Shown piece by piece: positions 1-64,000 of a stretch of 64,000 nt of DNA. The stretch is taken from the sequence record OR983333.1; one strand, written 5' to 3'. The DNA comes from Escherichia phage 1-6af. A program made the translations under genes and the position numbers. Position 1 is the stretch's first letter. Every line of letters begins with the position of its first letter. The notes under the pieces were generated by a model. That model did not search any database, was not told where the DNA came from, and saw only the letters and a list, made by a program, of their open reading frames with translations.

Positions 1-885
1 GTAGGCTTGATGATGAATGCTGCACAGAACCGTCTCCGTATGGTATGTCGTAACATTGCTCACAATGGTATGGTTGAATTGATGCGTGGTATTTACAATC
101 TTATCAGAGAAAATGGTGAAGTTCCTATCGAGGTACAAACCCCTCGTGGTATGATTCAGGTAAATCCTAAACAATTACCAGCTCGTCACAACCTTCAAGT
201 TGTTGTAGCTATCTCTCCTAACGAGAAAGCAGAACGTGCACAGAAACTGATTAGCTTGAAACAGCTGATTGCAGCAGATGCACAGTTAGCACCTCTCTTT
301 GGTTTGGAGCAAGACCGTTACATGACTGCACAGATCTTTGAGTTGATGGGTATTAAGGACACTCATAAATACCTTCTGCCTCTGGAACAGTATCAGCCTC
401 CAGAACCTTCTCCGATGGAAATCCTCCAGCTCGAGATGACTAAAGCACAGGTTGAGAACGTACAGGCTTCTTCTCAGAAGATGATTGCTGATGCATTCGA
501 CCAACGTGAACGTACTACATTCGAACAGCAGAAAGCTGCGGATGAATTAAGTCTGCGTCAGGAAGAGTTGCAGTTCAAGCAAGAAAATGCAGCAGATGCA
601 ATGACTCTGGAAAACCGTAAAGAAGATAACAATGCTACTCTGGAACAAGCTAAGCACAAGTTAGCTCTTATGCAACAGCAGGTCCGTCAGTATGAATCTG
701 TACTGAAAGAATTGCAGATGGTTATGTCTCATCAGGTAGACCAAGAGAAGATTGTTCAGCAAGCTCGTGTTCAGGACAAAACTTTGGAACTCCAAAAGAA
801 AGAAGTTAATGTAACTAAGAAAGAGCAACAAGCTTCTCTCAAAGATTCACGGATTCCAGGCAAACGTCTTGGAAGTAAAAACTAA
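1..885 (+). CDS. portal (head-tail connector) protein, C-terminal part; gene starts upstream of window
   Basis: Frame open from nt 1; coiled-coil Q/E/K-rich C-terminus; sits immediately upstream of scaffold and capsid genes (T7-like order). Confidence 0.45.
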   Translation, partial: VGLMMNAAQNRLRMVCRNIAHNGMVELMRGIYNLIRENGEVPIEVQTPRGMIQVNPKQLPARHNLQVVVAISPNEKAERAQKLISLKQLIAADAQLAPLFGLEQDRYMTAQIFELMGIKDTHKYLLPLEQYQPPEPSPMEILQLEMTKAQVENVQASSQKMIADAFDQRERTTFEQQKAADELSLRQEELQFKQENAADAMTLENRKEDNNATLEQAKHKLALMQQQVRQYESVLKELQMVMSHQVDQEKIVQQARVQDKTLELQKKEVNVTKKEQQASLKDSRIPGKRLGSKN

Positions 886-894
886 GGACGTCGA

Positions 895-1131
895 ATGAAC
901 ATTAGACATCAATTTAATAAAGAGCACGCCGCCGCTTTGGCGGCTCTCAACCTTAACGGCAGTCTTGACGCAGCATTAGAGGCATTGAAAGAAAGACTCA
1001 TGACAGAGATAGTTCAAACAGAACCTCATGAGAATAAGAAACGCGAAGATTGTTATCAAAAGTATAAAATGGTTGGTAGCTTAAAAGAGGTCATAAAAGC
1101 TGCTATCAATAGTGCAGGAGATGTTTCATAA
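895..1131 (+). CDS. hypothetical small protein (78 aa)
   Basis: ORF between portal and scaffold genes, same strand, tight spacing. Confidence 0.35.
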   Translation: MNIRHQFNKEHAAALAALNLNGSLDAALEALKERLMTEIVQTEPHENKKREDCYQKYKMVGSLKEVIKAAINSAGDVS

Positions 1132-2207
1132 TGCCACAAGATAATTATATTGACCCGAACGATTTTAAATCTTTCCTCCAACTGGATGACCTGAAAGGTT
1201 CTTTCAAAGAAGAACTCGGTCGATTAGAATCTGAACAAGAACCAGAAGTGGACATTGACGATGAGTTCCCGGAAAAAGACGGTGACGATTTCGACTTTGA
1301 TACCGACCTTCTCGGTGAAAGCGATGAGCTTAAGTTCGAAGATGAAGATGGTTGGGAAGATCGTGAAGAGGAAGGCGAAGTCGAAGAAGATGAAGATGAA
1401 TCCTCTGAAGCAGAAGAACAAGAGGAAGAAGATTCAAGCGATGCAGAGTATGAAGATGATTCTGCTGACGGTGAAGGTGAAGTCTTTGATGTAGACTACG
1501 AAACCGTTATCACCCTTCCTGATGGACGTGAGATGACTATTGAAGAACTTTCTAATGGCTATCTTACTGGTGCTGATATGACAGAACGAGAGACTACTCT
1601 TCAGCGTCATATGGAAGCATTCGAGGAACGTGTAGTAGGTTTGAAGGATGTATTAGAACTAGCGTCTTTAGAAGCAGACCGAGTAATTGAAGATTATAAC
1701 GGTTTTGATTGGGACAAGCTTGCAGTAGAAGATCCTCAAGCATATGTTGAAAACAAACGTTTCCTAGAGAAGTACACAGCTCGCCGTCAACAGCTTGAAC
1801 AGGCTCAGGTCCGTATTAAGCAGGAAGCAGCAGCTAAAGAGCAGGAAGCTTTCCAAGCCAAGAGTATTGAATGTGTTAATATTCTGAAACGTGAGATTCC
1901 AAATTGGGATGAAAACTTATATCAAAACTTAATGCAATACGCAATTGACTTAGGTGCTACTGAAGAAGAAGTATTGAAGGAAAACCGTCCGTCTATTTTC
2001 CTAGCTCTCCATAAAGCATACCAATTTGATAAAGGTAAGCAACAGGTGATGGCTAAGATTAAACGTCCCGGTGCTCCACGCAAGGTTGTGAAGTCTGATG
2101 CTGCAAAGTCTCGCACTTCCAATAAGCCCGACAACGCTAAGGTTGCCAAGGCATTCGCAGAGGGTCGCGTTAGTCACGAAGACGCATTCAAATTCCTCGT
2201 AGATTAA
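1131..2207 (+). CDS. scaffolding protein (acidic)
   Basis: Extremely acidic D/E-rich N-terminal half, helical C-terminal half, directly upstream of capsid gene. Confidence 0.5.
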   Translation: MPQDNYIDPNDFKSFLQLDDLKGSFKEELGRLESEQEPEVDIDDEFPEKDGDDFDFDTDLLGESDELKFEDEDGWEDREEEGEVEEDEDESSEAEEQEEEDSSDAEYEDDSADGEGEVFDVDYETVITLPDGREMTIEELSNGYLTGADMTERETTLQRHMEAFEERVVGLKDVLELASLEADRVIEDYNGFDWDKLAVEDPQAYVENKRFLEKYTARRQQLEQAQVRIKQEAAAKEQEAFQAKSIECVNILKREIPNWDENLYQNLMQYAIDLGATEEEVLKENRPSIFLALHKAYQFDKGKQQVMAKIKRPGAPRKVVKSDAAKSRTSNKPDNAKVAKAFAEGRVSHEDAFKFLVD

Positions 2208-2248
2208 TCGACAAATTAAATTATTAATAGTATAGGAGCTAACATAAC

Positions 2249-3307
2249 ATGGCTAATCCAACTTTATTTGTATCGTATGACCAGAATGGTAAAAAACTTT
2301 CTTTTGCTAACTGGATTTCTGTTCTGTCCCCTCAGGATACCCCGTTCGTATCTATGACCGGTAAAGAGTCTATCAACCAGACTATCTTTAGCTGGCAGAC
2401 CGATGCACTGGCAAGCGTTGACGGTAATAACGCACACGTCGAAGGCTCTCGTGCTGAAGACGGCGAAATGAAACCGACCGTTATCAAATCTAACGTTACT
2501 CAGATTCTGCGTAAGGTTGTTCGTGTTTCTGATACTGCTAACACCACCGCTAACTACGGTCGTGGTCGTGAACTGATGTATCAGCTGGAGAAGAAAGGTA
2601 AAGAGATCAAGCGTGACCTCGAGAAAATCCTTCTGTCCGGTCAGGCTCGTACCGACGTTCTGGCTGACCAGTATCTGACTAACTCTGCAACTGATCCTGC
2701 TGTTGTTGGTCTGAATGACACCCATGCAGCTCGTAAGACTGGTGCATTCCAGTTCCTGTGTGCTCACGGTGGTTTGTCTGGTGGCGTTGTTGACAAGACT
2801 AAGAATGGTCCTGCTGACCCGGATACTGGTGCAGTAACTGTTAAAGTTGCACAGAATGCTTCTAACCCGACCACTAACATTGGTTTTGATGAAGCTGATA
2901 TCTTTGATATGACTCTGCAACTGTATACCGCTGGTTCTGAAGCAGATATCATCATGATTAACCCGGCTCATGCTAAGATCTTCGCTGGTCTGCAAGAAAA
3001 TACTCAGGGTTCACGTAAGCGTATCTTTGAGAACACCAAGCAGTTCATCTACGAAGTTAACAGCATCACTGACCCGCTGGGCCAAAGCTACAAAATCATC
3101 GTTAACCGTTGGATGCCTACCGATGCAGTTTACTTCTTCCGTAGCGCTGACTGGACTCAGATGGTTCTGCGTGCTCCGAAACGTACTGAACTGGCTAAAG
3201 ACGGTTCTTACGAGAAGTGGATGATTGAAATGGAAGTTGGTCTGCGTCACCGCAACCCGTATGCTTCCGGCGTTCTGTTCACTGCTGCGGGAAAGGTGGC
3301 GGCGTAA
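2249..3307 (+). CDS. major capsid protein
   Basis: 352 aa ORF after scaffold; strong RBS (taggag); highly biased codon use; followed by frameshift Ig extension and strong terminator. Confidence 0.7.
   Translation: MANPTLFVSYDQNGKKLSFANWISVLSPQDTPFVSMTGKESINQTIFSWQTDALASVDGNNAHVEGSRAEDGEMKPTVIKSNVTQILRKVVRVSDTANTTANYGRGRELMYQLEKKGKEIKRDLEKILLSGQARTDVLADQYLTNSATDPAVVGLNDTHAARKTGAFQFLCAHGGLSGGVVDKTKNGPADPDTGAVTVKVAQNASNPTTNIGFDEADIFDMTLQLYTAGSEADIIMINPAHAKIFAGLQENTQGSRKRIFENTKQFIYEVNSITDPLGQSYKIIVNRWMPTDAVYFFRSADWTQMVLRAPKRTELAKDGSYEKWMIEMEVGLRHRNPYASGVLFTAAGKVAA
3289..3295 (+). other. -1 programmed ribosomal frameshift slippery heptamer G_GGA_AAG
   Basis: X_XXY_YYZ heptamer in the capsid zero frame, 4 codons before the capsid stop; -1 frame stays open into the Ig-like ORF. 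Confidence 0.55.
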
Positions 3308-3831
3308 CAGTAGACAGTGTGACTGTTAGCCCTGCGTCTTTAGCAAGTCTAGAGACAGGGGCTACTCGGCAGTTCACTGCAAGCGCGGAGAAAAGTGATG
3401 GTTCTACCGAAACAACTGGCTTTACTTGGTCAGTGACAGGAGGTGGTTCTATCACTCAGTCGGGTTTGTATACTGCTCCGAGTGCGTCTCAATCCACTGA
3501 TGTATCCATTACTGCAACTTTAGAAGGTGTTTCTGGTACGGCAACCATTTCCGAAATTGTTGCTCCTGCTCCTACTATTGTAGCTAAGGGTCCAATTACG
3601 GGTAAAACTGGTGGTTCCTCCACTAATTTCACTACCATGTTTACTGTAACTAATTCTATTGCTGATGATTACACACTTGTTGTAACTCCCGCAGAAGCTG
3701 GTACAATAAGTGCTAATAATTCGTTAAAATTAGATGCTGCTGCAAGTGGCGAAGTTACTGTTCAAGCAAGTTTGACAGCCAACCCGTCTATCAATGCAAC
3801 ATGCACTTTTACTGGTGTAACACCTGCTTAA
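3295..3831 (+). CDS. Ig-like (Big_2-type) C-terminal extension of capsid, reached by -1 frameshift (capsid-Ig fusion)
   Basis: -1 frame has no stop from 3295 to 3831; no RBS before the GTG at 3319; Thr/Ser/Gly-rich beta-type domain with Ig-like pattern. Confidence 0.55.
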   Translation, partial: GGGVTVDSVTVSPASLASLETGATRQFTASAEKSDGSTETTGFTWSVTGGGSITQSGLYTAPSASQSTDVSITATLEGVSGTATISEIVAPAPTIVAKGPITGKTGGSSTNFTTMFTVTNSIADDYTLVVTPAEAGTISANNSLKLDAAASGEVTVQASLTANPSINATCTFTGVTPA

Positions 3832-3838
3832 AATCAGA

Positions 3839-3862
3839 CCCTGCCTTCGGGCGGGGTTTTTT
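3839..3862 (+). terminator. rho-independent terminator after capsid module
   Basis: ccctgcc-ttcg-ggcgggg hairpin followed by T6. Confidence 0.75.
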
Positions 3863-3890
3863 CGTTTTAAGACCTATACAAGCCAGTGTG

Positions 3891-3899
3891 TAATGTATA
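3891..3899 (+). promoter_or_regulatory. TAATGTATA promoter-like motif (preceded by TAAGACCTA, 14 nt spacer)
   Basis: Identical bipartite arrangement recurs at 20181-20211; located 34 nt upstream of the next start codon. Confidence 0.5.
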
Positions 3900-3932
3900 T
3901 TCTTTGTCTACATATAACAAGGAGGACAACCT

Positions 3933-4445
3933 ATGGCAATGCCAGATTTCAGAGAAGCTTTTACCTATGATCCAAATACAGGGCATCTTTTCTGGTCTAT
4001 GAGTAACATCTTTAATAAGCAGAAAGGACAACGTGCCGGGTGTATTGGCGACAGAGGTTATCGTAAAGTGACTTTTAAAAAGAAATCATATTTAGAGCAT
4101 AGGGTCATAGCTGAACTCTTTCTTCCTAAGGTAGAAGGGAAGGACTGTGTCAACCATAAGAATGGAATAAAAGACGATAACAGGATTGAGAATCTAGAGT
4201 GGTGTACTCAACAAGAAAATTGTACACATGCTTTTGAAACAGGCCTCTCAACACCTAGGAGTCTTGAGGATAACCCTAATTCCAAACTCACTAAAGAGCA
4301 AGTTCTCTTTTGTTTGGAGAACTACAAACCGAGAGATAGAGAGTTTGGAGCTAGAGCCTTAGCTAGAAAGTTTGGGGTCTCTAAAAGCACAATATCTCTC
4401 ATTACTAAAGGCGTAAACTGGAAGGAGGTTTATTATGATGCCTGA
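3933..4445 (+). CDS. HNH homing endonuclease (HNH_3-like with C-terminal HTH)
   Basis: YDPNTGHLFW...GYRKV...HRVIA...VNHKNG...DNRIENLEW motif pattern; free-standing between structural genes. Confidence 0.8.
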   Translation: MAMPDFREAFTYDPNTGHLFWSMSNIFNKQKGQRAGCIGDRGYRKVTFKKKSYLEHRVIAELFLPKVEGKDCVNHKNGIKDDNRIENLEWCTQQENCTHAFETGLSTPRSLEDNPNSKLTKEQVLFCLENYKPRDREFGARALARKFGVSKSTISLITKGVNWKEVYYDA

Positions 4446-5184
4446 CGTCCAATATCCCATCAATACCTATGGGTGGCTAAAGAAAGCCGTGGCCCTCTGG
4501 GCAGATAGGGACGATGACGAATTTGTTAATCAAATTCCAAACTTTATTAATTTTGCAGAGAAAGAGATTTATCGCAACTTACGTATCCCTCCTCTGGAAA
4601 AGGAAGTGTATCTGAGTATCAAGAATGGTATAGCATTCATCCCACCGGACTACTTGCAAGCTCAATGGATAATGAGAGCTAAAGATGGAGCAATATTCCA
4701 AGTAACTTCCCCAGAAGAGATAAGCTATCGTAAACAGCATGGCACAATTAACCCCTCTCACTGGAATAATCAACCTGTTAATTTTGCTCGTTTCGGAAGT
4801 CGTTTCTTGTTCTATCCACTGATTGATGCTGATACCCCTGTTTACCCTGAAGATGGAAGTCCTGCTATTCCAGCAGAGAACTCTGTAATTCTAAGCTATT
4901 ATGCAGATCCTCCGGAGTTTCACGCAGACGAAGATACTAGTGCAATACTTACGATTGCTCCAGAACTTCTTCTATACTTTACCCTTAGGCATGCATGTCT
5001 TTTTGTTCAGGATGATAACGGTGTTCAAAAATGGTCTGCGTTAGGTAAGGCTATTCTTGATGAGATGGTTGAGCAAGATAAGAAACAGGAGTACTCAGGT
5101 TCTCCTATTGCGATACCCAACAACATGACCAGACTTCAGAGTAGCCTGCCAGATATTTATGGAATACGTACCTCTAGAGTATAA
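4435..5184 (+). CDS. hypothetical virion protein (possible adaptor or tail tubular protein)
   Basis: Position in structural block; overlapping start with upstream gene. Confidence 0.3.
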   Translation: MMPDVQYPINTYGWLKKAVALWADRDDDEFVNQIPNFINFAEKEIYRNLRIPPLEKEVYLSIKNGIAFIPPDYLQAQWIMRAKDGAIFQVTSPEEISYRKQHGTINPSHWNNQPVNFARFGSRFLFYPLIDADTPVYPEDGSPAIPAENSVILSYYADPPEFHADEDTSAILTIAPELLLYFTLRHACLFVQDDNGVQKWSALGKAILDEMVEQDKKQEYSGSPIAIPNNMTRLQSSLPDIYGIRTSRV

Positions 5185-5193
5185 GGAGATTTT

Positions 5194-5742
5194 ATGATCA
5201 GTTACAACAACTCAGCACCTAATGCAGTTAATAATGTAGGTCAGTTTGGTGCTACAGAAGGCTCTATCGGTGCTTACAAATCAGCAGCTGAATACGCAGC
5301 TGATTCCAAGTATTGGGCGATGCTTTCTCAAAAGAACTACAACAGCATTGATGAAATTCTTAAGGAAGTAGAAAGACTCTATGCAGAAGGTAGTTTATTA
5401 AAAGAAGATATTGAACAACTCAAATTTGATTTTGAAAACCAAAACCAAATGCTTCTTGGTCTTATTCAGCAAACGGTCGAAGCTGTTGACAACACTAATA
5501 CTGCTATTGGCGAAGCTAATGCAGCAACAGATCGAGCCAACCAAGCAGTGCAAGATGTTCTTACTCAATTAGATAAGGTTTCTAATATGTCGGTTGTTGC
5601 CACAACCCTTCCTCCGGGAGCACCCGCAACTGGGAGTTTTGATAATAGTACAGGTGTTTTCTCCTTTGGTATCCCTGAAGGCCAGCCCGGTAAAGATGGG
5701 AGGATGGAACAGATGGTACAATCTCTGATATTGGGGATGTAG
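5194..5742 (+). CDS. tail fibre protein, N-terminal segment (frame-broken from downstream ORF)
   Basis: RBS aaggag; ends in the start of a Gly-X-Y collagen-like run that continues in the -1 frame. Confidence 0.45.
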   Translation: MISYNNSAPNAVNNVGQFGATEGSIGAYKSAAEYAADSKYWAMLSQKNYNSIDEILKEVERLYAEGSLLKEDIEQLKFDFENQNQMLLGLIQQTVEAVDNTNTAIGEANAATDRANQAVQDVLTQLDKVSNMSVVATTLPPGAPATGSFDNSTGVFSFGIPEGQPGKDGRMEQMVQSLILGM

Positions 5743-5780
5743 CTATAAGCACTCCTGTAGCTGATGATTATGGGTTCTTT

Positions 5781-8700
5781 GTGGACAAAGACAATGGTGG
5801 TTTGTATCGAACTCCAATGAGTGAGATTGCTAAGCTTGTTCCAGCAGTTGTTAGTTTCAATGGTCGTACTGGTCCTGTTATTCCGGCTGCTGGAGACTAC
5901 ACAGTAAGTCAAGTTACTGGCGCAGCTGCTTCTGGCGTTAACAACGATATTAACCAGATTCGTGGGTTGACTACTGCCCTATCTGTAGCTCAAGGTGGTA
6001 CGGGTGGTAAGACACCGTACGAAGCTAGAACCAACCTCCAGCTGGAAAGGTTCACCCAGAATGATGCTAACACTACTTCAATGAAAGCTGGTGGTGATGG
6101 AAGGATTCGTCTTACAGTTAGCAAGTCCGCTGAAGGCTCTGGGTGGGGTTGCTTTAATGACGACACTGGAGCATACATTCCTCTCGGAGTAGGTCAAGGT
6201 GGTACGGGGGCAACAACGGTGGTCAGTGCCAGAGAGAATCTCGGTGTCAACCGCGTAATACAAGGTGGTAGTTATAGCGATTTCCTTACAGCCAACGGTT
6301 CCAACCGCTTGCGTATCCAGGATAACGGTGCATGGGGCAGCAGCACTGGAACAGGTTGGATACCGTTAGGGGTTGGACAGGGTGGCACTGGGGCAACAAC
6401 AGCAGCTGGAGCTCGAGCTAACCTAAACTTGAATAGGTTTGGGGAAGTAGGTTCTGAGACTCAAGTGTTTTCTCCTAACGGTAGTAAGAAAATCATTATT
6501 ACTAATGACCGATGGGGAGCCTATGACATTGCTGCTTCCAAATACCTCCCTTTAGGTATTGATCAAGGTGGTACTGGGGCAAATACTGCTGATGCAGCGC
6601 GTATGTCTCTTGTTGCTGCTAAAAGTGGGGCTAACTCTGATATAACCTCAATGACTAACAAGGTTACTTTCACGCAGTCTCCAGTGATTCCTGATGCAGT
6701 AGCTAACAACGAACCAGTAGCTCTCGGTCAACTGTCTACTGAAACTGCATTACTTGAAACGAAGATTAACGAAGCTAAAGATGCTGCTGCTGCTGCTAAT
6801 ACTAATGCGGATAGTCGTGTACCAACAGCTCAGCTTTCTAATACGTCTAACGTAGCTCAAGGTGATGCACTAATTGGGGTCAAGGCTCCTTTCGCTGGCG
6901 CTGCGGCTCGTACTCAGCATGACATAAATGCACAATTCAGTAGCATTCTTGACTTTCTTGGTGATAAATACAACGGCACTACGGATGCTGCAAGTTCCTT
7001 TATTTCTGCCAACACACTTCTACCTAAAAGTCGTGAGATCATTGTTCCAAGCGGGACATACCTCCTCAATAGTAATGTAGAATGTTACGGTCGCCGTTTC
7101 GTATTTGAAGAACCAGTGACATTTACTGGTGCTGGTAAATTCTATGGTGCTATTGTAAATCGCATTATGTCGGATGGGACAACTAAAGTTTCCCAATGGG
7201 CTAAGCCAGGAACTACTGAGAGGATGACCACATCTGCTGTTTTCGGTGATAACGGAGTGACGTCAACCGGAATTCAGATTGGTGGGGCTGTGCCATATAA
7301 CGGTGCTGATGGTATTAGAATGTTTACCGATGGTAGTTCTGGGTGGTTAGGTGTTCGTGCATCTAAATGGCCTCACCCTACAGAAATGGCGATATATCCA
7401 AGTTCTAAATCCGGGTCATGTCAGACAATCTCAGGCAGCAATGCTGTAAAAATCCTGTCTGGTGCTAGCATTACATCTGAAGCGATCGGTAAACCTATTG
7501 CTATCTATGATGCACTTTATACTGTAGCATCCGTAACAGCAGATGGTTTTACTGTTAAAAATATCAATGGGTCACCTGTTACTTGGGGATCAAATGCAAC
7601 CCACTCGTACAGCTTGTGTTACTACCACGGCAGTGGTGTATGCAGTGTATCCGGCACTACTGTAACCCGCATTAGTGGTGATCCGTTTGTGATTCCCGAC
7701 GCATCAGTACCTCAGACAATGACTATTAATGGTGTCGACTACCGCGTAGTGGCTTTTACAGACCCTCAGCATGTTACCCTTAGTTCTGCTCCGGGGGATT
7801 CAGCATCAACAGAATATAAATTCTGGGGTACAGTTAACAACCTCAACAGTGCACTTCGGGTTCATCGTATCAATGATGCTGGCTTTGAGGAAAATATTAG
7901 TCTCATTGCCAATAATAGTGGATATTACGCATTGCACGCTGCTGCTAGTAACCCAGCGAATGAGCAGTATCCACTCTACATTGGATCTGGTTGGGAAGAT
8001 AACGGGCAGATGCGAAGAAGCATTATCTCCGCAGCCAATGGAGATGTAACCCTCGGTGGTAACTACGGGAACGGGCCGTTATATGTACCCTATAGCCAAA
8101 CCTCTAACCCACAAATCATGCTGGACAACAGGAATGGCAACGCCACCGTTACAGTCTCTGGTGGATCTACACCGGATGCGTCGTTAACTATTAAGTCTAA
8201 AGGTGCAGGTAAGGTTGTGTTCCACTCCGAGGTAGGTGTTAACGCCGCGATGTATCCATATATAGATAACATCTATTCGTGTGGTAAGTCTGGGAATAGG
8301 TGGTCACAGATATGGGCATCGAACGCTACTATCCAGACTTCTGATGGGACGACAAAAACCGAAGTTCAAGGATCCAATCTATCTACAGACTTTATTCTGG
8401 GCCTAAACCCTGTTTCTTACAAAAACATTGTTGGTGGGAATGTTGTAGAAGAGATTGAAGATGGTGTAGAGGAGATTGAACGTCAGGTGGTAGAAAAGGT
8501 TGTTTCAACTGAAGAAGTCCACGAACGTGTTGTTGATGGAGATGAAGTCTATTACGTCCGTAAGTTCGTTGACAAGGAAGTAGAGCGTCCAGTGTTCCAT
8601 GAGGTTGATCTGCGTGATGAGCTAGGTAATGTCATTGGAACAATCAAAACACCGTTGATGGAGAAAGTAACCGTTCCTAAAACTCGCCAAGTTATTACGG

Positions 8701-8903
8701 AAGTACCGGGTAAACGTACGCACTATGGATTCATCGCACAGGAAGTTAAGGATCTCGTAGACAAGTTGGGAATCTCCGACTTCGGTGGGTACGTTGAAGG
8801 TGAGGACGGTAAGCTTGGTCTTCGCTACGGTGAGTTCATCTCTCCGATAGTGTCTTGCTTGCAGGATATTATCAAGCGACTGGAACTGCTAGAGAAAAAA
8901 TAA
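5781..8903 (+). CDS. tail fibre protein with collagen-like/Gly-rich repeats and C-terminal intramolecular chaperone (peptidase S74-like) domain
   Basis: Four ~62 aa repeats containing GQGGTGATT; C-terminus GFIAQEVKDLV...YGEFISP...LE typical of S74 chaperone domains; frame open upstream from 5694. Confidence 0.65.
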   Translation: MDKDNGGLYRTPMSEIAKLVPAVVSFNGRTGPVIPAAGDYTVSQVTGAAASGVNNDINQIRGLTTALSVAQGGTGGKTPYEARTNLQLERFTQNDANTTSMKAGGDGRIRLTVSKSAEGSGWGCFNDDTGAYIPLGVGQGGTGATTVVSARENLGVNRVIQGGSYSDFLTANGSNRLRIQDNGAWGSSTGTGWIPLGVGQGGTGATTAAGARANLNLNRFGEVGSETQVFSPNGSKKIIITNDRWGAYDIAASKYLPLGIDQGGTGANTADAARMSLVAAKSGANSDITSMTNKVTFTQSPVIPDAVANNEPVALGQLSTETALLETKINEAKDAAAAANTNADSRVPTAQLSNTSNVAQGDALIGVKAPFAGAAARTQHDINAQFSSILDFLGDKYNGTTDAASSFISANTLLPKSREIIVPSGTYLLNSNVECYGRRFVFEEPVTFTGAGKFYGAIVNRIMSDGTTKVSQWAKPGTTERMTTSAVFGDNGVTSTGIQIGGAVPYNGADGIRMFTDGSSGWLGVRASKWPHPTEMAIYPSSKSGSCQTISGSNAVKILSGASITSEAIGKPIAIYDALYTVASVTADGFTVKNINGSPVTWGSNATHSYSLCYYHGSGVCSVSGTTVTRISGDPFVIPDASVPQTMTINGVDYRVVAFTDPQHVTLSSAPGDSASTEYKFWGTVNNLNSALRVHRINDAGFEENISLIANNSGYYALHAAASNPANEQYPLYIGSGWEDNGQMRRSIISAANGDVTLGGNYGNGPLYVPYSQTSNPQIMLDNRNGNATVTVSGGSTPDASLTIKSKGAGKVVFHSEVGVNAAMYPYIDNIYSCGKSGNRWSQIWASNATIQTSDGTTKTEVQGSNLSTDFILGLNPVSYKNIVGGNVVEEIEDGVEEIERQVVEKVVSTEEVHERVVDGDEVYYVRKFVDKEVERPVFHEVDLRDELGNVIGTIKTPLMEKVTVPKTRQVITEVPGKRTHYGFIAQEVKDLVDKLGISDFGGYVEGEDGKLGLRYGEFISPIVSCLQDIIKRLELLEKK

Positions 8904-8956
8904 GTGGTCACTGTTTTTCTTGTGCAGTTGATGCATCTTATAGCTAAATCTAATAA

Positions 8957-8974
8957 CCCTCTTCGGAGGGTTTT
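8957..8974 (+). terminator. rho-independent terminator
   Basis: ccctc-ttcg-gaggg hairpin followed by TTTT. Confidence 0.7.
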
Positions 8975-9043
8975 AGTAGTATTTAGGTGAGACAGATAAT
9001 GAATTCAATATGAATGAAAGGTTAATATATAGGAGACACTAAG

Positions 9044-9262
9044 ATGAAAATGATGAAACAAGCTGCATACGGTTTAGTTTGCTTAGGTGCTGGAGTTGTT
9101 GTATCAACAGCAGTTCCTGTTAATGCAGTCCACCCTTTAGTCACTACTCCTGCTCCAGTAGAGAAACTCAGTTCACAATGCAAGCAGCGAACCATTCAAA
9201 ACAACTTGGTTGTTATTTGCCCTGATGCTGAATCTAACGCTCTGAGAAAGATACTACCTTAA
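9044..9262 (+). CDS. small secreted or membrane protein (72 aa), possible lysis accessory
   Basis: N-terminal hydrophobic signal-like segment; immediately upstream of endolysin. Confidence 0.35.
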   Translation: MKMMKQAAYGLVCLGAGVVVSTAVPVNAVHPLVTTPAPVEKLSSQCKQRTIQNNLVVICPDAESNALRKILP

Positions 9263-9291
9263 TTTAAAGGGACCATGAAAGGAGGTTAGAA

Positions 9292-9783
9292 ATGGATAAC
9301 GTCGCATTGCCACCTGTACAACTAAACTTAAGCCCAGCTGGAATGGAATTCATCATGAAGCATGAGGGTATGAGAACCAAAGCTTATAAAGATTCCGCAG
9401 GCATCTGGACGATTTGTGTAGGGGCTACGCGCGATATGAATGGTTATCCGGTTAGGCAAGGATTAACATATTCTATAGAGGATTGTCTAGCTCTGCTAGA
9501 TAGAGACACACAAGACTCTGTTCGTGCTACTCAGAAGAACATAAAGGTTCCTTTGCTAGTTCATGAGTTCGATGCACTCACCTCTTTCAACTTCAATGTT
9601 GGTAGTGGGGCACTGAGCACATCTAAGCTAAGGAAAGTTATCAATGGAGAGGTTAAGGGTGATATATACTCAGAATTTCTACGTTGGGATAAAATTACGG
9701 TTAAGGGAGAGAAGCAGAGAAGTCAGGGTCTTCATAACAGAAGGGTTGCGGAAGCTGATCTTTATACCGAAGGTAAATATTAA
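9292..9783 (+). CDS. endolysin, GH24 (T4/lambda-type lysozyme)
   Basis: N-terminal FI.KHEG...AY.D..G.WTI.VG signature of GH24 lysozymes; RBS aaaggagg. Confidence 0.75.
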   Translation: MDNVALPPVQLNLSPAGMEFIMKHEGMRTKAYKDSAGIWTICVGATRDMNGYPVRQGLTYSIEDCLALLDRDTQDSVRATQKNIKVPLLVHEFDALTSFNFNVGSGALSTSKLRKVINGEVKGDIYSEFLRWDKITVKGEKQRSQGLHNRRVAEADLYTEGKY

Positions 9784-9795
9784 TGGAGGTTCCTT

Positions 9796-10599
9796 TTGGC
9801 TATTGAAACTAATGCGGTCGTGATTACCGACCTGAACCCGCTCTATCCTAGAGATAGGGATTATATCTACGAAGGGGCGGCCCAAATCCGCCTCATTAAA
9901 CAAACACTAAAGAACACATTCCCTAATGTAACTGAGCCAGTTGATATAGATTCCGACACCTTTAAGATCATGTCAGAGAAGCTCAAGTTTACTGGTGATG
10001 CAATGGATGTTGGCGGTCTTATGATTAAGAACGTTACTCCGGGAACTGGTGACAAGGATGTTGTTACTAAAGGCCAGATGGAAGCGTTCATGAACAACTG
10101 GATGGAGAATAAGCTTTATCGAATTGGTTCTTACTATATCACTGAAGAGGATATCAACCCCGGAGACTCTATCTCTCTTGGGTTTGGCTCTTGGTCTAAA
10201 GTTACTGGTGTTATCATGGGTACTGGTGTGGTCAACCCTGATGGTACAGTTCCTAATGCCTCTAGGGTTGAGTTTACATCTGGAGCTACTGGTGGTAGGA
10301 TTTTCAATACAGTCCAGACAGAGAACTTACCGTTGATAACTATTGATGGCTCTAGCTTCTCTGTTTCCAGTAACACCCATTCACACAATATCAACTTTGG
10401 TCGTGGGGATGCTAGTGGTCACAATAGTTCTCCTAACTGGTATAGTCCCGGTTCTGGGTTTACTCATAGAACAGAATCTGATACTCATACTCACACAATA
10501 TCTGGTTCTGTTAGTTTTGGACGTGATGACATATCTCGTCAACCTATTAACACTTTGCCACCATTCAGAGCGGCTCACATTTGGAGACGTATTAGCTAA
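9796..10599 (+). CDS. tail fibre or tail-associated protein (TTG start)
   Basis: RBS ggagg 6 nt before TTG; Gly/Ser/Thr-rich; His-rich C-terminal region. Confidence 0.4.
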   Translation: MAIETNAVVITDLNPLYPRDRDYIYEGAAQIRLIKQTLKNTFPNVTEPVDIDSDTFKIMSEKLKFTGDAMDVGGLMIKNVTPGTGDKDVVTKGQMEAFMNNWMENKLYRIGSYYITEEDINPGDSISLGFGSWSKVTGVIMGTGVVNPDGTVPNASRVEFTSGATGGRIFNTVQTENLPLITIDGSSFSVSSNTHSHNINFGRGDASGHNSSPNWYSPGSGFTHRTESDTHTHTISGSVSFGRDDISRQPINTLPPFRAAHIWRRIS

Positions 10600-10608
10600 G
10601 GAGGAATT

Positions 10609-13600
10609 ATGGCGTTGTATCCAATAAAATCACTCGGTGCTGTCGGTGTTATTGCTGACCAAGCACCTACTGATTTAGCTCCTAACGCTTTCACTAACGC
10701 TATAAACGCTCGATTTGTTGAGCAGAGAGTTTTTAAGACGGGGGGCAATGCCCCTCTTTCTTACGTAGATGAAGATAAGGATCTAACCCCATTATCTTTC
10801 ATATCTATGCCTTTCGATTACTATAGTGCAGGTAATAGCTTTCTTATTGTGGGAACCAATAAGAAGTTATATAAACTAACAGATGAAAGCTTAACTGATA
10901 TCAGCAGGAAAGTTGCTACGGTCACTAAAAAAGCTTCTGCTAATATCAAGATATACCCTGTAGTCTCTAGGATTACTCCTAAAGAGTCTACTATTTCTAT
11001 GAACTTCAACCAAACTAAATCTCTAGAAGTTACAATCTCTCCAGAAGATGCTAATAACCCTGAACTTGTTTGGAGTGTTAGTAACTCTTCTTACGGTCAG
11101 ATCACTGTAGACCCTACTGACTCTAAGAAAGCCTCTTTGACGTCTTTGAATAAAGAAGGTAATCTCGTAGTTACAGTTCAGACTAAAGATGAATCTGTAT
11201 CAGCTCAGATTGCTGTCAATATTATTGACGGAGACTCAGGTATTTTCTTGAGTCAGGATACTCTGACTGTCCGTAAAGGTGGAAATACTACCATAACTGC
11301 GGTGACTGGTAAAACTCCTGTAAGTTGGTCCACTACTAATGGCTCTATCATTTCTATAACACCTAATGCTAACACACTCACAGCAGTGCTTGTAGCTAAT
11401 GGAGAAGGGACAGCAACTGTTACAGCAGACAATGGAACAAAAACTGCATCATGTATTGTTAATGTAATCCCACAGATTGATAGTATTACTCTGAGTCAAA
11501 CAGATGTTACCATTAATAGAGGGGTTCAATATATTCTCACAGCTACAGTGTCTCCAACGAATGCTCCTAATAAAAATATAACATGGACTTCCTCTAACCC
11601 GAATATTGCTACAGTGTCTGGTACGAGCACAGAGGCTACCATCACTGCAATTACAGCTGGATTCACTGAGATTACTGCTACTACTCAAGAGGGCAACAGA
11701 ACCGCTGTCTGTACAGTTCGTGTAGATTTGGCTGGAAGGATGATGAGAACCTCTCTTATGGCTGAGTCTTCTACTGAACCAGATGCTCCAGAAGTGGTTG
11801 AGGATGTAGTAGTTCCTGAATCAGAAGAGGTTTTATATTTTGCATCACCCTCCTCTGGGATTGATACTACTGGAATGTCTGAAGGAAATAGCTTCTATGA
11901 TTATTCAAACGTTGATGACATGGAAGGTTTTGCAAGAGCCTCTCTTTTTGCCACTCCTTTAGACTCTGTAACATTAGATGTAGTTAGTGCTTCTCTTGAT
12001 GTAGGAGAGGAGATCGTTATTACAGCTACAGCGTCTCCAGAGGGTGACTACTCGTACTTATGGTCTGTAGACAAAACTGGCTATGTCTCAACTACTTCAG
12101 TAACTGGTAAATCTATTAAACTTACAGCTCTTCGCAAAGGTGAGATTAACATAACATGTTCTGTCAGCCAAATGACACAAAGGGATTATGACGCGTTTGA
12201 CGACTATCCTTGGTATCATGCTGTTATATCAAACTGTGCAGTTGCTACAACTCACTATGAAACACCACAAGTAAAAGAATTCGAATCTGAACATTTTACT
12301 GATCTTCCGGGGTGGGGAGAACAAACAGTGGTAGATAGTGATGGGAATCCTTCAGTTAAGAAGTTCAACTGGAAATGTGAAAGAGTTCGTTCTTTTAACA
12401 ACAGGCTCTTTGCCCTGAATATGAGGGAATCAAATGCTTCTGGCGTTACAACTAACTACCCACTTCGTCTTCGTTGGTCTAATTTTGCTAATGAGAACAA
12501 AGCTCCTACACTATGGGATGACTTTGCCTATGATCGTTTAGTAACATCTGACTTAGCTTCGAACATAGTTGGGCAGACTGAGGCTCTGGAAAATGGTTAT
12601 GCTGGTTACATTGATTTAGCAGACTCCAATGGCAGCTTGATTGATATCCTACCTCTTAAAGATTACTTGTTCGTTTACACGGAGTTTGAAACGTACATTG
12701 GTTCTCCGACTAATAACACGTATCAACCACTGATGTTCAAGAAACTCTTTAATGACTCTGGTATCCTTGCTCCTGAGTGTGCAGTTGAAGTAGAAGGTAG
12801 CCATTTCGTTGTTACTCAGAACGATGTGATCTTACATAACGGCGCAACTAAGAAGTCAATCGCTTCCAACCGTGTCAAGAACATGCTGATTAATGAGATC
12901 TGTCTGGTCAACCCGTTAGCTACCAGAGTTCACTTACATCAAGATAAAAAGGAGGTTTGGATTCTTTATGTAGGTCCGGGAGAGCCTAAGGAAAGTTATG
13001 CTTGTACTAAAGCTGCTGTATGGAATTACGAGTTTGATACTTGGTCTTTCCGTACTATCCCATATGCTCAGTGTATTGGTTTGGTTGATCCTCCTGTCCT
13101 TGAAAGGGGTCCAATTTGGGCTGACTTCCAAGAAATCACTTGGGATGACCCATCGATCAAAGAGCTTGTTTGGAGAAAGGATGCAACAAACTTCAGACAG
13201 AGGATTACGATAGTAGGTTCATTCTTGAGGGGATTCTACCAAGTGGATGTAGGCGCTCTTGACTATTTCTATGACAGATTAAATGATGCTGTTATAGAGA
13301 AGCCTCTGGAAATGAGGTTGGAGAGGACTGGTATAGATTTTGATAATGTGACGAATGAGTGGAATCAGAAGCATGTTAATAGATTCCGTCCTCAGACAAC
13401 TGGCTCAGGCACCTATACCTTTGAAGCTGGAGGTAGTCAATTCTCAAATGAATATGGACACCCACACACATCTAAGACTTATACAATCGGTGTTGACAGA
13501 CATGTCTCGGTGAGACTGAACCATCCATACCTTTTCTATAATGTTATAGATAATGATGTTAACAGTAATGCTGCTATCAATGGGTTAACGATAGAGTTTG

Positions 13601-13620
13601 CTGTTGGCGGACGGAGATAA
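10609..13620 (+). CDS. large tail protein with Ig-like (Big_2-type) domains
   Basis: 1003 aa; several ~80 aa Thr/Ser-rich Ig-like repeats; structural block. Confidence 0.5.
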   Translation: MALYPIKSLGAVGVIADQAPTDLAPNAFTNAINARFVEQRVFKTGGNAPLSYVDEDKDLTPLSFISMPFDYYSAGNSFLIVGTNKKLYKLTDESLTDISRKVATVTKKASANIKIYPVVSRITPKESTISMNFNQTKSLEVTISPEDANNPELVWSVSNSSYGQITVDPTDSKKASLTSLNKEGNLVVTVQTKDESVSAQIAVNIIDGDSGIFLSQDTLTVRKGGNTTITAVTGKTPVSWSTTNGSIISITPNANTLTAVLVANGEGTATVTADNGTKTASCIVNVIPQIDSITLSQTDVTINRGVQYILTATVSPTNAPNKNITWTSSNPNIATVSGTSTEATITAITAGFTEITATTQEGNRTAVCTVRVDLAGRMMRTSLMAESSTEPDAPEVVEDVVVPESEEVLYFASPSSGIDTTGMSEGNSFYDYSNVDDMEGFARASLFATPLDSVTLDVVSASLDVGEEIVITATASPEGDYSYLWSVDKTGYVSTTSVTGKSIKLTALRKGEINITCSVSQMTQRDYDAFDDYPWYHAVISNCAVATTHYETPQVKEFESEHFTDLPGWGEQTVVDSDGNPSVKKFNWKCERVRSFNNRLFALNMRESNASGVTTNYPLRLRWSNFANENKAPTLWDDFAYDRLVTSDLASNIVGQTEALENGYAGYIDLADSNGSLIDILPLKDYLFVYTEFETYIGSPTNNTYQPLMFKKLFNDSGILAPECAVEVEGSHFVVTQNDVILHNGATKKSIASNRVKNMLINEICLVNPLATRVHLHQDKKEVWILYVGPGEPKESYACTKAAVWNYEFDTWSFRTIPYAQCIGLVDPPVLERGPIWADFQEITWDDPSIKELVWRKDATNFRQRITIVGSFLRGFYQVDVGALDYFYDRLNDAVIEKPLEMRLERTGIDFDNVTNEWNQKHVNRFRPQTTGSGTYTFEAGGSQFSNEYGHPHTSKTYTIGVDRHVSVRLNHPYLFYNVIDNDVNSNAAINGLTIEFAVGGRR

Positions 13621-13625
13621 CAACA

Positions 13626-13653
13626 AGGGGCTTCGTGCCCCTTTTATTGTTTT
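13626..13653 (+). terminator. rho-independent terminator
   Basis: aggggc-ttcgt-gcccct hairpin followed by T-rich tract; lies inside the 5' extension of the predicted ORF 13598. Confidence 0.7.
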
Positions 13654-13663
13654 GGAGGAACTT

Positions 13664-14632
13664 ATGGGTGCAGGTGGTTTTCGTAAGAACACTGGTCGTA
13701 ATAACACCACACTCCCGTACAACGTTGGGTTTCTCAATAATGTACAGGACACAGAAACATATAACGTAGCCGTATATGACGAGCTACAGAAAGTTAGTAC
13801 AGCTACTAACCAAATGTTCCAAGCTATTGATGAGATTCACGATGAGATTGATGTTCGTATCAAAGCTCTTCATGCGATGAATCTACAATTTGATGAGCTT
13901 GAGAATAGAGTTACTACAGAGATAGAGACAGCTATTGCAGATATCCAAACTCAGATGGGGAACTTATCCACTGAAGATATTTGGGATAATTCTGTTCAAC
14001 CTCCTGTAAAATTAGAAAGCACTGTATCTGGCTTTAAAACTAGTATTGAAGGTAACACAACTAAGATTCAAACGGTAGAAGGGATTGTTAACGACCAAGG
14101 TCAAGAGATCGCTTTAGTTCAGACAGAGATTCAAAATATCAACGGAAGCCTTTCTCAGTATATGAAACTCTCTGAGTATGAAGCTACGTGGGGTGTTAAC
14201 TCTACAATCAACGGAAAATATGCTGGGGTCAAGCTAACTAACAACGGAACAAACAGTCAATTCCAAGTAACAGCTAACAAATTTATTGTTGGTGATGGCA
14301 GCTCCGGTAACACTCCTTTTGTTTTTGAAAACGGTAGAGCGAAGATGGAGTTTGCTGACATAAAGAATGTCAACATTACAACTGCTATGATTGCTGACGC
14401 TAGAATACAGTGGGCACAAATTGATAATGTCAACATCACAAACGCACAGATTCAGAGTTTGTCTGCTAATAAAATTACCGCTGGTTCTATGAGTGGTACA
14501 AACTGGAGATTGACTGTTGGTGGTGATTTTGTTATGGGTGGTACTGGTGGTTCTCAGCTATGGATGAATGGGAACAGGATAGATTTTTATGATGGAAGTG
14601 GTACACTCCGTATCAGAATAGGGAGTTGGTAA
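13664..14632 (+). CDS. virion protein (coiled-coil N-terminus), start revised to ATG 13664
   Basis: RBS ggagg upstream of ATG 13664, after the terminator hairpin; same frame as ORF 13598. Confidence 0.45.
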   Translation: MGAGGFRKNTGRNNTTLPYNVGFLNNVQDTETYNVAVYDELQKVSTATNQMFQAIDEIHDEIDVRIKALHAMNLQFDELENRVTTEIETAIADIQTQMGNLSTEDIWDNSVQPPVKLESTVSGFKTSIEGNTTKIQTVEGIVNDQGQEIALVQTEIQNINGSLSQYMKLSEYEATWGVNSTINGKYAGVKLTNNGTNSQFQVTANKFIVGDGSSGNTPFVFENGRAKMEFADIKNVNITTAMIADARIQWAQIDNVNITNAQIQSLSANKITAGSMSGTNWRLTVGGDFVMGGTGGSQLWMNGNRIDFYDGSGTLRIRIGSW

Positions 14633-14633
14633 T

Positions 14634-15668
14634 ATGGCATATGGAATATGGACAACGCCAGTTGGACCGGGACCAGCTTCTCCGGCTGAGATTTTTATTG
14701 ATAGTAATTCCACTTTCCCTCAATTCAAGAATAGGGTCAGTGGTAATTACAACTTTAATGGAGGTAGTAGAGATTTCCCTATTTCTGGATGGGATGGCTC
14801 AGGCCAAATTGTTGTAGTCCCAACCGGCTCTTTGTGTTGGCAATGGGAAGTCCCTCCTAACCTTGTCCCTGATGTGTATGTTGTAAATAACATAAGTATT
14901 GTGAATAACTCAACTTTTAGGGTTAGCATAAATATGAATCCCGGAAGTAACCCATTGTTTGACGTGGCTTTCAATGTATATCAAATATGGCCTAGAGCTA
15001 ATAGAAACTACGGGATAACCTTTTCAAACACAGCTGATTACTTCTCTATATCAGATGCTGGGGTTGTTGGTCAATGTATTTGGGCTTGGGAAGGAAACAT
15101 TAATGGTTCTATGCAAATACCAGCCATCAGTGGTTTTGATATGTCAAGAGCTTCTGTGTTTGCTAACTGGTCTGGAGGGCAAGGTTTACTGTACGATGCA
15201 GGGAGTCGTAATATCAGAGTTTATCAAAACAGAACATACGACAATGGAAACAACAACCAAACAGGTACAATCAACAATGTGAGAGTTGCAGTGTTCTGTG
15301 ATGGGGCTGGTGTTCCTACTCACAATGGTGGATTGAACATCTACTCACCTAATGGTTCTCAATGTGTATTCTCTACTTACAGAACACCTTTTATGGTTGA
15401 TCGCTTTATGGCTATGAGTGGAGGAGACACTGGACTATCCTATCCTATGATTCCTCTGACGAATGGGGCTGGTTCAATTAGAGGCCAAGCTGGTAGTTGG
15501 TATTTCCAACACGCAAGATCTCATATAATGAACGGGTCTTCTTTTGGCACAGGGTATGGTCGATATATGTTCCAGTGGAGTAGAAACTACGATATGGGTG
15601 GTGGTGGGGCTATCTCCCTTCAGGTTCCAGTACTAGATGCTAGGAAGATTTTTAGAAGCATACAATAA
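14634..15668 (+). CDS. virion protein (344 aa)
   Basis: Translationally coupled to upstream gene; Gly/Asn-rich. Confidence 0.4.
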   Translation: MAYGIWTTPVGPGPASPAEIFIDSNSTFPQFKNRVSGNYNFNGGSRDFPISGWDGSGQIVVVPTGSLCWQWEVPPNLVPDVYVVNNISIVNNSTFRVSINMNPGSNPLFDVAFNVYQIWPRANRNYGITFSNTADYFSISDAGVVGQCIWAWEGNINGSMQIPAISGFDMSRASVFANWSGGQGLLYDAGSRNIRVYQNRTYDNGNNNQTGTINNVRVAVFCDGAGVPTHNGGLNIYSPNGSQCVFSTYRTPFMVDRFMAMSGGDTGLSYPMIPLTNGAGSIRGQAGSWYFQHARSHIMNGSSFGTGYGRYMFQWSRNYDMGGGGAISLQVPVLDARKIFRSIQ

Positions 15669-15677
15669 GGAGAGCTT

Positions 15678-16460
15678 ATGGCAATTAGAATGGATATAGA
15701 AGAACTAGACCCGATGGTTCAACAGGCTTCAAAGAAGTATGGAATCCCAGCTGCTTTGATTCATGCTGTAATCCAAAGAGAGTCTAGCGGACGTCCTAAG
15801 GTGGCTTCCGGAACTGGTCCTGTCGGTTTGATGCAGATCAGTAAAGGGTTAGCCAAAGACTATGGTTACAAACTAGAAGATAGACTTGATCCAGCAAAGA
15901 ATATCGACATGGGTGCTCGTTACATCAGAGACAACCTGAAAGCTTTTAATGGTGACGTTAAGAAGGCAATGGTCGGTTACTCAGAGGGAACTGGTGGTGC
16001 TAAGCAGATGTTCGCTGGTAAGAAAGGATTTACCCCTCAGGCTCTAGATTCAATGAACAACAAACACTTTCTTCCTTTTTATGGTGATGCAGCTTCTCAG
16101 ATTGCTAACCCTGTTGGAGCTTTGCAAGCTGTTCAACCAGTCAATCAGTTTAGTCCTGACTTATTAGATAGAGAGAAGGCCGCACAAGCTCCGACTCAGG
16201 CAGAAATTGCTGCTTCTAAGACTGGTGCTTTAGGTGGCAATCCAGTAGAGTTTTACTCTGATGAAGCACAAGAAGGGGAAGATCAGAAGCCTCAACAGAA
16301 CTTTGGTAATGCAGTATTAGGGGTAGCTGCTATGCTTGCTGGTAAACCTCCTACTTCTCAAACAGTTCAGAGGGCAAGTGCACCACATGCGGCAGGTTCT
16401 CAGTACAGTCCACAAACACAAGCAGTGCTCAGACGTTTGGCTAGCATTGGTGTAAAGTAA
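15678..16460 (+). CDS. SLT-domain lytic transglycosylase (internal virion protein)
   Basis: AALIHAVIQRESSG...GLMQIS motif of lytic transglycosylases. Confidence 0.75.
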   Translation: MAIRMDIEELDPMVQQASKKYGIPAALIHAVIQRESSGRPKVASGTGPVGLMQISKGLAKDYGYKLEDRLDPAKNIDMGARYIRDNLKAFNGDVKKAMVGYSEGTGGAKQMFAGKKGFTPQALDSMNNKHFLPFYGDAASQIANPVGALQAVQPVNQFSPDLLDREKAAQAPTQAEIAASKTGALGGNPVEFYSDEAQEGEDQKPQQNFGNAVLGVAAMLAGKPPTSQTVQRASAPHAAGSQYSPQTQAVLRRLASIGVK

Positions 16461-16479
16461 TAATCTTTAAGGAGGACTT

Positions 16480-17532
16480 ATGTCTTTATTTGGAAAATCA
16501 GCTTCTAGCAAAATCACAGTGGCCCCTTCCTCTCAGGTTGATGCCCTGCTGAAGCAGATTGTTGCTAATGCTCAGAATATGCAGAACAACGATCCGGGAT
16601 TCATCTCCCAACAACTGGCTGGGTTTAATGGCAACCAACAAGGTGCTCTGAATAACTTAGCAGCTTCTACTACTCAGAAGCAATTGGCTGATATGTACAC
16701 ACCTCGTACACAGCAAGGGTTGGACCAATTAAACTCTCTTGCACAGCAGTATCAGAATATTGTCAACAGTGGTGGGGTTACAGCTGATGGTGTTAATAAT
16801 TTTAGCAAAGGTTTGAACAATTCAGCTTTAGCTCAAGCTACTAGCAAAGCAGCTTCCAACGTATCTCTCGGAAATGGTTCTGACTCAGGTTCTCTTCGTA
16901 GAGCTGCTGCTCAGGGTGCTGCTTTGAATGGTGCTAATACAAATCTATCTCGAACTATCAATGGAAAGAATATGGGAATTAATGCCCTTCAACAAGACCA
17001 AAACTTCCAGAGAGGCTTACTTGGTGCTCAGTTGGGGTTAGCTGGACAGAACCTTAATCTTGGTGCACAAGGTGTTCAGGCAACCCAACAAGCTATCCAG
17101 AATCAACTCTTGGCTGGTAATTTACAACAGCGACAAGATCAAGCTCAAGCTGACATTAATTGGCAGAATGCTATTGGCTCTAGGCAGTATGGGTGGAATC
17201 AGCTTAACAACCAGCTTAATGTATTAAACAGTGTAAGCCCAATGGCTGGGTACACAATTAAGAATGCCGCTCCGGGTATTAACACAGGACAGCAGATTCT
17301 CGGTGCTGGTATCACTGGATTAGGTATTGCAGGTCGTATGGGTGCTTTCTCTCCTAACCAACAGACTCAGAATGCTTGGAGTTCCTATAACAACTCAGGT
17401 GGGCAATCTGGAATGGCTGGTCCTATGATTGGAGGTTCTAATCTTTCTCAACAGAAAGGTCAGTCTAACTGGTTATCCACAGCAGGTAGTAATATCTTAG
17501 GTGGTGTCTTAGGGGCATTCGGAGCAAACTAA
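16480..17532 (+). CDS. Q/N/G-rich internal virion protein
   Basis: Low-complexity Gln/Asn/Gly-rich 350 aa ORF; paralogous to next gene. Confidence 0.45.
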   Translation: MSLFGKSASSKITVAPSSQVDALLKQIVANAQNMQNNDPGFISQQLAGFNGNQQGALNNLAASTTQKQLADMYTPRTQQGLDQLNSLAQQYQNIVNSGGVTADGVNNFSKGLNNSALAQATSKAASNVSLGNGSDSGSLRRAAAQGAALNGANTNLSRTINGKNMGINALQQDQNFQRGLLGAQLGLAGQNLNLGAQGVQATQQAIQNQLLAGNLQQRQDQAQADINWQNAIGSRQYGWNQLNNQLNVLNSVSPMAGYTIKNAAPGINTGQQILGAGITGLGIAGRMGAFSPNQQTQNAWSSYNNSGGQSGMAGPMIGGSNLSQQKGQSNWLSTAGSNILGGVLGAFGAN

Positions 17533-17544
17533 AGGAGATTTAAT

Positions 17545-18513
17545 ATGGCTTTATTTGGAGGAGGGAATAGTAAAACTACTTCCCAAATGATTCGCCCTGA
17601 ATACATTCAACAGTATATTGACCAGCTTAATAAGCAGATTGGTAATACCAGTTCAGGGGATTATGTTTATCGAGATAATGTAGGGTTTAATAACAACCAG
17701 ACGGAGGCACTTAATAACTTAGCACAATCTGGTGCTCTAGGAACTCTCTCACAGCAATATATGGATGCAGCAGGTCAAGGGTTAGGGTATCTGGATAATG
17801 CCTATAAAGGTTATCAGAGCCTCTCTGGACAAGGTGGGATTACTGGAGAACAGATCGGTGCTCTCGCTGGTCAACTGTATGATGACGATGCTGTGCAAGC
17901 AGCTATTACAGCTAATAATGAGCAGGTTCAACAGAACTTGGCACGTAATGCGCTTCCTCAGTTAGCTCAACAGTTTGCTGGTCAACAAGGCTCAGGTGCT
18001 CGTATGGCTAAGTCTTTTGCCCAAGGTGATGCTCTGAATCAGATGCAAGGGCAAGCAACAGACATTACCAATAGTGCCTATAACTCTGCTATTAGCCAAG
18101 CTGAAAGTATCCTCTCTGGTAATAGGCAGAATCAGGCAGCTGCTCTCTCAGGTCTTTCTAATATTGGTTCTAACCTTTCTAACCTAGGTCAACAGGGTGC
18201 TAATTTGTCTCAACAGCAAATGATGAATCAATGGAATGCAGGGTTGCAGCAACAACAGCAACAACAGAATGAATATGATAATGCCTACCAGAATGCTCAG
18301 AATGCAGCTAATTGGGGATGGCAGGATATCAACAACCAACTCGGTGCAGCAGGTGTACTTAACGGCGCTCTCGGACAAACTACAACTACTAAAACATCTG
18401 GTGGCAAAGGTGGTTTCCTTGGTGGAGCTATGAGTGGTGCAGCAGCAGGTTCTTCCTTTGGGCCTTGGGGTGCATTAGCTGGGGGTGTAATCGGTGGGTT
18501 GGCTAGTACTTAA
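17545..18513 (+). CDS. Q/N/G-rich internal virion protein (paralogue of 16480..17532)
   Basis: Shared M.LFG N-terminus, GFN.NQ..ALNNLA block and Gly-rich C-terminus. Confidence 0.45.
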   Translation: MALFGGGNSKTTSQMIRPEYIQQYIDQLNKQIGNTSSGDYVYRDNVGFNNNQTEALNNLAQSGALGTLSQQYMDAAGQGLGYLDNAYKGYQSLSGQGGITGEQIGALAGQLYDDDAVQAAITANNEQVQQNLARNALPQLAQQFAGQQGSGARMAKSFAQGDALNQMQGQATDITNSAYNSAISQAESILSGNRQNQAAALSGLSNIGSNLSNLGQQGANLSQQQMMNQWNAGLQQQQQQQNEYDNAYQNAQNAANWGWQDINNQLGAAGVLNGALGQTTTTKTSGGKGGFLGGAMSGAAAGSSFGPWGALAGGVIGGLAST

Positions 18514-18526
18514 TTAGGAGATAAAT

Positions 18527-20182
18527 ATGCAACAGACAACTTACGCTCAGGTTAGAAGTCGTGACCCGAGAAATACTTTCTATGGTGTTAATCCAGGAGC
18601 GGCTTCGGCCTCTCCTTATATGGCTAGACCGACTCAGACAGCAGACATTTCTATGTACCAACGTCCTGCTGTACCTTCATCTCTTGCGGGTCTTGTCTCT
18701 CAGGCAGAAGAAGATCAGAATGCTATGATTAATCCGGGATTCCAGCAACGTCTTATGGAACAGCAGAATCAAGGAACCCCTACCAGTCTTCAGGGTATTG
18801 ATATTGGAGCACCAGCCCCTGTAGCGGCTAATCCTAACCTATCCACTGATCAAGGTTTACAAGATGCAGGGCTTATGCCTAGTGACCCTCTTCCGGTAAC
18901 ACCTCCCCCTAAACCACTAGAAGCTGGTCCTATGGAGTTTACTCCTTCTCAGGTGGAACAGGCACAAGGTGTGATTAACACTCTTGCTCAAGGACAAGAC
19001 ACTGGTGATGGAATGGCTGCTGCTACTCGTGCTAAAGATCAGGAACGTGTTAACAATGATATCTTGCAAGTTGCTAAAGCTAAAGACCCTTCAGAAGCTT
19101 GGAACAAACTACAGAAAGAACCGTTCTATCAGAACTCTAGTTTCTACACAGGTTTGATGGGTGTAGGTCTTTCAATCATGTCAGGTAAGTCTCCTATCGA
19201 AGCTTTCCAGATTGGTCAGGGAATGGCTAATCAAGATGAGACTAAGAAGCAACTGGAAGCTAACCGTGATGCCCTGATTGAACAAGGTTTCTCTCAAGAC
19301 TCGATCGCAGCTGCTATTGCTAACGGAGACCCTTCTCTGCTGAAGATGAAAGCTGTAGACCCTGCTCAGAAAGAAGCGTTGTATGCTGCTCGTGAAGAAC
19401 GACAGAATGCTGAATGGGATAGACGTCAACAGATTCAAGAGCAGACTATGCGTGAGCGTGCTGAGGAAACTCGTCGAGCCGCTGAAGAAAGAGCTAATAT
19501 GAACTTTGAACGTCAGAAAGAGTTGATTGGGTATCGTGATAAAGTTAAGGCTGAACGTGCTGAACAAGCTGCTCAGAGTTTTAACTTTAACCCGAAAGAA
19601 GTTCGTCTTGCTCAGAATACAGCTGAAGGTACGGTTGCTAAGCAGTGGGCAGAGAAAGGTGGTCTGTTTAACCAGTCTAACAAAGACTTGGATTTGGCTG
19701 ATAAGGCTGTTAAGGATAAAGACTATCAGACAGCTCGTTCTGCTTACATGCAGGCTATCATGAACTCCGCAAGGGCTGAAATCGGTGCTACTCGTTCTCT
19801 TACCGAAGAAGATTTGGGGCACTTTGCAGAAGACCCATCAATCTTCATTCGTGTTGGCAACAAGTTTGCACTTAAATCTGGATGGCGTCCTACTGATTCT
19901 GCTCTTGCTTATGCTCGTAAGCAAGCTAACGTTGGTCACACCTCTGCAATGAAAGGTGTTGCTGATGCTAAGAGAGCTACGATTGAAGCTTACATCGGTT
20001 CTGGTATGGATAAGAAGAGAGCTACTGCATTGGTTAACCGTGCAATCCCTTCTGGCGGTTTCTACGATCCTCTAGGTGTTTTCTCTGAACAAGCGGAAGA
20101 AGCAGTTGGTGGTGCAGCAACCAATCCTAAGCTTAATGGTGCTTTATCAGCTGTCGAAGACACTAGCTGGTTCACGCAATAA
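18527..20182 (+). CDS. internal virion protein (551 aa)
   Basis: Position; Pro/Gln-rich N-terminus, charged helical C-terminus. Confidence 0.45.
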   Translation: MQQTTYAQVRSRDPRNTFYGVNPGAASASPYMARPTQTADISMYQRPAVPSSLAGLVSQAEEDQNAMINPGFQQRLMEQQNQGTPTSLQGIDIGAPAPVAANPNLSTDQGLQDAGLMPSDPLPVTPPPKPLEAGPMEFTPSQVEQAQGVINTLAQGQDTGDGMAAATRAKDQERVNNDILQVAKAKDPSEAWNKLQKEPFYQNSSFYTGLMGVGLSIMSGKSPIEAFQIGQGMANQDETKKQLEANRDALIEQGFSQDSIAAAIANGDPSLLKMKAVDPAQKEALYAAREERQNAEWDRRQQIQEQTMRERAEETRRAAEERANMNFERQKELIGYRDKVKAERAEQAAQSFNFNPKEVRLAQNTAEGTVAKQWAEKGGLFNQSNKDLDLADKAVKDKDYQTARSAYMQAIMNSARAEIGATRSLTEEDLGHFAEDPSIFIRVGNKFALKSGWRPTDSALAYARKQANVGHTSAMKGVADAKRATIEAYIGSGMDKKRATALVNRAIPSGGFYDPLGVFSEQAEEAVGGAATNPKLNGALSAVEDTSWFTQ

Positions 20183-20202
20183 GACCTAAGTCCTGCCTTC
20201 TA

Positions 20203-20211
20203 TAATGTATA
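20203..20211 (+). promoter_or_regulatory. TAATGTATA promoter-like motif (preceded by TAAGACCTA, 14 nt spacer)
   Basis: Same bipartite element as at 3869-3899; 39 nt upstream of ATG 20250. Confidence 0.5.
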
Positions 20212-20249
20212 TAGGGGGTAGGACATTTTTATTTATAAAAGGAGACGTT

Positions 20250-23200
20250 ATGGCTAACATTAAACCGTGGGAAGAAGCTTCCAAAGCTCCTGCGTATCTG
20301 AATGCCTCTCCGGAGCAACAAGCTCAAATGAGAGAACAATATAAGGCAGCAGGTGGCTCTATTCCTGAGGAACAACCAGTAGCACAACCACAACAAGAAG
20401 AACGTGGTGCTATAGGTGAGTTTGCTCAAGGTGTGTCAAATGCTCTTCAATCTGGTGGTGCAAATATTGCAGCTAGTGCTGCTAAAGGTATTGGTGGTTT
20501 AGTTGAGATTGGTGAGAATCTAGCTGGAGCACAAACTAGTTATGGTAAGCGTATCCAAGAGAACTCTCAGAACCTTCTGAAAGAACGTATGGATAAGATT
20601 GAGGATGGGATTGGTAAAACTGTTGGTCAGTATGCTGGCGTTGCTGGTGATATTGGTATGACTGTTGCTAACCCATTGGCTGCTGCTGCTATCATCGCAG
20701 GTCGTGAGACAGGTCGTGCATATGCAGACCAAACCCCTGAAGAGGGAGAAGATAAATCTATTCTAGATGCGGCCTTAGTTGGTGGTGCTAACTATGCGGC
20801 TCAGAGAATTCTTCCGGGCGCTGTTGGTACAGCTGAGTCCACACTTGGACGTATCGGTCAGAACGTTGCTAGTAACGCAGTGGCTGGTGCTAAAGGTGGC
20901 GCTCTTGTAGGTGCTGCTGAAGCTCAGAACAAGCATGGAGATGATACAACCTTTGCTAATGTATTAGAGGGTGCTATCGAAGAAGGTGCTATGGGTGCTG
21001 CATTTGGTGGTGCAGTTGGTGGGGTTCATGGTTTGATTAGCCGTCCAGACTCTGCTGTCTTCAAGAATACTCCAGAGTATGCGAAGACTGATATTGCTGC
21101 TGATGACGAACTAATTCGCAGTGCTAAGAATATTGATGAATTGAAAGAAGCCTACTCTAAAGCTGAAACTGCTAACGCTGCTTCTGCTCTGAATCTTCTG
21201 GATGAGAATGGATTCCGTATTACAGATGCTGTTGCTGTAGATTCTCCTGCTGCTCAGCGTATCCTCAATACTGACCAAGCTCGCGCTGAGAAAGCTGCTT
21301 CCGTTCAGAAAGAACATTCCAACATTCCGGGCCTTAACCCTTTAGCTTCTCCTGCTAAAACTCGTGGTAAAGCATTCGCTGATAACGAGCACAACCAGAA
21401 GCAGGCTGTTGCTATGAAGGATGCAATGGCTGATTATACCAAAGACAACACGAAAGCTCTTACAGATGTTCTAGATAATCTAGACCGTGAATTAACATCT
21501 CTCCGAGCTTCTGGTGATTTTACTGGTAGTCCGATTGATATTAAGAATCGTACACAAGCTGACCGTGATTTCATTGATGCTTACAAGACTTTCTACAATG
21601 AAGCAAATCGATTCAAAGCTCGTGATGGTGAAGACTTTAATAACTTTGTAGAGAAAGCTGCTGAACTACAGAAGATGGCTGATAATGTTTCTCCAGAGAT
21701 GAAGAAAGCTATCGGTGGGTTGAAGAAACTGAAAGGTATGCCTGAAGGTTTTAATCCTATCCAAGATGCTTACACTCTGAACAATACAGCTAAGTTCATG
21801 AGCAATCAAGACCGTGGTTGGACTTCCCTGACTGATGATGGATTCCGTGAGGCTTCTTCACCTAGTCTGGTAATGAATACTCTCGGTGCTGCTAAGTATG
21901 CTCTGAATCGCTTCTCTTCTCAGCGTGCTCGCTCTCAACGTGTTAAGCAACAAGAATCTAACAGTGAAGCTATCCGCTCTCTTGCTCGTGGTGATTTGGA
22001 AGTTGCTCGTGCTAAATCTACTGCTGATGAAGCTCGTGCTAAGATGGAAGAAGAACCAGTTGTTGATGACATTAAATTTAAGACGCAAAATGACGTGGAA
22101 ACCGAACCGGTTCGGGAGTCTTCTTCTAGTACTGTGACAGAAGAAAATCCTCCTTCTTCTGCTCCTCAAGAAACTCCTCTTACAGCTCGTGATTTAGTTG
22201 CTCAAAGACGTGCTATCCGTCAGGCTGAACAGCGTCGTGCTGAAGAAGAGGCGTTGGCTGCTCAAGAAGCTCCGGTCGAACAAGCTCCACAGGCTGAACC
22301 TCTCCCTGCTCGCAACCCTTTAGAGGAGCGTCGTGCAATGGAACAGCAACGTGCTCAAGAAGAGGCCGCACAAGCTCCAGAACCAACCGTAGAGGAACCA
22401 ACAGTCAAAGCTGAGCCATTACCTGCCCGTGCTCCTAAAGCTCCTAAGGAGGCTGTACAGGATGTTAAACCGGCAAGTGGTGTAGAACGTTTAGCTGCTA
22501 TGTCTAGTGCTGCCCGTCAGGCTACTAAAGATCGTGCAGAACGTTTTGCTCGTTCTCTGTACTCTAAGGCTGCTAAGGCTAAAGCTACCGCTGAAAACTT
22601 CTTGGCTTATAAAGGTGATCCTAAGGAATTGATGCGTCGTATTCGTCAGGAAGACAATGCTATCAACACTGAACGTCATGAAGAAATGGCTCGTAACCAG
22701 CTGGCTTCACAGCAAGGTATTGCTACTGCTAAGAACAACACTGTACGAACTAATTTTGCTGAATGGGTTAAGGAACGTGGTCTGCCAGAAGACATTGCTA
22801 CTAAGGCATTACGTGCTGAAGAGAAAGGTTTAGGTGGGAACGTTACTAACTTGGATAGTCTGAAACGTCGTGCTGAAAGGTTGTATCAGAAGCAGCGTGA
22901 AGATGAGTTTGATAGATTGTATCAACAAGCTCTAGAAGAGAACAAAGCTTTCGATAATAAGAATGCTCCTAAACTGGTTGACCAGAAGAAAGAGCTTCAG
23001 TCTGAGATTGATGCTTTGATTGATTCAGAACCTTTACGTCCTGCTCAGAAAGATGCTATGCGCAAGTTGATGAATGACTTTGTAGATGGAAAGTTTAAAT
23101 CTTCAGAGAAAGCTGGTAGGGAAGAGGCTTTGGAAGTTGGTCAGATGAAGGATATTTGGGATGGGTTTATTAACACCTATAACAGAGAAGTGAATGCCTT

Positions 23201-24671
23201 CAACAAAGCCAACAAGAACTCTCAATACGAAGCTGCTGCTAAGCATTTACAGGCTCGTGAAGAACGTCTTGCTACCCTCAGGAAAAAGGCTCAGGCTCGT
23301 TCGGATGCTAAAGCTGCTGTTGAGAATGAACGTAAAACCCTAGAGGCTATTGCAGCTCAGAAGAGTGAGATTGAGAAGATGATGGAAGGTTTACCTAAAC
23401 CTGTTCGTGAGGCTCAGGAATCTCGTACATTGAAACAGTTGGCTGCTCACCACGATAAGAACTCTCCGGTTCCTCCAGAGAAGTTCCGTAGTTATATTGA
23501 ACGTATTCACAACGCCGAGTCAGATTACCTTGATCGTCAGCGTCGTTTAACTGATGCAGAGGAAGATGCTCGTCAGGCTAAGTGGAATAAGATGTATGAG
23601 CAAGCGGAAGAGATGAACCGTAAGTTTGATGTGGACAAGAGAGTTAAGCGCAGTGAAGAGCTTAAAGCGGCCCAAGAGCGAGAGAATGACCTTATGGCAG
23701 TACAACGTCAACGTGATGACATTCATCGCCGTCTGATGCGTACTATGGAAGATAAGGGCATATCTAGAGAGGATGCTGAAGCGTTTGCTGGTTCCTACAT
23801 GGATAACCGTTATGCACTTCTCGAGAAGCCTATGACTCCAACTGAACATCAGAATGCTCGCTCTCGTATTGAGGCTGATGTTGAGAAGTTCGCTAAGAAG
23901 TACGAATCAATGACTCCTATCGAGAAAGAGATTGTTAAGGTTACTGGGGATACTGAAGGTAAGCTTGATAACTTGGATGCTGATACTAGGAAGGCTATTG
24001 AGGAGGCTCAGAAGGTTGACTCTGATATTAAGAAACTGCAAGAGGAAGAGTTGGAGATGGAGAAGATTCGTTCTGCTCTGCCTGACGATGAAAGATCTCA
24101 AGCAAATTCTGATATCTTGGAAAGCATTAAACAACAGGAAGAGGTCTTTGCTGATAAAGTAGAGAAAGCTTTCTTGAGTGGTAAAAGCTTGGATGAGTTG
24201 GCTAGTGTGGCTGAAGTTTTAGACAGGGTTCATGGTGCAGATAAGGCTGGTAACAACCGTCGCTTTGTACGTGCATTGCAGACTGCTGCTGAAAACAAGA
24301 AGAAGTATGGTGATAATCCAGTAGCTTGGTTTAGTGCTGATGATTATTCTGCTATTGCTAAACTTGGTGCTTCTTCCGCAGGTGGTAACAAATCCAGAGC
24401 ACTGGAGAAGATCTTTGGTTCTACAGCTGAACAGGCTAAGAGTAAGTTGCTTGGTAGGGATGATGTAGCGAAGATGAGACGTGTAATTGAAGAGAACCCT
24501 GATATTAAGATTCCTTCTTACAAGACAACGAACCGTACTGAGTACTTGAAGTTCTTGGAGAAGTTTAATGACGAAGGGAAGCCGAAGATTAAACGTGGCT
24601 CATTGTCAGAGAAGCTTGAACGCAGTAAGCGTCAATCGAGACTCCGTGTAAGAGTTCGACCTAAGGAGTGA
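20250..24671 (+). CDS. very large internal virion / ejection protein (1474 aa), start revised to ATG 20250
   Basis: RBS aaaggaga before ATG 20250; Gly/Ala-rich N-terminal region then long charged coiled-coil. Confidence 0.55.
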   Translation: MANIKPWEEASKAPAYLNASPEQQAQMREQYKAAGGSIPEEQPVAQPQQEERGAIGEFAQGVSNALQSGGANIAASAAKGIGGLVEIGENLAGAQTSYGKRIQENSQNLLKERMDKIEDGIGKTVGQYAGVAGDIGMTVANPLAAAAIIAGRETGRAYADQTPEEGEDKSILDAALVGGANYAAQRILPGAVGTAESTLGRIGQNVASNAVAGAKGGALVGAAEAQNKHGDDTTFANVLEGAIEEGAMGAAFGGAVGGVHGLISRPDSAVFKNTPEYAKTDIAADDELIRSAKNIDELKEAYSKAETANAASALNLLDENGFRITDAVAVDSPAAQRILNTDQARAEKAASVQKEHSNIPGLNPLASPAKTRGKAFADNEHNQKQAVAMKDAMADYTKDNTKALTDVLDNLDRELTSLRASGDFTGSPIDIKNRTQADRDFIDAYKTFYNEANRFKARDGEDFNNFVEKAAELQKMADNVSPEMKKAIGGLKKLKGMPEGFNPIQDAYTLNNTAKFMSNQDRGWTSLTDDGFREASSPSLVMNTLGAAKYALNRFSSQRARSQRVKQQESNSEAIRSLARGDLEVARAKSTADEARAKMEEEPVVDDIKFKTQNDVETEPVRESSSSTVTEENPPSSAPQETPLTARDLVAQRRAIRQAEQRRAEEEALAAQEAPVEQAPQAEPLPARNPLEERRAMEQQRAQEEAAQAPEPTVEEPTVKAEPLPARAPKAPKEAVQDVKPASGVERLAAMSSAARQATKDRAERFARSLYSKAAKAKATAENFLAYKGDPKELMRRIRQEDNAINTERHEEMARNQLASQQGIATAKNNTVRTNFAEWVKERGLPEDIATKALRAEEKGLGGNVTNLDSLKRRAERLYQKQREDEFDRLYQQALEENKAFDNKNAPKLVDQKKELQSEIDALIDSEPLRPAQKDAMRKLMNDFVDGKFKSSEKAGREEALEVGQMKDIWDGFINTYNREVNAFNKANKNSQYEAAAKHLQAREERLATLRKKAQARSDAKAAVENERKTLEAIAAQKSEIEKMMEGLPKPVREAQESRTLKQLAAHHDKNSPVPPEKFRSYIERIHNAESDYLDRQRRLTDAEEDARQAKWNKMYEQAEEMNRKFDVDKRVKRSEELKAAQERENDLMAVQRQRDDIHRRLMRTMEDKGISREDAEAFAGSYMDNRYALLEKPMTPTEHQNARSRIEADVEKFAKKYESMTPIEKEIVKVTGDTEGKLDNLDADTRKAIEEAQKVDSDIKKLQEEELEMEKIRSALPDDERSQANSDILESIKQQEEVFADKVEKAFLSGKSLDELASVAEVLDRVHGADKAGNNRRFVRALQTAAENKKKYGDNPVAWFSADDYSAIAKLGASSAGGNKSRALEKIFGSTAEQAKSKLLGRDDVAKMRRVIEENPDIKIPSYKTTNRTEYLKFLEKFNDEGKPKIKRGSLSEKLERSKRQSRLRVRVRPKE

Positions 24672-24680
24672 TAAAAGAAA

Positions 24681-24719
24681 AGCCCTCAAGGAGAAATCCA
24701 AGAGGGCTTTATTTGTTTC
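24681..24719. terminator. candidate bidirectional terminator at convergence of + and - blocks
   Basis: agccctc / gagggct stem with 14-nt loop; T-rich on both strands; weaker hairpin than the others. Confidence 0.4.
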
Positions 24720-24865
24720 TAAGTTTTAAAAACCATCAAATTCGTCATACATCCCAATTCTCTTCAGAAGTCTGGATGTTCATCTTCAAAGCATCCTGAG
24801 ATGCCTCCGTAGAACCAATCTGATTTACTACCAAGAATAACAACTTCTTCATTCATATAACCCCC

Positions 24866-25026
24866 TAGATTGTGTTTATAAAATTAATAAGCTTCTCTTC
24901 ACTTTCATCAAAAGCTTTTCCAGCTGCTTCCATCTCCCAAGTGTCGGCGTTGTTGATAAAACTCTGAGCTTCTAATAGGTCGTGGATTAAGTCGAAGAGT
25001 TTATTTTTATCTGCTTGTGTGATCAT
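24866..25026 (-). CDS. hypothetical small protein (~53 aa)
   Basis: Short ORF with RBS-like aggaa, below ORF-track cutoff. Confidence 0.2.
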
Positions 25027-25037
25027 GTCAGTTCCTA

Positions 25038-25262
25038 GATTAAATCGTAATACTGAATAATATCAGAGAGTTTGAACTCTCGAATCTCATCTTTCTCTAC
25101 ATCTATTGCTGTCATAATCCAACAAGGTTTGCCACCGTTATGAAAACGGGAGCTAGCAACGGAGGTTCGGAGTGGAATAACGGACCGGTCAGCAACCTCG
25201 CCTCTCCAATTGCGATAGCGAAAGCGAAGCACTTGTTGCGTAGATTTTTGATCATCACTCAT
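25038..25262 (-). CDS. hypothetical protein (75 aa, internal start of ORF 25035..25397)
   Basis: Internal ATG chosen to avoid long overlap with upstream gene. Confidence 0.3.
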
Positions 25263-25656
25263 TTCCTTTTTTGAATTGTTTTCTTGCATCATTCTCTTCT
25301 TTTGTTTTAATCTTATGACAAGGGTCTTTACATAGAACCTGAAAACCTTCTTTCTCACACAGAGCACGAGAGATGATTTCATCCCAAGTTGCTTCATGAT
25401 CTAAGGGAACTATAGGCTCTATGTGGTCAATAGCCATATCCTTTACAGGGTGGTCAGAACCACACATGGCACATTTAAAGTGCATTGCCAGTCTTCCTGT
25501 CTTCGGATTAATCTTCTGCTCTGTCTTGGCGTCTGCTAGTGCATCGAACATGGGCTTCCACTTTCTAGTCAGAGAACGAATCCCTGACTTGATGAAAGAG
25601 TTGTAACGAGCTTCAGTCCACATTCCACTACAGCGAGTCTTCTCAGACTTCGCCAT
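25255..25656 (-). CDS. HNH-family nuclease (endonuclease VII-like), possible junction resolvase
   Basis: CAMCG...IDHIEPI...C..CH zinc/HNH pattern. Confidence 0.45.
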   Translation of the reverse strand: MAKSEKTRCSGMWTEARYNSFIKSGIRSLTRKWKPMFDALADAKTEQKINPKTGRLAMHFKCAMCGSDHPVKDMAIDHIEPIVPLDHEATWDEIISRALCEKEGFQVLCKDPCHKIKTKEENDARKQFKKGNE

Positions 25657-25835
25657 AATCAGCTTCTTCCCAAACTCGTTTGTTTACACGATGACTCACT
25701 TTGCCCTCACGAGGAATACGACCAGTTCGCTGATCAAACAGTTGATGTTTAATCTTTTGATCTTTACGAGATTCACGATTGGATGAGTTTTCATCATATG
25801 AACGATAATCAAATTTACCCATTATAATATCCTTA

Positions 25836-26678
25836 TTACCAAGATTTATCTAACCATGTCCAGTCGAACAGGTCTTCCGGAGCCTGACCAACAAAGAGCA
25901 GCCGAGCATTCTCAAGCATCTTCTCTTCATCTTCAGTATCGAACTTCTTATAGTATTCCATTCGTACTATATGATACATGGTCCACTTATCTGTAACACC
26001 AGCCAACAATTTAGCTGCTGCCTTCTTCCCTATTCCTTGACGTCGAAGCTGAAGCTTACCGCCCCACATAACTTCTTTACGTTCCCCACATCCGGGGATA
26101 TTATCCGTACCATCTCCAATCAACATTTGATAGAAGAAGTTTTGCCATGAGACTAAATCGGATACATAGTGAGGAGGAACTTCTTTCTGTCTTTCTCCAC
26201 AAGCCCAGCGATAATGCCATCCGGGAGTTATCAACAAATCCTTGTCTCTAGTACAGATGATAGTATTCTTATCCCTACGTTGTCTTTCAGCTAGTGCATC
26301 ATCAGCTTCTCTCCCAAAGACCTCAATGTATTCGTACTTGGCTTTAATGTAATCACCAACGTTTTGCCAGTGAAAAGGTCTTTCTCCGGGAGGTCTGTTT
26401 GCCTTGTAGTCTTGCTGCTTAGCAACATCAAAACGGAAGTTACCGCCTTCGCTGAAGTAGAACACAACCTTACTGCAACCTGAGCGAGCAATGATTGTAT
26501 CTATCTTGTACTGAAGTCGTTCAATCATGAAATTGTAATCAACTGGAACACGTCCTGTGTCAAGAAAGGGATGCTCCTGAGTAAGAGCACCCACTTCATA
26601 TCGAAGAACGTCAGCATCCACTATAGCAACTTCAGGGAGCTTAACTTCTTCCATAAATATCATCCTGAGCTTGAGCAA
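25836..26678 (-). CDS. 5'-3' exonuclease / flap endonuclease
   Basis: H3TH-like GIGKKAAAKLL motif; sits with T7-like replication genes. Confidence 0.55.
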   Translation of the reverse strand: MLKLRMIFMEEVKLPEVAIVDADVLRYEVGALTQEHPFLDTGRVPVDYNFMIERLQYKIDTIIARSGCSKVVFYFSEGGNFRFDVAKQQDYKANRPPGERPFHWQNVGDYIKAKYEYIEVFGREADDALAERQRRDKNTIICTRDKDLLITPGWHYRWACGERQKEVPPHYVSDLVSWQNFFYQMLIGDGTDNIPGCGERKEVMWGGKLQLRRQGIGKKAAAKLLAGVTDKWTMYHIVRMEYYKKFDTEDEEKMLENARLLFVGQAPEDLFDWTWLDKSW

Positions 26679-27530
26679 TAATCCAATCTAGATCTGAGAC
26701 TGCTGATTCGATGGTTGAGTCATTAAACAGTAGATATGTTTTTCTCTGTTCGCCTTCAATATATGAACGAGAGTCTCCATCAAAAGAGCAACCATCTCTA
26801 AGAACTTGGACAACTTGGACATGGAAATTCTTTTCTAGTTCTCGTACCTCTGCATCAAAACCTCCGTCAGTAAACACGACAATATCATCCTGACCTAGCC
26901 CTTCTTGTTTGATACTTTTTACAGCAAGATTCCCCATATGATTGTTGCCAAACATAGGTTTTAAGAAGTCTTCACTTGTAGAAATCATCAAATCTCTTAC
27001 AGACTTCCCTCCCCATTCTGGTCTATGTTTTTCTTTCCATTCACGATCTTCATAGCGTGCTAGAAAATTTTCTAGAGGTATTCCTAGTGCAGCAGCAGCT
27101 ACTCTGTACATTGGCTCCTTGAAGGATTTGGTTGAATATCCGTGGTGGTATGAATGGGCATTGACCCAAGCATTGGCTATCGTATCTTTACCACAACCCG
27201 GAGGCCCATTAAGAATTACTACTAAAGGCTTATAGTGGGAATCTCCCACCATATTGGTCAGTGCTGGATTGCCTTGAGATTCCATTTCTAATTGCTCCGT
27301 GTGGTCATGTGAGTAATCTACTGGAGAAGTTTTGTTACCAGTAACTTTAGGTAAAATCGCTCTAGTTGTTTCTACGTATCTACCGCCATCAACATTGATT
27401 TGAAACTCTACAAGTTCATTCTGTAATTCATACCCTGATAAGTTGGATAGCTCCTCCAACTCATCTCTGACGAAATTTAAATGTTTGATTTTAATTGCAA
27501 GAGCTTTCTTTAAAGCTTTTACCTCTTCAT

Positions 27531-27540
<10 letters not shown>
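26641..27540 (-). CDS. P-loop nucleotide/nucleoside kinase-like protein
   Basis: Walker A ILNGPPGCGKDT; specificity unknown. Confidence 0.45.
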
Positions 27541-29026
<1,486 letters not shown>

Positions 29027-29027
<1 letters not shown>

Positions 29028-29287
29028 TATTTTATTCCACGTTCTTTCAGAGCTTCTAACAATCCATTGTGATTGGCAGCACATTCTGTGTACTGGTCCT
29101 GATACCACTCCAATGTAGTGGCTAGTGCTTTTCCTTGAGCACTCTCTAAAAGAGGTAGGTCAACCCTACATTCAGCTTTTAGGTTTGTTGGTAAGGGCAT
29201 TGATTGCCTGCTGTTGTCGCTCATTGAACAAGCTGACATACTCATCACTAGCGCAGACATTATAAAAAACTGGTTTAGTTTTCTCAT
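29027..29287 (-). CDS. o-spanin (Rz1-like outer-membrane lipoprotein)
   Basis: Signal peptide with lipobox-like MSAC, Pro-rich mature region; overlaps i-spanin gene in another frame. Confidence 0.5.
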
Positions 29288-29522
29288 AATGCATCTCTTT
29301 ATAAACGGTTTCCGTGTTCTTCTTCCAGTTAGATAAACCGGTAAGAACTCTCTGAGCAACTTCATCAGCTGCTCTATTTCTTTCAATCTCTAACTCTTGT
29401 TGATGTTTCTCTTTATCCAGATTACTACTGTCTGTTTGGTACTCGTTAAACTTCATACCACCAAAGAACACAAGAGCTGAGAAAACGATAAACCCTAAGT
29501 TATCACTTAATGTGTTTTGCAT
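29172..29522 (-). CDS. i-spanin (Rz-like)
   Basis: N-terminal TM segment then charged coiled-coil; start revised to ATG 29522 after terminator. Confidence 0.5.
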   Translation of the reverse strand: MQNTLSDNLGFIVFSALVFFGGMKFNEYQTDSSNLDKEKHQQELEIERNRAADEVAQRVLTGLSNWKKNTETVYKEMHYEKTKPVFYNVCASDEYVSLFNERQQQAINALTNKPKS

Positions 29523-29534
29523 GTTGTCTCCAAC

Positions 29535-29558
29535 GAAAAAAGCCACCCGGAGGTGGCT
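29535..29558 (-). terminator. rho-independent terminator (minus strand)
   Basis: agccacc-tccg-ggtggct hairpin followed by T6 on minus strand. Confidence 0.6.
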
Positions 29559-29580
29559 AAGCTATAACAAGGAGAGTTAT

Positions 29581-29994
29581 TTATATGAATTTCTGCATAC
29601 CTTTGATACGAGGGTTATCATCACCAACTCTCGATTTACAGTAAGCGATAAAAGATTCAGTATTGAGGTTATCTTTTTGGGAACCCCACTGAAGGTTGTC
29701 TGCTCTATTGTTGCTCGGATTATCATCCAGATGCATAACAACAGCGTTAGGAAAAGGTTTATCACCGTGAAAAGTCTCACACACTAAGATATGAATCCTT
29801 TTCTTAAACTTTCTTTTCTTGTTTACAAACACCATTCTTCCATCTTTCTCTCTATATCCGCTATATGGTTTTCCTACGAAAAGCCTAACTCCACCATTAT
29901 TCATTATGGCTGTGAAAGGCTTAATCTTAACTCTACCAAAAGATGATACGGAAAGGAAATCATAATAGGGATGATCTTTCCAGACTTCTTCCAC
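29581..29994 (-). CDS. HNH homing endonuclease
   Basis: HGDKPFPNAVVMHLDDNPSNNRADNLQWGSQKDN HNH_3-type motif. Confidence 0.7.
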   Translation of the reverse strand: MEEVWKDHPYYDFLSVSSFGRVKIKPFTAIMNNGGVRLFVGKPYSGYREKDGRMVFVNKKRKFKKRIHILVCETFHGDKPFPNAVVMHLDDNPSNNRADNLQWGSQKDNLNTESFIAYCKSRVGDDNPRIKGMQKFI

Positions 29995-30003
29995 TATTTA
30001 TCC

Positions 30004-30750
30004 TCAAAATGGGCTATCGTTGTCGTCTTCATAAGTAGAAGCAGGCTCTTTATCAATCGTAGGGATTGAAGGAGTAGCTTCTTTCTGATCTGTTTCAGAA
30101 GCACGAGTAATTTCACGACCAGCCAGAGGCATGTTCTTAGCGTCATTAGCTTGAGTAAGCAGGTTGCGCTGGAACGGGAACATCAGTTGATAGGATGCTA
30201 CGTTCTCATCGGTTTCAGCATACGGTTCGAAGAATACCAGAGGACTACGAGCTTCACCAACTGCTGCACGATATTTGGTTGGGATTGGAGAAATGGTCTT
30301 GATGGAGTTTTTAACTTCACCAGCTTTGTTAGTGTAAGAGTTAACCAGAATGTTAACAGGCTGACCTAACAGAACATCCTTGAACCAAGACAGATCACCT
30401 TTCAGTGCTTGAATACTTGGGTCAATCATCTTGCAAAGATCAAGAATACCAGAGTTCTTAGCTCGTGGGTTTACATCATAGCTCTTGAACTGGCAAGCCG
30501 GACGTGGTTCTAATGCCTTACCATCGGAATCTTTACCAGTAGCATCAACACCAATCAGCTCGAAAGCTAAATCCATACGGAAAGCCGGATTCTTAGGAGT
30601 TACTGCTTTGGTCTTCGGGTCAATCCAAGGGTCACGATTGTGAACACCCAAACCTACTACACGAACGATACGTGCTTCGTACTCACCATCAGGGATTACA
30701 TCGTAGTTGGATTTACGGGAAGAAGTTGCGATAGTTGGAATCATAGACAT
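30004..30750 (-). CDS. single-stranded DNA-binding protein (T7 gp2.5-like)
   Basis: Acidic C-terminal tail ending ...YEDDNDSPF with terminal Phe; in replication block; large upstream promoter region. Confidence 0.5.
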   Translation of the reverse strand: MSMIPTIATSSRKSNYDVIPDGEYEARIVRVVGLGVHNRDPWIDPKTKAVTPKNPAFRMDLAFELIGVDATGKDSDGKALEPRPACQFKSYDVNPRAKNSGILDLCKMIDPSIQALKGDLSWFKDVLLGQPVNILVNSYTNKAGEVKNSIKTISPIPTKYRAAVGEARSPLVFFEPYAETDENVASYQLMFPFQRNLLTQANDAKNMPLAGREITRASETDQKEATPSIPTIDKEPASTYEDDNDSPF

Positions 30751-30809
30751 ATTTTAATTTCCTTATTTAATTTGAAAGATTGTTGCTCTCTTTGAGCGGT
30801 TATGTATAG

Positions 30810-30818
30810 TATACATTA
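30810..30818 (-). promoter_or_regulatory. TAATGTATA promoter-like motif (minus strand), part of palindrome ATGTATAgTATACAT
   Basis: Revcomp of tatacatta; ~60 nt upstream of SSB gene start. Confidence 0.45.
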
Positions 30819-30881
30819 CGCTTATACCGATAAGAGTACTATATAATATAAGTATCTTTGGTAGTAGATATAACACACTAG

Positions 30882-30890
30882 TAATGTATA
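30882..30890 (+). promoter_or_regulatory. TAATGTATA motif on plus strand with no downstream ORF
   Basis: Exact 9-mer; faces a 280-bp AT-rich ORF-free stretch. Confidence 0.3.
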
Positions 30891-31296
30891 TATTGTATAG
30901 CTGATAAAGTTATTGCAGGCTTGTATATTGGGCAATTCACAGAATCCCTTGCAAGTACCGAAGGGCAGGAGCCACCTGCGAGATAAAAATAGAGAATTAA
31001 GGAATCCTTGATTTAGGTTGTAGGGACTCCTAGGGACTTTGATTCTCTATTTAAAAGAATATTAATTACTTATTACCTAAATAATTAACTAACTTACTTA
31101 AACCAAATTCAAGAACAATAGATAAAAAGATTATTCCTAAGAAAGCTAAAAAGTAAAGGATATAAGTTACCATTCAAGTAAACCTTTAAAGTTAGATTGT
31201 TCTACTATCCTCTGATAGTGAAGATTAGAATCAGCTTGTTTCTTTAACATCTCATTATATTGATCTCTGATAGAGTCTTTATAAACTACAGGTTCT

Positions 31297-31800
31297 TTAA
31301 ATAATGAGATCTTGTTCTTTTCTTCTTTCATCGAAAACCTTCCTAATCTCTTGCAGAGAAACAGCTTTATAATTAATTTGCTCCATTGATGTACAGAAAT
31401 ATCTCCAATCATCAATTACATGATTATGGGTATGAGCATAAATATTAAACTTCCCTCTCATTTCATCAGTGTGAATAGGAATATGAGTTACCCAAAACTC
31501 TTTATATTTATAATCACCAGAGATTCTACGGAAGACTTTCATCATATCAGGGAGAAGTTCTAACCTGTCATGGTTCCCTAAGACTAGATGCTTCTCTCCT
31601 TTTACTTCAGCGATGATATCAAGGGCATACTTTTCAAACACCCAATCACCGGTAAAGAATATTTTGTCTCGCTTAGTTACATGATCAAATGCAGCTAGAA
31701 TTGCTTTGTCATGTTCTTCGATGGTTTTAAATTGCTTACGAAAACTACAGATGTTGCGATGACCTAAGTGACCATCTCCTGCAAAATAAACTTCAGCCAT
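31297..31800 (-). CDS. calcineurin-like metallophosphoesterase
   Basis: GDGHLGH, GDW, GNHD, HTH motif series. Confidence 0.6.
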   Translation of the reverse strand: MAEVYFAGDGHLGHRNICSFRKQFKTIEEHDKAILAAFDHVTKRDKIFFTGDWVFEKYALDIIAEVKGEKHLVLGNHDRLELLPDMMKVFRRISGDYKYKEFWVTHIPIHTDEMRGKFNIYAHTHNHVIDDWRYFCTSMEQINYKAVSLQEIRKVFDERRKEQDLII

Positions 31801-31809
31801 AAAGACCTC

Positions 31810-32025
31810 TTAGATAGTACACCCATCACAAGTTAAGTCACCTAGCAGGGATAGGGAAAGTAATCTGGATTGCTCATCACTATATAGTTGATCAATCTCT
31901 TCTTTAAGTTTTGCCAACTCAATGAAATTGATAAGTTGACCATGTTCGAGACAGTCTGTTTTTAGTATAAATAAAACTTCAGCGTCTGTTGAATCTTCAC
32001 TTGAATATTTATCAATGTATTCCAT
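31810..32025 (-). CDS. hypothetical protein (71 aa)
   Basis: ORF in leftward operon. Confidence 0.3.
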   Translation of the reverse strand: MEYIDKYSSEDSTDAEVLFILKTDCLEHGQLINFIELAKLKEEIDQLYSDEQSRLLSLSLLGDLTCDGCTI

Positions 32026-32180
32026 TTTTACTCCTATTAATTATGACCAAGATTTAGCTTTTACTTCGACGTATGTTTTAACTTCACCTTTCAAGACTTC
32101 CTGAGAAGCAATTGCACTTTCCTCAGAGTGATGTACAACGGTGATCTCTTTCTTTCCAATCTTATAAGTGTGAATCCAAA

Positions 32181-32381
32181 TCATACTTCTTCCTCATATT
32201 CCCAATTTCTTTCATAATATCCAGAGTTGTAGTTTAGGGCGCACTTCTCAGCCTCTTCTATGTCGTCAGTGTTTAGGATATTTACCCACCCTCCAACTTC
32301 ATCAAAACCTTCTTCTTCTTCGTTAAACCATACACTATACTTTTTCATCGAGAAGTTCTTCCCCAATCTTTTACATAGCAT
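32181..32381 (-). CDS. hypothetical protein (66 aa)
   Basis: ORF in leftward operon. Confidence 0.3.
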   Translation of the reverse strand: MLCKRLGKNFSMKKYSVWFNEEEEGFDEVGGWVNILNTDDIEEAEKCALNYNSGYYERNWEYEEEV

Positions 32382-32517
32382 CGACCGTTAACCCACTTTG
32401 TCTCTGACTTAAACTCTTGAGACAATCTCACTTCACAGTCTTCTCTACTGGCATCTCCTCCGATATCAATCAGATACAGGAATAGAGCTATACCTAAAGC
32501 CCAAAGAATTATCTTCT

Positions 32518-32910
32518 TCATCGAATCACCAAAGGCTCTTCAGAGTACACAGGAGCGGCTATTTCTACAGGAGGTGCTGCCCTAAGGTCATTAAGTCTTA
32601 CACCCTTCAGCATCCCATCTAGGTGGTCCTTTTGGGGGATTCCAACAGGGAAGTCGTCAATCCAGATATCTACAAAGAAACCTAGCTGCCGACATACCTC
32701 ATCCTTCTGTACACCATTGCAAAAGATGATAGGAATTTGCAAACACTCTGCATCAATCTTAATGTCGTGATTATCATACCCATTAGGCTCTGCAAAGCGA
32801 TAAGTTACAAAACGTACATCATAACCTTTGGCTTGCATTAATGCCACCACAGAGCGCCACAGCTTTTTATCTGAGGTGTAAGTGTCATCGTAATCTAAAC
32901 CAATATTCAT
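32518..32910 (-). CDS. HAD-superfamily phosphatase-like protein
   Basis: N-terminal IGLDYDDT (DxDxT) motif. Confidence 0.4.
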   Translation of the reverse strand: MNIGLDYDDTYTSDKKLWRSVVALMQAKGYDVRFVTYRFAEPNGYDNHDIKIDAECLQIPIIFCNGVQKDEVCRQLGFFVDIWIDDFPVGIPQKDHLDGMLKGVRLNDLRAAPPVEIAAPVYSEEPLVIR

Positions 32911-32920
32911 ATCTAAATCC

Positions 32921-32950
32921 TTTAGACAAGAAAAGCCGCCCGAAGGCAGC
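32921..32950 (-). terminator. rho-independent terminator (minus strand)
   Basis: gctgcc-ttcg-ggcggc hairpin plus U-run on minus strand; same hairpin sequence as capsid terminator. Confidence 0.6.
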
Positions 32951-32957
32951 TTCTTAT

Positions 32958-33155
32958 TTAACTGTTCACTTTAGCTTCAAGTGTTTCATTTTCAATACTC
33001 AAGTCAATCACTACACCAGTAAGCTCAACGACTGCTTGGCGAAGGGCATCTTTACCCATAGAGTGTACTTGAGATAAGAAGAAAGCTTTACCTTCTTCAG
33101 TGGATATGGTTTCTTTCAGTTCAGTTGCAGTCATTCTTTTTCTCTCTCTTTCCAT
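32958..33155 (-). CDS. hypothetical protein (65 aa)
   Basis: ORF in leftward operon. Confidence 0.3.
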   Translation of the reverse strand: MERERKRMTATELKETISTEEGKAFFLSQVHSMGKDALRQAVVELTGVVIDLSIENETLEAKVNS

Positions 33156-33311
33156 AATTCAGCCAGTTCTAAATAATATTGTGCTTCATCAGCACGTCCT
33201 TGTTCACTACAGATGGCGCTTTGACGATAACACCAATCCGATGGCATCTCTTCCACTTCAATCTCCTTGTTACGAACCAATCAATAAGAATAGTTCATTC
33301 GTCTTATTTAT

Positions 33312-33503
33312 TCACTCTGCCAATGCAGGTATCTCTAATCTCTTAATTGTGAATGCTTTGTCTGGAAACTTTCGAACTAGCTCCGCTGCTTTGCTAATTG
33401 CTAAGTTCTCTGTTTCAAAGATACAGAATTGACTATTCAGCGCGGTAATAGTGGAGCCACCACTGAAGATGGCCCAAGATTTATAATAATCACGAACACT
33501 CAT
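33312..33503 (-). CDS. hypothetical protein (63 aa)
   Basis: ORF immediately downstream of polymerase exon 2. Confidence 0.3.
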   Translation of the reverse strand: MSVRDYYKSWAIFSGGSTITALNSQFCIFETENLAISKAAELVRKFPDKAFTIKRLEIPALAE

Positions 33504-33511
33504 AACCCACC

Positions 33512-33664
33512 TTAGTGCGTATGCATCCAGTTAAGTCCAATCTGACAATCAGATGCCAGAGGACATTCCATGTTCAAGTACTCACCAGCTTTCTTAACGC
33601 AAAGCTCAGTGTGCTCTTTGAGTTTCTGTACATCGTTACGATTAACTGAGAACTGGCCCTCATC
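33512..33664 (-). CDS. DNA polymerase (family A, T7 gp5-like) exon 2: DEGQF...GLNWMHTH
   Basis: Encodes the D-E of the HDE motif and a T7-like C-terminus (..NW...H); preceded by in-frame TAA; not in ORF track (<60 aa). Confidence 0.6.
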   Translation of the reverse strand, partial: DEGQFSVNRNDVQKLKEHTELCVKKAGEYLNMECPLASDCQIGLNWMHTH

Positions 33665-34271
33665 CATTTATGTTATTCCCAAATTACTTCGGGTATCGGA
33701 CTATATCATAACAGCATAGCTAATTTGCTGTTGTTGGCGCTTCGAGGGTTTCCCTGTTAACCCCCTACTCCCGCAGGATAGTCTCTACACTTTCCACTTT
33801 CGAATCCATCTACAAGCGATTCCAAAGCTCACACCAAACCTTTCTGCAAGAGCAACACCAGTGCATTCATTGTTAAGCCAGAACTCTTTAGCAGCATTCT
33901 GTCTTTCTCTGTTTCTGCCAGTGTTTGACTCGATAGCATGTGCACTACCTTCTAAGATTTCTAGATGGTCAGTATTGCAACAAGCTCTATTCTTGCATTT
34001 ATGGTTAACTTCATAACCGTCAGGGATGTTTCCAAATTTCTCTTCCATGACGTATCTGTGATACATGACCCATTTGCCATTTATCATTTTTCGAAAGTAA
34101 CCATCTTTATTTAGTTTGTGTGAGATAGGGATGATACATCCTGTGCTAGTTGTTTCTAGCACTAGATCTTTCTTAGCCATATCACCTCCTAATAGCTTAG
34201 CTCGGTATTGCCCTCAACTTAATGGTCGGGTTTCACCGAGTTCACCAACTTTTACATGCACAATGAAGTTT
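33665..34271 (-). mobile_element. putative group I intron in DNA polymerase gene
   Basis: 607 nt splitting the catalytic motif MH|DE; exon 1 ends in U, intron ends in G; contains HNH ORF. Confidence 0.5.
33785..34180 (-). CDS. intron-encoded HNH endonuclease
   Basis: VNHKCKNRACCNTDHLE zinc-HNH motif; lies within the polymerase gene interruption. Confidence 0.75.
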   Translation of the reverse strand: MAKKDLVLETTSTGCIIPISHKLNKDGYFRKMINGKWVMYHRYVMEEKFGNIPDGYEVNHKCKNRACCNTDHLEILEGSAHAIESNTGRNRERQNAAKEFWLNNECTGVALAERFGVSFGIACRWIRKWKV

Positions 34272-35963
34272 ATGCATATCAATTACCTTAGCACAACGAA
34301 CCCCATCCCTCTCAATCCACTTGTTAAGGAACATCATAGCATATTTCATAACAACAGCACCAGCACATTGCAGGAGTGTGTTAAGGGCTTTATGAACCAT
34401 AACTTTACCAGTGGCATCTCGTCTCATTGTAATCTTACGACCATCAACACCAATCAAGTATCCTTGAGCAGCCTTTTCTGTCATACGATCAATGAGGATT
34501 GCAATACATGGGTTCTCTGCCAAGAAACGTGCTCGCATCACTGAACCTTCGTCAGCCCCACCACCTACAATTGAACCAAGCTTAGCATCGCCAGCACCGT
34601 AGTTGAATGCATAGATAAACGTTTTAGCGTTGTCACGAGTAGGAAGACCAGCAAGTTTCTGGTTGTGGGAGTGGATATCACCTTCAAGGAGAATATCACG
34701 ATACATAATAGCAGAAGCTAAACCACGTTCTGCCAGAGCTTTCTTAGCTGGGTTGTTCTCTTCAATTGCCTCAGCAAGCATATCCCTACACTCTTTAATG
34801 AGGTAGTGAGCGAGCATACGAAGTTCAAGCCCAGAACCATCATACCCTAAGAATACTTCTTTACCAGCGGGTATGTAATATTTGTAAGCACCTACAGGTT
34901 TGTCTTTCTTCCCCGGTTTACCTTTCTCATAAATTACGTTAGTACCTTTTCGTATATAACAACCATCAGGAACAACGTTAGTAATAACGAAAGGACGAGA
35001 ATGATCACTGTCTGAGTTATAGTCAGACTCAAACAAACTGCGACACTCGTGACCAAACAAACCACGGGAGGGAATATTAACCACGATACGATGTTTGAAT
35101 CGAAAAGTCGGCGTAGCGCAGCTGTTAGCTTCTGCCGAAAGTTTACCATCTTCGCGTTCCTTTGCTATGAGTCCACTGATAAGACCTAGCCTGTGAGCCG
35201 CTACAACGCGTCTCTTAAGCAAACTTCCGACACTCCCTAGCTCACCCCCTAACCCTTCTTCAAGAGTCTCCTCGAGGTTTGTAGGAGCTGTAGGCCACTT
35301 GTTTGAAGTGGCTAGTGCTTTCTTAATCTCATCAAACGTTACAGGATTACGTCGATTCGGGTTTAATCCCAAACCAAACACGTAAGCCTTCATATAGTTC
35401 TTAGTTTTAAACCTAAAATGCTTTTCTAAGAACTTCTTAATATCAGCGTCAACCATCTCGGCTGTCTGCTTCTGCTTAGCATTTCCTCGCATCCAAGCAG
35501 TATACCATGCTTGGTATGTTCCATACTTTCTCATATCTTTCTTAATTTCGAAAGTATTCCAAGGCTTCTTAGATACGTTAAACTCTGGAGGAAGAAAGCC
35601 CTCATCCATAAGAGCTTCTTTAACTCGTGCATCTTTCGATGGGTCAAAGTCTACGTATTCGACACAGGTGAAAGCTCCACCAATGTCTTCTCTCTTCAGC
35701 CCAACTCTATCACAATAGGCTTGAGGCCACTTCTGCAAAGCTCCAGACTTCTTAAACGGCTTCATATAAGTAGAGCCATCTAATCTCATCTTAGGTAAGA
35801 GAGGAATCAACTCTCTGTCAATATTAACAATAATCTCTTTAAGGAGGTGAACATACCACCGAGCATTTCTTCGGTTGAAACTCACTCCGTGCTTTGCTTG
35901 CTTAGAGATTATATCAGCGACAGTCATCTCTGTCAAAAATGGAAGAGCGTCCGGGTTGCTCAC
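34272..35963 (-). CDS. DNA polymerase polymerase-domain (T7 gp5-like) exon 1
   Basis: DGSGLELR, GDIHSHN, LPTRDNAKTFIY, YGAGD, ALNTLLQCAG blocks match the T7 DNA polymerase palm/fingers. Confidence 0.8.
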
Positions 35964-35979
35964 TTTATACTCCTTTAAA

Positions 35980-36402
35980 TTATTGGTAAAGTAAATCTGT
36001 AAATGCTTGGTTATCTTCTACTACATTCAACATGGTGGCTTCATCACTATAAGCCCTAACCGTCCCGTTGACAACTGTCCAAGGAGGAGGTGGAGGTGGT
36101 GCATGGTTAGCCCTAGCTTCACGAGGTTGCTCTCGTACTAAATGAGCCACAACCCTTTGGTTAGCGACTTCTTCTCTTTCTCGGATAGCTCTTTGGATGT
36201 AAGCCAGCTTCATACCCCAAGCTTCTTCAAACTCTTGAGGGTGTTTATCACTGATAACCACATATTGACGTTCAGGAATACCAGATCGAATCTCCGATAA
36301 TAATTCATGGAACAGATCTAGTTCGTGCTCAGTGAGATTCATTTCGATATCATCCCACTTAAGAACTAAGAAACGGTTTTGGTGTCTAGCTGGTAATGGC
36401 AT
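35980..36402 (-). CDS. hypothetical protein (140 aa, poly-Pro segment)
   Basis: ORF; PPPPPPW tract. Confidence 0.35.
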   Translation of the reverse strand: MPLPARHQNRFLVLKWDDIEMNLTEHELDLFHELLSEIRSGIPERQYVVISDKHPQEFEEAWGMKLAYIQRAIREREEVANQRVVAHLVREQPREARANHAPPPPPPWTVVNGTVRAYSDEATMLNVVEDNQAFTDLLYQ

Positions 36403-36405
36403 AAC

Positions 36406-36681
36406 TCAACCTTTTGGGAATGGCATTAAAGATTCCATAGCAGATTTAATTTCGTTATTGATTCGTGAGTCACGATAAGAGATAAACTTACCTTTGCTAT
36501 CACGTAACATCACATTAGTTCTGGCTGTTAAATGAGGGAGTAATGTAATACTGGTTGGGATAGTATCAATCCCTACAGAACATCTGTCAATAGTTTTGCT
36601 TTCAGTTAACAAATAAGACCAAGTCTGCTCTGGATGGTTGGGGTATGTGTCTCGAATCTGTACCATAGCTAACTTATTCAT
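36406..36681 (-). CDS. hypothetical protein, PFPKG-tail family (paralogue A)
   Basis: C-terminus RTNVMLRDSKGKFISY...PFPKG shared with adjacent gene. Confidence 0.4.
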   Translation of the reverse strand: MNKLAMVQIRDTYPNHPEQTWSYLLTESKTIDRCSVGIDTIPTSITLLPHLTARTNVMLRDSKGKFISYRDSRINNEIKSAMESLMPFPKG

Positions 36682-36682
36682 G

Positions 36683-36940
36683 TTAAACTCCTTTAGGGAA
36701 TGGGATGAGGTTTTCTACTGCAACACGATATTCTTTCTCTACATCTTTATTCTTATAAGAAATGAATTTCCCATCAGCCCCACGGAGGATTACATTAGTA
36801 CGAGCTGTTTTTGGATTATGACCAATCTGGTTTGCAATTAGGCTGATGTTGTGTTTGACATCATGGTTATTAGTGAATTTCCACTTAGCCAGACGGTTAG
36901 TCCAAACATCAATGATAGTTACGGTTTTTACAATAGACAT
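36683..36940 (-). CDS. hypothetical protein, PFPKG-tail family (paralogue B)
   Basis: C-terminus RTNVILRGADGKFISY...PFPKG. Confidence 0.4.
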   Translation of the reverse strand: MSIVKTVTIIDVWTNRLAKWKFTNNHDVKHNISLIANQIGHNPKTARTNVILRGADGKFISYKNKDVEKEYRVAVENLIPFPKGV

Positions 36941-36965
36941 AATTATTACCTAAGAAGTTTAATTT

Positions 36966-37003
36966 GGTTTATATAAAAGAAAAGGCCACCCAAGTGGGCA
37001 GCC
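36966..37003 (-). terminator. rho-independent terminator (minus strand)
   Basis: ggctgccc-actt-gggtggcc hairpin plus U-rich tract on minus strand. Confidence 0.5.
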
Positions 37004-37021
37004 TATTGTACTAGAACTGGA

Positions 37022-37207
37022 TTACTCTTCGATGACATTTAATAACAACTTCTGACGGACAACTCTTCTCACATATCTATGCTCTTTTTTAATACCGAGA
37101 GCACGCTGTCGAACTGAACGCCTGTTTTTGTATTTGTCACACGGATATTTGTCATGACCGGGGCAGCAATTTCCAGGGTTGATAAAATTGATAATTTCTC
37201 TCTTCAT
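37022..37207 (-). CDS. hypothetical small basic protein (61 aa)
   Basis: ORF between two terminator hairpins. Confidence 0.3.
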   Translation of the reverse strand: MKREIINFINPGNCCPGHDKYPCDKYKNRRSVRQRALGIKKEHRYVRRVVRQKLLLNVIEE

Positions 37208-37214
37208 CTAATTG

Positions 37215-37248
37215 CCCTTTAATGAAAAGGCCACCCATTTGGGTAGCC
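37215..37248 (-). terminator. rho-independent terminator (minus strand)
   Basis: ggctaccc-aaat-gggtggcc hairpin plus U-run on minus strand. Confidence 0.5.
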
Positions 37249-37253
37249 TCATG

Positions 37254-37571
37254 TTATGATGAGCTTAAAGCTCCTTTGCGTGCTCCAGCTGCTTTTCCAG
37301 CTCGATCACCACTTTTGCCGCCGTTTGAACGGTTTGAGCTGACTGATTCAACACGTAAGTTGCTTGACGCATTAGAACCTCCAGACTTGACAGCTCGTTT
37401 GTGTCCAACGTCTTTACCTCTGACAGCAGCTTTTCCATCGCGCTTTTCAACGATGCGACGTGCACGGTGGCGCTGAGCATCTCCGCTCTTGCTCCCAATT
37501 CCCGTTTCACCGCGCTTGATCGCAGTCCTTCTTTCTTGTGCATAATCTCTTTTTCCTACATGATCTGCCAT
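37254..37571 (-). CDS. highly basic Gly/Ser/Arg/Lys-rich protein (105 aa)
   Basis: Perfect RBS aggaga 6 nt before ATG 37571; overlaps two other open frames. Confidence 0.4.
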   Translation of the reverse strand: MADHVGKRDYAQERRTAIKRGETGIGSKSGDAQRHRARRIVEKRDGKAAVRGKDVGHKRAVKSGGSNASSNLRVESVSSNRSNGGKSGDRAGKAAGARKGALSSS

Positions 37572-37900
37572 TAGATTTCTCCTGATTCTCTTTGATTAAA
37601 GGTGTGGATGGCGTGGCAATTAGCACACAATATCCTGCACTTCCTCATCTCTTCTTTTACTTGAGATAAAGATCTGGTGTGCCCTTTGGAGAGTTCGAAT
37701 GACTTAGTTAATGGATTTAAATGATCAAACTGAAGAGCAGATGCGTGGCCCTTAAAGCCACACTCAGAGCATCCATAGAATGTTTTAACTCTACGAATAA
37801 AAGCTAGTTGCCTAACTCTTCTTCTCTCGTTATCTGCCTTTCTCTTATCTCTATTTCCTGGGTCGGCCCATCTACACGAGTCATTGCAAAACCTCTGCAT
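37571..37900 (-). CDS. HNH endonuclease
   Basis: CSECGF...QFDHLNP...CANCH motif. Confidence 0.6.
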   Translation of the reverse strand: MQRFCNDSCRWADPGNRDKRKADNERRRVRQLAFIRRVKTFYGCSECGFKGHASALQFDHLNPLTKSFELSKGHTRSLSQVKEEMRKCRILCANCHAIHTFNQRESGEI

Positions 37901-38194
37901 TATATACTTCGTTACAAATGGTACCTTACAGGTTTCACATTCCTTGTGGTAGGTTGCTATTTGGACCTCCTACTCAGTGTAAATAAAACCCTCTTCTATC
38001 ATTGACTTTTGAGTACTAATCACTCCACCCTCCCGGTGGTTCAAAATTTTCTTGAACATCCAGAACCTCTACATCATCACTCAGGTAGGTACTCTTGCCA
38101 AAACCTAAAAGCCAGCGAGCTTTATCAATATCTTTATAAAAATTAAGAGCTGCACTACCATCATAACACTCACGAACTATAATACCGATTTTCA

Positions 38195-38935
38195 TTAACT
38201 GTTTACCTTTTCCATTGCTTTAACAATCGCCTTACAGAAACCAGAACGAACAATATCATCTGACTCACCGTCTACAATCTCAGCGAACTCATACAGATCA
38301 TGTTCATCAATAAAATTAGTAGCCCAAGTTAGGCCACTCTCACGACCACGCATATCATGCTGGTTAGTATCACCCATGCAGAACAGCTGAGAGGTTTCTC
38401 CCAATCGAGTCATGATTGAGAAGGCTTCATCTTTAGTGGTGTTCTGGAACTCATCAACAATAACAATAGCATCATTGAAAGAACGACCACGGAGATATTC
38501 CAGAGGTACAAATTCAATGTTACCATTTCCGATTTGGCATTCATAGAATCCCTTACCGTATCGCTGAGTAATAACATCAATGATAGGCATCAGGTAGGGT
38601 TCAAACTTCTCGCGCATTCCTCCCGGAAGTAACCCAAGAGAGTTACCCATGCCGACCGAAGGGCGACTCAGAATGATCTTCTGAATCTTACCGCTTTTCA
38701 GTGCATCAATAACCGTGGAAGTGATTACAAAGGTCTTACCACAGCCCGCAGGAGCATCTGTGAACACAACTTGTTTAGTCTTGATAGCATTGAGTAGCTC
38801 AGACTGAAACTGGTTCTGAGGGACTACAGGCTTTGCTAAAACCACCTCTTCATACTCTCGCTTACCTTTACGAGTAACAAGTGCTTCTCGACGAAGGTCT
38901 TTCCGTGATTCTTTCCGTGATTGACGACGACTCAT
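38195..38935 (-). CDS. phoH: PhoH-like ATPase
   Basis: Walker A DAPAGCGKT and VIVDEFQN Walker B in PhoH-like arrangement. Confidence 0.75.
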   Translation of the reverse strand: MSRRQSRKESRKDLRREALVTRKGKREYEEVVLAKPVVPQNQFQSELLNAIKTKQVVFTDAPAGCGKTFVITSTVIDALKSGKIQKIILSRPSVGMGNSLGLLPGGMREKFEPYLMPIIDVITQRYGKGFYECQIGNGNIEFVPLEYLRGRSFNDAIVIVDEFQNTTKDEAFSIMTRLGETSQLFCMGDTNQHDMRGRESGLTWATNFIDEHDLYEFAEIVDGESDDIVRSGFCKAIVKAMEKVNS

Positions 38936-39117
38936 TTACGCTCTCCAATTTCTTCGTAATGACACTCAGTAGTTAAGCAGTCTTTACAGATTGCTGTATA
39001 AACCCTGACGTTAGTAAATCGTTTGTTCTTCCCTTTGGTTGGAGAGCCTTTGGCAAGCTCTCTGATAACCTTGTTACTTAAATGAAGGTTTGTTCCTTCA
39101 CATTTAGAGCACTTCAT
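38932..39117 (-). CDS. zinc-ribbon small protein
   Basis: CSKCEG...CKDC pairs of Cys. Confidence 0.4.
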   Translation of the reverse strand: MKCSKCEGTNLHLSNKVIRELAKGSPTKGKNKRFTNVRVYTAICKDCLTTECHYEEIGERK

Positions 39118-39125
39118 TGTTTACC

Positions 39126-39371
39126 TCAGAAATTATAAGGGTCATAATCAAGAGAATCAAACCCATAATCTGAGCTATTAAGGTATCGGCGCTTTAATCC
39201 GAAATCTTCGTAGTGAGGTTTTCCAGGAACAGTTTTGCCTTTGGTTATGTTCGTTACTTGACTAGAAGAGAAAAGGTGAACCCCTTCAGAAGTCCTAGCA
39301 GAAGATTTTTCTCCTTTCTTAACCACTTTTCCTTTTTTGGCCCATCCTTCGAATGTTCTATATTGCATCAA
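39126..39371 (-). CDS. hypothetical protein (81 aa)
   Basis: ORF in leftward operon. Confidence 0.3.
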   Translation of the reverse strand: MMQYRTFEGWAKKGKVVKKGEKSSARTSEGVHLFSSSQVTNITKGKTVPGKPHYEDFGLKRRYLNSSDYGFDSLDYDPYNF

Positions 39372-39377
39372 AACTCC

Positions 39378-39578
39378 TTACCACAATGTCCATTCAGTAA
39401 GGGACCACAGAGAGTCCCCTATGTGGGTGTTGTCATGTCGGATGAGATCTTTGATTTTATCAACATCAGTCAAGTGAGTTACATTCAAGATATCCTCAAC
39501 ATCTGGAACATGTTTGAATATGGCAACAATGTTATTACCATCATCAGAAAACTCCTCAAGCACATAAACTACACTCAT
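39378..39578 (-). CDS. hypothetical acidic protein (66 aa)
   Basis: ORF in leftward operon. Confidence 0.3.
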   Translation of the reverse strand: MSVVYVLEEFSDDGNNIVAIFKHVPDVEDILNVTHLTDVDKIKDLIRHDNTHIGDSLWSLTEWTLW

Positions 39579-39898
39579 GCGACATTAGCCTCTTTATGAA
39601 GTCTATAAATAGCTGTCGCCATGCAAGCAACAGCCTCGTTGTGTGGGAGGTGCATCCCTGTAGAACCATCCCAATCTTTGAACTCACTGTCAAAGACTCC
39701 GGTAGGCTCTGGATACAGAGCTTGCAGCTCCACTAGATCGTTAGCAACTTGTTGCCATTTATCGTCAGACCAGATAGGGTCATCCAACCAGTAATACAAA
39801 TAGGAATGGATGATCAATTGCCTTCTGTGCCGATTAATTACTTCAGCGGGACTTATCTCACTTCCATTTGAAGTCCTAAATGTATTACTGTCAATCAT
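39575..39898 (-). CDS. hypothetical protein; weak resemblance to NAD-dependent DNA ligase N-terminal Ia domain
   Basis: HSYLYY..DDP.WSD...W..L...L..LYPE pattern; tentative. Confidence 0.25.
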   Translation of the reverse strand: MIDSNTFRTSNGSEISPAEVINRHRRQLIIHSYLYYWLDDPIWSDDKWQQVANDLVELQALYPEPTGVFDSEFKDWDGSTGMHLPHNEAVACMATAIYRLHKEANVA

Positions 39899-40101
39899 TA
39901 CGAAAATTCCCGTTCTGTTAAAGAGTGCTGAACTTCATTATCCGGAGACCAAACCTTTTCTCCATTTACCAATTTCTTAGCATCTTCATCTGAAGCACAA
40001 TCTAAAGCAGGATTATCAGGTGTTGGCTTCTTTGGAAATCTTTTCCAAGTCCAAAAATATCCGTCATCGTCTTGGCAACCAAGAGTCCACAAAGTTTTCA
40101 T
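39898..40101 (-). CDS. hypothetical protein (67 aa)
   Basis: ORF in leftward operon. Confidence 0.3.
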   Translation of the reverse strand: MKTLWTLGCQDDDGYFWTWKRFPKKPTPDNPALDCASDEDAKKLVNGEKVWSPDNEVQHSLTEREFS

Positions 40102-40116
40102 TTCACAACCTTAAAT

Positions 40117-40359
40117 TTAAATGTTGTTGGGTGAGAATAATTCCACACAGTCAAGCATGTAGTAGGAGTAACCAAAGGGTTTGGCTGTTAAGTTGGAAAC
40201 CATTTTATCAAAAAGGGATTGAGAAACATCCTCTTCTACTCCAACATCCTCAAGCTGCTGCTTTGTAGGATAGTCAGTGAAAGAGCAAAGAATTTCTGTA
40301 TCCTCTCCTCTGTCTGCATCCTCAACACGACTCAGAATCCAAATATTCTTCCTAACCAT
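40117..40359 (-). CDS. hypothetical acidic protein (80 aa)
   Basis: ORF in leftward operon. Confidence 0.3.
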   Translation of the reverse strand: MVRKNIWILSRVEDADRGEDTEILCSFTDYPTKQQLEDVGVEEDVSQSLFDKMVSNLTAKPFGYSYYMLDCVELFSPNNI

Positions 40360-40360
40360 T

Positions 40361-41017
40361 TTAATTCTCCAAAGTTTTCTTCAGAGCTGCCCACGAGATT
40401 GGGTAGAGCTTAGCCATCTCTTCATCTACGGATTTAGCAAACACTCGAACTTCATATTGAGCGTGAGAGGATAGTCGCTGACGGCACAACTCAAACCAGC
40501 CATACAAAGAACCAGTCCACACCCACTCAGTGATCATCCCCTGAGGAAGAACAAATCGAGCTTGCTCTGGTGCAATAAATTCAATCAACTTATCATATGC
40601 TGCTAAAGAAGCTTCATATGCATCATTAATCAACATTAATGCTTCAGCTCGCTCTCCGTCGATGAGTTGAATCCCTGAACCTGCATGGAGGTCCGAAGGT
40701 CTCGCAAAAATCTCTTTAGGGATGAAGACTTCAACTGCTCCATCTTTATACCGCCGGGACATTTCGTTCCACGAGAATCCAACCTGATGCTTTCCCAGCT
40801 GTCTCGCAATTGCGATAGGTGCTTTGCATCGGAAACTGACTTGCGGGTGTCGGAATGGAGTACAGTGTTTTTCCCGTGCAAGGAAGTTGATAAGTTTTGT
40901 GTCTCTCTCATTTAAGTCACCTTCTCGAACAACACCGAAAGATACTCTAGCTGCATTGACTACAGATTTGTCACTTCCCATAGCTTCGATTAATGTTGCT
41001 TGTAGTTGTTCATTCAT
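40361..41017 (-). CDS. thyX: flavin-dependent thymidylate synthase (ThyX-like)
   Basis: ARVSFGV...LINFLAREKHCTPFRH ... NEMSRRY blocks typical of ThyX. Confidence 0.6.
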   Translation of the reverse strand: MNEQLQATLIEAMGSDKSVVNAARVSFGVVREGDLNERDTKLINFLAREKHCTPFRHPQVSFRCKAPIAIARQLGKHQVGFSWNEMSRRYKDGAVEVFIPKEIFARPSDLHAGSGIQLIDGERAEALMLINDAYEASLAAYDKLIEFIAPEQARFVLPQGMITEWVWTGSLYGWFELCRQRLSSHAQYEVRVFAKSVDEEMAKLYPISWAALKKTLEN

Positions 41018-41032
41018 CCGTGAATATCCTTA

Positions 41033-41308
41033 TTATTTATTGCTCAGGGCTGTATCCAAAAAAGCTTTCAGGTTTGCTTCAGTCTGCATACCAGAGAGGC
41101 TGTAGTGTGCACCACTGTTACGGTCAGGCACAACGAAAGCAGGGATGCTTCGTACACCATACTTAACAGCTTGCTCACGACCATCACCTTCAAGGATGTT
41201 AATCTCTTCCACTTCTACATCAAACTCCTTAACAACCTTCTCAAAGGTAGGAGCCATTGCTTTACATGGAGCACACTGATCACTATAAAACTTAATTACT
41301 TTAGACAT
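41033..41308 (-). CDS. thioredoxin
   Basis: CAPC active site in thioredoxin-length protein. Confidence 0.75.
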   Translation of the reverse strand: MSKVIKFYSDQCAPCKAMAPTFEKVVKEFDVEVEEINILEGDGREQAVKYGVRSIPAFVVPDRNSGAHYSLSGMQTEANLKAFLDTALSNK

Positions 41309-41316
41309 GTAAATCC

Positions 41317-41496
41317 TTATGCAGTCAGGAGGTGAAGCAGGAATGGGATAACAACAGCTATGATAACCATGATGGTTGATGCTGTTTGAATCTCACCTTT
41401 CTTATCAGGGGTTTCTTCAATAAGCTTCCCAGAAGCCCAATAAATACCACCACCAATAAAGATAGCCCAAATACCCCATACGATTGCTGATAACAT
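41317..41496 (-). CDS. small two-TM membrane protein (59 aa), holin-like
   Basis: Two hydrophobic segments; not in ORF track (<60 aa). Confidence 0.3.
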   Translation of the reverse strand: MLSAIVWGIWAIFIGGGIYWASGKLIEETPDKKGEIQTASTIMVIIAVVIPFLLHLLTA

Positions 41497-41556
41497 ATAT
41501 CTATATCCTTATAAATAAGTTCGCCCCACCTCGGGTTAGGAGACAGGGCGGAGGTT

Positions 41557-42159
41557 TTAGTAAGACACATCACCACTTGAATGGGACATGTTGCTCTTGA
41601 CGAAGTAGCAATACTTGCCAAGACCTTCATTAATTTCTTGAAGCATACTCTGATCGACAGGGTAGGTGGCTAAATCACCATCAAACTCATCCATCTTCTC
41701 AATAATACACATCAAGGTCATGCACATATCAGAGAGCATACCGTCCATGTCTAGATCAGCATTACCCTCTGAGAACCAAGCATGAGAGAGGTAGTTAGCT
41801 GCTGTAGCATCCACTTTAACACAGTGGTAACGCATACGTTCAGCAATACGATCTCCTACCTGTCGTGCGTAATCTTCCAGCTCATCAAACATACCATGAA
41901 CACCTTGAAATCCTGCACCAGAGACGTTCCAGTGGTAGTTTTTAGCTTTGATATGCAAGAGTTCCATGTTAGCTTGTAAGCAGCTCAGGATGTGTTCTAG
42001 GCTGTTTCCACTAATCATACCCTGCATTGTTTCAAGGCGAGAGATTGATAGGTCGGACCGGTCTAACATGCTATAACTGTCACGACCGATCTCAGGTAAA
42101 TCAAAAACATTCTTATGCATTTGGGTTTTCTCCATCCAGTTCAACTGAGTTAGCAACAT
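41557..42159 (-). CDS. Dps/ferritin-like protein
   Basis: LQANMELLHIKAKNYHWNVSG..F...H..FDE pattern as in Dps ferroxidase region. Confidence 0.5.
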   Translation of the reverse strand: MLLTQLNWMEKTQMHKNVFDLPEIGRDSYSMLDRSDLSISRLETMQGMISGNSLEHILSCLQANMELLHIKAKNYHWNVSGAGFQGVHGMFDELEDYARQVGDRIAERMRYHCVKVDATAANYLSHAWFSEGNADLDMDGMLSDMCMTLMCIIEKMDEFDGDLATYPVDQSMLQEINEGLGKYCYFVKSNMSHSSGDVSY

Positions 42160-42442
42160 TACGTGCGATATTATCCATTACCTGCTGAGTAATTACGATG
42201 CAGTTCTGTGGGTCTACTGACTTAGAACGCCCCATTTCAGGGTCATACACCTTAACTCGCTTAGCAGTTGAACCTGTAACCTGAAGAACCTTCAACAGAT
42301 ATCCCTGATTACCAATAGACCAAGCAACAACATCACGATTCTTGATAAAGCGACCAAGCATATCACGATGATAAAACTGTTGCATCACCTTGGATTTTGT
42401 AATCTCTTCAGTGGGCGGGGCCACTTTACTCAAATCTAACAT
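42113..42442 (-). CDS. hypothetical protein (109 aa)
   Basis: ORF with promoter-like motif 40 nt upstream. Confidence 0.3.
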   Translation of the reverse strand: MLDLSKVAPPTEEITKSKVMQQFYHRDMLGRFIKNRDVVAWSIGNQGYLLKVLQVTGSTAKRVKVYDPEMGRSKSVDPQNCIVITQQVMDNIARNVANSVELDGENPNA

Positions 42443-42481
42443 AACTCTCTCCTGTAAAATACAAATTCTTGTTGTACTCTA

Positions 42482-42490
42482 TATACATTT
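42482..42490 (-). promoter_or_regulatory. AAATGTATA promoter-like motif variant (minus strand)
   Basis: One mismatch to TAATGTATA; 40 nt upstream of gene start 42442. Confidence 0.35.
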
Positions 42491-42514
42491 GAGAGTTACC
42501 ATATCTACTACCAA

Positions 42515-42724
42515 TCAGTAATAAATTACTTTAGACATAAAAGAACCCGAGTTAGGGTCTTCGTACCAGCGATGAATGTCAGCACTTTTAACTGTTCCAA
42601 TTAAAGTTTTCATCTTCTTCTTAGCAATACGAGCATCTTTACGGGTGTCAAATAATTTGATATTATCTTTACCTAGATGGTGTCCATCTTCCCAAACAAC
42701 ACGAACAGCCCATATCTTTTTCAT
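42515..42724 (-). CDS. hypothetical small protein, W-x5-W family (paralogue)
   Basis: MKKIWAVRVVW...TRKDAR..KKKM shared with adjacent gene. Confidence 0.35.
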   Translation of the reverse strand: MKKIWAVRVVWEDGHHLGKDNIKLFDTRKDARIAKKKMKTLIGTVKSADIHRWYEDPNSGSFMSKVIYY

Positions 42725-42918
42725 TAGTAATGTACCTTTCCGCTGATATAAACACGACCAGAGGAATACTCTCTGGCCTTATGAATGCTAATACTCTTAG
42801 TTAAGTCCATATTGAACATAGACTTTTTAAACTCTCGAGCTTGTTGGCGGGTAGGTAGTGCAGTCATAGTCATACCACCTGATGCCCACTTAATCTTCGC
42901 TAACCAGAATTGTCTCAT
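42724..42918 (-). CDS. hypothetical small protein, W-x5-W family (paralogue)
   Basis: MRQFWLAKIKW...TRQQAR..KKSM. Confidence 0.35.
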   Translation of the reverse strand: MRQFWLAKIKWASGGMTMTALPTRQQAREFKKSMFNMDLTKSISIHKAREYSSGRVYISGKVHY

Positions 42919-42971
42919 TTATCTTTCATCCACATTAAAGGAGAGATGAAGTCTACTTCTCATAGACTTCG

Positions 42972-43442
42972 CTAGGAGTTTTGCCTCTTCAAGAGTTTTA
43001 CTCCATACACAGACTCACGTTTACCATCTTTTTGAACAGATACACAGAACGTCCCGCCCTTCTCTTGGTAGACATTCTTAACTCCTAGCTTGTTATCAAC
43101 CCTTGTCTTAGCATTCTGACTGTTCTCAGAGTGAGAGCACTTTCTCAGGTTAGTTTCTTCTAGGTTTTCTCTGTTACCATCGGCATGATCTATTTGATAT
43201 TCATCCGATAAATCCTCACCAGTATAAAGAACAAAAAGAATCCTATGATTATGGACACGAACTCCTCCTAAGGGAATTTGATAATACCCATCTTTTGTGA
43301 GCTTGCCATCAGGTTTACCTACTATATCATTAGCAAACTTACTAGGCTTCCTTTTCCAAGAAAGCCCTGAAGGGGATGACATGTCTATATTAAAGAGATC
43401 AACTACTTCATCATAGCATATCAGCATGATTTGTTCCACCAA
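42972..43442 (-). CDS. HNH homing endonuclease
   Basis: GVRVHNHRILF...QIDHADGNRENLEETNLRKCSHSEN HNH_3-type motif. Confidence 0.7.
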   Translation of the reverse strand: MVEQIMLICYDEVVDLFNIDMSSPSGLSWKRKPSKFANDIVGKPDGKLTKDGYYQIPLGGVRVHNHRILFVLYTGEDLSDEYQIDHADGNRENLEETNLRKCSHSENSQNAKTRVDNKLGVKNVYQEKGGTFCVSVQKDGKRESVYGVKLLKRQNS

Positions 43443-43965
43443 AAGCTTTTGTTGGCCCTTGTTGGTTATTGTATGAACCTTTAGTTGCGTAGCTATCCTC
43501 TTCCGAGGATGAGTGTTTAAAGAATTCCATCTGACCGATACGCATTCCCGGCTTGATCAGCAGAGAGTGGTGCTGTAGGACGTTCTTGAATTCCATAGTT
43601 AACTGACTGCCATGCCAACCACCGTCAGCATGACCAGCGTGCATGTGCTCTAAGAAGCAACGACCGACAGTAGATCGTAGCATGAAGTCACAGCTAATGT
43701 TGTCTGGAAGGTTGAATGTCTCCACTGTATGAGCTAAGAAACACTCACCCGGTTTGATCACCAACCCTTCCTCTGGAATCATAACCTCATTGAAATTAGG
43801 GGATTCTTTAGCAGAGATATCAACAACCCCATTAGCTGCACCTTCCATCAGAACACGATCTCCAATACGAACATCAATGCTGGAGGAATTAACAGCTGAG
43901 TGTGGTGCATCAATAACACCATCATCAATTAATTTATGTAACTCTGGGCTTCCTAGTAAACTCAT
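43411..43965 (-). CDS. dcd: dCTP deaminase (dUTPase superfamily)
   Basis: N-terminal ...IDVRIGD and C-terminal G.QLTMEF.N....L.KPGMRIGQMEF as in Dcd. Confidence 0.7.
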   Translation of the reverse strand: MSLLGSPELHKLIDDGVIDAPHSAVNSSSIDVRIGDRVLMEGAANGVVDISAKESPNFNEVMIPEEGLVIKPGECFLAHTVETFNLPDNISCDFMLRSTVGRCFLEHMHAGHADGGWHGSQLTMEFKNVLQHHSLLIKPGMRIGQMEFFKHSSSEEDSYATKGSYNNQQGPTKAFGGTNHADML

Positions 43966-43974
43966 TCTTATTCC

Positions 43975-45288
43975 TTAGTTATTTGTTTCCATGTCAAAAG
44001 AGATTCCACGACCCGCTTCATCGGCAAACCGAACTGTACGGGTTTGAGGTTCTAATACTTCAGGGTTGTTGGCAATAAAGCGATCAGCGAGATTATCTAC
44101 CACATCTTGGGCCACACCTTCATCAGTCCACACAGCCCTAACAGGTGCGTTGATATCACCAACAGCAAAACCCTGACCAGAGAACTGGTGACGGCTAACA
44201 GTCAAGCCGTTTGATCGACCACGAGAAGGACTAGACATCCATTGCTCCATAGAATCACTTGTAATACCAAGAGCTTCTTCAAAAGATGTTCTACGAGAAG
44301 AGCTTAGATTTCGTGCTTCATTTGCTCGACGTCTTGTAGGGGCTACAAACACCCCTTCAATTGCATTGTGTCGGTTAGGTTCGTCTTCTCTACCAAGCAG
44401 ATCACCACCTGTATTAGTTGTTAAATTTGTCAACCCTTCAGACCAATACGCATGAATCTGACCGGAACCGTGAAGACTAGACATAATCTGAATCTCTTCA
44501 TAAGGGATTCCAAAAAATCGACTCATGTCTCGGTTAACACAATATAGAGCACTTGTTGTATCCTCAATAAGAGCAACCTGACCTATTTCATTAACAAGAT
44601 GACTGACTGGCTGAGGTGTAGGAAGGTATCGAGTTTGGGCCATATATTGATATGCAACAGATGGGGCTGAGAATCTTAACACTTGTGAATTAGGCCACTT
44701 TTTGTGAACGTATCTGATTTCACGACTAGAAACAACCACAGGGCAAGGGGCGGTCATAGCTAAATACCCATGAGGGGTCATGAATAAGTTGTCAAGAGTC
44801 ATCGCACCACGGCACATCATAGGAAAGTTATCCAATACCTCTTCGATAGAAGTAGGATAATTAAACATGAATTGGATACGAACCCCATTCCACTGAAACT
44901 CAATAATATCAGTGAATGTTAATTGAGAACCCCCAGCATAGGATTCGTTTGTAGCTTCAGCAAGAAGAGATGAATACTCAATATCTTGAGACTCAAGCCA
45001 CTCTTTAACGTTACTTTCAACTTCTCGTCCGAGATCTTGCCACTGCTCATGACGGATGAAAGTATTTCGAGTTCTTGGGGCCTGTCCTCTGACAATAAAG
45101 ATATCAATGTCATGCGGAGCTGTGTTATTAAGCACAGCATCACGAATAGCCCCACCAGTGATGATAGGACAAATACAGTCTGGAATCAAGTTGTTGTTAA
45201 TCAGCTGTTCAATGAAGTGACGACCAACAGTGATATCCGGTTGTTGAGCAACCTTATCTTCAATTCGGTTAATCGGGATAACAATCAT
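43975..45288 (-). CDS. CCA-adding/poly(A)-polymerase-type nucleotidyltransferase with long C-terminal extension
   Basis: ITGGAIRDAVL...HDIDIFI head-domain signature; start taken at ATG 45288 abutting exo gene stop. Confidence 0.5.
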   Translation of the reverse strand: MIVIPINRIEDKVAQQPDITVGRHFIEQLINNNLIPDCICPIITGGAIRDAVLNNTAPHDIDIFIVRGQAPRTRNTFIRHEQWQDLGREVESNVKEWLESQDIEYSSLLAEATNESYAGGSQLTFTDIIEFQWNGVRIQFMFNYPTSIEEVLDNFPMMCRGAMTLDNLFMTPHGYLAMTAPCPVVVSSREIRYVHKKWPNSQVLRFSAPSVAYQYMAQTRYLPTPQPVSHLVNEIGQVALIEDTTSALYCVNRDMSRFFGIPYEEIQIMSSLHGSGQIHAYWSEGLTNLTTNTGGDLLGREDEPNRHNAIEGVFVAPTRRRANEARNLSSSRRTSFEEALGITSDSMEQWMSSPSRGRSNGLTVSRHQFSGQGFAVGDINAPVRAVWTDEGVAQDVVDNLADRFIANNPEVLEPQTRTVRFADEAGRGISFDMETNN

Positions 45289-45289
45289 T

Positions 45290-45847
45290 TTACATTTTCC
45301 AATATAATGAAGGTGGGTCGTAAGGGTCAAATCCTGTGATTTCACACAAGAAAAGATAAACCTTAACAGTTAAGTTAACGTCCTGTTCACAATAAGTAAA
45401 CATATCTTCAGTGAAAGCATCCCATGCTTCCTCTTGCTCACCATAATCGCCCTTAAGTTCTCCTAAGAACTCACCCCACTGCTTCAAACCATGACCCCTT
45501 GGGCCACGTCTAGGGTCGCCTTTCGGATACTCAGGACTGTCACCAATACGGTCAGGTTTAAGATATCGACTAAGACATAAAGTGTCAAAGACGTTAAAAT
45601 TATATTTAATCAAAGAGGGATACATCTTCTTCAGAGCAGGTAAGTCGAAGTCAATAATATTATGACCCACGAGCACATCTGCTTCTGTCAGTTTACGAAT
45701 CCCGTCTTCGATTTGGTGAGGCCGATAGCCCCACCTTTCACCAGTTTCAACATCGAAGATATAAATACACCATACTTTAGTTATGTCATCGTACAGTGCA
45801 TTACTCTCGATATCGAATGCAAACACTTTCTTCTTTTTCTTTACCAC
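45290..45847 (-). CDS. DNA polymerase 3'-5' exonuclease domain (T7 gp5 N-terminal-like), separate gene
   Basis: [44 protein letters not shown] blocks align to T7 gp5 residues 1-190. Confidence 0.75.
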
Positions 45848-47631
45848 GGTGAAGCTCCATCTGCTTGGTTGACGAGAGAAGCTGCATCCTCTCCATTAGT
45901 TAAAACGAATGGATTATCTTCATCAACTTCAAAGTCTTCCCTCTCTACAAGTCTACCGGTTTCACTGATATACTTAGTATAACAGACACCTGTCTGACCG
46001 TAGTTGCGTTCTTTCAGTAATCGAATGACTGAGAGGTTCTTAGCTAAGCCGTCAGCTTGCTTGTCACGCTCAAAACCAATGATACACTGACACCAACGCA
46101 TAAGAGAACGAGAGCCAGTGAACTGCACTTCACGTACCTGTCCACCTTCTTCATGAGGAGCACCACCTGCCGGAGCATTAAGGTGAGATAACACGAAAGC
46201 GGTAAAGTCTAGTTCTTTACACATACCAGCAAGCTCGGAAGCAATCTTACTGATTTCAGTGTTAATCTCTGAAGGGGTTAAATGAGACACCAGAGCGGTA
46301 ATGTTATCAAGGATGATGAACTTACACTGGTTTTCAACTACCCAGAAACGAATACACTGTTTAATGTCTTCCCACTCATTCTGTCCGAAGTTGTCATACA
46401 AGAAGAATTTGTCTGCATAACGAAGTGCTTCATTACGCAAATCCTCCTCATCATATTCAACATCGGGTCGGTGGAAAGGAATTGATGCTGACTTACCAGC
46501 AATGTTCTTAACAGACATGCCTACCTTCTCTTCCAAGAAGAAGCCACCTCCATTAAAACCATGCTCTAAGCACAGATGAGCAACCAGCTCGTGAGCAATG
46601 AGTGTTTTACCACTACCAACCCCACCACCAATTGCTACCACCTCTCCCCATCGAATACCGAAGGTCATCTCATTCAGAGTCTTCCACGGATATGGGATAC
46701 CCCACTCCGCTTTCTTCAGAGCATCATCAAGGCAATCAAAGATTGTTACAGCTCCAGCAGGAGATTCCCGCTTTGCTGAATACTTGAGAATGTTGAATAA
46801 CTCTTGACCACGACCAGACAGAAGCATATCATTCGCATCCTTAATCTCTTTCTCCACACCGTTGTATGGGAAGGTTCCTTTAGGGATACGAGCAAACTTG
46901 ACATGAGGGAATAAAGAACGACCTTTTGTTAAAGCTATCTCACCTGCATCATCGTTGTCCATGCAGAGCACAACCTCCTCAAAACCATTTACGAAGTCTC
47001 GATTACGAGACAACACAGAAGAGATTGAACCTGCACCGAACGGTAAAGAAACACAGGCTGGTTTAATGTTTGTTGCATTTGTAAAAGCTGTAAGGACATG
47101 GAAACCAGACATACAAGATAGCGGGTCTTCAAAAATGAAGAGCTTCTTGTTGTACACATCTCCACGTTGAGCTTGTGCCATACCAAATAAATCTGCTTCT
47201 TTCACACTGCCGACATAATAAAACTTCTTATTATCTAGCAGCTTAACCTCGTAACCAACAATGTTTCCATCACGTTCGCGAGGAAAGAAGTAGCTGTCTG
47301 GAGTCTGACCGTCAGTTTGACTGAGGCCAATACGACACTCAAAACGCTCTGATACAGCTTTTGGGATTAAACGTCGAGTAAGCTCTCCCTGAGGAAGCTC
47401 TAAGCAATCATCTAAGACTTCTCTCAACTCTTCAGGGGATAACTCTTTTCTCTCGTTTGGAGTAGGTGTAGTGCCCTTTTCGAACACTTCGTAATTCCCA
47501 CAACGGTTACAACTTCCCCACTCCTCACCTGTCTCTTCGTTACGGAAGAGAATCATGTGGTTGTGGGTTTTATCACGACCATGAGAGATACATTCCTTAC
47601 AACCTGTGTCTCCCAAAATGATCTTTGACAT
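45841..47631 (-). CDS. primase-helicase (T7 gp4-like)
   Basis: N-terminal Cys4 zinc finger, TOPRIM-like region, Walker [10 protein letters not shown]. Confidence 0.8.
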
Positions 47632-47657
47632 GCTCTTCCTCCTTGGAATCCTTGAGC

Positions 47658-47861
47658 TTAGTAGAACGAACGAATTTCATCCCACACTTGTTCCTGTTCT
47701 TTCCTATAAAAAGAAAGTTGGGTCTTGAACATCTCCACTGATGATTCAAAGTTTTTGGTTTGTGCAGCTTCAACGAAACGTTCATGTCGGTTGATTTTGC
47801 ACCGTAGCATTAAATACTTGGCTTCAAGTCTCCGAAGAGCCTGCCTTTTCTCAAGATTCAC
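47658..47861 (-). CDS. hypothetical protein (67 aa)
   Basis: ORF. Confidence 0.3.
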   Translation of the reverse strand: MNLEKRQALRRLEAKYLMLRCKINRHERFVEAAQTKNFESSVEMFKTQLSFYRKEQEQVWDEIRSFY

Positions 47862-48270
47862 TTTTCAGATACTCTGACCAGTCGCCAGATTCAACCAGAA
47901 CGTCTTGTTCTTCGTCGATGTGATAAATCCAAGCGATAACAGTTTCACCTGAGTCCATCTTAACAGCAATCTGAGTACGCTGATAGAAGCTGTCTTCAGG
48001 GCTATGTTTGTTGTAACCTTCCAGACGGTCATACGGACCTTCCAGACCTGCTTTGTCAGTAGCAAACACTTCTACACGAACAGGCTTATTATTATTGCTG
48101 TGTGTGAGAGAGATGCTTGGGAAGTAGGAACCACCATAACGGAACAGATCGAAGTTGTCTTCAGTCCAACCTTCACCAATTGACTTAGCACCAGCTCGGT
48201 CATTAACTAAATAGTTAGCTTGACCACGACGAAGAGAACCATAAGTTGCTACGTAAATTACTTCTGACAT
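47851..48270 (-). CDS. AIG2-like / gamma-glutamyl cyclotransferase-like protein
   Basis: N-terminal VATYGSLRRG (YGSL) motif and size. Confidence 0.5.
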   Translation of the reverse strand: MSEVIYVATYGSLRRGQANYLVNDRAGAKSIGEGWTEDNFDLFRYGGSYFPSISLTHSNNNKPVRVEVFATDKAGLEGPYDRLEGYNKHSPEDSFYQRTQIAVKMDSGETVIAWIYHIDEEQDVLVESGDWSEYLKSES

Positions 48271-48339
48271 TATCTATACCTTTGTTGGTTTGTTTAGTTT
48301 ATCCGAACTAGCCTCCTCTTTCGAAGAGGCTAAAGCAGA

Positions 48340-48525
48340 TTACTCTGTAATAAAGATTTTGATTACGCCACAGATCGCTGCACTTTCAAACACTGCAATA
48401 GCTTCACTTCCTTGAAAGAAGGCCACTTTGCCATCAGTGAAGTTAAACATATCAGCATCGAGGTCCATAGCTCGCATTTCACCAGCTGCATTGGTATCTT
48501 TAAACAGAACTTTATACTTATTCAC
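48340..48525 (-). CDS. hypothetical protein (61 aa)
   Basis: ORF in cassette. Confidence 0.3.
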   Translation of the reverse strand: MNKYKVLFKDTNAAGEMRAMDLDADMFNFTDGKVAFFQGSEAIAVFESAAICGVIKIFITE

Positions 48526-48770
48526 AGATAGGTCACTCCTTTGTCTTGTTGTGCTTCAGTGATGATACGTTCTACACATTCCATAGAATACTTATCACCA
48601 CGTTTCAGGAAAGTTACAATTGCAGAGAATTGATTACCAATCATTCGCTGATTAGTAATACCCCACTCCTCACACAATTTACGCAACTCTTTACGAGAGC
48701 CTACAATAAGAGGCTCTTTTTGTTCTATCATTCCATTTTGTACTAGATCTTCCAATGAAAACATATCCAT
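48522..48770 (-). CDS. hypothetical protein (82 aa)
   Basis: ORF in cassette. Confidence 0.3.
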   Translation of the reverse strand: MDMFSLEDLVQNGMIEQKEPLIVGSRKELRKLCEEWGITNQRMIGNQFSAIVTFLKRGDKYSMECVERIITEAQQDKGVTYL

Positions 48771-48776
48771 ATATCC

Positions 48777-49973
48777 TTAGTAGTTTACAACAGTGCCATC
48801 ATTCAGGGTAATGCTATTAATCTGCAACACACGACCAAGCTGACGATCACTAATTGGAGCATTCCAGCCAGAGCGGTAGAAGTTACGACCGCAGAAGAAA
48901 ACAATTACGTTACTTGCTACAGTTGAACCGTTTTCAGGATGCTTGATGTTAGCGATGTAATAACCACGACGCAGATTACGACGGGTGATCGGGGTGATCT
49001 CTAACCCTTGCTCTTCAACTTGCATCGTTTCAGGAACAGGTTCCGAAGATTCTTCAGCAACTGGCTCAGCTGTTAATGCAAAGTTCTCATCATCTGCTGA
49101 TTCAGCAAATTCTTCTTCCGCTTCTTCAACAGGCAGTTGGTAAGCAACACGATAGTCAGGTTCAACACCAGAGAAGCTCTTAACAAACTCAACGATATTG
49201 TGAGTGTAAGTCTCCAGAGTTGTACCAGTCAGTCCCGGAGCTGTATTTACTTCCAGAACCCAAGCGTTATTCCCTTTACTAATCAGATCAACAGCACCGA
49301 AGTTTAAGCCCAGAGCAGATACAGCTTTGTGAGCTTGAATCAGAACTTGATCAGGAGGAGCTTCAGTGAATGCGTTAGAATAAACCCAACCAGTGTGATG
49401 GTTACGAATATCTTCACGGTAGCTTTCCAGTTCACGATATCCATTACGACGAATCTTCTTCTGAACGTAAGTGATAACACCTTCAAACACATGAACACGC
49501 CATTCACGACGTGGGCCTTGAATACCTTTCGTATACAGAGGAGCACTTGCAACACCTTCTCCCGGAAGACGAACGGTGATACCTTCACCAGAGTGACCAG
49601 TTAAGGTTGCACGTTCATAAACAATTTCGGTTCGGTTCCAGTTCAGAGCTAATTCGTGATCGATAGTGTATTCAACAGTCTTAACTTCAGCCAAACGCAA
49701 TGCGTTGAACGCTGCAATCTTGTTAGCCGCTCGGTTCAGAGCTTCAACAGGGTTCAATACGGTTGCACCACCAAAGAAAGAAGCATCATAACGGCGGTTG
49801 CCATAGTTTACAACAATATCACCAGCTCGAGAACGATAACGAGAGCCTTCTGATACCAAAGACATTACGTTAGCATTTAAGCGGAGTTCCTGAATCTTAG
49901 TATTAATTGCAGAAGTAAGTTCACGAACTGAATCGGAAGGGCCATAAGGAAGAACACGGATACGAGTAGTCAT
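48777..49973 (-). CDS. ATP-grasp ligase
   Basis: C-terminal WVLEVNTAPGLTG (EVN..PG) hallmark. Confidence 0.6.
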   Translation of the reverse strand: MTTRIRVLPYGPSDSVRELTSAINTKIQELRLNANVMSLVSEGSRYRSRAGDIVVNYGNRRYDASFFGGATVLNPVEALNRAANKIAAFNALRLAEVKTVEYTIDHELALNWNRTEIVYERATLTGHSGEGITVRLPGEGVASAPLYTKGIQGPRREWRVHVFEGVITYVQKKIRRNGYRELESYREDIRNHHTGWVYSNAFTEAPPDQVLIQAHKAVSALGLNFGAVDLISKGNNAWVLEVNTAPGLTGTTLETYTHNIVEFVKSFSGVEPDYRVAYQLPVEEAEEEFAESADDENFALTAEPVAEESSEPVPETMQVEEQGLEITPITRRNLRRGYYIANIKHPENGSTVASNVIVFFCGRNFYRSGWNAPISDRQLGRVLQINSITLNDGTVVNY

Positions 49974-49975
49974 TG

Positions 49976-50200
49976 TTAGATACCTTTAAGTTTAAGAATT
50001 TCGTTACGAGTTTTTTGAATCTGAGCTTCAATTTCGAAGTAGTCGTTGAACGCATCGTTCTCTACTTCATCGGATGGTGCATCAATCAGACCGAAAGCGA
50101 ACGGATACAGCTTTCGCTGCTCCGTTACTAATTCGATATGAACTCCCATATAATACTGTAGGAGAGTGATCTTTGGTTTCTTAGGAACCAGATTTGACAT
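49976..50200 (-). CDS. hypothetical protein (74 aa)
   Basis: ORF in cassette. Confidence 0.3.
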   Translation of the reverse strand: MSNLVPKKPKITLLQYYMGVHIELVTEQRKLYPFAFGLIDAPSDEVENDAFNDYFEIEAQIQKTRNEILKLKGI

Positions 50201-50414
50201 GAGGTTCTACCTTAATGCCTTTGATTTTTACATAATCAGCAAGCACGTTGTTGATCACCGTTGGGAAAGGAACCTCAACCTGTGTTTCAAGTACTTGACC
50301 AATACCAGCTTGCATCCACTTTTGGATTGCACGAAGGTTATCACATCCTGTGCTCGTCATCGGGATACGTCGAGTAGTTACAACGTTATCCAGCATCATC
50401 TTACGAATTTCCAT
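50181..50414 (-). CDS. hypothetical protein (77 aa)
   Basis: ORF in cassette. Confidence 0.3.
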   Translation of the reverse strand: MEIRKMMLDNVVTTRRIPMTSTGCDNLRAIQKWMQAGIGQVLETQVEVPFPTVINNVLADYVKIKGIKVEPHVKSGS

Positions 50415-50416
50415 AC

Positions 50417-52443
50417 TTAACCTCTATTCAATGAACATTTAGGAGAATTACAATAAACTTGATTCATAGAACCAAGCGTACAACTTTCAGCATCGCGCCA
50501 CGGAATCTGCTTAAAACACTCTGAGCAGTATCCAAGGGTTGACCACATGGCTTTGGTGAAGTCAGTGCTTCGGTTTCCGTCGAAGCTGACAACAGTTTTG
50601 CGGAGAGTTGTTCGTGATTCAGGAAACACACCTGCTTTCTCAGCAGGTTCCTCCTTTTTTGGCTTAGTTGAGATTGCAAAAATACTGTTGCTACGTTTCT
50701 CAACATAAGCATCAACAACATCCTCCAGAGTGATGCCTGTCTGTTTCGCTGAGGAAGGTAATACAGTCATACGACCAATCATATCTTCAGTTACACGTAA
50801 AGCAAACTCAGGACGACGGGCGTTTGTTGTATCTGTTGCTTTAATCCATACATAACCATCTTTGATCGTAGCATTAGATACTTTCTTCTTTACCTCTACA
50901 GCGCAGGCTTTACAGATATCTTCACCGCGAAGACGACTAAGTTCATCATCGAACTCATTCTCTGTTTTAACTTCACCACAGATTTCACAAACACCAATAG
51001 GAGTCTCCTCCTCTTCTTCCTCTTTAGGTTTAGTCAAACCTTCCAGACATTCAGGATGCCAGTAGCACTGATATGCGAAGACTGCTTTAGGTGCATCCTT
51101 CCAATCAATGTGTTTGTCACAACCACCACAATCACCATGAGAATGTGCTTCCCAGAATTTACGAGTGATAGTAACGCCATTCTTGTTGACGAAACTATCA
51201 TTCATGTCAAAAGGGATATCATCATCAAAGTCAGCAGTAGTAGACTCAGGCTCCTTTTTCTCCAGAGATGGGTCAACAAAACGACCTGCTGTGATCACTA
51301 AGCGAACCATAGCATTAACTTCGGAGATACAGGATACTGTCCCACGGTAAACAATTTTAGGGTCTTTCAGGGCATCCTGATAAGCCTTAATATCTACGTT
51401 ATGGACATCACCTTCGATATACTCTTGAGATTTCTCATCGTAGATATAACCAATCATCTTACCACGAGAAGGAACAGCACCAGCAGTTGCATAAGGAACA
51501 AACTCATGCGGAGTGATTTCCACAGTCATATCGCGGCGAATATCAATGTTTCGATCACTTGCGATTTTGTTTTGACTTACCACTGCGTTTCTTCGACGAA
51601 CATCTGCCGCTGTCACTCCCGGCTTCGTGTCGTAGGGATTGCTTGTACTGCTTTTTGAGGAACTTTGATAGTTGCTTTGGCTGTAGTTGTTCGAGTAATA
51701 ACTGCCCCAACGATTGGCTACCGTAAAAACCGGAAGCTCGTGGGCGACCTCTTCAACCAGAGTCATGCCGTTGTTTGACATATCAAAGATATACTCTGTA
51801 CCAACTTTACATTCAAAATGCTCGTCAATACGGTTCTTATGAGACTTAGAACGCTTCAGAATCCACATCAACATATCTTCTTCAGAAGCACCAAACCAAT
51901 CTCTGTTACAACGTGCGAGGTGGAAAGGACGCTCTTCGTTACGAATGATATGAAGGCGGTTATCAGAAGCATCATGCCAGATTAAGGTGAAAGCACCATC
52001 CAGCTTTTGAATAGTCTCTGCTGCACCGATAGTGTTAATAGAGTGGCAGATGTTCTCGCTGTCTACCTCGAAGCTTTTGCTGTCAGGTAACAGATCTTGG
52101 TCCATCAAGGTTCCATTATGAACCAGAGTGATGTTACCATGTTGGAAAGGATGGGCGTTCTTGGCGTTAACTGCACCTTTCGTTGCATGACGACTGTGAC
52201 CAACAATCCATGAAGGTGCTACAGTGTAAGCTGTTTCACCAGTGGTGTGCTTCTTGTACTCATCTTGTAGGATGAATGCGAAAGAAGGAAGAGCTTCTTT
52301 ATAAGTGAAGACTTCCTTAGTGCTTTTACGCTGACCAAAGATACCGGAGGAATGTTGTCCTCGGAATACTCCAGCATAAAAGAGTTGGTTGAATACGTCT
52401 AAATCAGTGCTTGACAGATTACCGCCAGCTAATACGATGCCAC
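50417..52443 (-). CDS. class-II (Ntn) glutamine amidotransferase-like protein with C-terminal zinc-ribbon region; frame-broken N-terminus
   Basis: CGIVLAGG ... RGQHSSGIF ... AHPF.HGNITLVHNGTL resembles PurF/AsnB N-terminal domain; needs frame change near 52376-52381 and has no canonical start at Cys codon. Confidence 0.5.
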
Positions 52444-52526
52444 AAATTTTCTAATCCACCTGAAGGGTAAACCCTTTCATCTAATTAACCTTTAAATTGT
52501 GCCCCTTTGTCAGAGGCACCCATTGA

Positions 52527-53630
52527 TTACAGCGCTTGTTCTAACTGATTTTCCAGATGGTCTGGAATGTACCCTGTGATATTGCTATCACTGTGACCTG
52601 ACTCACGTAGTAAGTCAAAAATAGCACGGATACGTTGTTCTGGAGCGTGTCTTACTTGAGATAGGTCTGCTGTACGAAGCATAACCAAAATCTCTTGATA
52701 CAAGTTGTTAGCGTTCCCTCGGACATAACCAAGGAATCCATAGAAGTCTGACATAAGACGCAAGTCAACAAGAACATCTCCGTTGGAGTTGGTTCGACGT
52801 AAACGAATACGACCAGACTGTTCTACTTCATGAGAACGACAATACAAAACATCACGGGCCATACAATAACCTGAATGCAAATCCGATTCATCCAGATTGT
52901 AATCCAGAGGAAGGTAAGGAAGCATTGGGGCAAATCGTACAGTATTTAAATGCTCAACAAACTGATCGTTGCTCATATCTGCGTTATCTAAAGCCAGCTT
53001 CTTCAGCATCAAGAAGCGGTTAACCAGATTGAGAAGTTGACCACGTTTCCACTTAGGCTCGCTGATACGGAACTCAATCGAACCGTATTGGGCAAGTGGC
53101 AGAAGGTTCAGGGATGTATACTTATCCCATGAACGAACCAGACGGTTGAAGAACTCTTCACCATCGTAGTTAAATGCGTCAGAGGCATTCATTACCTGTG
53201 CTTGTACCACTGCAAACGCAGGGCAGAAATTGCTACGGTAACGATGGTAGCCTGAGCACTTGAACAACATCTTTTCGTAGAAGGTCCAAGCGAGAATGGT
53301 TTTCTTGAGGATATTACTATCAGCATCCCTCATATCCATATGAACGTGAGTAGAGCAACGCCAAGTCCCCTCGGCGTGCGATTCAGCTACTGCTTCACTC
53401 AGGTTGTTGATAGCGTCTAACAACTCCTGTCCGTTGTAAGGTCGTGAACATACCATTTCACAACCATTACGCAGGGAACCATCCTCTGTACAATCCCACA
53501 TATCTGCTTCGATATGATCGGAACCTTCGAGTTCAAGTTCAATACCGACACCGCACTGAAGTGCAATTGAACTATGCGCCTCAGTTAAACGTCCTTCTCG
53601 ATATCCAAAAGTTTGCGCTACAGTTGTCAT
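52527..53630 (-). CDS. amidoligase-like (glutamine synthetase-like) protein
   Basis: GVGIELELEG G.E.E-type motif; gene neighbourhood with GATase and AIG2 genes. Confidence 0.4.
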   Translation of the reverse strand: MTTVAQTFGYREGRLTEAHSSIALQCGVGIELELEGSDHIEADMWDCTEDGSLRNGCEMVCSRPYNGQELLDAINNLSEAVAESHAEGTWRCSTHVHMDMRDADSNILKKTILAWTFYEKMLFKCSGYHRYRSNFCPAFAVVQAQVMNASDAFNYDGEEFFNRLVRSWDKYTSLNLLPLAQYGSIEFRISEPKWKRGQLLNLVNRFLMLKKLALDNADMSNDQFVEHLNTVRFAPMLPYLPLDYNLDESDLHSGYCMARDVLYCRSHEVEQSGRIRLRRTNSNGDVLVDLRLMSDFYGFLGYVRGNANNLYQEILVMLRTADLSQVRHAPEQRIRAIFDLLRESGHSDSNITGYIPDHLENQLEQAL

Positions 53631-54244
53631 AACGAATCCACCAACGTAATATTATAATTGCTAAGGTTTTCAGAGATGTGATGAAAATGCTCCAGAAGTC
53701 GCATCGGTTGCTGACCGTAAGAGTCACGAGGTGCTTCCAGATCTACTTGTCCTACCAGTGCACCTTTATAATGCACCTTACCATCCGTAGGGTTGATGTA
53801 AATGTAACGAGTAACCAATCCATCAAATTCAGGATTGAACAGACTGTAAACCATTTCACCAGAGATCGAACGACCAATCCCAGGAGCGTTTCGAATCTTG
53901 TTACCCATCAAACCCTTCGCTCTCTGACGAACAGGGTTGATGTGAGTCCAGCTTACAGTGTTACCGTTATGGAACAGATAACCAACATCAGGCGATTCAA
54001 GAATCAAGGTTGGGTCGAACACTGGAATATTCATCGTAGTGTTTCGAAGATTCCCTTGCTCATTCTTGTACCACTGCTCTACAACAAAGTACAAAGCCTG
54101 TTCTGCTTCGTGAGAGAAGTCATCGCTGCGGAAGTTACCGCTCTGCTCAACACCAATCACAAAACACGGAAGGTTGATATTGCCTGCCCGTTTAGCAATC
54201 CATGTACCATTATAGTAATGAGAAAAATCAGCTACTAAGCTCAC
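53627..54244 (-). CDS. hypothetical protein (205 aa)
   Basis: Translationally coupled in cassette. Confidence 0.35.
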   Translation of the reverse strand: MSLVADFSHYYNGTWIAKRAGNINLPCFVIGVEQSGNFRSDDFSHEAEQALYFVVEQWYKNEQGNLRNTTMNIPVFDPTLILESPDVGYLFHNGNTVSWTHINPVRQRAKGLMGNKIRNAPGIGRSISGEMVYSLFNPEFDGLVTRYIYINPTDGKVHYKGALVGQVDLEAPRDSYGQQPMRLLEHFHHISENLSNYNITLVDSL

Positions 54245-54253
54245 GATAACCTC

Positions 54254-55060
54254 TTATGCTACCTGAAGGAGTTTGATCTGCTGGTCAGCTTCTTTAACGT
54301 TGTTCCCGTTAATGATTTCATGAAGCTTCTCAATCGGAAGGCGAGAGTGCAATGCCATCAGAGTGGACATATCACACTGCTGAACAACCTTGTCAACCTG
54401 ATCGTAAACAAACTTACGGTTTTCACGATCACTAATCCAGAAGTTAGACAGAGAGCGGTATTCAATACCATAGTCTTTATAACGGATTGCAGATGCTTTA
54501 CCGTAGAGTTCTTTACGGCGAGTATCTTTGTCCATAATTACTGCTGGGAGAGACAGGAAGTAGTCACACAGCACACCAAGCATCATCTGAGTTTGCAAAG
54601 TGATATCCAAAGCACCAACTACACCAAGATGTACGTGACCACCGGCAGTACGAAGCCCCTTATTCTGGGAAGTCGGGGATGGGTTCTTCTGACCAGTGAA
54701 GGCGTTGAAATCAGGAGTGCACCCGAAGATGAACGCTGATTCATTAAAGGTCTTCATCTCTTCTTCAGTGAAGATGTGAGAGCTAACACCAGGAGCTGTT
54801 TCCATGTCCAGTTTGTTCAGGACATTATTGGTGAGATCAATACCACGTTGCATGTTATCGTTAAACGCTTCAAAACCGCTCTGTGGGTCAATATCAAACT
54901 CAGCCAATACGTTGTCCTCTTGGAGACGAACATCCTTAGCCAGAGCGATCTTATCGTCCTTAGAGCAGCCTAATAAACCGGCTACAGAAGTGATGATACC
55001 ATTGCTAGTACGAACAAACATTTCAGGGTCAGAGCCGATAAGGAATTTGCGCTTAGTCAT
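54254..55060 (-). CDS. hypothetical protein (268 aa)
   Basis: ORF in cassette. Confidence 0.35.
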   Translation of the reverse strand: MTKRKFLIGSDPEMFVRTSNGIITSVAGLLGCSKDDKIALAKDVRLQEDNVLAEFDIDPQSGFEAFNDNMQRGIDLTNNVLNKLDMETAPGVSSHIFTEEEMKTFNESAFIFGCTPDFNAFTGQKNPSPTSQNKGLRTAGGHVHLGVVGALDITLQTQMMLGVLCDYFLSLPAVIMDKDTRRKELYGKASAIRYKDYGIEYRSLSNFWISDRENRKFVYDQVDKVVQQCDMSTLMALHSRLPIEKLHEIINGNNVKEADQQIKLLQVA

Positions 55061-56024
55061 TGTAATACTCCACTAGTTCAGAAAAGAGAGATGAGATTGT
55101 GTTACCAACTTCTTCAAGAGTAAGACCGGAATCTGCTCCAGTTCTCTGAATCAGTCGGGCTGTAAAGTTTTGTACTGTAATGTTTCCCAACTTGTCATCT
55201 ATTGTTTCACGTTTGTGACCATAACAGTTGGACCAGAGTCTTAACCACTCTGACATTGTTTCATACTCGTCTGGGTCTTGATCTTTAGCACGAGCAAATC
55301 TTCGTAAGGCATCTTGGTTATGGTTACGAACATAACCATGCCCGTTGTCGCCAACACCGAAGGGGTTTTGAACCCATACTTGTTTCGTGTATTCATCAGA
55401 GTCAACAACCAAAGGAAGGAATGCTGCTGCTGACATATTGTTGTTAATAACAATAGAGGTGCTCTCGCTACTCCCATTGGCTCTTCCTCGTTGAGACCAT
55501 CCACCGAAGAAGTCACGACCCAACCCAGCTAACACTAGAGCGATGCCGATGCGTTTACGCTTAAGCCACTCTTCCCTGTCTTCAATTCCTTCTGCTAGGA
55601 AATCCATTCCACGATACTGCCCTTCCAGAATGCTACGGAAGAGCATGAGTCCTGTGAAGATCTGATCTGCTGGATGCTCACGAAGGTTGACAGCAACACT
55701 ATTCGCTGAAGTGATCGTAAATACGTCACGATAGCAAGACATGGAGTTCATAATGTCTGCTGTTTCAACCAAATTCTTTTCAATATCAGATGTAACATGA
55801 CCATGAAAAGAGTGAGTCCAGTAATTCAACATCTCCAGTTGCAAGTTGATATCACGGTTGAAGCGACGATAGCGCCCTTCTTCCGTGATAACTTCACCAT
55901 TAATGTCATTTACACACTGGCCTTGCATGTAGTTGTGGATACCGAAGCACCCACGACCTAAGAACTTCTGTTCCCCTAAATCCTGTTGAAGATTCTGAGG
56001 TACGATCGTTGTGGAGATTGACAT
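55053..56024 (-). CDS. hypothetical protein (323 aa)
   Basis: ORF in cassette. Confidence 0.35.
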   Translation of the reverse strand: MSISTTIVPQNLQQDLGEQKFLGRGCFGIHNYMQGQCVNDINGEVITEEGRYRRFNRDINLQLEMLNYWTHSFHGHVTSDIEKNLVETADIMNSMSCYRDVFTITSANSVAVNLREHPADQIFTGLMLFRSILEGQYRGMDFLAEGIEDREEWLKRKRIGIALVLAGLGRDFFGGWSQRGRANGSSESTSIVINNNMSAAAFLPLVVDSDEYTKQVWVQNPFGVGDNGHGYVRNHNQDALRRFARAKDQDPDEYETMSEWLRLWSNCYGHKRETIDDKLGNITVQNFTARLIQRTGADSGLTLEEVGNTISSLFSELVEYYND

Positions 56025-56034
56025 AACTAACCTT

Positions 56035-57234
56035 TTATTTTCCTAAAAATAATCCGCTCATAACACCATCCCACTCAGAGGATGGAATCACTGAATACTC
56101 CGAACTTTGGTCCAGAGTTCCACTACTAAATCGCTGAACAATGTTGTAGATGTTGAACAGGTCTTTAGCCTCGGCACGAATGCCATATACTAATTTATTT
56201 GCTGTTCTTTCATCTTTAGAGACACGACGAGCAAAGTTAACCAAAAGGTTATCACATTTCAGGATTTCTGATTCACTCTCTACTAGATCGGGGTGCATTA
56301 CTGGCAAGAACATTGAGTTGTTAACTCGCAATTCTGCTGTTTCGTCGTTCTCATAATGAATCCACTTAAAGTCTTCATCACGGAAGTGACCGCATCCATC
56401 TCTGTATGACTGTTGACGCCAAGGCACTTGAAATGCTTCAGCGTATTTATCAGCCATACCAACTGTAAATAGCGACGCTGGGAAGATACAAGCATCCCAA
56501 TCATTACCAACCAGAGTTGCTTTCGTTTCACCCAAGAGGTTAGTGTAAGTGCTAACCATTCGTGAGTAAACATAAGCCTGAAGGATTGTCCAGCCTTCAA
56601 CCAACCATTTGTGGAGGAAGGTTTCAACTTGACTCTCTTCATCTTCACAATAGAAGGTTCGATCTAACATCAAATAGAATAGACAACGATCAGCAGGAAC
56701 ATTTTCAGTTGCTACCCCCATAAAACCTTTATCGTGCCAGCGTAAACAGGAGGGACGATCTTTGTCCACAAATGCTTCCATAGCTTCCAGTACAGCACGA
56801 GGTGTGGTTCGATGTTCAGGGTTTTTGTCGTTCCAACGTTCAATGTTATTCTTAGGGGGCGTGTCTTCATCTTCATACGAACACCAACTTAAAGCTTCAG
56901 CTACATGCTTTTCATCACGCCAACTTCTAAAGCCTAACATCTTCATATGAGTTCCAGAGTTCCAGATATGCTTGATTTTACACATATCCATCTCTCGGCT
57001 TAACAGGAACTCTTCCCCATCAGCACTACGAACGTTAGATTCTTCATGCCACACTCGAACGTGCATATTCCATCCATGAGTTGCCTCATACATGTTAGGG
57101 TCGAAGTAGTCATCATATTCTTCGTCGTCTTCATCAACGCCACCATTATAGTTGCGAAGCTGAAGGAACCCATAACAAGGAGGACTAACCGTTAAAACAT
57201 TACCTTCAGTATCTTCTAATGTTACTGGAAACAT
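56035..57234 (-). CDS. hypothetical protein (399 aa)
   Basis: ORF in cassette. Confidence 0.35.
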   Translation of the reverse strand: MFPVTLEDTEGNVLTVSPPCYGFLQLRNYNGGVDEDDEEYDDYFDPNMYEATHGWNMHVRVWHEESNVRSADGEEFLLSREMDMCKIKHIWNSGTHMKMLGFRSWRDEKHVAEALSWCSYEDEDTPPKNNIERWNDKNPEHRTTPRAVLEAMEAFVDKDRPSCLRWHDKGFMGVATENVPADRCLFYLMLDRTFYCEDEESQVETFLHKWLVEGWTILQAYVYSRMVSTYTNLLGETKATLVGNDWDACIFPASLFTVGMADKYAEAFQVPWRQQSYRDGCGHFRDEDFKWIHYENDETAELRVNNSMFLPVMHPDLVESESEILKCDNLLVNFARRVSKDERTANKLVYGIRAEAKDLFNIYNIVQRFSSGTLDQSSEYSVIPSSEWDGVMSGLFLGK

Positions 57235-57245
57235 TATACCAACCT

Positions 57246-57608
57246 CTATTGGTTTTTAATTAACTCAATCGACTTACGGATATAAAGAATATCTCGGAAG
57301 TTTCGATAGTTGTTCATAAATTGATGCTTCTGGAACTCAGCTTCTTCCAGAGCTTTCTTTGCTTCTGCGTAGTTTTTACGGGCAAGATGTACAACCCGCT
57401 CTGGTAACACGTTTGCACGATGGATTAGATACTTATGAGCTTTCATGTTACTTTGCTCACGAGCAATCTTACCTTTAGCAACCTTGATACCATTTGCAAT
57501 CCAAGCAAGTTCTTGCTCAAGCTCATCGTTGGACATTCCACCGAGGTTTGATGCAACCTTGTTCAGAGTTTCAATATTAACGTTGCCCTTGATGGGACGT
57601 GTATTCAT
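57246..57608 (-). CDS. hypothetical protein (120 aa)
   Basis: ORF. Confidence 0.35.
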   Translation of the reverse strand: MNTRPIKGNVNIETLNKVASNLGGMSNDELEQELAWIANGIKVAKGKIAREQSNMKAHKYLIHRANVLPERVVHLARKNYAEAKKALEEAEFQKHQFMNNYRNFRDILYIRKSIELIKNQ

Positions 57609-57609
57609 A

Positions 57610-57762
57610 CTTACTCCTGTTGTTTACACTCGTCAATAACCCACTGATAAGTGGATTGCCCAGAAAAGAAACACTGAATAAATCCAGATGTTCTCTGCGT
57701 TACCAGTGCTAGTGCACAAATCACTACCGCTGCTGCTAGCAGTTTTAAATCTAATTTAGACA
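57610..57762 (-). CDS. small membrane protein (50 aa)
   Basis: RBS gagga; hydrophobic N-terminal segment; below ORF-track cutoff. Confidence 0.3.
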
Positions 57763-57780
57763 TATTTCCTCTCGTTGAAT

Positions 57781-57807
57781 TTAAAAAAGGACTCTCCGAA
57801 AAGAGTC
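57781..57807 (-). terminator. rho-independent terminator (minus strand)
   Basis: gactct-tttcgg-agagtc hairpin followed by T6 on minus strand. Confidence 0.55.
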
Positions 57808-57989
57808 AAGCTTTAAATACAAAAAGATATTACCCAATATCTGTGGATAACCTGCTCTTAAAATATCTATCCGACGGATGTTCGAGGAATGTTCCTCTCC
57901 CTAGCATCGGCCCCATACGGGAAATATATTAAGATTAGGTTAGTTGAGTCAGAATAACTCACATAGCCCTCCGAAGAAGGCTATAGGTG

Positions 57990-58223
57990 TTACTCGCCTT
58001 TCTTAGCACGGTCTTTGGCAGTCTTGCCAGTGCGGATGCGGTGTGAAACGTTAACCAGAGTGCCACCTTCAACTACAGTAACGCTCTTGTTTTTAGCCAG
58101 ATCAAACACAGTCTTCTCTGTGCCGCCCAAGCGAATTTGCTTAGGCTCACTGAAGGTTTGGGTTGATTTAGATTGGAACTGGAATGGTTGACGGATTGCA
58201 TCAATTGCGCTTACTTTAGACAT
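57990..58223 (-). CDS. hypothetical protein (77 aa)
   Basis: ORF. Confidence 0.3.
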   Translation of the reverse strand: MSKVSAIDAIRQPFQFQSKSTQTFSEPKQIRLGGTEKTVFDLAKNKSVTVVEGGTLVNVSHRIRTGKTAKDRAKKGE

Positions 58224-58457
58224 AGGGGAAATTCCTTAAAAAGTCATGGCTGCGTAGAGGGAATTCCCTACGCAAATTGGGCCGCCCACAGAGAGGCGTC
58301 ATAGTACTAAAAGGAGGAGAGAAGAAGGCTTATTTAGCTACCTTTTTCTGTCCATTTACGAACCAGATAATTGAACCATCAGGCTGTCGTTGACCGAAGC
58401 CTTTCTGGTTAATCATATCGTCATAAGAATATGCTTTACGTCTCATTTGTTTTCCTA

Positions 58458-58670
58458 TTAACAGGCGTAGTTACTTAGATACACATGCCGATCTCTCAGC
58501 ACCTCACCAAGAAAAGATTTGTAATCTTCTGTTATGTCAGAATAAAACTTCTCTTTAGCTTCTTCCTCAGACACTTTCCACAACTTAGAAAGTTGGTTGA
58601 ACAATACTTCCTCAGAGGAGAACAGTAGGTATGCATTCTGGATGAGTATATCTTTCTCTTCTTGAGTCAT
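58458..58670 (-). CDS. hypothetical protein (70 aa)
   Basis: ORF in tight array. Confidence 0.3.
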   Translation of the reverse strand: MTQEEKDILIQNAYLLFSSEEVLFNQLSKLWKVSEEEAKEKFYSDITEDYKSFLGEVLRDRHVYLSNYAC

Positions 58671-58677
58671 AGATCAC

Positions 58678-58926
58678 CTATGAAGTTAAAATAATCTCAG
58701 CCTTAATAAACTTCTCACCAACAACCATATCTCCAGACACAGGACGAACTTCTCCAGTTCCTAAGTTAACAGCTCCAGCAGGTTGACAACCTATGCTCTT
58801 AGCTGTCAGCATGTAAATCTTTTGAAGATGGCACTCTTGGAGAGTGAACACATCTGACATGTTTAGATCTTTAACACGGAGGACTGTTTCCTCTTTGCTC
58901 TTAACTTTAATATGAATAGTGCTCAT
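58678..58926 (-). CDS. small protein, ~80 aa paralogue family member
   Basis: Shares ..DVF...Y...AGAVNLGTGEV pattern with 58929, 59174, 60715 genes. Confidence 0.35.
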   Translation of the reverse strand: MSTIHIKVKSKEETVLRVKDLNMSDVFTLQECHLQKIYMLTAKSIGCQPAGAVNLGTGEVRPVSGDMVVGEKFIKAEIILTS

Positions 58927-58928
58927 AA

Positions 58929-59174
58929 TTACTCCTGAACCACTGACATACGAATCATTTCAACCTGAGTATCACTTTTCATAACACCCAGAACACCAGT
59001 CATAAGATTAACTGTAGTAATCCAACCTTCTTCGACAGAGATCTTATTGGATACATTGGTAACTCGCATATAATACTGAGGCGATGCTAAACCTTGTTGG
59101 ATTACGAAAGGGTTTCCGGGAATAATTGTATCCAGTGAAACAGTTTTATCTTTAATCTTGGGAAGGATCTTCAT
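58929..59174 (-). CDS. small protein, ~80 aa paralogue family member
   Basis: MKI..K..KT..L.TIIPGNPF ... ITTVNLMTG pattern. Confidence 0.35.
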   Translation of the reverse strand: MKILPKIKDKTVSLDTIIPGNPFVIQQGLASPQYYMRVTNVSNKISVEEGWITTVNLMTGVLGVMKSDTQVEMIRMSVVQE

Positions 59175-59422
59175 TATGTGTTATCCACCAAAAGTTCTGC
59201 TGACACAGGAACAACTCGGCACCAGATAGAAGGTGCTGTTACGTTACCATCGGATAAACGAAGGGTAATTGCTCGATCAGAGTTAACGGTTACATTAGGA
59301 CTTTCAGACACAGACCCTTTAACATAGAGAGTAGCACTCTCAGGGAATTTAAATACTGCTCCGCTGGGAAGGGAGTTGATATCAACCGTGGTCACTTCTT
59401 CTTTCTTGTGAGTAATCTTCAT
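59174..59422 (-). CDS. small protein, ~80 aa paralogue family member
   Basis: MKI..K...T...SLPSGAVF ... ITLRLSDGNV pattern. Confidence 0.35.
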   Translation of the reverse strand: MKITHKKEEVTTVDINSLPSGAVFKFPESATLYVKGSVSESPNVTVNSDRAITLRLSDGNVTAPSIWCRVVPVSAELLVDNT

Positions 59423-59430
59423 ATTGATTC

Positions 59431-59742
59431 CTATTTAAGTTTGAGGCTAATATTAAGGTGCATACATGCCCTGTTCTGTACAGCAGCATAGCTTCTACCG
59501 AGCATGTCAGCCATTCTCTGAATAGACATGAACCCAGCATTACGGATAAGGAACTGGTCTTCTTCTTCAGACCATTTAACTCGGATTGAAGCTCTTGATA
59601 TTCCGAATTTAGTGCAAGCTGTATTAACTGCATTCTCCGTTACATTCATAATCTGAGCAACTTCTTTAACCGAGTACTCTTTGATTAGTCTCCGAAGATT
59701 TTCAATCTGCATCGGAGTCCATATAGTTCTTCGTGCTTTCAT
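59431..59742 (-). CDS. DNA-binding protein with two HTH-like repeats (putative transcription regulator)
   Basis: Two W/E-L...S..E.A repeats; first gene after tRNA-like element. Confidence 0.4.
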   Translation of the reverse strand: MKARRTIWTPMQIENLRRLIKEYSVKEVAQIMNVTENAVNTACTKFGISRASIRVKWSEEEDQFLIRNAGFMSIQRMADMLGRSYAAVQNRACMHLNISLKLK

Positions 59743-59770
59743 ACATCCTCCAATTAGATATTATTCGATT

Positions 59771-64000: not shown

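What the first reader, a model, noticed from the sequence alone, without database searches (positions are those of the whole stretch)
52370..52480. Amidotransferase gene has no canonical start at its catalytic Cys and needs a frame change in a T-run
The catalytic Cys codon (52441-52443) is preceded in frame by att, aaa and a TAG stop (52450-52452). The nearest in-frame ATG (52477-52479) opens a 9-codon mini-ORF ending at that TAG. An AGGTGG Shine-Dalgarno lies 8 nt before the ATT codon. Downstream, the conserved PurF-like sequence continues only after a shift at ctc-ttt-atg (52376-52381); one extra T in the T-run would restore ...NQLFYAGVFRGQHSSGIF. Either the gene is a recent pseudogene, the assembly has homopolymer errors, or expression involves non-canonical initiation/recoding followed by propeptide cleavage to expose Cys1.
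Basis: seen in the sequence. Interest (0 to 1): 0.5.

Follow-up and report, generated by a model that had tools for sequence, protein, structure and literature searches.

The report
Phage amidotransferase gene starting at ATT
The gene is intact, needs no frame change and starts at a rare ATT codon directly before its catalytic cysteine. The same small RNA hairpin, strong ribosome-binding site and ATT arrangement recurs, with compensating stem mutations, in many unrelated phages carrying this enzyme.

Summary
The window is a phiEco32-like Kuravirus (100% identical to Escherichia phage 1-6bf over the 801 bases compared).

On the minus strand the reading frame runs unbroken from ATT (52447-52445) and TGT/Cys (52444-52442) to the stop at 50419-50417, 676 codons. 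The proposed frameshift is a miscount. The T-run has four Ts, and ...NQLFYAGVFRGQHSSGIF is already in frame.

- No ATG, GTG or TTG lies in frame between the TAG (52453-52451) and TTG 52108.
- AGGTGG sits 8 nt before the ATT.
- A 9-codon ATG mini-ORF ends at that TAG.

**Why this is not a pseudogene or sequencing error.**
- Ninety-eight phage records carry the 76-nt leader at 90% identity or more.
- phiEco32 RefSeq and SU10 annotate the gene from this ATT.
- Codons 1-112 have dN/dS of 0.09.
- SU10 gp85 was detected by mass spectrometry.

**New observation.** Among 88 homologue clusters, 20 of 22 ATT/ATC-start lineages have a 5-8 bp hairpin of unrelated sequence directly 5' of a strong ribosome-binding site. 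Only 6 of 64 ATG lineages do (p = 2e-12). All five stem pairs covary.

**Best reading.** Translation starts at AUU, driven by the ribosome-binding site, within a conserved structured initiation cassette. Removal of the initiator Met then exposes Cys1.

The parts
50417..52447 (-). Complete CDS of the phage class-II (Ntn) glutamine amidotransferase-domain protein. It has 676 codons plus a stop, starts at ATT, and is orthologous to phiEco32 phi32_83 and SU10_085.
   Evidence: Single-frame translation has no stop. The length matches the 2031-nt CDSs annotated from the same ATT in NC_010324 and KM044272.
52445..52447 (-). ATT, the inferred initiation codon.
   Evidence: It is the only start-like codon between the in-frame TAG and Cys1. 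It is invariant in 98 phage records. ATT or ATC occupies the same position in 22 lineages of homologues that lack any canonical in-frame start.
52442..52444 (-). TGT, the catalytic N-terminal Cys (Cys1 after Met removal).
   Evidence: It is invariant in alignment A1. In the profile search against the PDB it aligns with Cys1 of mature GlmS (1xff) and PurF (1ecb).
52456..52461 (-). Shine-Dalgarno sequence AGGTGG, 8 nt before the ATT.
   Evidence: Read directly from the sequence. Other ATT lineages have AGGAGG, TAGGAG or GGAGG at the same distance.
52448..52455 (-). A-rich 8-nt spacer ATTAGAAA, containing the in-frame TAG (52453-52451).
   Evidence: Read from the sequence. The identical spacer occurs in BUCT695, L021, L117 and L148, each with a different hairpin.
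52463..52476 (-). 5-bp hairpin AAGGG-TTTA-CCCTT, ending 1 nt before the Shine-Dalgarno sequence.
   Evidence: Predicted in the MFE and centroid folds. In the covariance-model alignment all 5 pairs show compensatory changes and 100% of cells are paired. An equivalent hairpin is present in 20 of 22 ATT/ATC lineages against 6 of 64 ATG lineages.
52451..52480 (-). Mini-ORF ATG AAA GGG TTT ACC CTT CAG GTG GAT TAG. It spans the hairpin and the Shine-Dalgarno sequence and ends 3 nt before the ATT.
   Evidence: It is conserved in the E. coli phages and BUCT695. It is absent from L117 and L148, which share the SD-spacer-ATT sequence.
52481..52496 (-). Invariant A/T-rich block TTTAAAGGTTAATTAG. It is the 5' edge of the ultra-conserved island and its role is unexplained.
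   Evidence: Alignment A2. In BUCT695 this position holds AATGTA, the gp36-type promoter core described in PMC12276001.
52499..52519 (-). 8-bp G+C-rich hairpin after the amidoligase gene. It resembles a terminator but has only a weak T-run.
   Evidence: Fold. The stem changes in a compensatory way between genera. A terminator is annotated here in WFI101126.
52376..52384 (-). The site of the alleged frameshift. It reads CTC TTT TAT and is in frame.
52106..52108 (-). TTG, the first canonical in-frame start. Gene callers begin a truncated ORF here that lacks Cys1 and 112 conserved residues.
   Evidence: The ORF list gives 50417..52108. The 1-6bf record annotates only the truncated form. Many records show 'none' under the leader.
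51694..52444 (-). Glutaminase (Ntn) domain, residues 1 to about 250.
   Evidence: Pfam GATase_6 and GATase_7 score above their cut-offs. The profile matches GlmS and PurF glutaminase domains at E = 1e-17 to 1e-10.

Best explanation
The gene is an intact early gene for a class-II (N-terminal-nucleophile) glutamine amidotransferase-domain protein. It sits in the phiEco32 amidoligase / COOH-NH2-ligase / ATP-grasp cluster.

Translation starts at AUU (52447-52445). It is directed by the AGGUGG Shine-Dalgarno sequence 8 nt upstream. The initiator fMet is then removed by deformylase and methionine aminopeptidase, which leaves Cys1 as the catalytic N-terminus. No frameshift, readthrough or propeptide is needed.

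The AUU is part of a conserved structured initiation cassette: a 5-8 bp hairpin, 0-2 nt, a strong Shine-Dalgarno sequence, an 8-nt A/U-rich spacer, then AUU-UGU-GG.

What is shown here: the anatomy, its conservation, covariation of the hairpin, its statistical link to AUU/AUC starts, and its restriction to this gene.

What is inferred:
- The weak start codon keeps synthesis low and sensitive to IF3, as in infC.
- The in-frame stop just upstream prevents N-terminally extended, inactive enzyme.
- The hairpin keeps the Shine-Dalgarno sequence exposed and docks the 30S subunit, or protects the 5' end of a poorly translated mRNA.
For: **The gene is intact**
- The frame is continuous.
- No canonical start lies between the TAG and TTG 52108.
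- Codons 1-112 have dN/dS of 0.087 with dS of about 1.6. Over the same comparison the 55-nt leader is 52-53/55 identical.
- 98 phage records hold the 76-nt leader at 90% identity or more, 68 of them at 99% or more.
- RefSeq phiEco32 and SU10 place the CDS start on this ATT, and SU7 annotates a ribosome-binding site there.

**The cysteine is the catalytic residue**
- Cys aligns with Cys1 of GlmS and PurF, and the RG, HNRxATxG, HNG and DSE motifs are conserved.

**The protein is made**
- SU10 gp85 was detected with 9 peptides (PMC4281155).

**The ATT start recurs across the family**
- ATT or ATC directly precedes Cys in 22 cluster-level lineages that have an upstream in-frame stop and no canonical start.

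**The hairpin is linked to the ATT start**
- 20 of 22 ATT/ATC lineages have the hairpin, against 6 of 64 ATG lineages (Fisher p = 2.4e-12).
- The local folding energy differs between the two groups (p = 5e-11).
- All 5 stem pairs show compensatory changes. The covariation score is 1.07 against 0.22 in shuffles, reached in 0 of 500 shuffles.

**The cassette is specific to this gene**
- It occurs once in the window.
- Across the other fetched loci, every candidate combining the hairpin with no canonical start in the first 25 codons lies at a GATase 5' end.
Against: - No direct evidence for the N-terminus exists. The SU10 proteomics database held the truncated 63.8-kDa form.
- AUU is a poor start codon in E. 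coli reporters, six- to eight-fold below AUG (PMC3592434). Expression may therefore need help.
- In the phiEco32 group a mini-ORF ends 3 nt before the AUU, so re-initiation may contribute.
- The 52-nt island is far more conserved than hairpin, Shine-Dalgarno sequence and start codon alone would require. It is about 90% identical between E. coli and Aeromonas phages whose proteins are 51% identical. Part of its function is therefore unexplained.
- The role of the hairpin is inferred from association only.
- Three ATT lineages (L089, L120, L109) lack the hairpin.
Confidence: 0.8

Rival explanations
1. Termination-reinitiation. Ribosomes translate the 9-codon mini-ORF (52480-52451), melting the hairpin as they go. 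They terminate at UAG and re-initiate 3 nt downstream at AUU with help from the Shine-Dalgarno sequence inside the mini-ORF. This mirrors thrS-infC (UAA GGU AUU). The start codon is the same, but the delivery route differs and could act alongside de novo initiation.
For: - The stop, 3-nt gap and AUU geometry is the same as at infC. There, reinitiation and de novo initiation contribute about equally in reporters (PMC3592434).
- The mini-ORF ATG, with AAGG 8 nt upstream, is invariant in all E. coli phage genera.
- The ATG is also kept in BUCT695.
Against: - BUCT695 has no Shine-Dalgarno sequence before the mini-ORF ATG. It does have an AATGTA promoter core that would put the transcript start on or after that ATG.
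- L117 and L148 share GGAGGATTAGAAAATTTGTGG but have no start codon for a mini-ORF.
- Most other ATT lineages have no in-frame mini-ORF.
- The only two substitutions in the mini-ORF are non-synonymous, F to L and V to A.
Confidence: 0.2
2. The hairpin does not help the ribosome. It is instead an operator for a translational repressor or activator (phage or host protein), or purely a 5'-end or processing-site stabiliser of the mRNA segment. The weak AUU is then an independent trait.
For: - The island is conserved nucleotide-for-nucleotide, loop and spacer included, well beyond structural need.
- ATT lineages have a short intergenic spacer, whereas ATG lineages mostly overlap the upstream gene.
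- In BUCT695 the hairpin would lie at the very 5' end of a transcript from the AATGTA motif.
Against: - Stem and loop sequences differ completely between lineages, with loops TTTA, GTT, TGCG, GGAA, ACT and others. No common recognition sequence exists.
- The hairpin always abuts the Shine-Dalgarno sequence within 0-2 nt. That is not required of a stabiliser.
- ATG homologues with intergenic spacers of 18-80 nt lack the hairpin.
Confidence: 0.3
3. Translation starts at the upstream ATG (52480) and reads through the UAG. This gives a 12-residue propeptide that is cleaved autocatalytically, as in B. subtilis PurF.
For: - The ATG is in frame and exactly 12 codons before Cys.
- In locus L056 an ATG at the same position is open, with GAG in place of TAG.
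- Propeptides are known in some class-II amidotransferases (established knowledge of B. subtilis PurF).
Against: - The TAG is invariant in 98 records.
- No tRNA gene, and so no suppressor tRNA, is present in the window.
- In 47 long ORFs of the window, TAG is used only as a rare terminal stop.
- Most ATT lineages have in-frame stops and no start upstream.
- The L056 ATG has no Shine-Dalgarno sequence.
Confidence: 0.03
4. The 5' part is dead. The real product starts at TTG 52108 or the next ATG (563 or 562 aa) and lacks the nucleophile. This is a truncated or pseudogenised amidotransferase, as many GenBank records annotate it.
For: - Gene callers give this ORF.
- 1-6bf and many other records annotate it this way.
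- The SU10 paper lists 63.8 kDa.
Against: - Codons 1-112 have dN/dS of 0.087.
- Cys1, RG and HNRxATxG lie in this part and are invariant across the family.
- The start cassette is ultra-conserved.
- The 63.8 kDa figure is a database value, not a measured size.
Confidence: 0.02
5. Sequencing or assembly error: a missing T in a homopolymer and/or ATG misread as ATT.
Against: - The frame is continuous as given.
- The same ATT and leader appear in 98 records produced on different platforms since 2008.
- They also appear in independent metagenome assemblies.
Confidence: 0.01

Closest known systems
E. coli infC (IF3) AUU start, 3 nt after the thrS stop; also pcnB AUU
   Same: AUU is the only possible start. 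A Shine-Dalgarno sequence lies upstream. A stop codon sits 3 nt before the AUU (UAA GGU AUU there, UAG AAA AUU here). The expected outcome is low, IF3-sensitive initiation.
   Different: - In infC the AUU serves autoregulation of IF3 itself. No such logic applies to a phage amidotransferase.
- No covarying hairpin abutting the Shine-Dalgarno sequence is part of the infC description, as far as I recall.
- Here the upstream ORF is a 9-codon mini-ORF, and it is absent in most lineages.
phiEco32 gp83 / SU10 gp85 'glutamine amidotransferase' (RefSeq YP_001671828, AIF71837)
   Same: It is the same gene at 97-99% identity. Both records start the CDS at this ATT.
   Different: Nothing differs in the gene. 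The literature I could search does not discuss the ATT, the leader or the hairpin. Savalia 2008 could not be read.
Class-II (Ntn) glutamine amidotransferases GlmS, PurF and AsnB
   Same: An N-terminal catalytic Cys exposed by Met removal. The glutaminase fold motifs are conserved.
   Different: - There is no SIS, PRTase or asparagine-synthetase domain.
- The C-terminal roughly 425 residues have no Pfam match and carry CxxC pairs.
- The widespread product name 'L-glutamine-D-fructose-6-phosphate aminotransferase' is therefore not supported.
B. subtilis PurF 11-residue propeptide
   Same: An in-frame ATG lies 12 codons before Cys1.
   Different: An invariant in-frame TAG interrupts it here. No propeptide is required.
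Structured 5' elements next to the Shine-Dalgarno sequence (the psbA 5' stem-loop required for translation, PMC2120278; the 5'-terminal stabilising hairpins of ompA-type mRNAs)
   Same: A small stem-loop lies directly 5' of the ribosome-binding site.
   Different: Those are single-gene cases with AUG starts. Here the hairpin is tied to AUU/AUC (and some UUG) starts across about 20 diverged lineages of one phage gene family.
Iyer-Aravind phage peptide-ligase/amidoligase systems (Pfam Amidoligase_2; COOH-NH2_lig 'phiEco32-like')
   Same: The gene neighbourhood matches: Amidoligase_2 at 53630-52527, COOH-NH2_lig at 55060-54254, an ATP-grasp homologue at 49973-48777, and the amidotransferase between them.
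   Different: That work concerns protein function, not the start codon or the leader.

Membership tests
Class-II (Ntn) glutamine amidotransferase domain | The catalytic Cys is the first residue of the mature protein | tested here: met
   The Cys codon follows the ATT directly. In the profile alignment it matches residue 1 of the mature chains 1xff (GlmS) and 1ecb (PurF). It is invariant in A1.
Class-II (Ntn) glutamine amidotransferase domain | Conserved glutaminase motifs (Arg-Gly, H/N-R-x-A-T-x-G, H-N-G oxyanion hole, Asp of the D-S/T-E motif) and Pfam GATase_6/7 | tested here: met
   R28, G29, H83, R85, A87, T88, G90, H109, N110, G111, D128 and S129 are invariant. GATase_6 scores 54.4 bits against a cut-off of 27, and GATase_7 scores 27.4 against 25.
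Class-II (Ntn) glutamine amidotransferase domain | Glutamine hydrolysis with ammonia transfer | not testable with these tools
   Needs an enzyme assay.
GlmS (glutamine-fructose-6-phosphate aminotransferase), the name used in many records | C-terminal tandem SIS isomerase domains | tested here: not met
   Residues 250-675 have no Pfam hit. PDB profile matches stop at the glutaminase domain.
PurF (amidophosphoribosyltransferase) | C-terminal phosphoribosyltransferase domain | tested here: not met
   No PRTase hit.
AUU-initiated bacterial genes (infC type) | AUU at the position of the start, with no canonical in-frame start between the upstream stop and the conserved N-terminus | tested here: met
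AUU-initiated bacterial genes (infC type) | Shine-Dalgarno sequence at functional spacing | tested here: met
   AGGTGG is followed by 8 nt. Other lineages have AGGAGG or GGAG at the same spacing.
AUU-initiated bacterial genes (infC type) | The AUU is conserved among orthologues | tested here: met
   It is invariant in 98 records and recurs in 22 diverged lineages.
AUU-initiated bacterial genes (infC type) | Initiation at AUU shown experimentally and modulated by IF3 | not testable with these tools
   Needs toeprinting or reporters with and without IF3.
Programmed ribosomal frameshift or recoding site | The downstream conserved sequence lies in a different frame from the upstream part | tested here: not met
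   A single frame runs from 52447 to 50417.
Propeptide-bearing Ntn amidotransferase (B. subtilis PurF type) | An open in-frame extension from a canonical start to Cys1 | tested here: not met
   An in-frame TAG lies two codons before the ATT and is invariant.
Any described RNA family (Rfam 15) | A match reaching the gathering score | tested here: not met
   The best matches score 16-17 bits against gathering scores of 44-70.
Conserved RNA hairpin (structure under selection) | Base pairs maintained by compensatory changes | tested here: met
   All 5 pairs show changes on both sides and 100% of cells are paired. Slid controls give 17-40% paired. In 20 lineages the stems have unrelated sequences. 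Caveat: the alignment was fitted to the model.

The most novel reading that the evidence does not exclude
The hairpin, Shine-Dalgarno sequence, 8-nt spacer and AUU-UGU form a portable translational control cassette specific to phage Ntn amidotransferase genes. On this reading it is exchanged between unrelated phages: the 72-nt match is about 90% identical between E. coli Gordonclarkvirinae and Aeromonas Grimontviridae, although their proteins are 51% identical. It would gate synthesis of the enzyme on the state of the host initiation machinery (IF3) or on an unidentified factor that reads the invariant leader. That would make it a new class of cis-regulatory element built around a non-AUG start.
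Probability: 0.25. Interest if true: 0.65.

Novelty: new variant of a known kind. Interest (0 to 1): 0.45.

Why it matters
**Annotation.** Gene callers cut off the catalytic N-terminus of this enzyme in most of the roughly 100 Kuravirus-like genomes and in many metagenomic homologues. The truncated calls recovered and resolved show this directly. Those records need an ATT start. The product name 'GlmS-like aminotransferase' is also unsupported.

**Biology.** About one in six to eight sequences in unbiased samples of this phage enzyme family uses AUU or AUC, a start codon that is very rare in bacteria. Nearly all of them carry a covarying hairpin abutting the ribosome-binding site. This is a natural, replicated experiment on how non-AUG initiation is made to work or is regulated. 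It can be tested directly in E. coli with phiEco32 or SU10.

Tried and rejected
- **Frameshift or homopolymer error:** rejected by direct translation.
- **Known RNA family (glutamine riboswitch, glmS ribozyme and others):** nothing found in Rfam near threshold.
- **Suppressor tRNA for UAG:** no tRNA genes in the window.
- **Alternative hairpin sequestering the Shine-Dalgarno sequence (GGUUUACC/GGUGGAUU):** The two substitutions in BUCT695 break it while sparing the 5-bp hairpin, so I do not favour it.
- **Long-range helix GGUUAAU..GAUG/CAUC..AUUAGCU enclosing the start region:** predicted in the 76- and 131-nt folds. Z-scores are unremarkable and the outer part is not kept in BUCT695, so I left it as unexplained.
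- **Sigma-70 promoter in the leader:** none found on the coding strand.
- **Covariance model R1 on the 'AGGAGGATAG' lineages:** the model was too sequence-specific and its alignment was unusable. I used a direct hairpin search with statistics instead.
- **Second copy of the cassette, or other ATT-start genes in the window:** none found.
- **Literature:**
  - The Savalia 2008 phiEco32 paper is not held.
  - The SU10 supplements do not list the peptides.
  - Searches for ATT or AUU starts with hairpins found no description of this cassette.
- **Cultured phages with ATG homologues:** DL54, tf, VP506, Vp_R1 and CW02 all have an ordinary ATG-TGT and no hairpin.
Full report
**What the window is**

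The region matches Escherichia phage 1-6bf at 100% and phiEco32, SU10 and about 60 other Kuravirus genomes at 95-99%. About 30 members of Suseptimavirus and Nieuwekanaalvirus match at around 81%.

The gene lies on the minus strand inside the phiEco32 'amidoligase' cluster:
- Amidoligase_2 at 53630-52527
- a phiEco32-type COOH-NH2 ligase at 55060-54254
- an ATP-grasp homologue at 49973-48777

**Checking the observation**

Reading the minus strand and translating 52480..50417 in one frame gives MKGFTLQVD*KICGIVLAGGNLSSTDLDVFNQLFYAGVFRGQHSSGIFGQRK... and then 675 residues without a stop.

| Feature | Coordinates (minus strand) |
|---|---|
| Mini-ORF ATG | 52480-52478 |
| AGGTGG | 52461-52456 |
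| Spacer ATTAGAAA | 52455-52448 |
| In-frame TAG | 52453-52451 |
| ATT | 52447-52445 |
| TGT (Cys) | 52444-52442 |

The ORF list confirms that the first in-frame ATG, GTG or TTG after the TAG is TTG at 52108, 113 codons downstream.

The codons at the alleged shift site are CTC TTT TAT GCT (52384-52373), and the T-run has four Ts. The 'restored' sequence NQLFYAGVFRGQHSSGIF is already encoded in frame. No frame change is needed.

**Not an error and not a pseudogene**

- A 76-nt query covering the leader and first codons finds 98 phage records. All cover at least 80% of it: 68 at 99% identity or more, 28 at 95-99%, and two Aeromonas phages at 90%.
- The phiEco32 RefSeq record (phi32_83) and the SU10 record (SU10_085) start the 2031-nt CDS on this ATT. 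SU7 annotates a ribosome-binding site there.
- Between the window and KBNP1711, the 112 codons that gene callers discard have dN/dS of 0.087 with dS of about 1.6. Against ECBP2 the synonymous sites are saturated. This stretch is therefore translated.
- SU10 gp85 was seen by mass spectrometry with 9 peptides and 23.7% coverage. The listed mass of 63.8 kDa is that of the truncated database entry, so the N-terminus was not addressed (PMC4281155).
- The window has no tRNA genes. TAG terminates only 2 of 47 long ORFs. Nothing suggests that stop codons are reassigned.

**What the protein is**

- Pfam GATase_6 and GATase_7 score above their cut-offs.
- A profile of 30 homologues matches the glutaminase domains of GlmS and PurF at E = 3e-17 to 1e-10. 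The family's Cys aligns with residue 1 of the mature chains 1xff and 1ecb.
- Cys1, Gly2, Arg-Gly, HNRxATxG, HNG and DS are invariant.
- There is no SIS or PRTase domain, and the C-terminal roughly 425 residues have no Pfam match.

It is therefore a class-II Ntn amidotransferase domain protein, but not GlmS or PurF. An Ntn enzyme needs Cys as its first residue, so the start must be the codon directly before TGT unless a propeptide is cleaved off.

**The leader is an island of extreme conservation**

Aligning the window with SU7, KBNP1711 and Aeromonas phage BUCT695 shows about 52 nearly invariant columns, while both flanks diverge. The conserved block reads ATTAGATGAAAGGGTT[T/A]ACCCTTCAGG[T/C]GGATTAGAAAATTTGTGG[C/T]ATCGT.

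- Against the other E. coli phage genera the 55 nt before Cys are 52-53/55 identical. The adjoining coding sequence is 70-74% identical.
- BUCT695 belongs to Grimontviridae. Its protein is 51% identical and its closest relatives use ATG without this leader (L030-L033).
- This points either to very strong constraint or to transfer of the leader as a cassette.

**The family-wide pattern**

I sampled homologues in three ways:
- by protein similarity from IMG/VR (80 loci)
- by protein similarity from metagenomes (80 loci)
- by looking up N-terminally truncated gene calls from the protein search

Most homologues begin ATG-TGT. A recurrent minority have ATT-TGT or ATC-TGT, with an in-frame stop 2-19 codons upstream and no canonical start in between. 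Every truncated gene call that could be resolved turned out to be such a case or a TTG start.

In the two unbiased samples, ATT/ATC accounts for 12 of 65 and 8 of 64 distinct sequences.

Nearly all of these loci share one architecture: a perfect 5-8 bp hairpin with a 3-5 nt loop, 0-2 nt, AGGAGG/TAGGAG/AGGTGG, an 8-nt A/T-rich spacer, and then ATT.

| Locus | Hairpin |
|---|---|
| window | AAGGG-TTTA-CCCTT |
| L056 | CCGTA-TTTA-TACGG |
| L064 | GAACCT-GTT-AGGTTC |
| L081 | AATGC-TGCG-GCATT |
| L108 | AAAGC-GGAA-GCTTT |
| L115 | GATACC-ACT-GGTATC |
| L117 | GTGACAG-TATCC-CTGTCAC |
| L148 | CCTGA-CAAGA-TCAGG |

After clustering at 60% amino-acid identity there are 88 clusters:

| Start codon | Lineages with hairpin ending at -18..-11 |
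|---|---|
| ATT/ATC | 20 of 22 |
| ATG | 6 of 64 (five A/T-only and essentially unstable, folding energy 0 to -1.2 kcal/mol) |
| TTG | 3 of 5 |

- Fisher's exact test for ATT/ATC against ATG gives p = 2.4e-12.
- The Mann-Whitney test on local folding energy gives p = 5e-11.
- ATG homologues that also have an 18-80 nt intergenic spacer still lack the hairpin. The link is therefore not simply a matter of having a spacer.

A covariance model built from five leaders recovered twelve. In that alignment all five pairs change on both sides and 100% of cells pair. Slid registers give 17-40% paired, and the covariation score is 1.07 against 0.22 in shuffles, reached in 0 of 500 shuffles. The alignment was fitted to the model, which favours the structure. 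However, the unrelated stems listed above make the same point without any alignment.

The cassette is gene-specific:
- The model hits the window once.
- I scanned for a Shine-Dalgarno sequence followed by ATH and a long ORF with no canonical start.
  - In the window, the only candidate that also has the hairpin and no canonical start in the first 25 codons is the amidotransferase gene.
  - In the other fetched loci, candidates of that kind all sit at a GATase 5' end.

**How it most likely works**

Shown here: the mRNA carries a small hairpin abutting a strong Shine-Dalgarno sequence, an optimal 8-nt A-rich spacer and AUU. This arrangement is under selection.

Inferred:
- The 30S subunit is placed by the Shine-Dalgarno sequence, and fMet-tRNA reads AUU. 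In E. coli reporters AUU initiates six- to eight-fold less well than AUG (PMC3592434). By analogy with infC, initiation at AUU should be sensitive to IF3.
- Deformylase and Met-aminopeptidase then expose Cys1.
- The in-frame stop just upstream, present in every ATT lineage but one, would prevent N-terminally extended, dead enzyme.
- The hairpin may hold the Shine-Dalgarno sequence open and stack on the SD-antiSD helix. Alternatively it may protect the 5' end of a poorly translated message. I cannot tell these apart.

**Rival explanations**

The main rival for the phiEco32 group is re-initiation after the mini-ORF.
- For it: UAG-AAA-AUU copies the thrS-infC junction UAA-GGU-AUU, where re-initiation contributes about half of expression.
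- Against it as the general mechanism:
  - L117 and L148 share GGAGGATTAGAAAATTTGTGG but have no mini-ORF start.
  - BUCT695 lacks a Shine-Dalgarno sequence for the mini-ORF.
  - BUCT695 also carries the gp36-type AATGTA promoter core, centred at -11.5 according to PMC12276001. That would put the transcript start on or just after that ATG.

UAG readthrough with a propeptide, a truncated product from TTG 52108, and sequencing error are each very unlikely for the reasons given above.

**What remains unexplained**

- The nucleotide-level invariance of the whole 52-nt island goes beyond the needs of a hairpin, a Shine-Dalgarno sequence and a start codon. It includes the loop, the spacer and the block TTTAAAGGTTAATTAG (52496-52481).
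- A predicted long-range helix (GGUUAAU..GAUG with CAUC..AUUAGCU) would enclose the start region. It is not kept in BUCT695 and has no significant z-score.
- No Rfam family matches.

**Novelty**

I did not find any description of two things (Savalia 2008 was not readable):
- the enrichment of AUU/AUC starts in this phage enzyme family
- their tight association with a covarying hairpin next to the Shine-Dalgarno sequence

I rate it a new variant of a known kind (non-AUG initiation), of moderate interest.

Noticed in passing
window 52109-52447 (minus strand); records: Most GenBank records of Kuravirus-like phages leave the first 113 codons of this gene unannotated or call a truncated ORF from TTG/ATG at about 52108. 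This removes the catalytic Cys. The truncated metagenomic gene calls whose contigs I fetched were ATT starts or, in one case (L118), a TTG start.
   Followed up: yes
window 50420-51700 (minus strand): The C-terminal roughly 425 residues of the protein have no Pfam match and contain several CxxC pairs (for example HGDCGGCDKH...CYWHPEC, CEICGE...CKAC, CSECFKQ...CNSPKC). This suggests zinc ribbons. The common product name 'L-glutamine-D-fructose-6-phosphate aminotransferase' is not supported, because there is no SIS domain.
   Followed up: partly
window 52499-52519 (minus strand): An 8-bp G+C-rich hairpin lies between the amidoligase stop and the leader. Its stem changes in a compensatory way between Kuravirus, Suseptimavirus and Nieuwekanaalvirus (GTGCCTCT/AGGGGCAC, GCGCTCT/AGGGCGC, GTGCCTC/GGGGCAC). 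It is followed by AATTTAAA rather than a clean T-run, and it is annotated as a terminator in WFI101126.
   Followed up: partly
L007 3000-3020; L027-L033 just upstream of the ATG: In Aeromonas phage BUCT695 and related 82-97 kb contigs, the motif TTTAAATGTAA lies directly upstream of the amidotransferase gene. It contains AATGTA, the core of phiEco32 gp36-dependent promoters. The phiEco32-like phages have TTTAAAGGTTAA at the same place. This may be a decayed or altered internal promoter.
   Followed up: partly
L056 399-439: This distant homologue (not clustered with the window at 60% identity) has a leader with the same prefix GATGA, the same TTTA loop, the same linker C and a similar Shine-Dalgarno sequence and spacer. 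Four of its five stem pairs are swapped in a compensatory way. Its in-frame ATG sits exactly 12 codons before Cys, as in the window, but is not interrupted (GAG instead of TAG), and the start-position codon is ATC.
   Followed up: partly
L109 1490-1520 and L128: Two closely related sister lineages (65-66% identical to the window protein) share an upstream hairpin but differ at the start. One has ATG-TGT. The other has GTG ACT AAA ATT TGT, where either the GTG inside the AGGTGA Shine-Dalgarno sequence or the ATT could initiate. The start codon type therefore switches over short evolutionary distances.
   Followed up: no
Three recurrent SD-spacer 'types' are each shared by several lineages with different hairpins. 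They are GG[AGTC]GGATTAGAAA-ATT, TAGGAGATGAGAAA-ATT/ATC and AGGAGGATAGnnnn-ATT. They do not obviously follow the rough protein tree. This hints that cassettes are exchanged between phages.
   Followed up: no
window 52411-52438 (plus strand): A sigma-70-like match (TTGACA, 16 nt, TACGAT; 10 of 12) lies on the strand antisense to the first codons of the amidotransferase gene. About 0.9 such matches are expected by chance in the 400 nt scanned.
   Followed up: no
window 50181-50414 (minus strand): The small ORF directly downstream of the amidotransferase gene matches Pfam DUF7195 (E = 5e-17). The same small genes follow the amidotransferase gene in phiEco32, SU10 and BUCT695.
   Followed up: no
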